Below, in pieces: positions 1 through 24,105 of a stretch of DNA of 24,105 nt. Under the pieces are notes generated by a model. The model searched no databases, had not been told where the DNA came from, and saw nothing but the letters and a program-made list of their open reading frames with translations. The DNA is from Nitrososphaerota archaeon (GTDB taxonomy: Archaea > Thermoproteota > Nitrososphaeria > Nitrososphaerales > JAPUIC01): positions 1 to 24,105 of the forward strand of contig JAPUIC010000103.1 in the NCBI GenBank assembly GCA_027297425.1, read 5' to 3'. A program made the position numbers and the translations under genes. How positions within the stretch are numbered: the stretch's first letter is position 1; the number at the start of each line of letters is the position of its first letter.

Positions 1-122
1 TATTGCTCAAAGTGAAGCCCATGAGGGAACGCGAAGCTGTCCTAGTGCTCTCATTAATAGTCGTAGTATTCACAATCATATCCTATTTTGTGCTAACATC
101 AGTTAACTTGATAGTCTTTTAG
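1..122 (+). CDS. partial ORF (3' end) entering from the left edge; C-terminal hydrophobic helix, function unknown
   Basis: The frame is open from the window edge to TAG at 120-122. Translation ..LLKVKPMREREAVLVLSLIVVVFTIISYFVLTSVNLIVF* contains one hydrophobic segment of about 23 aa. No family recognised. A competing open frame exists on the minus strand (ATG at 79 running to the edge). Confidence 0.2.
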   Translation, partial: LLKVKPMREREAVLVLSLIVVVFTIISYFVLTSVNLIVF

Positions 123-246
123 ATTATAATCGAATTATCTCTTTCCTGTTCAGATATAGCAGTAATTAGGAGGGATACGCAATGGATAACCGATAGTTAG
201 CCGATACTAAAGTTTAAGCTGCACACCGATTTCAGATTTTTGTGGA

Positions 247-627
247 TCAGTTATACAGGTTAACTATCCAGATCCTATTAGAAAGATAGAACGATGAGCC
301 ATCGTGGACTTTGATATAGTAATATCCAGTCTCCAAGTCGGCTGGTAAGGTCACGGCCAATTCCGAGTCAAACCTAGGGTCTATCGAGAAAACCCTGCCG
401 TTCTCAAGAATAGTTGAATCTACATTATTGGCCAAACCGTTATCACTTACGAAGAGATTGATCTGGTATCCTGAAGTTGTCCCTGCACCTATCCTCACTA
501 CTACAACTTGACCAGCGTACCCGTGGTCACTCGCGGAGACTGCTCTTTGGGCCATCGCGGGACCTGAAGAGAAGACCAACATGGCGACGACCAAGAACAC
601 CCCAGCTAAGAGATGGAGAGACTTCAT
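247..627 (-). CDS. small exported protein, unknown function
   Basis: 126-aa ORF. The N-terminus MKSLHLLAGVFLVVAMLVFSSGPAMA/Q has a signal-peptide layout (charged n-region, hydrophobic core, AxA site). The mature part is Gly/Val/Ser-rich. No family recognised. Confidence 0.55.
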   Translation of the reverse strand: MKSLHLLAGVFLVVAMLVFSSGPAMAQRAVSASDHGYAGQVVVVRIGAGTTSGYQINLFVSDNGLANNVDSTILENGRVFSIDPRFDSELAVTLPADLETGYYYIKVHDGSSFYLSNRIWIVNLYN

Positions 628-762
628 ATCCTACGACTTCTTCTCGATCGTTATATTTCAATATTCTGGGTTTATTATTATCTCGGCCCTTAAGAGAAAC
701 ATGAATTGTTATCGCACTCAAAAGATATCTATCTGTTGTACATTATCTGGACAGTAGGCTAA

Positions 763-2028
763 TTGAGTCGCTCCCAAAAGACCGGTTTTTCTAAACTACT
801 TACTATCGACGATGCAATGCGGAAATTTTTCTCTTATGGCGTTGTGCACAGGATACAAACAGTAGAAGTGCCAATAGTGTCCTCGGTAGGTAGAGTCCTT
901 GCGTCGAACTTGGTGACAAATATCGATCTTCCTCCATATGACAGGTCCGCGGTAGATGGTTTTGCGCTGAGGGCTGAGGATACCCTAAGAAGTTCAGAGA
1001 ACAATCCGATCTCATTAAAGATTGTAGATGTGGTAGAGATTGGTACTACACCCAAAGTGCCAGTAGGAAGGTTAGAGGCAGTCCGGATTTCCACAGGAGC
1101 GCCAAGGCCCGAAGGAGCAGATGCAGTGGTGATGATAGAGCATACGGCACAGAAGAAAGATCAAGTCAGAATCTTCAATCCTATCTCAGCATGGAAGAAC
1201 ATGATCAGAAAAGGCGAAGATGTCAAGGTCGGGGACCTCTTGCTTGAAGAAGGCGCTGAGATAATGCCCCAAGATGTCGGAATGCTCTCAGCTCTCTCAT
1301 TCAGCTCGATCAAAGTTATTAGAAAACCTCGAGTAGCTGTCCTGTCAGTCGGGGATGAGCTGTTAAAGGAAGGTAGCGAGCAAACTTATGGTAAGACTGT
1401 TGATATTAACAGACCCGCAATTTTGTCCTCACTTCTCCAAGATGGATGCGAACCTCTAGATTTAGGTATTGTTGGAGATGATTTTGGTATAGTAGAAGAG
1501 AAAGTGAAGGAAGCGTTGGAGAAGAACGATATGCTCTTAGTAGGAGGTGGAACCTCTGTAGGATCCAAAGATATCGTACCCGATGTATTAGATTCTCTCG
1601 GGGAACCAGGTATTGTGGCTCACGGTTTAGCAATGAGGCCTGGAAAACCTGCGGGTTTGGCTATCCTAAACAAGAAACCAGTTGTTCTACTACCAGGCTT
1701 CCCTGTAGCAGCATTAATAACGTATAGTATCATTGCAAGGCCTATCATCTTCCGATTGCTCGGGAGCGAGAATATTAGAAATACGGGCGATATCGTAAAA
1801 GCTAGACTAACTCGTAAAATAGACTCCCCTCCTGGTATTAGAGAATTTGTAAGAGTAGTTATCAGAAATAAGTCACCAGGATTCTCTGCTGAGCCTGTAA
1901 CGGCTACTGGAGCATCTATCCTATCATCAATGGTTAGGTCGAATGGCATTCTAGTCGTTCCTGAAAATATAGAATCTATTAGACAGAATGAACCAGTGGA
2001 GGTCAGATTAATCAGACCTCTTAAGTGA
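763..2028 (+). CDS. moeA: molybdopterin molybdenumtransferase MoeA
   Basis: 421 aa with MoeA-type motifs: SAVDGFALRAED, ISTGAPRPEGADAVVMIE, GGGTSVGSKD, MRPGKP. It starts at TTG, with no in-frame ATG before the conserved N-terminal helix (LLTIDDAMRKF). Confidence 0.9.
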   Translation: MSRSQKTGFSKLLTIDDAMRKFFSYGVVHRIQTVEVPIVSSVGRVLASNLVTNIDLPPYDRSAVDGFALRAEDTLRSSENNPISLKIVDVVEIGTTPKVPVGRLEAVRISTGAPRPEGADAVVMIEHTAQKKDQVRIFNPISAWKNMIRKGEDVKVGDLLLEEGAEIMPQDVGMLSALSFSSIKVIRKPRVAVLSVGDELLKEGSEQTYGKTVDINRPAILSSLLQDGCEPLDLGIVGDDFGIVEEKVKEALEKNDMLLVGGGTSVGSKDIVPDVLDSLGEPGIVAHGLAMRPGKPAGLAILNKKPVVLLPGFPVAALITYSIIARPIIFRLLGSENIRNTGDIVKARLTRKIDSPPGIREFVRVVIRNKSPGFSAEPVTATGASILSSMVRSNGILVVPENIESIRQNEPVEVRLIRPLK

Positions 2029-2128
2029 ACAATGAATCTAGTTGATATATCATGCCATCAGTCTATGTCTCGGATGCTGGCACCTGAACATACCAAATCC
2101 TCATTATCCCAACCATTTTCTTGAAAGA

Positions 2129-2139
2129 TTTTAATTTTA
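2129..2139 (+). promoter_or_regulatory. TATA-box-like element upstream of the SnoaL-like gene
   Basis: TTTTAATTTTA lies 22-32 nt upstream of ATG 2161. This spacing fits an archaeal TATA box driving a leaderless or short-leader mRNA. Confidence 0.4.
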
Positions 2140-2160
2140 CAAAACTTGTGGATATTCATA

Positions 2161-2541
2161 ATGACACTAAGGGACTTTGCAGAACGCTACTATGATGCAA
2201 TAAGTCGGAGAGATATTGAATACATATTCAGCTTGTTCGGGGATAACGCAACACTATATTTTCCTAGCCAGCATGAGTATAAGGGTAAGGATGCGATAAT
2301 GACATTCTTTAGAGACGTATTCTTTCAGCAATTTGTAAGAATTGAATATCGTGACCTAACAATCGTTCAATCTTCGGAGAATATTGCCATAAAGGCCTAT
2401 GTAACAGGTAATGTTTCCAATACAAAGAGTTTCGAGCAGATAAGATACTTTGAGTTCTTGGAACTCAGAGATGGTCATATATCAAGGTCCGAAATCTGTA
2501 TCGACATGCCGGCTCTAAGAGCTCAAGTGGGAAAATGGTGA
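2161..2541 (+). CDS. NTF2/SnoaL-like fold protein (ketosteroid-isomerase-like), function unknown
   Basis: The pattern FAERYYDAISRRDIEYIFSLFGDNATLYFP...GKDAIMTFF...ISRSEICID is typical of SnoaL-like domains. I prefer ATG 2161 (MTLRDF..) over the track's TTG 2146 because of the TATA-like element at 2129-2139. Confidence 0.6.
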   Translation: MTLRDFAERYYDAISRRDIEYIFSLFGDNATLYFPSQHEYKGKDAIMTFFRDVFFQQFVRIEYRDLTIVQSSENIAIKAYVTGNVSNTKSFEQIRYFEFLELRDGHISRSEICIDMPALRAQVGKW

Positions 2542-2613
2542 CGTTAAGCATAAATCACTAAAAATTCACTATTAATATATCTAAGTAAATTCGAATTATA
2601 GGTAGAGCTGAAA

Positions 2614-3630
2614 ATGGATAAGGCCTCGCAAAGAGTGGAAAATCTTCATGACTCGTATGGCAGGCTTGCCTCGAAGCTCAGGATATCAATAACGGATAGG
2701 TGCAACTTCAGATGTAATTTTTGCATGCCTAGTCAACCAGTCTGGCTTCCTCATGACGAGATTTTGACTTTCGAGGAGATTGTGAGAACGGCTAGAGTTC
2801 TTAGCCAGATGGGTATCGATCGAATAAGACTTAGCGGAGGGGAGCCTCTAGTGAGGAAAGATGTAGAAGGTCTGGTATCAATGCTGAGCAGAATCGATGG
2901 GATAAAGAGCATTGGAATGACTACGAACGGTTCACTTCTAGCAGCCAAGGCCTCTGCGTTGAAGCGGGCAGGATTAAGTAGTGTCACAATTAGTCTACAT
3001 AGCCTTAAACCCGAGCGCTTTGACAAGATCACTGGAACAAATGGAATCTTCGATAAGATAACTGAAGGAATCGAGGCCGCTAGGTCGTTGGATTTCAAGC
3101 CCTTGAAGATAAATTGTGTAATTACACGGGGTGAAAATGATGATGAGATAATCGATTTTGCAAGGTTCGCGCATGAGACTGGAGTAACTGTTCGCTTCAT
3201 AGAATACATGCCCTTCGATGGAACGAAACTTTGGGACGCCCATAGGGTCATAACTGGCGAGGAGATCGTGGATAAGATCAATAAGATTTACCCGGTAGCG
3301 AAGATCGAGCGAGAAACAGGGAGCACAGCTATCGAATATAACTTCGAGGACGGATCCGAAGGTGGGATAGCAACTATAACCTCTATGTCAGCCCCATTCT
3401 GTGGTGATTGTGATAGGATTAGGATTACTGCCGATGGAAAGGTTGTTCCGTGCCTTTTCTCTAGAGACGAGTATGATATTAAGTCAAAACTACGTGCTGG
3501 AGCTTCTGATGAAGAGCTGTCCGCGTATATCAGGAGTGTTTACTTTAGAAAGTCGCCCGGTGTAGAGACAATGATAAAGAATAAAGCTAACCTAGAGCAT
3601 GTTAGGCCGATGCACACCATCGGAGGCTAG
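2614..3630 (+). CDS. moaA: GTP 3',8-cyclase MoaA (radical SAM)
   Basis: CNFRCNFC is a radical-SAM CxxxCxxC motif. The C-terminal second cluster is CGDCDRIRITADGKVVPC. GGEPL is present and the protein ends in Gly-Gly, as in MoaA. Confidence 0.93.
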   Translation: MDKASQRVENLHDSYGRLASKLRISITDRCNFRCNFCMPSQPVWLPHDEILTFEEIVRTARVLSQMGIDRIRLSGGEPLVRKDVEGLVSMLSRIDGIKSIGMTTNGSLLAAKASALKRAGLSSVTISLHSLKPERFDKITGTNGIFDKITEGIEAARSLDFKPLKINCVITRGENDDEIIDFARFAHETGVTVRFIEYMPFDGTKLWDAHRVITGEEIVDKINKIYPVAKIERETGSTAIEYNFEDGSEGGIATITSMSAPFCGDCDRIRITADGKVVPCLFSRDEYDIKSKLRAGASDEELSAYIRSVYFRKSPGVETMIKNKANLEHVRPMHTIGG

Positions 3631-3670
3631 ACAACACTAATCCTAGTATTAATCATACAGTAGAGTAGAG

Positions 3671-4300
3671 ATGGATAAGAAGGATCAGGCGGCAGTTGTA
3701 CTTGCTGGCGGTTCTAGTCGAAGAATGGGGTATGATAAGGCATTCATAAAGCTCGAGGGTGTAGAGATGCTTAAACGGATTGTTGATCTGGTATATAGTA
3801 TAACATCAGAGGTAATTGTCGTTATAGATAAGGAAGCAAATCCTGATAGATACCGTGGTTTGGTCCCCGGGGATGTTAAGATCATAAATGATCTCAAGAC
3901 TGGCCAAAATCCACTCATTGGGGTCTATAGTGGCTTATCAATAGTGTCTAACAAATATGCACTATTGATCCCTTGCGACGTCCCTTTCCTAAACCGAGGA
4001 ATCATTCAGTTAATCTTTGAGAGATCAGACGGGCATCAAGCGGCGGTTCCCCGGTGGCCCGATGGCAGAATCGAGCCATTAATGTCGGTTTATAGAGCTC
4101 ATGAAGGGTTTAATCTAGTGCAAAAATTAGTAGGTAACCGCTCTAGCTCCATGAATGATTTTGTTGATTCGTTTGCAGACATTGCATTCGTTGAAATTGA
4201 AAGCCTGCGCCATCTTGACAACGGTTTACTGACGTTTTCAAACATTAATACTCCCGAAGACTTGAAGAAGATGGAGTTGGTTGCGGGAGAATCGCTCTAA
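3671..4300 (+). CDS. mobA: molybdenum cofactor guanylyltransferase MobA-like
   Basis: N-terminal AAVVLAGGSSRRMGYDKAF nucleotidyltransferase motif (LAGGxSxRMG), 209 aa, adjacent to moaA. Confidence 0.85.
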   Translation: MDKKDQAAVVLAGGSSRRMGYDKAFIKLEGVEMLKRIVDLVYSITSEVIVVIDKEANPDRYRGLVPGDVKIINDLKTGQNPLIGVYSGLSIVSNKYALLIPCDVPFLNRGIIQLIFERSDGHQAAVPRWPDGRIEPLMSVYRAHEGFNLVQKLVGNRSSSMNDFVDSFADIAFVEIESLRHLDNGLLTFSNINTPEDLKKMELVAGESL

Positions 4301-4438
4301 CTGTCTCGAGTTATTCTCTTGAATGTGCTTAGATGCTGCTGCACCAAATCAAGAATAGTTCCTATAGTATGACCTTTGAGATCGTGATGGCCAGTCCGTA
4401 AGATAATATCGAAAATTTCTGATTGTCAGTAAAACATC

Positions 4439-5140
4439 CTAGACGGATTCTTTGATAACTTCCGCCGTTACGTGTCTAAGATTCTGTAGAACTTCTGATA
4501 ATGGTGAAACGTGAGCATATTTCATGCTAAGATCAAATAGAGATACTTTATGCGAAATCTGGGATCTGTCCGCAGCACATTCAATCGGTAGAAAAGTCTT
4601 GTATTTGTAGGCAAATGCATCCACCGCAGTTGCCCTTACGCATCCTGATGTTACCATGCCTGTAACTATCAAGGTGTCCACACGTATCCGGTTCAAGAGT
4701 GCCATTAGAGATGTTCCACAAAACGCACTGGGTGCGGCCTTCTCAATTAGGATTTCATTTTCCCCGGGAGCTATGTCATCTATGATCTCATTAGAGCGTG
4801 GATCTAATTTGCTAAAAGCTTGAGCCCTAGATGAGGTCGGTGCAGCGATCTTCTCTATGGCCCAGCTTCGTCTATCATTTCTAGTGTAAAAGATAGGAAT
4901 CTTTAGAGGTCTGGCCACGTCTAGAAGATCCTTTATCGCTTTCACACATGGTAATCCGGTCTTGCTGAATCCCATCGGATACTTGTCGTCAACAAAGCCA
5001 TGGGTCATGTCAACCACTACCACTGCAGGGTTTTCGCCAAATTCTCGCTGTGGCTTAGGGTATCTGCTAAATGAATTAACATCTTCCTCAGGGATAATGT
5101 CAGGAATGTAGGATCCGTTCGAATAAAATCTGCTCTCCAA
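4439..5140 (-). CDS. isochorismatase-family cysteine hydrolase
   Basis: AVVVVDMTHGF (Asp), IEKAAPSAF (Lys) and TGMVTSGCVRATAVDA (Cys) match the D-K-C triad context of the isochorismatase/N-carbamoylsarcosine amidase family. TTG start. Confidence 0.85.
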   Translation of the reverse strand: MESRFYSNGSYIPDIIPEEDVNSFSRYPKPQREFGENPAVVVVDMTHGFVDDKYPMGFSKTGLPCVKAIKDLLDVARPLKIPIFYTRNDRRSWAIEKIAAPTSSRAQAFSKLDPRSNEIIDDIAPGENEILIEKAAPSAFCGTSLMALLNRIRVDTLIVTGMVTSGCVRATAVDAFAYKYKTFLPIECAADRSQISHKVSLFDLSMKYAHVSPLSEVLQNLRHVTAEVIKESV

Positions 5141-5310
5141 TATGATAAAGCCTATAGGCGGTTCAAGTATTTAATCTCTGCCGGCAATCATATTCTATCA
5201 GAGTGACTCGAATATGGCTAGATAATAGCCATGAAAAATTTTTCCGTAGACTCTTCTAGAAATATCATTTATATCCCAATCCCCCTAAATTTATTATGAG
5301 GAAATAGAAG

Positions 5311-5640
5311 ATGGATAAGATCGAGTTCACTCGTGATTGGTCTAAAGTGGTAACAGACCAACAGACCCAAACTACTCGGCCTCTTCATTGGTATCCACGG
5401 TATCAAGAGAAGATTGGTGTTAAGATTCGAGTGGTTCCTCCTAATCCTAGCCTCCCCGTCCATTATATTATGCTCACAGGTGTAATCAAGACTACTCTAC
5501 AAGAAGTGACCTCAAATGATGAGTATTATGTCAGGGAGGGTTGTTCATCGGGGGAACAGTTTGAGAAGTCCTGGTCATCCGACCACGGAAGTTTTGATCC
5601 AACCCAGGAAGTCTGTGTATTGAGGTTCGTCAGGGTTTAG
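5311..5640 (+). CDS. hypothetical protein, possibly ASCH/PUA-like fold
   Basis: 109 aa. The N-terminal pattern IEFTRDWSKVVTDQQTQTTRP...GVKIRV and the C-terminal EVCVLRFVRV resemble small ASCH proteins of the YqfB type, recalled from memory. Weak call. Confidence 0.4.
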   Translation: MDKIEFTRDWSKVVTDQQTQTTRPLHWYPRYQEKIGVKIRVVPPNPSLPVHYIMLTGVIKTTLQEVTSNDEYYVREGCSSGEQFEKSWSSDHGSFDPTQEVCVLRFVRV

Positions 5641-5720
5641 CTCTGGCCACATTCTCTCAATTATTTTTCCATGGTGAAAGATGGATAGCCCGGGCCAGAC
5701 TCGAACTGGCGTCACCGGCT

Positions 5721-5732
5721 CTCTTCCAATGA
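5721..5732 (-). other. canonical-position tRNA intron (12 nt, 37/38)
   Basis: Intron UCAUUGGAAGAG. Exon CUUU (positions 32-35) pairs with intron GAAG. The bulges are GG|U and AG|A, and the remaining 5 nt form a loop (relaxed BHB/BHL). Confidence 0.8.
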
Positions 5733-5745
5733 CCAAAGGCCGATA

Positions 5746-5763
5746 ATCAAGAACGATTAGTTT
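5746..5763 (-). other. non-canonical tRNA intron (18 nt, between D-stem positions 24/25)
   Basis: Intron AAACUAAUCGUUCUUGAU. The central 4-bp helix is CAAG (5766-5769) with CUUG (5748-5751). The 3-nt bulges are CA|A and AU|U. The inner helix is AAC/GUU and the outer helix is CGGU/AUCG. Removal leaves a normal D-stem (GUGU/GCAU) plus A26. Confidence 0.75.
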
Positions 5764-5813
5764 TGCTTGACCGCTACACCACCGGGCTACCAAATCATCG
5801 GCTGGCTGCAACT

Positions 5814-5821
5814 ATTAATTC
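5814..5821 (-). promoter_or_regulatory. TATA-box-like element upstream of tRNA-Gln
   Basis: Minus-strand AATTAATA lies 26-33 nt upstream of the tRNA 5' end at 5788. Confidence 0.45.
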
Positions 5822-6052
5822 TTTGACGGAACGAGCGATCTTTTTCAGCATCACTCACCCAAACTGAGATATTGTGGAACCTTAAACTTATTTATGCGTC
5901 TTTATTTTATTCAGACAGATGCAACGCGGGTGGTTTGCTCCCTCCGGTCCGCTTAACAAGCCCCAAAAGGGAGGAGAATTGTACTGGAAGCTCGAGCCCT
6001 GACTGATAAGGTCGAAGTAGACCGTAGAGCTGGTAACCCTGTACACAGAGGC

Positions 6053-6739
6053 ATGCAGAGGTTTAAGGTCAGCGAGGTCTTTAGGAGTATTCAAGGGGAA
6101 GGAGAAGCCGTTGGTCTACCTTCTGATTTCATTAGGTTGTATACCTGCAATCTTACATGTAGCTGGTGTGACACTAAATATACCTGGGTAGGGCAAGACA
6201 GAGCTATCGAGGGTAAAGACTTCATCTACCTAACCTCGAGAGAGATTATCGATAGACTCACTAAGATAGGTAATACAAAGCACGTTACGATAACAGGAGG
6301 GGAGCCTCTGCTACAACCGATCGAAGAGTTAGTCATGGAACTAAAGGGAAAGGGAAGGAGTGTCATTATCGAAACAAATGGAACCATCGAGCCTTCAGAA
6401 ACTCTCCTGAATTTAGTAGATATCTGGTCTATATCGCCTAAAACAAGCAACTCCGGGACAAAGTATGATTATGGAAAGATGCAATGGATTAACCGTACGA
6501 AGGGGTATTACCTGAAATTTGTGGTGGTTAATCCCTCTGAGGATATTAGGGAGATCTCCCAGTTCGTAGATTCGAGAGGGATAAAAGACAATAAAGTCAT
6601 CTTGCAACCAAACGGTGTAAGCAGAAACTATGAGAAATGTGTGACGGAGTTGATGGACTATGCTGTGTCCGCTGCTTTACCGTATAGAGTAGTGCCCCAG
6701 ATACACAGGTTGGCATGGGGATTGACCAGAGGTAAGTAG
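6053..6739 (+). CDS. queE: 7-carboxy-7-deazaguanine synthase QueE (radical SAM)
   Basis: N-terminus MQRFKVSEVFRSIQGEGEAVGLPSDFIRLYTCNLTCSWCDT (the QueE SIQGEG motif plus a Cys cluster) and GGEPLL. 228 aa. Confidence 0.9.
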   Translation: MQRFKVSEVFRSIQGEGEAVGLPSDFIRLYTCNLTCSWCDTKYTWVGQDRAIEGKDFIYLTSREIIDRLTKIGNTKHVTITGGEPLLQPIEELVMELKGKGRSVIIETNGTIEPSETLLNLVDIWSISPKTSNSGTKYDYGKMQWINRTKGYYLKFVVVNPSEDIREISQFVDSRGIKDNKVILQPNGVSRNYEKCVTELMDYAVSAALPYRVVPQIHRLAWGLTRGK

Positions 6740-6743
6740 ACTG

Positions 6744-8228
6744 TTGTGTAGCATTAACGGCTTGATCCTTTTCGAAAAAGAGAGGGATAACACGGAACTT
6801 CACGGGATAGAAGAAAGGCTTAGGGCGCTTATCGTTCGGGCCGAGGACCGGGGGAGAGATAGTTATGGGATTGTTTCATTTGAAAATGATAATTCTGTAA
6901 GGATTGTGAAAGAGACTGGATCGCCGTCGAAAAGTTTGAATGAGAAATCACGGTTAATTACGGCAAACACGAAAGTGGTTATCAGCAACAATAGAGCAGA
7001 ACCAACTACGGAGTTTGTCTATGAAAAGTTGGATACGGATATCCAGCCCTTAGGCAGTGAGATATTCGTCTCACACAACGGAACTATTGCTAACGATAAT
7101 GAACTGCAGAAGCGGTATAATCTCACTCGCCATAGTAAAATAGATACGAGTATCTTACCTCCTCTTTTAGATCACTTATGGAGTTCCGATCGACGTATTG
7201 AGGTACTCGTGGAAGTTCTTAGGGAAGTAGTAGGGAGCTTCGCTTTAGCGATAGTAGATAGATGGAAGCCGGACCATCTCTATCTAGCCTGTAATTATAA
7301 GCCGATTTACATGGAATATGACTATAACCACGAAGTGATGTTCTTCACTTCTCTAGAAGATTATTTTGGGAATAAATCCCTTTTTGATAGCAATCCAACC
7401 AAACAGCTCAAACCGTACAGTGTCTTATCCATCAATACTTCCCGAGAACAAAGAGAGTGCGAATTGCTTCCAGAACATACGAAGAACAAACGGAAAGCCC
7501 TAGCCGTTTGCAGTGGTGGCTTGGATAGCACTATTGCAGCAAAAGTTGCAGATAAAGAGGGATATGATATAACACTCTTGCACTTCAAGTATCGGCATAG
7601 AGCAGAGTCCAAAGAGGAACAGGCGGTTCAACGGGTATCAAAGGCATTGGCTTGCGAGCTTATTGTGGTAGATACAGATCTCTTCAGAGATGCCATCGGG
7701 TCCTCTAACTTGGTTTCCAAGACATTAGAAGTTAACAGACAGAACGAGGGCAAGTCAGGGGCCGAGTTTGCTTCTGAGTGGGTGCCAGCTAGAAACCTTA
7801 TCTTTCTATCAATAGCAGTAGGAATCGCAGAGTCCAAGGGTTACGATTTCATTATTCTTGGGAATAATCTTGAGGAATCCGGATCATATCCAGATAATGA
7901 GATGATCTTCATCAATAAGCTAAACGAAGTCTTACCCTATGCGACCAATTTGGGGAAGAAAGTTAGCATTCTGATGCCCTTAGGTAATCTGGTAAAACAC
8001 GAAATAGTAAAGACGGGTTTGGAGGTGGGAGCACCCATACACCTTACATGGTCCTGTTATGAAGGAGGCGATAATCCTTGCAATAGTTGTGGTCCGGACT
8101 TCATGAGGCGACATGCTTTTAGAATCAACAAGGTTATTGACCCGATAGCCGACGATCTCAATAATACATTCTGGGAAGGTTGTGAGAAATTCCCTCAACC
8201 GATTCCCTTGTCTCAGGATTCAAGATAA
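6744..8228 (+). CDS. class-II glutamine amidotransferase / QueC (7-cyano-7-deazaguanine synthase) fusion protein, GAT-QueC type
   Basis: It starts TTG-TGT, giving Met-Cys (MCSINGL..), the N-terminal nucleophile Cys of Ntn/class-II GATases. The C-terminal half has the PP-loop ALAVCSGGLDST and the QueC zinc cysteines WSCYEGGDNPCNSCGPDFMRRHAF. It lies 4 nt downstream of the queE stop. Confidence 0.85.
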   Translation: MCSINGLILFEKERDNTELHGIEERLRALIVRAEDRGRDSYGIVSFENDNSVRIVKETGSPSKSLNEKSRLITANTKVVISNNRAEPTTEFVYEKLDTDIQPLGSEIFVSHNGTIANDNELQKRYNLTRHSKIDTSILPPLLDHLWSSDRRIEVLVEVLREVVGSFALAIVDRWKPDHLYLACNYKPIYMEYDYNHEVMFFTSLEDYFGNKSLFDSNPTKQLKPYSVLSINTSREQRECELLPEHTKNKRKALAVCSGGLDSTIAAKVADKEGYDITLLHFKYRHRAESKEEQAVQRVSKALACELIVVDTDLFRDAIGSSNLVSKTLEVNRQNEGKSGAEFASEWVPARNLIFLSIAVGIAESKGYDFIILGNNLEESGSYPDNEMIFINKLNEVLPYATNLGKKVSILMPLGNLVKHEIVKTGLEVGAPIHLTWSCYEGGDNPCNSCGPDFMRRHAFRINKVIDPIADDLNNTFWEGCEKFPQPIPLSQDSR

Positions 8229-8293
8229 TCATCTGGCAAAACTTACTTAAACCTAGGCTTCAGCCCTCGGCATAGAGAAATTTGCCGCCACCA

Positions 8294-9733
8294 ATGAAAA
8301 AAATTTCTGACGTAGTTTGGGAGATTCCTAAAAGCTACAAAGCAGGTATGCTAACTCCTGCCAGGATAATTGCCACGAAGAAGATACTACAAGAGATGGA
8401 TGAACAAGTATACGAACAGTTGACCAATGTTGCAACCTTACCGGGACTGATTAATCACGCGCTGTGCATGCCCGATGGTCATAGCGGTTACGGTTTTCCG
8501 ATAGGTGGGGTAGCAGCCATGGATGCTGAGAACGGCGTTATCTCCCCAGGAGGTATAGGATTTGACATCAATTGCGGAATGAGGCTCGTACTTACAAACT
8601 TGACTGCCGACGATGTTAAGCCACATCTCAAGAAATTAGTTGATGAACTCTACCTAAAGGTACCTGCAGGAGTAGGTAGTAAGGGTTTTGTGAAGCTCAG
8701 TCATAATGAGTTCAAGGAAGCTGTTGAAATGGGTGCAAAATGGTGTGTTGAGAAGGGTTATGGTTGGGAGGAGGATCTAAGGCGGATCGAAGAAGATGGC
8801 TGCATGGAGGGTGCTGATTCCTCGAAAATATCGATTAGATCCATTCAACGGGGAGTTGATCAGATCGGAACTCTTGGGTCTGGGAACCATTATCTTGAGA
8901 TTCAAGTTGTAAAGCCAGAGTTCATCTTCGATAAAGACGCCGCCAAAACTCTTGGAATATTCCCTAATCAAGTAGTAATAATGTTTCATTGTGGGAGTAG
9001 AGGATTCGGTCATCAGGTAGCAACCGACTATCTTCAAACATTCTTATCGGTCATGCATAGCAAGTACGGTATACGAATCCTTGACAGAGAGCTGGCTTGT
9101 GCCCCCTTTAATTCGCCAGAGGGTCAAAATTATTTCGCAGGAATGAAATGCGGGGTCAATATGTCATTCATGAATAGGCAGGTAATTCTTCATCGTATTA
9201 GAGAGGTCTTCTCATCTATATTTCGCTCGGAACCAGAGGATCTAGGCCTACATATGGTATACGATGTCGCTCATAATACAGCTAAACTCGAGAAGCATAC
9301 CGTAAATGGGGAGAAAAAAGAAGTATTGGTACATAGAAAGGGAGCCACTAAGGCTTTTGGTCCGAATTCAGAAGGGCTTCCTCCTGAATTTGCTAAGCTC
9401 GGTCAACCTGTAATCATCGGTGGTAGTATGGAGACAGGGTCGTATCTTCTACTGGGGACTGAGACTGCTATGAAAGAAAGTTTCGGGAGCACTTGTCATG
9501 GAAGCGGTAGGACTATGAGTCGAACTAGAGCCAGACACCTTTTCCGAGGCGATAAGCTACAAAGAGATATGGAGCAGAGAGGAATATATGTCAAAAGCGT
9601 CTCATATTCCGGTTTAGCGGAAGAAGCTGGAGCAGCCTACAAGGACATAGACGAGGTTGTAGGGGCAGTAGATCAGGCGGGAATTTCCAAGAAAGTAGTT
9701 CGGTTCATACCTATAGGGAACGTTAAGGGTTAA
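8294..9733 (+). CDS. rtcB: RNA-splicing ligase RtcB (3'-phosphate/5'-OH ligase)
   Basis: Motifs MPDGHSGYGFPIGGV, GSGNHYLE, HCGSRGFGHQ, AHNTA and CHGSGR. I prefer ATG 8294 (MKKISDVVWEIPK, which aligns with archaeal RtcB N-termini) over the track's TTG 8282. No intein. Confidence 0.95.
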   Translation: MKKISDVVWEIPKSYKAGMLTPARIIATKKILQEMDEQVYEQLTNVATLPGLINHALCMPDGHSGYGFPIGGVAAMDAENGVISPGGIGFDINCGMRLVLTNLTADDVKPHLKKLVDELYLKVPAGVGSKGFVKLSHNEFKEAVEMGAKWCVEKGYGWEEDLRRIEEDGCMEGADSSKISIRSIQRGVDQIGTLGSGNHYLEIQVVKPEFIFDKDAAKTLGIFPNQVVIMFHCGSRGFGHQVATDYLQTFLSVMHSKYGIRILDRELACAPFNSPEGQNYFAGMKCGVNMSFMNRQVILHRIREVFSSIFRSEPEDLGLHMVYDVAHNTAKLEKHTVNGEKKEVLVHRKGATKAFGPNSEGLPPEFAKLGQPVIIGGSMETGSYLLLGTETAMKESFGSTCHGSGRTMSRTRARHLFRGDKLQRDMEQRGIYVKSVSYSGLAEEAGAAYKDIDEVVGAVDQAGISKKVVRFIPIGNVKG

Positions 9734-9749
9734 TTAAATCGCAGAACAT

Positions 9750-10649
9750 ATGAAGACACCCGTTTCGATCCTAACAGGATATCTCGGTAGTGGAAAAACT
9801 ACTCTCCTACGGCGGATATTGAATGAGACCACAAAGAAGGTAGCGGTTATTATCAACGAGTTTGGAGATATCGGAATTGATGGGAGAGTGATCAAGGGCA
9901 AGAATGTCAATATGATCGAGCTGACGGGAGGTTGTGTCTGTTGCTCTTTAGAAGGAGAGTTCAAAGCCGCCATCAAAGAAATAATTACGAAGACAAATCC
10001 TGAATTAATCTTGGTCGAGACGACAGGTGTGGCAGAACCGGAAGCAATTGCTTTCGACCTAGAAGAAAGCCTTCCAGAAGTTAGACTGGATTCCGTTATC
10101 ACTGTGGTTGATGCGGACGGGATCATGATGTTCCCTAGCATAGGCCATACTGGACGGGTTCAGATCGAGATGGGAGATGTAATTCTCGTAAATAAGATAG
10201 ATTTAGTTAATCCTAGAGATATCATAAAGGTAGAGAAGAAGCTCCACGAAATTAACGGGAAAGCTACACTTTTTCGAACGTATAAATGTGAAATTGATTC
10301 TGAGTTACTCTTTGGGACATATACAACTAAAACCACTGAACAGATGCACAAACACAAACATGACCCAAAGATAGATTTATTCCAAATTTCAGTCGACCAA
10401 GAGATTCAAAGAGAAGGGCTCTCTGATTTTTTATCGTCACTACCCAGAGAGGTGTACCGAGCGAAGGGATTGATTGTGATAAAGAATCATGGGTTGCACC
10501 TTCTGAACTACGTTGTAGGTCGATGGGATCTGGAACCTATGCCCGGTAATTATTCATCTGGAAATCAATTAGTCTTCATCGGAGAGAGAGTAGGAAGTAA
10601 GAAAAAAGTGATAACCGAAAAGTTGAACGAAGTATTGATGAGAAAGTAG
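9750..10649 (+). CDS. COG0523-family (CobW/YjiA-like) metallochaperone GTPase
   Basis: P-loop GYLGSGKTTLL, the hallmark CxCC motif (GGCVCCSLEG), NKIDL, and a His-rich linker EQMHKHKHDPK. It lies 16 nt downstream of rtcB. Confidence 0.88.
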   Translation: MKTPVSILTGYLGSGKTTLLRRILNETTKKVAVIINEFGDIGIDGRVIKGKNVNMIELTGGCVCCSLEGEFKAAIKEIITKTNPELILVETTGVAEPEAIAFDLEESLPEVRLDSVITVVDADGIMMFPSIGHTGRVQIEMGDVILVNKIDLVNPRDIIKVEKKLHEINGKATLFRTYKCEIDSELLFGTYTTKTTEQMHKHKHDPKIDLFQISVDQEIQREGLSDFLSSLPREVYRAKGLIVIKNHGLHLLNYVVGRWDLEPMPGNYSSGNQLVFIGERVGSKKKVITEKLNEVLMRK

Positions 10650-10779
10650 ACCTGAAGGTAGGTCATTCCAAAAGGTGGTCTCAACTCTTTCAAGGTTATC
10701 AATACTATGCCCTTAAAGGAGACATTTACTCGTTTTGCTCCCGTTACAAAATTGAGTCTGAAGAACCCGTAGTCATAGG

Positions 10780-11865
10780 TCAAGGTTTGATTAGAGCTTT
10801 GATCGAACGGCTATAAGGTGGCTTAGCTATCCCTCGCTCGGTTACAATAGTATCGATGAGATGAGGAGGAGTCAAATCAAAAGCTGGATTTAGAATTGGA
10901 ACGCCCTTTGCAGCAATTCGCTTTCCTCTGATCGTTGTTACTTCCGCTGGGTCTCTCTCTTCGATTGTGATGTCCTTAGTATCAGACTGCAGATCGAATG
11001 ATGATGATGGAGCTGCCACGATAAACGGTATGTTGAACGTCTTTGCAAGAATCGCTAACTGAGAGGTCCCTATCTTGTTAAAGATGTGGCCATCACGCAT
11101 TATACGATCTGCGCCCACTATTACCTTATCGACCATACCGTTAGCCATTATATGGCCTACAGCAGTATCTGTGAGCAATTTGCATTGGAACCCATCCCTA
11201 GCCAGCTCAAACGCAGTTAATCTAGAGCCCTGTAGGGCTGGCCGTGTTTCTGGGACGTAAACAGTGATTCGTTTACCTTGTTTTTTAGCTGTCCTCAGTA
11301 TTCCTAAAGCAGTACCATAACCGACTGTTGCGAGTGCTCCCGCGCTCTGCTGACCTAAAGGTCATTTACAGTGTGTGAGCACGCTATCGCCATCATGGAG
11401 TAACTTAGAGCCATGTTCACCCATTTTCAGATTTCCAGCTACATCATCTTCGGCCATTTTGAGAGCGCTCTTTTTCACGGCGGCTTTAATGTTGGTCCCG
11501 TCTTTTAGTGCTTTTTTGCCATCCTTCAGAACTACGTCCGTGGCCCAGACAATATTTACCGCTGTCGGCCGAGTCTTCACCAATTCTCTGGATGCATGCT
11601 CTAGCTCCCGGATGAGTTCCTCGCTAGTCCCATTAGTTTTTGTAGCTACGAGGGCCATTCCCATGGCTGCAGTAACGCCTATGGCTGGAGCACCTCTTAC
11701 AACCATTTTTTTTATCGAACGAACAATGTCGTTAAGAGTTTTGCACTTTACGAAGGTCAGAGAGTTTGGGAGTTTTGTCTGATCTATGAGAACAACTGAA
11801 TTGTCCTCCTCGTCCCACTTGACGGTTCGCATCGAGTAGAAGGTTTCCATGTCTAAAGTTTCCAA
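10780..11865 (-). CDS. mtnA: S-methyl-5-thioribose-1-phosphate isomerase-like protein (MtnA / aIF-2B family), interrupted by a 21-nt insert carrying the only in-frame stop
   Basis: The track's two ORFs (11362..11865 and 10780..11178) share one frame, which is open throughout except for TGA at 11362-11364. Family motifs: [91 protein letters not shown]. After removing 11345..11365 the product is 354 aa. Confidence 0.85.
11345..11365 (-). other. putative BHB-type pre-mRNA intron (21 nt) within the mtnA-like CDS
   Basis: In mRNA sense: ..CUGU AA|A UGACCUUUAGGUCA GCAG AG|C.. The 4-bp helix is CUGU/GCAG. The 3-nt bulges AAA and AGC lie on opposite strands, and the hairpin is UGACC-UUUA-GGUCA. Excision joins UGU AA|C GCG, restoring Cys-Asn-Ala-Gly of the conserved THCNAG motif. 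Confidence 0.6.
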
Positions 11866-11903
11866 AAGGTCTAATTAAGCGTGTCTGACGAGTCCAGAAT
11901 ATA

Positions 11904-12467
11904 TTGAGTGAAGAAACAAGTACCGAAGAGGAGCTAACAACTTTTGTTGGTCAGTTATCCGCCAACGGAGTAACGCTTACCGATACTTTGGTTATTGAGG
12001 AGTTGACTAAAAGAGGTTATGGCGATATGGAGAAGAAGAAACTGGTGCTGAGGGATTACGAAATGCTGTACCTCACCCAAGTAGGAAAGATGACTGTCCT
12101 CAGGGGTAAGAAGCAGGTGAAATATGAGGATCTGGTGGAAGAAGCTCTTGAACGAGATTCCACTGCTTGGACTCGATTTCTTGTGTATCGAGACCTCAGG
12201 AGTAGAGGATATGTTGCTAAAGAAGGGTTCGGCTTTGGAGTAGATTTCAGATTATATGATAGGGGAGACTTCGGGGGCAAGGCTGCCAGATATGTTGTCT
12301 TCGGACTAAATGAGGGGACAGAGAAAGAAGCAGAGAGTTTTCGAAAAGTAGGGGAGGATATCTTGAAGATGGGCAAAGAGCCAATATTGGCCGTTGTAGA
12401 AAGAAGAGGTGAGATCATCTACTATAAAGTGTCGAAGTGGAGGCCTACGAAGTCAACTCCGAAGTAA
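11904..12467 (+). CDS. endA: tRNA-splicing endonuclease (EndA-family) subunit, probably non-catalytic/structural
   Basis: The C-terminal domain FLVYRDLRSRGYVAKEGFGFGVDFRLYDRG....YVVF...KEPILAVVERRGEIIYYKV aligns with M. jannaschii EndA (YLVYKDLRTRGYIVKTGLKYGADFRLYERG..EHSVYLV..KKLLIAIVD..IVYY, from memory). The whole 187-aa ORF contains no histidine. TTG is the only available start upstream of the conserved N-domain. Confidence 0.85.
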   Translation: MSEETSTEEELTTFVGQLSANGVTLTDTLVIEELTKRGYGDMEKKKLVLRDYEMLYLTQVGKMTVLRGKKQVKYEDLVEEALERDSTAWTRFLVYRDLRSRGYVAKEGFGFGVDFRLYDRGDFGGKAARYVVFGLNEGTEKEAESFRKVGEDILKMGKEPILAVVERRGEIIYYKVSKWRPTKSTPK

Positions 12468-12492
12468 CCATTGAGAGTTTTCGATACTAAAA

Positions 12493-13338
12493 ATGGGGAT
12501 TCCAGGCTATTTAGAAATACTTAGACCTGCCAATTCTATAATGGTTGGGTTCGCAGTCATTGTTGGTTCGCTGATCGCCCAGCCTTTTCTGAGTTTTGAT
12601 TACAGCGTATTGTTATCTGGTTTCCTAACGGGATTCCTGATATCTTCCTTTGCGATGGTCATAAATGATTACTATGATGCCGAGGTTGACAGACTGAACC
12701 AGCCTGGCCGGCCTTTACCTAGCAATAGAGTCACGGTTAGAGGAGTCAAGACCCTAAGTATTTTGTTGTTGGTCTCCGGACTGCTATCTTCATTTTATCT
12801 CGGATTCTTGACCCTGATCATAGCAACTATCTTCGCCTTTATTTCATGGTTGTATAGCTATCGTGTTAAAAAAATTGGAATGTTCGGGAATTCTCTGGTT
12901 GCTTTATCATTGGCGATTCCGTATATTTATGGAGGTTTCGCAGTACTATTTCCTTGGGACGAATTGGTATGGTTTCTCGCTGTTACGTCATTCTCGGCTG
13001 GAATGGGTAGAGAGATAGTCAAGACAATTTCAGACGTTGAGGGAGACCGCCTCCGTGATATCAGATCGGTTGCCTTGATGTTAGGTCCAAAGAAAGCCGC
13101 CCTTTTTGGGTCTATATTTTTTCTAGGAGCCATACTACTCAGCCTAGGCCCATTATTTCGATCTCTGGTTGGTCTCCCATATTTTATTCTGATCCCTGTC
13201 CCTTGGGCAATATTCGTTTATTCTTCATTCAGCATTATGAGAACTCCTTCATCGCAGGGAGCTATCCGGATCAAGAAATTAGCCTTGGTCGGAATGATGT
13301 TTGGGCTATTTGCTTACTTAGCTGAAGGCATTTTATAG
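12493..13338 (+). CDS. UbiA-family prenyltransferase, digeranylgeranylglyceryl-phosphate synthase-like
   Basis: 281 aa and polytopic. The first Asp-rich motif is NDYYDAEVDRLNQPGRPLPS and the second is KTISDVEGDRLRDIRS. The size and motifs match archaeal DGGGP synthases. Confidence 0.82.
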   Translation: MGIPGYLEILRPANSIMVGFAVIVGSLIAQPFLSFDYSVLLSGFLTGFLISSFAMVINDYYDAEVDRLNQPGRPLPSNRVTVRGVKTLSILLLVSGLLSSFYLGFLTLIIATIFAFISWLYSYRVKKIGMFGNSLVALSLAIPYIYGGFAVLFPWDELVWFLAVTSFSAGMGREIVKTISDVEGDRLRDIRSVALMLGPKKAALFGSIFFLGAILLSLGPLFRSLVGLPYFILIPVPWAIFVYSSFSIMRTPSSQGAIRIKKLALVGMMFGLFAYLAEGIL

Positions 13339-13431
13339 GCTACTCAAATTTAATAAGATACAATATAGCTATGGTTTCAGCTTATTACCATTTGGGTGGT
13401 GATATGGTTTTAGCTTGTTACTAGAAGCTGG

Positions 13432-14430
13432 TTAAGGCTCGGATTGATCCTTAGCATGACCGATTTCCAATTTTTTTGATGAACCCCCCAATGATCCTAG
13501 ATGTGCTAAAAGTGCGGCCATCTGTATATCCGGGTTTGCGCCACGAACGAGGCGATAGTCATACTCTGAGATCAACTTCGCAATCTCACCTAAGTTGGGA
13601 TCGTCTATCCTGAAGAGTTCATCACCTGCATATTTGATAAAATCTGCTTCGGATAGTCCTTGAACTTTGGTCAACTGTATTAACTCCGACCTAGCTTTTG
13701 AAAATTGTCCGTCTAATGCTAGATTAATGATCTCGCCAACCTTTCCCTTATGAGTAATACCACTAACTCTTTCTATAGTTTCGGCATCTATCTTGTCCAG
13801 TAGTGAAGCGCCTTGAAGGAGGTTTATGGCCTGCCTCATATCACCGTTTGAAATATCATAAATTTTTGATAGTCCGGCTTCATCACATTGCAAACTTTCA
13901 TCGCGGCAAATCTTCTCTAAACGACTTACTACTTCCTCTTTTGGGAGACGTGGAAATCTGATGATAGCGCATCTACTTTGTAAGGGTTCGATTATTCCAG
14001 AAGAGTAATTGCAGACCATTATGAATCTCGTGAACCTCGAACTCTCCTCCATGATTCGTCGTAGAGCGGTTTGAGCGCTATTCGTCATTTCATCTGCTTC
14101 ATCTAGTATTATTATTCTATATGGGGCATTCATTGCTAGATGTCGAGAAAAGATCTTAACCTTATCCCTGACGTCTCCGATACCTCTCTCGTCTGACGCG
14201 TTCATTTCCAAGGTATAATCTCTCCAAGGCTCACCCAGGATCTTCTGAGCTACAATCAAGGCAGCAGAAGTCTTCCCGGTTCCCGGCGGCCCAGAGAACA
14301 ACAAATGGGGCATTTCTTTCGGATTCTCTAATAGTGAACCTAGCCTAGTGACAACATTAGACTGACCTATTAGGTCTCGTATTTCATGAGGCCTATATTT
14401 CTCAACCCACATCTGCCCTTCGGAAGACAC
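13432..14430 (-). CDS. rfcS: replication factor C small subunit
   Basis: WVEKYRP, Walker A GPPGTGKTS, ILDEADEMT, and the SRC motif (QSRCAIIRF). 332 aa, no intein. Confidence 0.95.
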   Translation of the reverse strand: MSSEGQMWVEKYRPHEIRDLIGQSNVVTRLGSLLENPKEMPHLLFSGPPGTGKTSAALIVAQKILGEPWRDYTLEMNASDERGIGDVRDKVKIFSRHLAMNAPYRIIILDEADEMTNSAQTALRRIMEESSRFTRFIMVCNYSSGIIEPLQSRCAIIRFPRLPKEEVVSRLEKICRDESLQCDEAGLSKIYDISNGDMRQAINLLQGASLLDKIDAETIERVSGITHKGKVGEIINLALDGQFSKARSELIQLTKVQGLSEADFIKYAGDELFRIDDPNLGEIAKLISEYDYRLVRGANPDIQMAALLAHLGSLGGSSKKLEIGHAKDQSEP

Positions 14431-14463
14431 TATAATTCCCCAACTTCGGTCGTGATAACCATT

Positions 14464-16116
14464 TTAAACATTATCAGTTTTCAGCTTGTCACGTATCAGG
14501 GTGGCTTCCTTGTCAAATACTCGTCTAGTGCTGTCATCTGGAATTAATCGTTCAGTGAATTCGGTCCGATTATATGCATGGGCTAACAGTAAAAACTGCA
14601 TGTCATATGCAGTTGCTTTAGCAAATGATTCGTGGTGATTATAACCCACTTGTCTAGCAATAGATCTCAATATTTTAGAATCGTTCCATACTCTAAAACG
14701 GATAGTCCAGAACGCTGGATCATGTTCGTGAAATGACCAATCGTCGGCCTTTACAGAGAATAATATTGAGGCCAGCTGAGTATCGAAGTATTTGAGGAAT
14801 CGATATCTCTTTTCAATTTCTATTGTCCGGACCAGTAAGTCTAGGTCGGATAGAGCTCTTAGTGATGTAAGTAGTCTATCACTCGGGATGGACTTTGTGT
14901 TCGATATGATATTTTGGAAGGCAGCTCTGATCTTTTCCATGACATTCGATACATCACAATCGGAGAGTGCTGCGCGTGCTTCATTATAATCATGGGCCAT
15001 GAATACCTTATTGAACGTCTCCCTCATGCTAAGTCGGGAGTCACGTTCGAAGAACTTGGCAATGCCATGCTCTTCTTTGTTGGCTTGGAGTGTGTTTAGG
15101 GCGCCTCTAAAGTCGCCTCGAGAACTTCTAACTAACTCCTCCAACTTCACGTCGCTCATGACTAAATTCTCTTTCTCCAAAACTGATGTAAGGTAGAGAC
15201 CTATCTGTCGTGGGAGAGCCCTATTCAATCTAAGAAGAAGTACGTTCTTTGAGTTATACCCTGCTATCTTTTGAACACGAGCGTCATATTCTGAATTTGC
15301 AGACATTACCAGAGGAAGAGATTTCGCAGCAATAATTTCCTTAATGAAGTCAGCTCCTCCATAATCATCTCTTCCATACATGCCATCGACTTCATCTAGG
15401 AAGATGAGCCGTTTCTCTGAGAATAGAGATGATGAGGTTAATGCGGGACCTAATGCTGATCGCATTTTCTCTCTGGTCCGGACGTCGCTAGCATTGAGCT
15501 CCATCATGCTATAACCAAGCTCAGCTGATCCAGTTTGTACGAGTGTGCTCTTTCCGGTTCCGGGTCCCCCGACTAAGAGAACTGGCTTATCGCCTGCCTT
15601 CCAATTTGAAAGCCACTTCAAGAATTTGATTCGAACTGCCTCATTAGACACTAACGCGGAAACAACCAAAGGTCGGTATCGTTCTGCCCACATGACGCCA
15701 TCTCGATCTGGCGGAGGTGTCCTTGGAATCGCGTGTTCACCATCCATGAGGTCGTTTATGCCACTGGCGAACGCAAGAGAATATTCTCCAAGATTTTCCG
15801 CGCCTTGCTTATGACTCTCGCAGAGACAGAATTTAGAATCTCTAGGACAGATGTCAAAATAAGTACAACTCTTACAATCAATTTTTTCTCTACAGGTAAA
15901 ACATTTGATCTCCGATAGAGTAGTTGCAACCGTAACCGTTTCGCTTAAGGCAGTCCCTATCAGATCAAGTGCATTTTTCAAATTAGTCCGATCATCAACC
16001 ATAAACCCCTTATCATGATCATACTTTACCCCAGACCTCATCAGCGCAGCGAAAACCTCTCTGTCCAACCGAGGAAGACGGAACCGTTCATTTGGTATTA
16101 TTTCGATACTATTCAC
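14464..16116 (-). CDS. rfcL: replication factor C large subunit with an N-terminal extension of about 141 aa that is Cys-rich
   Basis: From residue 142: MWAERYRP, GGPGTGKST, FLDEVDG, then the helical C-terminal region. Residues 1-141 are in frame with no stop and contain CFTCREKIDCKSCTYFDICPRDSKFCLC. Confidence 0.85.
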   Translation of the reverse strand: MNSIEIIPNERFRLPRLDREVFAALMRSGVKYDHDKGFMVDDRTNLKNALDLIGTALSETVTVATTLSEIKCFTCREKIDCKSCTYFDICPRDSKFCLCESHKQGAENLGEYSLAFASGINDLMDGEHAIPRTPPPDRDGVMWAERYRPLVVSALVSNEAVRIKFLKWLSNWKAGDKPVLLVGGPGTGKSTLVQTGSAELGYSMMELNASDVRTREKMRSALGPALTSSSLFSEKRLIFLDEVDGMYGRDDYGGADFIKEIIAAKSLPLVMSANSEYDARVQKIAGYNSKNVLLLRLNRALPRQIGLYLTSVLEKENLVMSDVKLEELVRSSRGDFRGALNTLQANKEEHGIAKFFERDSRLSMRETFNKVFMAHDYNEARAALSDCDVSNVMEKIRAAFQNIISNTKSIPSDRLLTSLRALSDLDLLVRTIEIEKRYRFLKYFDTQLASILFSVKADDWSFHEHDPAFWTIRFRVWNDSKILRSIARQVGYNHHESFAKATAYDMQFLLLAHAYNRTEFTERLIPDDSTRRVFDKEATLIRDKLKTDNV

Positions 16117-16144
16117 CCTATAATCCAGAGGTCTGGGATAGCAC

Positions 16145-16702
16145 CTAGGAACTAGAGATCAGAAATGCGTGGGGAAGCTCGGGCAATAGAAGACTCAAAG
16201 CCGTTCGCACGCCATCTGGCGATCCAGGTAAGCAAAAAACCAGTTTACCTTTGTCAAGAGTTCCACCGATTGCTCTAGTGAGTAAAGCTGGAGACCCGAT
16301 TTTGCGGTAAGTGATGCCCCTAAAGATCTCCCCAAAGCCTTCAATTTCCTTAGTTATCAAGGGTTTTACCGCTTCGATAGTAACATCCCTTTCAGAGATT
16401 CCAGTTCCACCCATTATTAACACAACATCGGCCTTCTCTTCAAGGATGGCCTTGAGTAGTTCTAGACGTATGGACCATAGATCGTCATTGAGTAACTTCC
16501 TGGTTGTTCGTTCATGACCTGCGCGTTTGATCATTTGTTCTGCTATATCTCCTGACTCATCCGTGAGTTCGTCGCGCTTCTCCTTTTGTTGGAAAAATTT
16601 AGACGTACTAACCGTTAGTAAACCGATCTTCAGTTTTTGTGGGGCTCTCTTTCTATGTTCTTCATGAGCCTTAACTCTTATCTTTCTGTCTCGATTAGCC
16701 AT
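16145..16702 (-). CDS. moaB: molybdenum cofactor biosynthesis protein MoaB (MogA/MoaB family)
   Basis: HEEHRKRAP..KIGLLTVS, GGTGISERD, and LPGSP near the C-terminus. The start overlaps the moaC stop by 8 nt. Confidence 0.88.
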   Translation of the reverse strand: MANRDRKIRVKAHEEHRKRAPQKLKIGLLTVSTSKFFQQKEKRDELTDESGDIAEQMIKRAGHERTTRKLLNDDLWSIRLELLKAILEEKADVVLIMGGTGISERDVTIEAVKPLITKEIEGFGEIFRGITYRKIGSPALLTRAIGGTLDKGKLVFCLPGSPDGVRTALSLLLPELPHAFLISSS

Positions 16703-17141
16703 CTTTGCCTTTCACCTTGCTTACCACCGACACATCATATATCTTAGTAGTTGGGTACTGACCATTCTTATCCTTCTCATATTTCTTCACCACATCCCAA
16801 ATATTTAGGAGAGCGGCAGTTACCGCACTCAATGCCTCCATTTCGACGCCGGTCTTCCAATGCGTCCTTACAGAAGCCTTAACCGAGATAGATTCTTTCT
16901 TAACTTGAAATTCTAATTTAACGTTCTCTATAGGAATTGGATGACATAGTGGCATGATCGTTGGGGTCAGTTTGGTGGCAGCTATTCCAGCAATGTTCGC
17001 AATATCGACTGGATTACCCTTTTCAATCTTCCCTTTTTTTATCAAACCAATCGTCTTCTGCTGAAGCATAATTGTGCCTTGAGCCGTTGCCTCTCTTAGG
17101 ACAATAGCTTTCCCAGAGATATTTGCCATATTGATCGCCAT
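16695..17141 (-). CDS. moaC: cyclic pyranopterin monophosphate synthase MoaC
   Basis: 148 aa with TGVEMEALSAVTAALLNIWDVVK and LCHPIPI motifs typical of MoaC. Confidence 0.93.
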   Translation of the reverse strand: MAINMANISGKAIVLREATAQGTIMLQQKTIGLIKKGKIEKGNPVDIANIAGIAATKLTPTIMPLCHPIPIENVKLEFQVKKESISVKASVRTHWKTGVEMEALSAVTAALLNIWDVVKKYEKDKNGQYPTTKIYDVSVVSKVKGKDG

Positions 17142-17238
17142 TTTTGATATTCCTCAGATATAGCAGTATGGAGATGGACATAAAGTTTCGCAGGATATAG
17201 TAAAGCTTATTTTCGCTTAGAAATTTGCCAACTCTGTA

Positions 17239-18666
17239 ATGCACGAGTTTTCGAAGCTCTTCGAACCACGTTCTGTAGCGATAATTGGTGCCTCTGCTAC
17301 CCCCGGGAAGGGAGGATACATTATCTTATCGAGTATTATACAACATAAATTCGCCGGGAAGATCTATCCAGTAAATACAAAGGAAAGTGAGATCCTCGGA
17401 TTAAAGGCCTATCCCAATCTCAAAAAGATCCCAGGAGAGGTCGATCTGGTAATAGTCTGTGTCCCTTCACTATACGTCAAAGATGTGCTCAAAGAATGTA
17501 TCGTAAAAAAGGTTAGTATTGCACTTCTGATTACAGCGGGATTTGCTGACGCCGGCGAAGAAGGCGAAAAAATCCAGAAGGAGATCACTGCCATAGCAAA
17601 GAAAGGTGGTTTACGTCTCATCGGTCCTAACTCTATCGGCATTGCCAATCCCTTCAATGGGCTTGTAGCCTCCCTCGTGCCATTTCCGACATGGAAGAAA
17701 GGCACTATTGCATTCGCAGCCCAGAGTGGGGTCTTGGCCGGCTCGATTACTCAATATGCGATGGAAGAGGAAGATTTTGGTTGTGGAAAAACTATTGGGT
17801 TGGGTAATAGTGCAGATCTAGATAGTGTAGATATGATCGATTACTTCCTGGATGATAAGAAGACTAGTACACTTGGTCTCTATATAGAGACCATACGTGA
17901 TGTTGATAGATTAATCAAGGCAGCTTCCAAGTTTGCAAGAAAGAAGCCGCTTGTAATGGCAAAGTCGGGAAGTACCGGTAGGGGCGCCTTCGCAGCATCT
18001 TGCCATACGGGAAGCAAACGTGTTAATGAGAGGCTGGTCAAAAAGGTGTTTAAGCTCAGCGGAGCTGTCCGTGCGTCTGGATGGACTGAGCTTTTCGACT
18101 TCACCAAGACCTTCGACCGTGAGCCATTACCAAAGGGTCCCAGAGTAGGCATAATGACATTGAGTGGTGCGTCTGGAGTATTGGCTACCGATGCCGTAGT
18201 AAAAAGCAAACTGGTTATGGCGCCTTTAACAGCGAAGACGGAGAAGATAATCAAGGACAAAGTGTATCTCTCCTGGCAGAAATTTAACCATCTAGCACCT
18301 ATCGATATTTGGGCCTCATTACTCGGTAAAGACGCGGAGTTCGTCCAAGAGACTACACTCAAGACCCTTATGAGAGATGAAACTGTAGATAGTGTACTTG
18401 CGGTACTGCTAGCCGTCGGCCCCGCAGTATTCGATCCGAAGAGGGTCTTTTCTGAAGCGAGAGCTATCGATCCAGAAAAGCCACTAGTTGCCGCGGTCCT
18501 TGGAGATGCCGGCCTTACTCGTGACTGGCTACATAGACTGGATGAGGCTAACATTACTGCTTTTGGTACACTTGCAGCTACCGAGCGCGCTGTCCAGGCC
18601 CTTAGCGCACTATACCTTAGGAGACTCTATCTGAATGACGTCTCTAAGGAGATTAGAACTGAATAA
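17239..18666 (+). CDS. ADP-forming acyl-CoA synthetase alpha-subunit-like protein (CoA-binding + succinyl-CoA-ligase-like domains), divergent paralogue
   Basis: PRSVAIIGASATPGKGGY, GLRLIGPNSIG, AFAAQSG. The phospho-His region reads GAFAASCHTGSKRV (His at 18004-18006), which deviates from the canonical AASHTGSLAG. Confidence 0.75.
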   Translation: MHEFSKLFEPRSVAIIGASATPGKGGYIILSSIIQHKFAGKIYPVNTKESEILGLKAYPNLKKIPGEVDLVIVCVPSLYVKDVLKECIVKKVSIALLITAGFADAGEEGEKIQKEITAIAKKGGLRLIGPNSIGIANPFNGLVASLVPFPTWKKGTIAFAAQSGVLAGSITQYAMEEEDFGCGKTIGLGNSADLDSVDMIDYFLDDKKTSTLGLYIETIRDVDRLIKAASKFARKKPLVMAKSGSTGRGAFAASCHTGSKRVNERLVKKVFKLSGAVRASGWTELFDFTKTFDREPLPKGPRVGIMTLSGASGVLATDAVVKSKLVMAPLTAKTEKIIKDKVYLSWQKFNHLAPIDIWASLLGKDAEFVQETTLKTLMRDETVDSVLAVLLAVGPAVFDPKRVFSEARAIDPEKPLVAAVLGDAGLTRDWLHRLDEANITAFGTLAATERAVQALSALYLRRLYLNDVSKEIRTE

Positions 18667-18667
18667 T

Positions 18668-19147
18668 CTAGTCCGATTCTGCACCGGGAGATGACAATAT
18701 AGGATTGTCCTGGGCAATCTCTTCACCCTCTGACTCAGTACTCTTGGATCCAGCAGGTGCTAACGGTCCTTTCGTGAGTTCATTCAAGTAGTCAATGCTC
18801 AGAACCCTTGCTTCCACAAGATTAACCAATGAGTTAGTAGAAGCCTCTCCGGTTACCTTTCCCATCAGATTATTCAACTGTCTCCACTTCAATTTAGTGT
18901 TCCCACTCTTTGACACGTAAATCACGCCTAGCACATCTCTGGCATTAATGAAAGTGATATCACGTTCTTGTTTCAAAGTATCTTTGTCGACGGCCTCGAT
19001 ATATATGGAGCCTTTATCCTCACTCTCCTTTTCTGGAAATACTTCTTCGTCGAAAAAATAGCTCTCAGGCATGAAAGACCTACATGTACTGTAGATTAGG
19101 AATCGACGAAAACTCTCAATATGAGCAGATGTTTCTATATTTACCAC
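18668..19147 (-). CDS. hypothetical protein with acidic/low-complexity C-terminal tail
   Basis: 159-aa ORF with a GTG start and a TATA-like element 31-39 nt upstream. No motif recognised. The tail is GSKSTESEGEEIAQDNPILSSPGAESD. Confidence 0.45.
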   Translation of the reverse strand: MVNIETSAHIESFRRFLIYSTCRSFMPESYFFDEEVFPEKESEDKGSIYIEAVDKDTLKQERDITFINARDVLGVIYVSKSGNTKLKWRQLNNLMGKVTGEASTNSLVNLVEARVLSIDYLNELTKGPLAPAGSKSTESEGEEIAQDNPILSSPGAESD

Positions 19148-19177
19148 GGTGATCCAACCAGTCCTACTAGCTTGGCA

Positions 19178-19186
19178 CCTATAATG
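19178..19186 (-). promoter_or_regulatory. TATA-box-like element for the 159-aa hypothetical gene
   Basis: Minus-strand CATTATAGG lies 31-39 nt upstream of the GTG at 19147. Confidence 0.35.
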
Positions 19187-19326
19187 TTTTTGGATGGGTA
19201 CCAGTCAGGGTATCATGGCGAGCGAATGACCGGAAAAAGCCTTTCTGATCAGTGACGAGGATCTTGAGTTGGGACGTTTGCCTTGATCTTTAATCTTGTA
19301 TTAGATAATTATTAGGCTTGATAACT

Positions 19327-19335
19327 GTTTTATAG
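19327..19335 (+). promoter_or_regulatory. TATA-box-like element for the second acyl-CoA synthetase alpha-like gene
   Basis: GTTTTATAG lies 26-34 nt upstream of ATG 19361. Confidence 0.4.
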
Positions 19336-19360
19336 TTCGTCCCAAAGGTGACCCTGAATA

Positions 19361-20776
19361 ATGGAACCTTCGACAGTCGATCTAAGAGCGTTAATGGAAC
19401 CATCTTCCGTGGCCGTAGTAGGTGCTTCATCGACTCCAGGTAAGACTGGATACATTATCCTAAAAGGTATGATGGATCATGGTTACAAAGGACGTATCTA
19501 TCCGATTAACCCAAAAGAGTCCGAAATTTTAGGCTTAAGAGCGTTCCAAAACGTCAATGCAATTTCAGACCCTGTCGATCTTGTGGTCATAGCTGTTCCA
19601 TTTAGAGGAGTAAAGGATGTAATCAAAGATTCCGTTGAGAATAGGGCCAAGTTTGGCCTTATTGTTACTGCCGGTTTTAGTGAGATAGGTGACCTCGGCG
19701 CTAATGAGGAGAGAGAGATTACTGAAATAGCCAGAAATGGGGGGATGAGGCTTCTCGGCCCAAATAGCATCGGGATGGTAAACAAGAGTGTCGACCTCGT
19801 TATCAGTATTGTTCCTTTTAAGACATGGAAGAATGGTGGAATATCCGTAGTTGCACAGACCGGTATCTTCGCTGGCGCTTTAGCTGCAAATGTAATTGAT
19901 ACCCAGAACGTAGGGCTAGGGAAAAGTATCGACATCGGTAACAGGTGCGACCTGACGGAACAGCCGTTGCTCGAGTATTTTGCTGAGGATGAACATACCA
20001 ACGTGGTAGGGCTTCATATGGAAGGGATTAGAGAAGGCAGATCATTACTAGAAGCGTCCAAGAAGGTATCATTGAAGAAACCGATAGTGGTTCTAAAAAC
20101 TGGAAGGAGTGAGGTAGGAGCGAAAGCTGCTGCTTCTCATACAGGCTCGTTAGCAGGCGACGATATCGTTGCGGATGCAGCTTTCAGACAGGCTGGACTC
20201 ATCAGAGCTAACACGCTTCAAGAAATGATCGACTGGCTCAAAGTGTTCGACTACCAGCCTACACCTAAAAGTGGTAGAGTTGGAATAGTGACCCTCAGTG
20301 GTGCGCTAGGTGTGATCGCCAGTGATATGGCTTCCAATGTTGGAATGAAGCTAGCTGAAATCGAGGATAGCACCAAAAATGAGATACAGAAAGAGATCAT
20401 GCCCGCATGGCCGGTCAGGAACCCGGCTGACATTTGGGTCTCATTAGGGCTTGAGCCCGAAAGGTCCCACCGCATAGCATTAAAGAAGATGATTGAAGAC
20501 CCCAACGTGGACAGTCTGATAGTTCTTCTTCTTGCACTCCAGCCAGCTAGGTGCGATATGGCCAAGGTCTTCAAAGAGGCAGTTGACGCTGCCCCAAGCA
20601 AACCGATAGTTGCAGGCATGATGGGAGCCAAAGAGATAGAACAAGAGTGGTTTGATGCACTTGAGGGAATAGGGATACCTTCGTATAAGGGCTCAGATTG
20701 TGCAGAGAGAGCGACAAGCGCGATGGGTGCATTGACGACATACGGTAGTATTCTTCAATCTAAGCGGCAGAGCTAG
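19361..20776 (+). CDS. ADP-forming acetyl/acyl-CoA synthetase alpha subunit
   Basis: PSSVAVVGASSTPGKTGY, GMRLLGPNSIG, SVVAQTG, and the canonical phospho-His motif GAKAAASHTGSLAGDD (His at 20138-20140). Confidence 0.8.
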   Translation: MEPSTVDLRALMEPSSVAVVGASSTPGKTGYIILKGMMDHGYKGRIYPINPKESEILGLRAFQNVNAISDPVDLVVIAVPFRGVKDVIKDSVENRAKFGLIVTAGFSEIGDLGANEEREITEIARNGGMRLLGPNSIGMVNKSVDLVISIVPFKTWKNGGISVVAQTGIFAGALAANVIDTQNVGLGKSIDIGNRCDLTEQPLLEYFAEDEHTNVVGLHMEGIREGRSLLEASKKVSLKKPIVVLKTGRSEVGAKAAASHTGSLAGDDIVADAAFRQAGLIRANTLQEMIDWLKVFDYQPTPKSGRVGIVTLSGALGVIASDMASNVGMKLAEIEDSTKNEIQKEIMPAWPVRNPADIWVSLGLEPERSHRIALKKMIEDPNVDSLIVLLLALQPARCDMAKVFKEAVDAAPSKPIVAGMMGAKEIEQEWFDALEGIGIPSYKGSDCAERATSAMGALTTYGSILQSKRQS

Positions 20777-20808
20777 ATCTTCCTTCAAAATTTGTCAATT
20801 GAGAGAAC

Positions 20809-21972
20809 ATGAGGATCCGAAGACGTAATGTTATCGCACTGATGATCGCAGCGTCCATAGCAGCGATCCCAGTGTATCTCGGCGCTAGGAACCTTCAATC
20901 TAACCCAGTAACTGCTCAAAGAGAAGTACAGTTAGCCCCTAAAGAGAAGGAGATGACAATAGATACCATAGTAGAAGGAGTTGAGATTCCGTGGTCGATG
21001 GCCTTTGCCCCTGACGGCCGGATCTTCTTTACCGAGCGTAGGGGTAGGTTAAGAGTTGTAGAAGATGGAATGCTTATTGCAACCCCGTTTGCCACGCCGG
21101 ACGTTTCAGCTATCGGAGAAGGCGGGCTCCTAGGAGTAGCATTAGACCCCCAATTTGACGAGAATAGTCTAGTTTTCGCCTATCATACCTATAGCGAGGG
21201 TAGGAAGATCTTCAATAGAATCGTCCGATTCAAGGCTGTAGGGAACAAGGGTGTTGAGCAACGCACGATAATTGACCAGATTCCTGGAGGTAGAAATCAT
21301 AACGGTGGGCGTATAAAATTTGGACCAGATGGGAAACTCTATGTCGGGACTGGTGAGGTAGGCCGGCGTGAATTGGCACAAGATCTTAGCTCTCTCGGAG
21401 GAAAGATCCTGCGGATCAATCCTGATGGCTCGGTTCCAGAGGACAATCCATATCCAAACTCTCCGGTCTTCTCATTTGGTCATAGGAATCCACAGGGGTT
21501 AGATTGGCATCCCGAAAATATGAAGCTTTATTCTGCAGAGCATGGTCCTTCTGGTGAAGATGGTCAATTTGCTCACGATGAGATCAATATCATCGAGCCT
21601 AAAAATAACTATGGCTGGCCTCAACAAGTTGGAAAAGGTGGAGATGATTCTTTTACAGACCCGCTAGTCGATACTGGGAGCGAGACCTGGGCACCGTCGG
21701 GAATTGCTTTTTACAGAGGCGTAAACCCAGAATCCTGGCGAAACAACCTGTTTGTGGCTACTCTCAGAGGGAGTCATATCCACAGGCTGGTACTCGATGA
21801 GACAGGGAATAGTATCATCAGGCAAGAAAAGCTCTTCCAAGGAACTTATGGTAGGATAAGAGCCATGGTAAGCGGACCGGACGGTGCATTATATTTCTCT
21901 ACAAGTAACAGAGATGGTAGGGGACGACCTGCTGAGAATGACGATAGGATACTAAGGTTACGTTTTAGCTAA
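20809..21972 (+). CDS. PQQ-dependent (soluble glucose/sorbosone dehydrogenase-type) sugar dehydrogenase, membrane-anchored or exported
   Basis: N-terminal hydrophobic segment VIALMIAASIAAIPVYLGA. Beta-propeller motifs: PWSMAFAPDGRIFFTERRGRLRVV, HNGGRIKFGPDGKLYV, GHRNPQGLDWHP, PSGIAF. Confidence 0.85.
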   Translation: MRIRRRNVIALMIAASIAAIPVYLGARNLQSNPVTAQREVQLAPKEKEMTIDTIVEGVEIPWSMAFAPDGRIFFTERRGRLRVVEDGMLIATPFATPDVSAIGEGGLLGVALDPQFDENSLVFAYHTYSEGRKIFNRIVRFKAVGNKGVEQRTIIDQIPGGRNHNGGRIKFGPDGKLYVGTGEVGRRELAQDLSSLGGKILRINPDGSVPEDNPYPNSPVFSFGHRNPQGLDWHPENMKLYSAEHGPSGEDGQFAHDEINIIEPKNNYGWPQQVGKGGDDSFTDPLVDTGSETWAPSGIAFYRGVNPESWRNNLFVATLRGSHIHRLVLDETGNSIIRQEKLFQGTYGRIRAMVSGPDGALYFSTSNRDGRGRPAENDDRILRLRFS

Positions 21973-23087
21973 CCTTTAGTTTGGCCCTTCCTCTTCGCAA
22001 AGTGCTGGATATCGAAACCTCTTTGCGTTAGCCACTGAAGGCTTTCTCCACTAATAACTAGAGGGGCATTTTTTAGACCGCTAAGATCTTTGGAGCCGGT
22101 CAGAAAGACCGCGGTTCTTAGCTCCTCGATGGTTTGTGTCAGCTTTTCTTCAAGAGGTTCAATTCCATTAACAGCCGCTTCTAGTGCGGGCCTCGCAAAA
22201 CCTGCAACATCCGCCCCGAGGGCTAGGCTTTTAGCTACATGTAGTCCATTTCTGACCCCTCCAGAGGCGATGAGCTTAACCTTTGTAGATGCTCCAACCT
22301 CAACAATACAAGCTACGGTTGGAATGCCCCAGTCCCAGAACGTTTCACCCAAACGCATCTGCAGCCTGCTGTTCTTCTCCTTGGCCCTATAATATTCAAC
22401 CCCAGACCAAGTTGTGCCTCCTACTCCAGAAACATCGATTCCACTCACACCAGCTTTCTCTAGAGCGATAGCTACTTCCTTACCGATCCCAGCTCCTGTC
22501 TCTTTGGCGAGTACGGGTATCCCTACACTTTGAGCTATGTCTCTTATCTGAACCAGTACACCGAGAAAGTCTGTTTCACCCTCTACCTGTACCGACTCTT
22601 GTAAGGCATTAAGGTGAATGTATATCGCATCTGCATCTATCATCTCGATAGCAGTTTTGACCTCTTTCATCCCGTAGCCACCTATGAGTTGTGGGCAACC
22701 GATGTTTGCAAAGATCAATGCATTAGGAGCATTCTTCCTCACTATTTTGTACGTATATTGGAGCTCCGGCTTCTCTATTGCTGCACGTTGGCTGCCGACA
22801 CCCATCGCCAGACCATTGTTCTCGGCACCTGTAGCTAGGATACCATTGATCTTCTCGGCTACATCAGTCCCACCAGTCATAGATTCTATGATTATAGGAG
22901 CTCTCATCTTCTTCCCAAAGAGATCGATAGAGAGGTCGATTTCAGCCCTATTGACTTCTGGGAGGGCCAGATGAACCATCTGGATATCGTCAAAACCAGA
23001 TGACCTTACCGTGTTCACCTGTTCCTTTGTGGCAATCTCTATATGATCTGCCTTTCGTTTCTCAATCCCCGAGGTCAAAGGTAACAA
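21969..23087 (-). CDS. fni: type-2 isopentenyl-diphosphate delta-isomerase (FMN-dependent)
   Basis: KADHIEI, MRAPIIIESMTGG, VGSQRAA, KETGAG, GGTTW, ASGGVRNG. TTG start. The 3' end overlaps the convergent dehydrogenase gene by 4 nt. Confidence 0.92.
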   Translation of the reverse strand: MLPLTSGIEKRKADHIEIATKEQVNTVRSSGFDDIQMVHLALPEVNRAEIDLSIDLFGKKMRAPIIIESMTGGTDVAEKINGILATGAENNGLAMGVGSQRAAIEKPELQYTYKIVRKNAPNALIFANIGCPQLIGGYGMKEVKTAIEMIDADAIYIHLNALQESVQVEGETDFLGVLVQIRDIAQSVGIPVLAKETGAGIGKEVAIALEKAGVSGIDVSGVGGTTWSGVEYYRAKEKNSRLQMRLGETFWDWGIPTVACIVEVGASTKVKLIASGGVRNGLHVAKSLALGADVAGFARPALEAAVNGIEPLEEKLTQTIEELRTAVFLTGSKDLSGLKNAPLVISGESLQWLTQRGFDIQHFAKRKGQTKG

Positions 23088-23146
23088 GATTACCTCTATT
23101 GGCTAATAAAAAGTCTTCTCGCACAAAATTTTACAAACGGATGGAG

Positions 23147-23159
23147 AAATATATATAAG
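23147..23159 (+). promoter_or_regulatory. TATA-box-like element upstream of the IscA/ErpA gene
   Basis: AAATATATATAAG lies 25-37 nt upstream of ATG 23184. Confidence 0.4.
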
Positions 23160-23183
23160 ACAAAGATTCGTCTAAAAATTGTA

Positions 23184-23543
23184 ATGGCTACTATCAAGCA
23201 GGAAGTACATCAGATTACTTTGACCGAGGCGGCTGCGTTAAAGGTCAAGGGACTAGCAGAGCAGGAAGGAAAGAAGGATTCTTCTCTTCGAGTGTATATC
23301 TCAGGAGGCGGATGTTCCGGATATTCTTATGGGTTAACGTTGGATGAAACTATTTCTTCGAACGATCTCGTGTTTGAAGAGCATGGTGTTAAGGTACTTG
23401 TAGATCCTGAGAGTATGAAGATGCTTAGTGGTTGTGTAGTAGATTATACCGAATCGCTAAATGCGACCGGTTTTACGGTCAACAACCCCAACGCAGAATC
23501 TAGTTGCGGATGCGGACACTCTTTTACTCCCAAAGAAGCATAG
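23184..23543 (+). CDS. iron-sulfur cluster insertion/assembly protein, HesB/IscA/ErpA family
   Basis: 119 aa with LRVYISGGGCSGYSY and the C-terminal SCGCGHSF, the three conserved Cys of A-type carriers. Confidence 0.9.
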   Translation: MATIKQEVHQITLTEAAALKVKGLAEQEGKKDSSLRVYISGGGCSGYSYGLTLDETISSNDLVFEEHGVKVLVDPESMKMLSGCVVDYTESLNATGFTVNNPNAESSCGCGHSFTPKEA

Positions 23544-23580
23544 CATACGGATTCGACAACTAATCCGGATTTCCTGAACA

Positions 23581-24105
23581 CTAGTTAGCCAGGGCTCTAA
23601 GCTTATTCAAATTTCCAACATCGGGACGGCGGTCATCTACTGGCGTCTCAAGTATCAAGGGGAGAGATCTGATCTCCTTCCTTTTCAGTAGGGCATGAAA
23701 GCCCTCTTCTCCGATCTGGCCCAATCCTAAATGTTCATGCCTATCCTTATGCCCTCCTAGTTCACCCTTGGAGTCATTAACATGGACTACCTTCAAATTA
23801 TCGATCCCTACAGTATAATCAAATTTTTCTAAGGTTTCGGTTATCGTCTCATCTGTTCTTAGATCATAACCTGCCGCAAATGCATGACAGGTATCGAAGC
23901 AGACCCCAACCCTCTTGCTATCTATCATGTCCATTATCTCTCTAATTTGGTCGAAGGAGGATCCGACACTATTCTTGCTCCCAGCAGTATTTTCTAAAAG
24001 GATCATAACATCGTTGTCGGCTCTGTCTAATGCCTGTACGCAAATATTGGCCACGTTCCTCATTCCTCGCTCGACTCCAGATCCGAGATGGCTGCCTAGA
24101 TGTGT
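23581..24105 (-). CDS. nfo: endonuclease IV (Nfo), N-terminus beyond the right edge (partial)
   Basis: The frame stays open to the window end (..THLGSHLGSGVERGMRNV..). Motifs: CFDTCHAFAAGYD, HVNDSK, DRHEHLGLGQIG, ILETP. Confidence 0.88.
   Translation of the reverse strand, partial: THLGSHLGSGVERGMRNVANICVQALDRADNDVMILLENTAGSKNSVGSSFDQIREIMDMIDSKRVGVCFDTCHAFAAGYDLRTDETITETLEKFDYTVGIDNLKVVHVNDSKGELGGHKDRHEHLGLGQIGEEGFHALLKRKEIRSLPLILETPVDDRRPDVGNLNKLRALAN

Follow-up and report, generated by a model that had tools for sequence, protein, structure and literature searches.

The mtnA gene on the reverse strand of the window, as we call the whole 24,105-nucleotide stretch of archaeal DNA analyzed here, is very probably interrupted by a 21-nucleotide bulge-helix-bulge (BHB) intron at positions 11345..11365. 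An earlier note had put forward this reading from the sequence of the window, and comparison with related loci strongly supports it. Within the literature that we searched, there is likewise strong sequence-based support for mtnA as the second protein-coding gene family, after cbf5, with a BHB intron in its coding region.

The interrupted gene encodes a predicted MtnA

A sequence check confirmed that a single reverse-strand frame, 10780..11865, is open except for one internal stop, a TGA at 11362-11364. The earlier note had claimed that excision of 11345..11365 (AUGACCUUUAGGUCAGCAGAG) joins UGU AA|C GCG and restores the MtnA motif, and translation bore this out. The spliced protein is uninterrupted, as claimed, but its length is probably 349 rather than 354 amino acids. 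The longer product would use an upstream TTG at 11865, whereas the likely start is the ATG at 11850, which gene callers also use for a 162-amino-acid fragment of this gene. The spliced product scored 427 bits against NCBIfam model PRK05720 (cut-off 271) and 396 bits against TIGR00512 (cut-off 279), and the MtnA model match covers it end to end, spanning residues 5-347. The host gene is predicted from these matches to encode the enzyme MtnA, S-methyl-5-thioribose-1-phosphate isomerase. Exon 1 (11366..11850, reverse strand) begins at the ATG at 11850, ends with the leading AA of a split Asn codon, and encodes residues 1-161, through the Cys of the catalytic motif THC, plus those two bases. The putative intron (11345..11365, reverse strand) contains the in-frame UGA at 11362-11364, and exon 2 (10780..11344, reverse strand) extends from the C that completes the Asn codon to the stop at 10780-10782.

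Gene finders called the N-terminal fragment (METFYS...THCK) in 16 members of its 90%-identity cluster, all of 162 amino acids. In the window itself, only one accession number separates RtcB (MCZ6613907.1) from EndA (MCZ6613909.1), yet two genes lie between them; judging from this gap, NCBI appears to give mtnA no protein record.

The motif is a relaxed BHB

All elements of the proposed motif (11334..11382, reverse strand) were confirmed at their positions on the sequence and are matched by an RNAalifold consensus. Two 3-nucleotide bulges on opposite strands, AAA (11365-11367) and AGC (11344-11346), are separated by a 4-bp central helix formed by CUGU (11368-11371) and GCAG (11347-11350), an arrangement found in the window and in all 31 distinct aligned sequences. 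On the intron side, where the helix h' closing the first bulge should have at least two Watson-Crick pairs, the window has the 5-bp stem UGACC/GGUCA of the hairpin UGACC-UUUA-GGUCA (11351-11364). The outer helix pairs 11373-11382 with 11334-11343 at 8 of 10 positions and includes the exon strands GUGCUC (11377-11382) and GAGCAC (11334-11339).

A strict hBHBh' motif has an exon-side helix h of at least two Watson-Crick pairs that abuts the second bulge (PMC7714728, footnote 3). The window departs from it by an unpaired A (11372) opposite bulge 2, after which come a C-G pair, an A/C mismatch, a second C-G pair, an A/G mismatch, and the 6 bp of GUGCUC/GAGCAC. Most relatives read ACG there and so form C-G and G-C, two adjacent Watson-Crick pairs, beyond the unpaired A. 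The mtnA motif is a relaxed BHB and not a strict hBHBh', and the caveat about the outer helix that accompanied the original proposal was correct.

Taken alone, in a single sequence, the motif is only modestly significant against chance: a stringent scan, defined after the fact, found one site in the window (the mtnA site) against 0.42 expected per dinucleotide shuffle, and the folding energy had a z of -2.2. A loose generic BHB scan did not discriminate, because it gave 145 matches in the window at a strict outer-helix setting against a mean of about 284 in shuffles at a relaxed setting. The case goes far beyond chance because the motif sits on the exact codon at which excision repairs the gene, and because 45 other loci share it.

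The same cutting rule matures a tRNA

The window contains an internal control. The rule invoked for mtnA, cutting after the second nucleotide of each bulge, had been said to apply also to a tRNA-Gln gene with two BHB introns (5686..5788, reverse strand). It does: removal of an 18-nucleotide intron in the D-arm (5746..5763, reverse strand) and a 12-nucleotide intron at position 37/38 (5721..5732, reverse strand) leaves a 73-nucleotide tRNA-Gln(UUG) that ARAGORN accepts, and ARAGORN reports tRNA-Gln(ttg) only with both introns taken out. Neither default ARAGORN nor Rfam scans at gathering thresholds found any RNA gene in the window, because the introns hide this tRNA. The structure was solved by hand and confirmed with ARAGORN; submitting exhaustively enumerated splice variants to ARAGORN was uninformative, the program being too permissive. 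The result shows that the organism has introns at noncanonical tRNA positions. A passage in PMC5829648 states that such introns are processed only by endonucleases of the (alpha-beta)2 and epsilon2 types.

Related loci carry inserts in the same codon

The same Asn codon is interrupted by an insert at 45 other loci, namely, in two Bathyarchaeia metagenome-assembled genomes (MAGs; L004 and L011), located by protein search, and in 43 metagenome contigs, located with a nucleotide pattern. That pattern preset most exon-flank bases, so the flank columns are not independent evidence for the outer helix. The 28 distinct inserts are 19, 21, 22, 23, 24, 27, 28, 29, 31, 33, or 38 nucleotides long. Most of these lengths are not multiples of three and shift the frame, and the protein could therefore be made only after excision. 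Every insert has the same architecture, an AAW bulge, a hairpin, GCRG, and an A[A,G,U][U,C] bulge, and at all 46 loci a cut after the second bulge nucleotide restores the Asn codon as AAY together with the MtnA motif. After excision, each complete locus is one open reading frame of about 340 to 380 amino acids, the exception being L036 (442 amino acids from the upstream stop). In bulge 2, the first two nucleotides vary (AA, AG, AU), but the third is a U or C without exception, a pattern that a cut after nucleotide 2 would produce.

The structure is conserved along with the position. Over the 31 distinct aligned sequences, all cells of the central helix (100%) are paired. The hairpin, whose stem measures 3 to 11 bp across loci, is paired in 96.8% of cells, and four of its five pairs show compensatory changes. 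None of 500 shuffles reached the observed covariation score, and every slid pairing register dropped to 29 to 49% paired. RNAalifold independently predicted the outer helix, the 4-bp helix, the bulges, and the hairpin as the consensus of these sequences. Intron-less relatives use other synonymous codons in the exon flanks, which lack the GUGCUC/GAGCAC complementarity. Two checks proposed in the earlier note came out in its favor: orthologues lack the seven-residue insert, the top intact matches reading, for example, THCSTGTLAT without a gap, and aligned loci of relatives carry inserts of 19 to 38 nucleotides at the same position, with the bulges and 4-bp helix kept and compensatory changes in the hairpin.

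These comparisons also bear on whether the insert is an assembly or sequencing artefact or peculiar to one strain, which we regard as next to impossible. The identical 21-nucleotide insert recurs in contigs L018, L024, and L047, which come from other samples, and the N-terminal fragments in the 90%-identity cluster (16 of 16) are all exactly 162 amino acids long. What can be said for an artefact comes from an unrelated contig, L057, which has a perfect 25-nucleotide tandem duplication at the same spot that is possibly artefactual. L057, along with two other matches to the metagenome pattern, L019 and L052, was rejected as not containing an intron. The history of gains and losses could not be counted, because backbone bootstrap support in the neighbor-joining tree was below 50%.

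Both exons are under purifying selection

A plain pseudogene, in which a small insertion disabled an mtnA that is now decaying, would account for the in-frame stop and for the protein record that NCBI appears to lack. It would not account for the condition of the rest of the gene. Both exons are under purifying selection, with dN/dS of 0.06 to 0.28 in exon 1 and equally in exon 2, downstream of the frameshift or stop; against the close relatives L018 and L047, the exon 2 value is 0.14. The 46 insert loci have diverged to as low as 46% protein identity with the insert at the same codon and no other lesion, that is, no further stops or frameshifts in the relatives, and the architecture of the insert has stayed structured and covarying. 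Lesions are not building up at the locus, an outcome in favor of the earlier note, and decay is an extremely unlikely explanation.

Searches for an intact copy covered a collection of 5.8 billion proteins. No intact protein was more than 59% identical to the spliced product of the window, with the 460-amino-acid top match (P0001) set aside without an identity value, and for the spliced product of L021 no intact protein exceeded 65% identity. P0001, seemingly a close relative, proved to be an assembly duplication of a distant MtnA. The collection held no spliced-form protein or transcript and no intron-less near-identical allele of these lineages; the absence of spliced forms is weak evidence, because the collection derives mostly from DNA assemblies.

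The window encodes RtcB and an EndA-family protein

An RNA-splicing ligase gene, rtcB, lies at 8282..9733 on the forward strand (Pfam PF01139, 561 bits, full length), and its product is identical to NCBI MCZ6613907.1, “RtcB family protein [Thaumarchaeota archaeon].” Divergent from mtnA is a gene of the EndA (tRNA-intron lyase) family at 11904..12467 on the forward strand (NCBIfam TIGR00324, 67 bits; cut-off 59.6). In its product and in every homologous neighbor, the position aligned to the catalytic His125 of Methanocaldococcus jannaschii EndA is Ala. Since it lacks the catalytic His, the 11904..12467 product is probably a noncatalytic structural subunit; no catalytic endonuclease subunit is encoded in the window. 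The EndA-family gene divergently adjoins mtnA at 28 of the 46 intron loci and is absent beside mtnA in two intron-less Nitrososphaerales. We rejected functional coupling as the meaning of this adjacency: a divergent endA likewise lies upstream of mtnA in the intron-less relatives L062, where one small gene intervenes, and L063, where the two genes adjoin, so the arrangement is lineage synteny.

A model for splicing of the mtnA transcript

In the proposed mechanism, the end of exon 1 (CUGU) would pair in the transcript with the 3' end of the intron (GCAG), and the 3-nucleotide bulges AAA and AGC would flank this 4-bp helix on opposite strands. The intron hairpin UGACC/GGUCA would stack on one side, and the relaxed exon-exon helix GUGCUCACAC/GCGGGAGCAC, with its one unpaired A, would lie on the other. 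The archaeal splicing endonuclease, here presumably of the heteromeric alpha-beta type, would cut after the second nucleotide of each bulge, and RtcB would join the 2',3'-cyclic-phosphate and 5'-OH ends. Ligation would rebuild the Asn codon AA|C and give an mRNA for the 349-amino-acid isomerase, while unspliced mRNA would yield only the 162-amino-acid fragment. The model predicts cleavage of the mtnA transcript by EndA and ligation by RtcB in vivo.

The motif might instead be cut but not productively ligated, acting as an endonuclease-sensitive switch that splits or destroys the mRNA. This is very unlikely given that exon 2 lacks a start codon close to the junction (the first in the window is 62 codons downstream), that its frame has been kept in register with the excision product, with the split Asn codon always rebuilt as AAY, and that RtcB is encoded nearby.

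Translational recoding would dispense with splicing altogether: the ribosome would hop, as in phage T4 gene 60, shift frame, or read through the UGA. The hairpin stands right behind the interrupted codon, many insert versions have a stop (UGA, UAA, or UAG) immediately after AAW, and the cbf5 introns were themselves formerly taken for frameshifting (PMC2738675). In several versions, however, the take-off and landing codons do not match as in gene 60-type bypass, being AAA/AGC in the window and AAA/AGU or AAU/AUU elsewhere, and in the 19-nucleotide versions no stop follows the take-off codon. Inserts ranging from 19 to 38 nucleotides would demand a separate recoding event for each lineage. Moreover, the conserved part is the pair of 3-nucleotide bulges 4 bp apart, which is the recognition element of the endonuclease and has no role in hopping. 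Recoding is accordingly a highly improbable alternative to a BHB intron.

Discussion

The earlier note held that a coding-region BHB intron was established for cbf5 only, and the literature that we found agrees (PMC7714728, PMC2738675); as late as 2020, “only one example” of a coding-region intron in Archaea was cited (PMC7714728). The cbf5 pre-mRNA intron of Crenarchaeota (Desulfurococcales and Sulfolobales; Watanabe 2002, Yokobori 2009, PMC2738675) is the closest parallel to the putative mtnA intron, both being short, BHB-type, and within a coding region. The cbf5 introns are 16 to 44 bp long, frequently have relaxed motifs, and interrupt the codon of a catalytic residue (PMC2738675); the mtnA inserts, of 19 to 38 nucleotides, likewise lie at or next to such a codon, often in a relaxed motif. 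Both are patchily distributed, with intron-less relatives, both occur in lineages with hetero-oligomeric endonucleases (presumed on the mtnA side), and both have caused genes to be misannotated as broken or frameshifted. The host genes differ, mtnA encoding a sugar-phosphate isomerase and cbf5 an RNA pseudouridine synthase, so this is not the cbf5 gene of Desulfurococcales or Sulfolobales in another guise. The lineages differ as well, the mtnA MAGs being labelled Bathyarchaeia and Thaumarchaeota/Nitrososphaerota and coming from metagenomes. Splicing of cbf5 was shown experimentally, whereas that of mtnA is predicted here from sequence.

Other systems share parts of the model. The BHB introns of archaeal tRNA and rRNA have the same element, two 3-nucleotide bulges 4 bp apart, and follow the same cutting rule; unlike these, the mtnA host RNA would be an mRNA whose reading frame is restored to the nucleotide, and its exon-side helix is coding sequence and relaxed. 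The BHB intron of Haloferax volcanii HVO_1309 (PMC7714728) also makes an mRNA a substrate of the splicing endonuclease, but it lies in the 5' untranslated region and not inside the coding sequence. Among eukaryotes, HAC1/XBP1 splicing (IRE1 with RtcB or Trl1) removes a short intron from an mRNA with proteins alone and without the spliceosome; in animals RtcB joins the exons, and the excision changes the reading frame, as proposed for mtnA. There the nuclease is IRE1 acting on twin stem-loops, compared with EndA and a BHB in our model, and HAC1/XBP1 splicing, unlike that proposed for mtnA, has a known regulatory role.

Our default view is that the mtnA intron is simply inherited and tolerated, and we ascribe no function to it. 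A bolder history, which we think rather unlikely when its parts are taken together, is that the intron is ancient and vertically inherited, predates the split of the lineages that now bear the labels Bathyarchaeia and Nitrososphaerota, was repeatedly lost (e.g., in ammonia oxidizers), and was perhaps kept as a splicing gate on MtnA production.

Since 2002, cbf5 of some Crenarchaeota has been the sole established archaeal case of a coding-region intron (PMC7714728). With a second gene family, endonuclease-dependent mRNA splicing would cease to be a one-gene curiosity, and the mtnA intron would be one that is fixed in numerous deep lineages of uncultivated archaea known from metagenomes. It would offer a second, independent system for asking how a coding-region BHB fold escapes the ribosome under coupled transcription-translation, and the 28 intron variants would form a natural series for defining what a relaxed motif needs. 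Annotation pipelines cut the gene to 162 amino acids or appear to drop mtnA as a pseudogene, and the MtnA step would therefore be wrongly scored as missing in metabolic reconstructions of these MAGs. On the bolder and rather unlikely history above, with splicing as a gate on MtnA, the intron would be an archaeal counterpart of regulated unconventional splicing of the HAC1/XBP1 type, and, by extension, BHB-spliced genes could account for many “pseudogenes” of uncultivated Thermoproteota (TACK archaea).

A 21-nt insert interrupts the catalytic motif of mtnA

The minus-strand frame 10780..11865 is open except for one stop, TGA 11362-11364, and matches MtnA models after a short excision. The earlier note had proposed that a 21-nt bulge-helix-bulge (BHB) intron carries this stop. 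Checking the sequence confirmed every element of that motif: outer strands GUGCUC/GAGCAC, central helix CUGU/GCAG, bulges AAA and AGC, and hairpin UGACC-UUUA-GGUCA. Translation likewise confirmed that removing 11345..11365 joins UGU AA|C GCG and yields an uninterrupted MtnA. The spliced product, 349 aa counted from the ATG at 11850, matches PRK05720 (427 bits) and TIGR00512 (396 bits) over its full length and above the curated cut-offs. The intron lies in the codon directly after the motif Cys (THC). In protein searches, the seven extra residues were absent, as predicted, from intact homologues, which read THCSTGTLAT or equivalent at the catalytic motif without a gap.

The single sequence was less distinctive than its position. 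Folding of the 61-nt region gave z = -2.2 against shuffles, and a loose BHB definition matched at hundreds of places. A stringent definition, drawn up after the motif had been seen, matched once in the window, at the mtnA site, with 0.42 matches expected per shuffled window. The putative motif is relaxed rather than strict, as the note had cautioned: A11372 is unpaired opposite bulge 2, so the 3' splice site would lie within a 1x3 internal loop and not a pure bulge, and an A/C mismatch splits the two pairs beside A11372. Relaxed motifs are described both as frequent among cbf5 introns and as substrates of hetero-oligomeric endonucleases (PMC2738675). We regard the position of the predicted intron and its comparison with relatives, not the single-sequence motif, as the strong and decisive evidence.

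The interruption has left traces in annotation. All 16 members of the cluster containing the window's N-terminal fragment are 162 aa long, and JGI names a 162-aa fragment "methylthioribose-1-phosphate isomerase." Only one NCBI accession falls between RtcB (MCZ6613907.1) and EndA (MCZ6613909.1), where two genes lie (cobW-like and mtnA), so mtnA apparently has no NCBI protein record.

Related mtnA genes carry inserts in the same codon

A scan guided by protein sequence and covering a single genome for each species identified two MAGs labelled Candidatus Bathyarchaeia (loci L004 and L011), whose MtnA proteins are 57-58% identical to that of the window and whose frame changes exactly after THC-AA. 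Their inserts, of 29 and 28 nt, have the layout CUGC / AAU / 8-bp hairpin / GCGG or GCAG / AAU. One exact-pattern scan of a metagenome collection, with the exon flanks as anchors and a free gap of 10-40 nt, matched 46 contigs, 43 of which contain an mtnA interrupted by an insert within this same Asn codon. Including the window, this gives 46 loci with 28 distinct inserts of 19, 21, 22, 23, 24, 27, 28, 29, 31, 33, or 38 nt, a lower bound because the pattern demanded conserved exon flanks. Identity among the intron-bearing proteins falls as low as 46%. Three contigs (L018, L024, and L047) share the window's exact 21-nt insert, which contradicts an assembly or sequencing artefact.

The remaining three pattern matches (L019, L052, and L057) were rejected as introns. 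The otherwise unrelated mtnA of L057 (contig WNFQ01056895.1, 2511..2560) contains a perfect 25-nt tandem duplication, with two copies of GCGCAACTGTGCTCACGCATTGCAA. This duplication ends at the same TGC-AA|C junction and shifts the frame, with no BHB fold; either an artefact of assembly or a real mutation may account for it.

All 28 distinct inserts share one anatomy. Bulge 1 is AAA or AAU and is followed directly by a hairpin of 3-11 bp; the four bases 3' of the hairpin are GCAG or GCGG; and bulge 2 is A, then A/G/U, then U/C. If each bulge is cut after its second nucleotide, the codon restored is AAU or AAC (Asn) in every case, with variation at both intronic bulge positions and only a pyrimidine at the exonic third position. 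With a cut after the first nucleotide, the AUU versions would instead encode Ile. Once the insert is excised, every locus with a complete gene reads as a single unbroken ORF, about 340-380 aa long except in L036 (442 aa, read from the upstream stop).

Insert lengths are mostly not multiples of three, so exon 2 is readable only once the insert is removed. Readthrough of UGA could account only for inserts that keep the frame, the 21-nt insert of the window among them, and most other lineages have homologous inserts that shift it. Ribosome hopping over the insert fails as an explanation, since the putative take-off and landing triplets mismatch in several versions and some versions lack a stop following the take-off codon. 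BHB cleavage without ligation would explain neither why the frame is conserved nor why the Asn codon is rebuilt.

The BHB structure and both exons are conserved

Alignment of the relatives' orthologous loci, a check that the note had proposed, revealed a retained BHB with compensatory changes in the hairpin. In a MAFFT alignment (A1) of 31 distinct sequences, evaluated against the structure as proposed, 100% of central-helix cells were paired, with one-sided changes from C-G to U-G and U-A to U-G. The hairpin was paired in 96.8% of cells, and four of five tested hairpin pairs showed two-sided changes (G-C/A-U, A-U/G-C, C-G/U-A/G-C, and U-A/C-G). None of 500 column shuffles matched the observed covariation score or percentage paired, and pairing fell to 29-49% when the 3' partners were shifted by 1-3 columns. 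From the alignment alone, RNAalifold recovered the outer helix, the 4-bp helix, the two unpaired triplets, and the hairpin. Most exon-flank columns had been fixed by the search pattern and are uninformative on the outer helix. At free third-codon positions, the base facing U2 of GUGCUC is pairable in 30 of 31 sequences and that facing U5 in 27 of 31; 27 of 31 sequences use ACG for Thr, which creates a G-C pair beside the bulge. Intron-less relatives use different synonymous codons at those positions (ATATTAAC, ATATTGAC, GTGCTGAC).

A plain pseudogene would be decaying, and the note had pointed to further lesions in relatives as its sign. The complete loci are instead intact after excision, and dN/dS (Nei-Gojobori, 13 locus pairs) is 0.06-0.28, with equally low values in the two exons; the comparison of the window with L018 gives 0.22 for exon 1 and 0.14 for exon 2. 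Such values in both exons, among proteins this divergent, exclude a decaying pseudogene.

Among 5.8 billion proteins, no intact relative exceeded 59% identity to the window's spliced protein or 65% to that of the abundant 28-nt lineage, ceilings that set aside one match, P0001, which has no identity value. This collection therefore captured neither close intron-less alleles nor spliced transcripts. P0001, a 460-aa MtnA match from a 3890-nt ENA contig, was rejected: a stretch of about 110 residues (ELKHDGIDVS...NPAFDMTPPEL) is present twice within it as a direct repeat, most likely through duplication during assembly.

Splicing genes and a tRNA control lie nearby

The window encodes RtcB (8282..9733, plus strand; Pfam, 561 bits) and an EndA-family protein (11904..12467, plus strand; TIGR00324, 67 bits), the latter a divergent neighbour of mtnA. 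Aligned to Methanocaldococcus jannaschii EndA (PDB 1a79), the window protein keeps the Tyr115 and Lys156 positions and has Ala at the catalytic His125. The catalytic His is missing in all 24 distinct homologous neighbours (from 27 loci); across the window protein and its homologues (L004, L011, L014, and others), the position is Ala, Pro, or a gap. Because this position is not His, the neighbour is probably a structural partner in a heteromeric endonuclease whose catalytic subunit would be encoded outside the window. In the Bathyarchaeia-group neighbours, His also replaces Tyr115.

The cutting rule has an internal control in tRNA-Gln(UUG) (5686..5788, minus strand), whose D-arm holds an intron of 18 nt (5746..5763) and whose position 37/38 holds another of 12 nt (5721..5732). 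As the note had claimed, a normal 73-nt tRNA results only after both are cut by the same second-bulge-nucleotide rule. Default ARAGORN and an Rfam gathering-threshold scan of the window did not detect this intron-bearing tRNA. According to PMC5829648, only endonucleases of the (alpha-beta)2 and epsilon2 types cleave tRNA introns at noncanonical positions.

RNA-processing genes cluster around mtnA (5686..12467): tRNA-Gln, a QueE-like radical SAM gene (6053..6739), QueC fused to an N-terminal glutamine amidotransferase domain (6744..8228), rtcB, a CobW-family GTPase (9750..10649), mtnA, and endA. Ordinary context is provided by two molybdenum-cofactor blocks (MoeA, MoaA-like, and MobA-like, 763..4300; MoaB-like and MoaC, 16145..17141) and two paralogous CoA-binding/succinyl-CoA-ligase-like genes (CoA_binding and Succ_CoA_lig domains; 17239..18666 and 19361..20776).

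Distribution and relation to known introns

Of the 46 intron loci, 28 have the endA-family gene upstream of mtnA and divergent from it, and two intron-less Nitrososphaerales have none beside mtnA. The gene is also upstream and divergent in two other intron-less loci, adjacent in L063 and separated by one small gene in L062. This makes the arrangement a lineage trait, and we rejected it as a sign of functional coupling. The intron-less MtnA of L062 (3001..4047, P0053), a relative of the window's clade, reads TQCN for the THCN hallmark, a His-to-Gln change.

The window, a 24,105-nt NCBI MAG contig, is labelled Thaumarchaeota/Nitrososphaerota archaeon, and L004 and L011 are labelled Bathyarchaeia. 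In a bootstrapped neighbour-joining tree, intron-bearing genes formed at least nine groups, four of them clades with 100% support, interleaved with intron-less genes; the backbone lacked support, which prevents a count of gains and losses. The shared site and shared ends (U-G/A-... and ...GCRG-A-N-Y) would fit one origin and several losses.

Outside tRNA and rRNA, the published account that we found names a single archaeal BHB intron, that in cbf5 of Crenarchaeota, alongside a BHB element in the HVO_1309 5' UTR described in the same study (PMC7714728). Introns in further protein genes have been predicted but never confirmed (PMC2738675). We found no paper linking mtnA or methylthioribose-1-phosphate isomerase to a BHB intron in literature that covered few subscription journals. 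The mtnA intron, whose codon follows the motif Cys, closely resembles that of cbf5. On comparative grounds, we conclude with high confidence in its structure and evolution that mtnA contains a genuine, conserved BHB-type intron; the enzymology of its splicing we infer. The mtnA intron joins the known, very small class of coding-region BHB introns.
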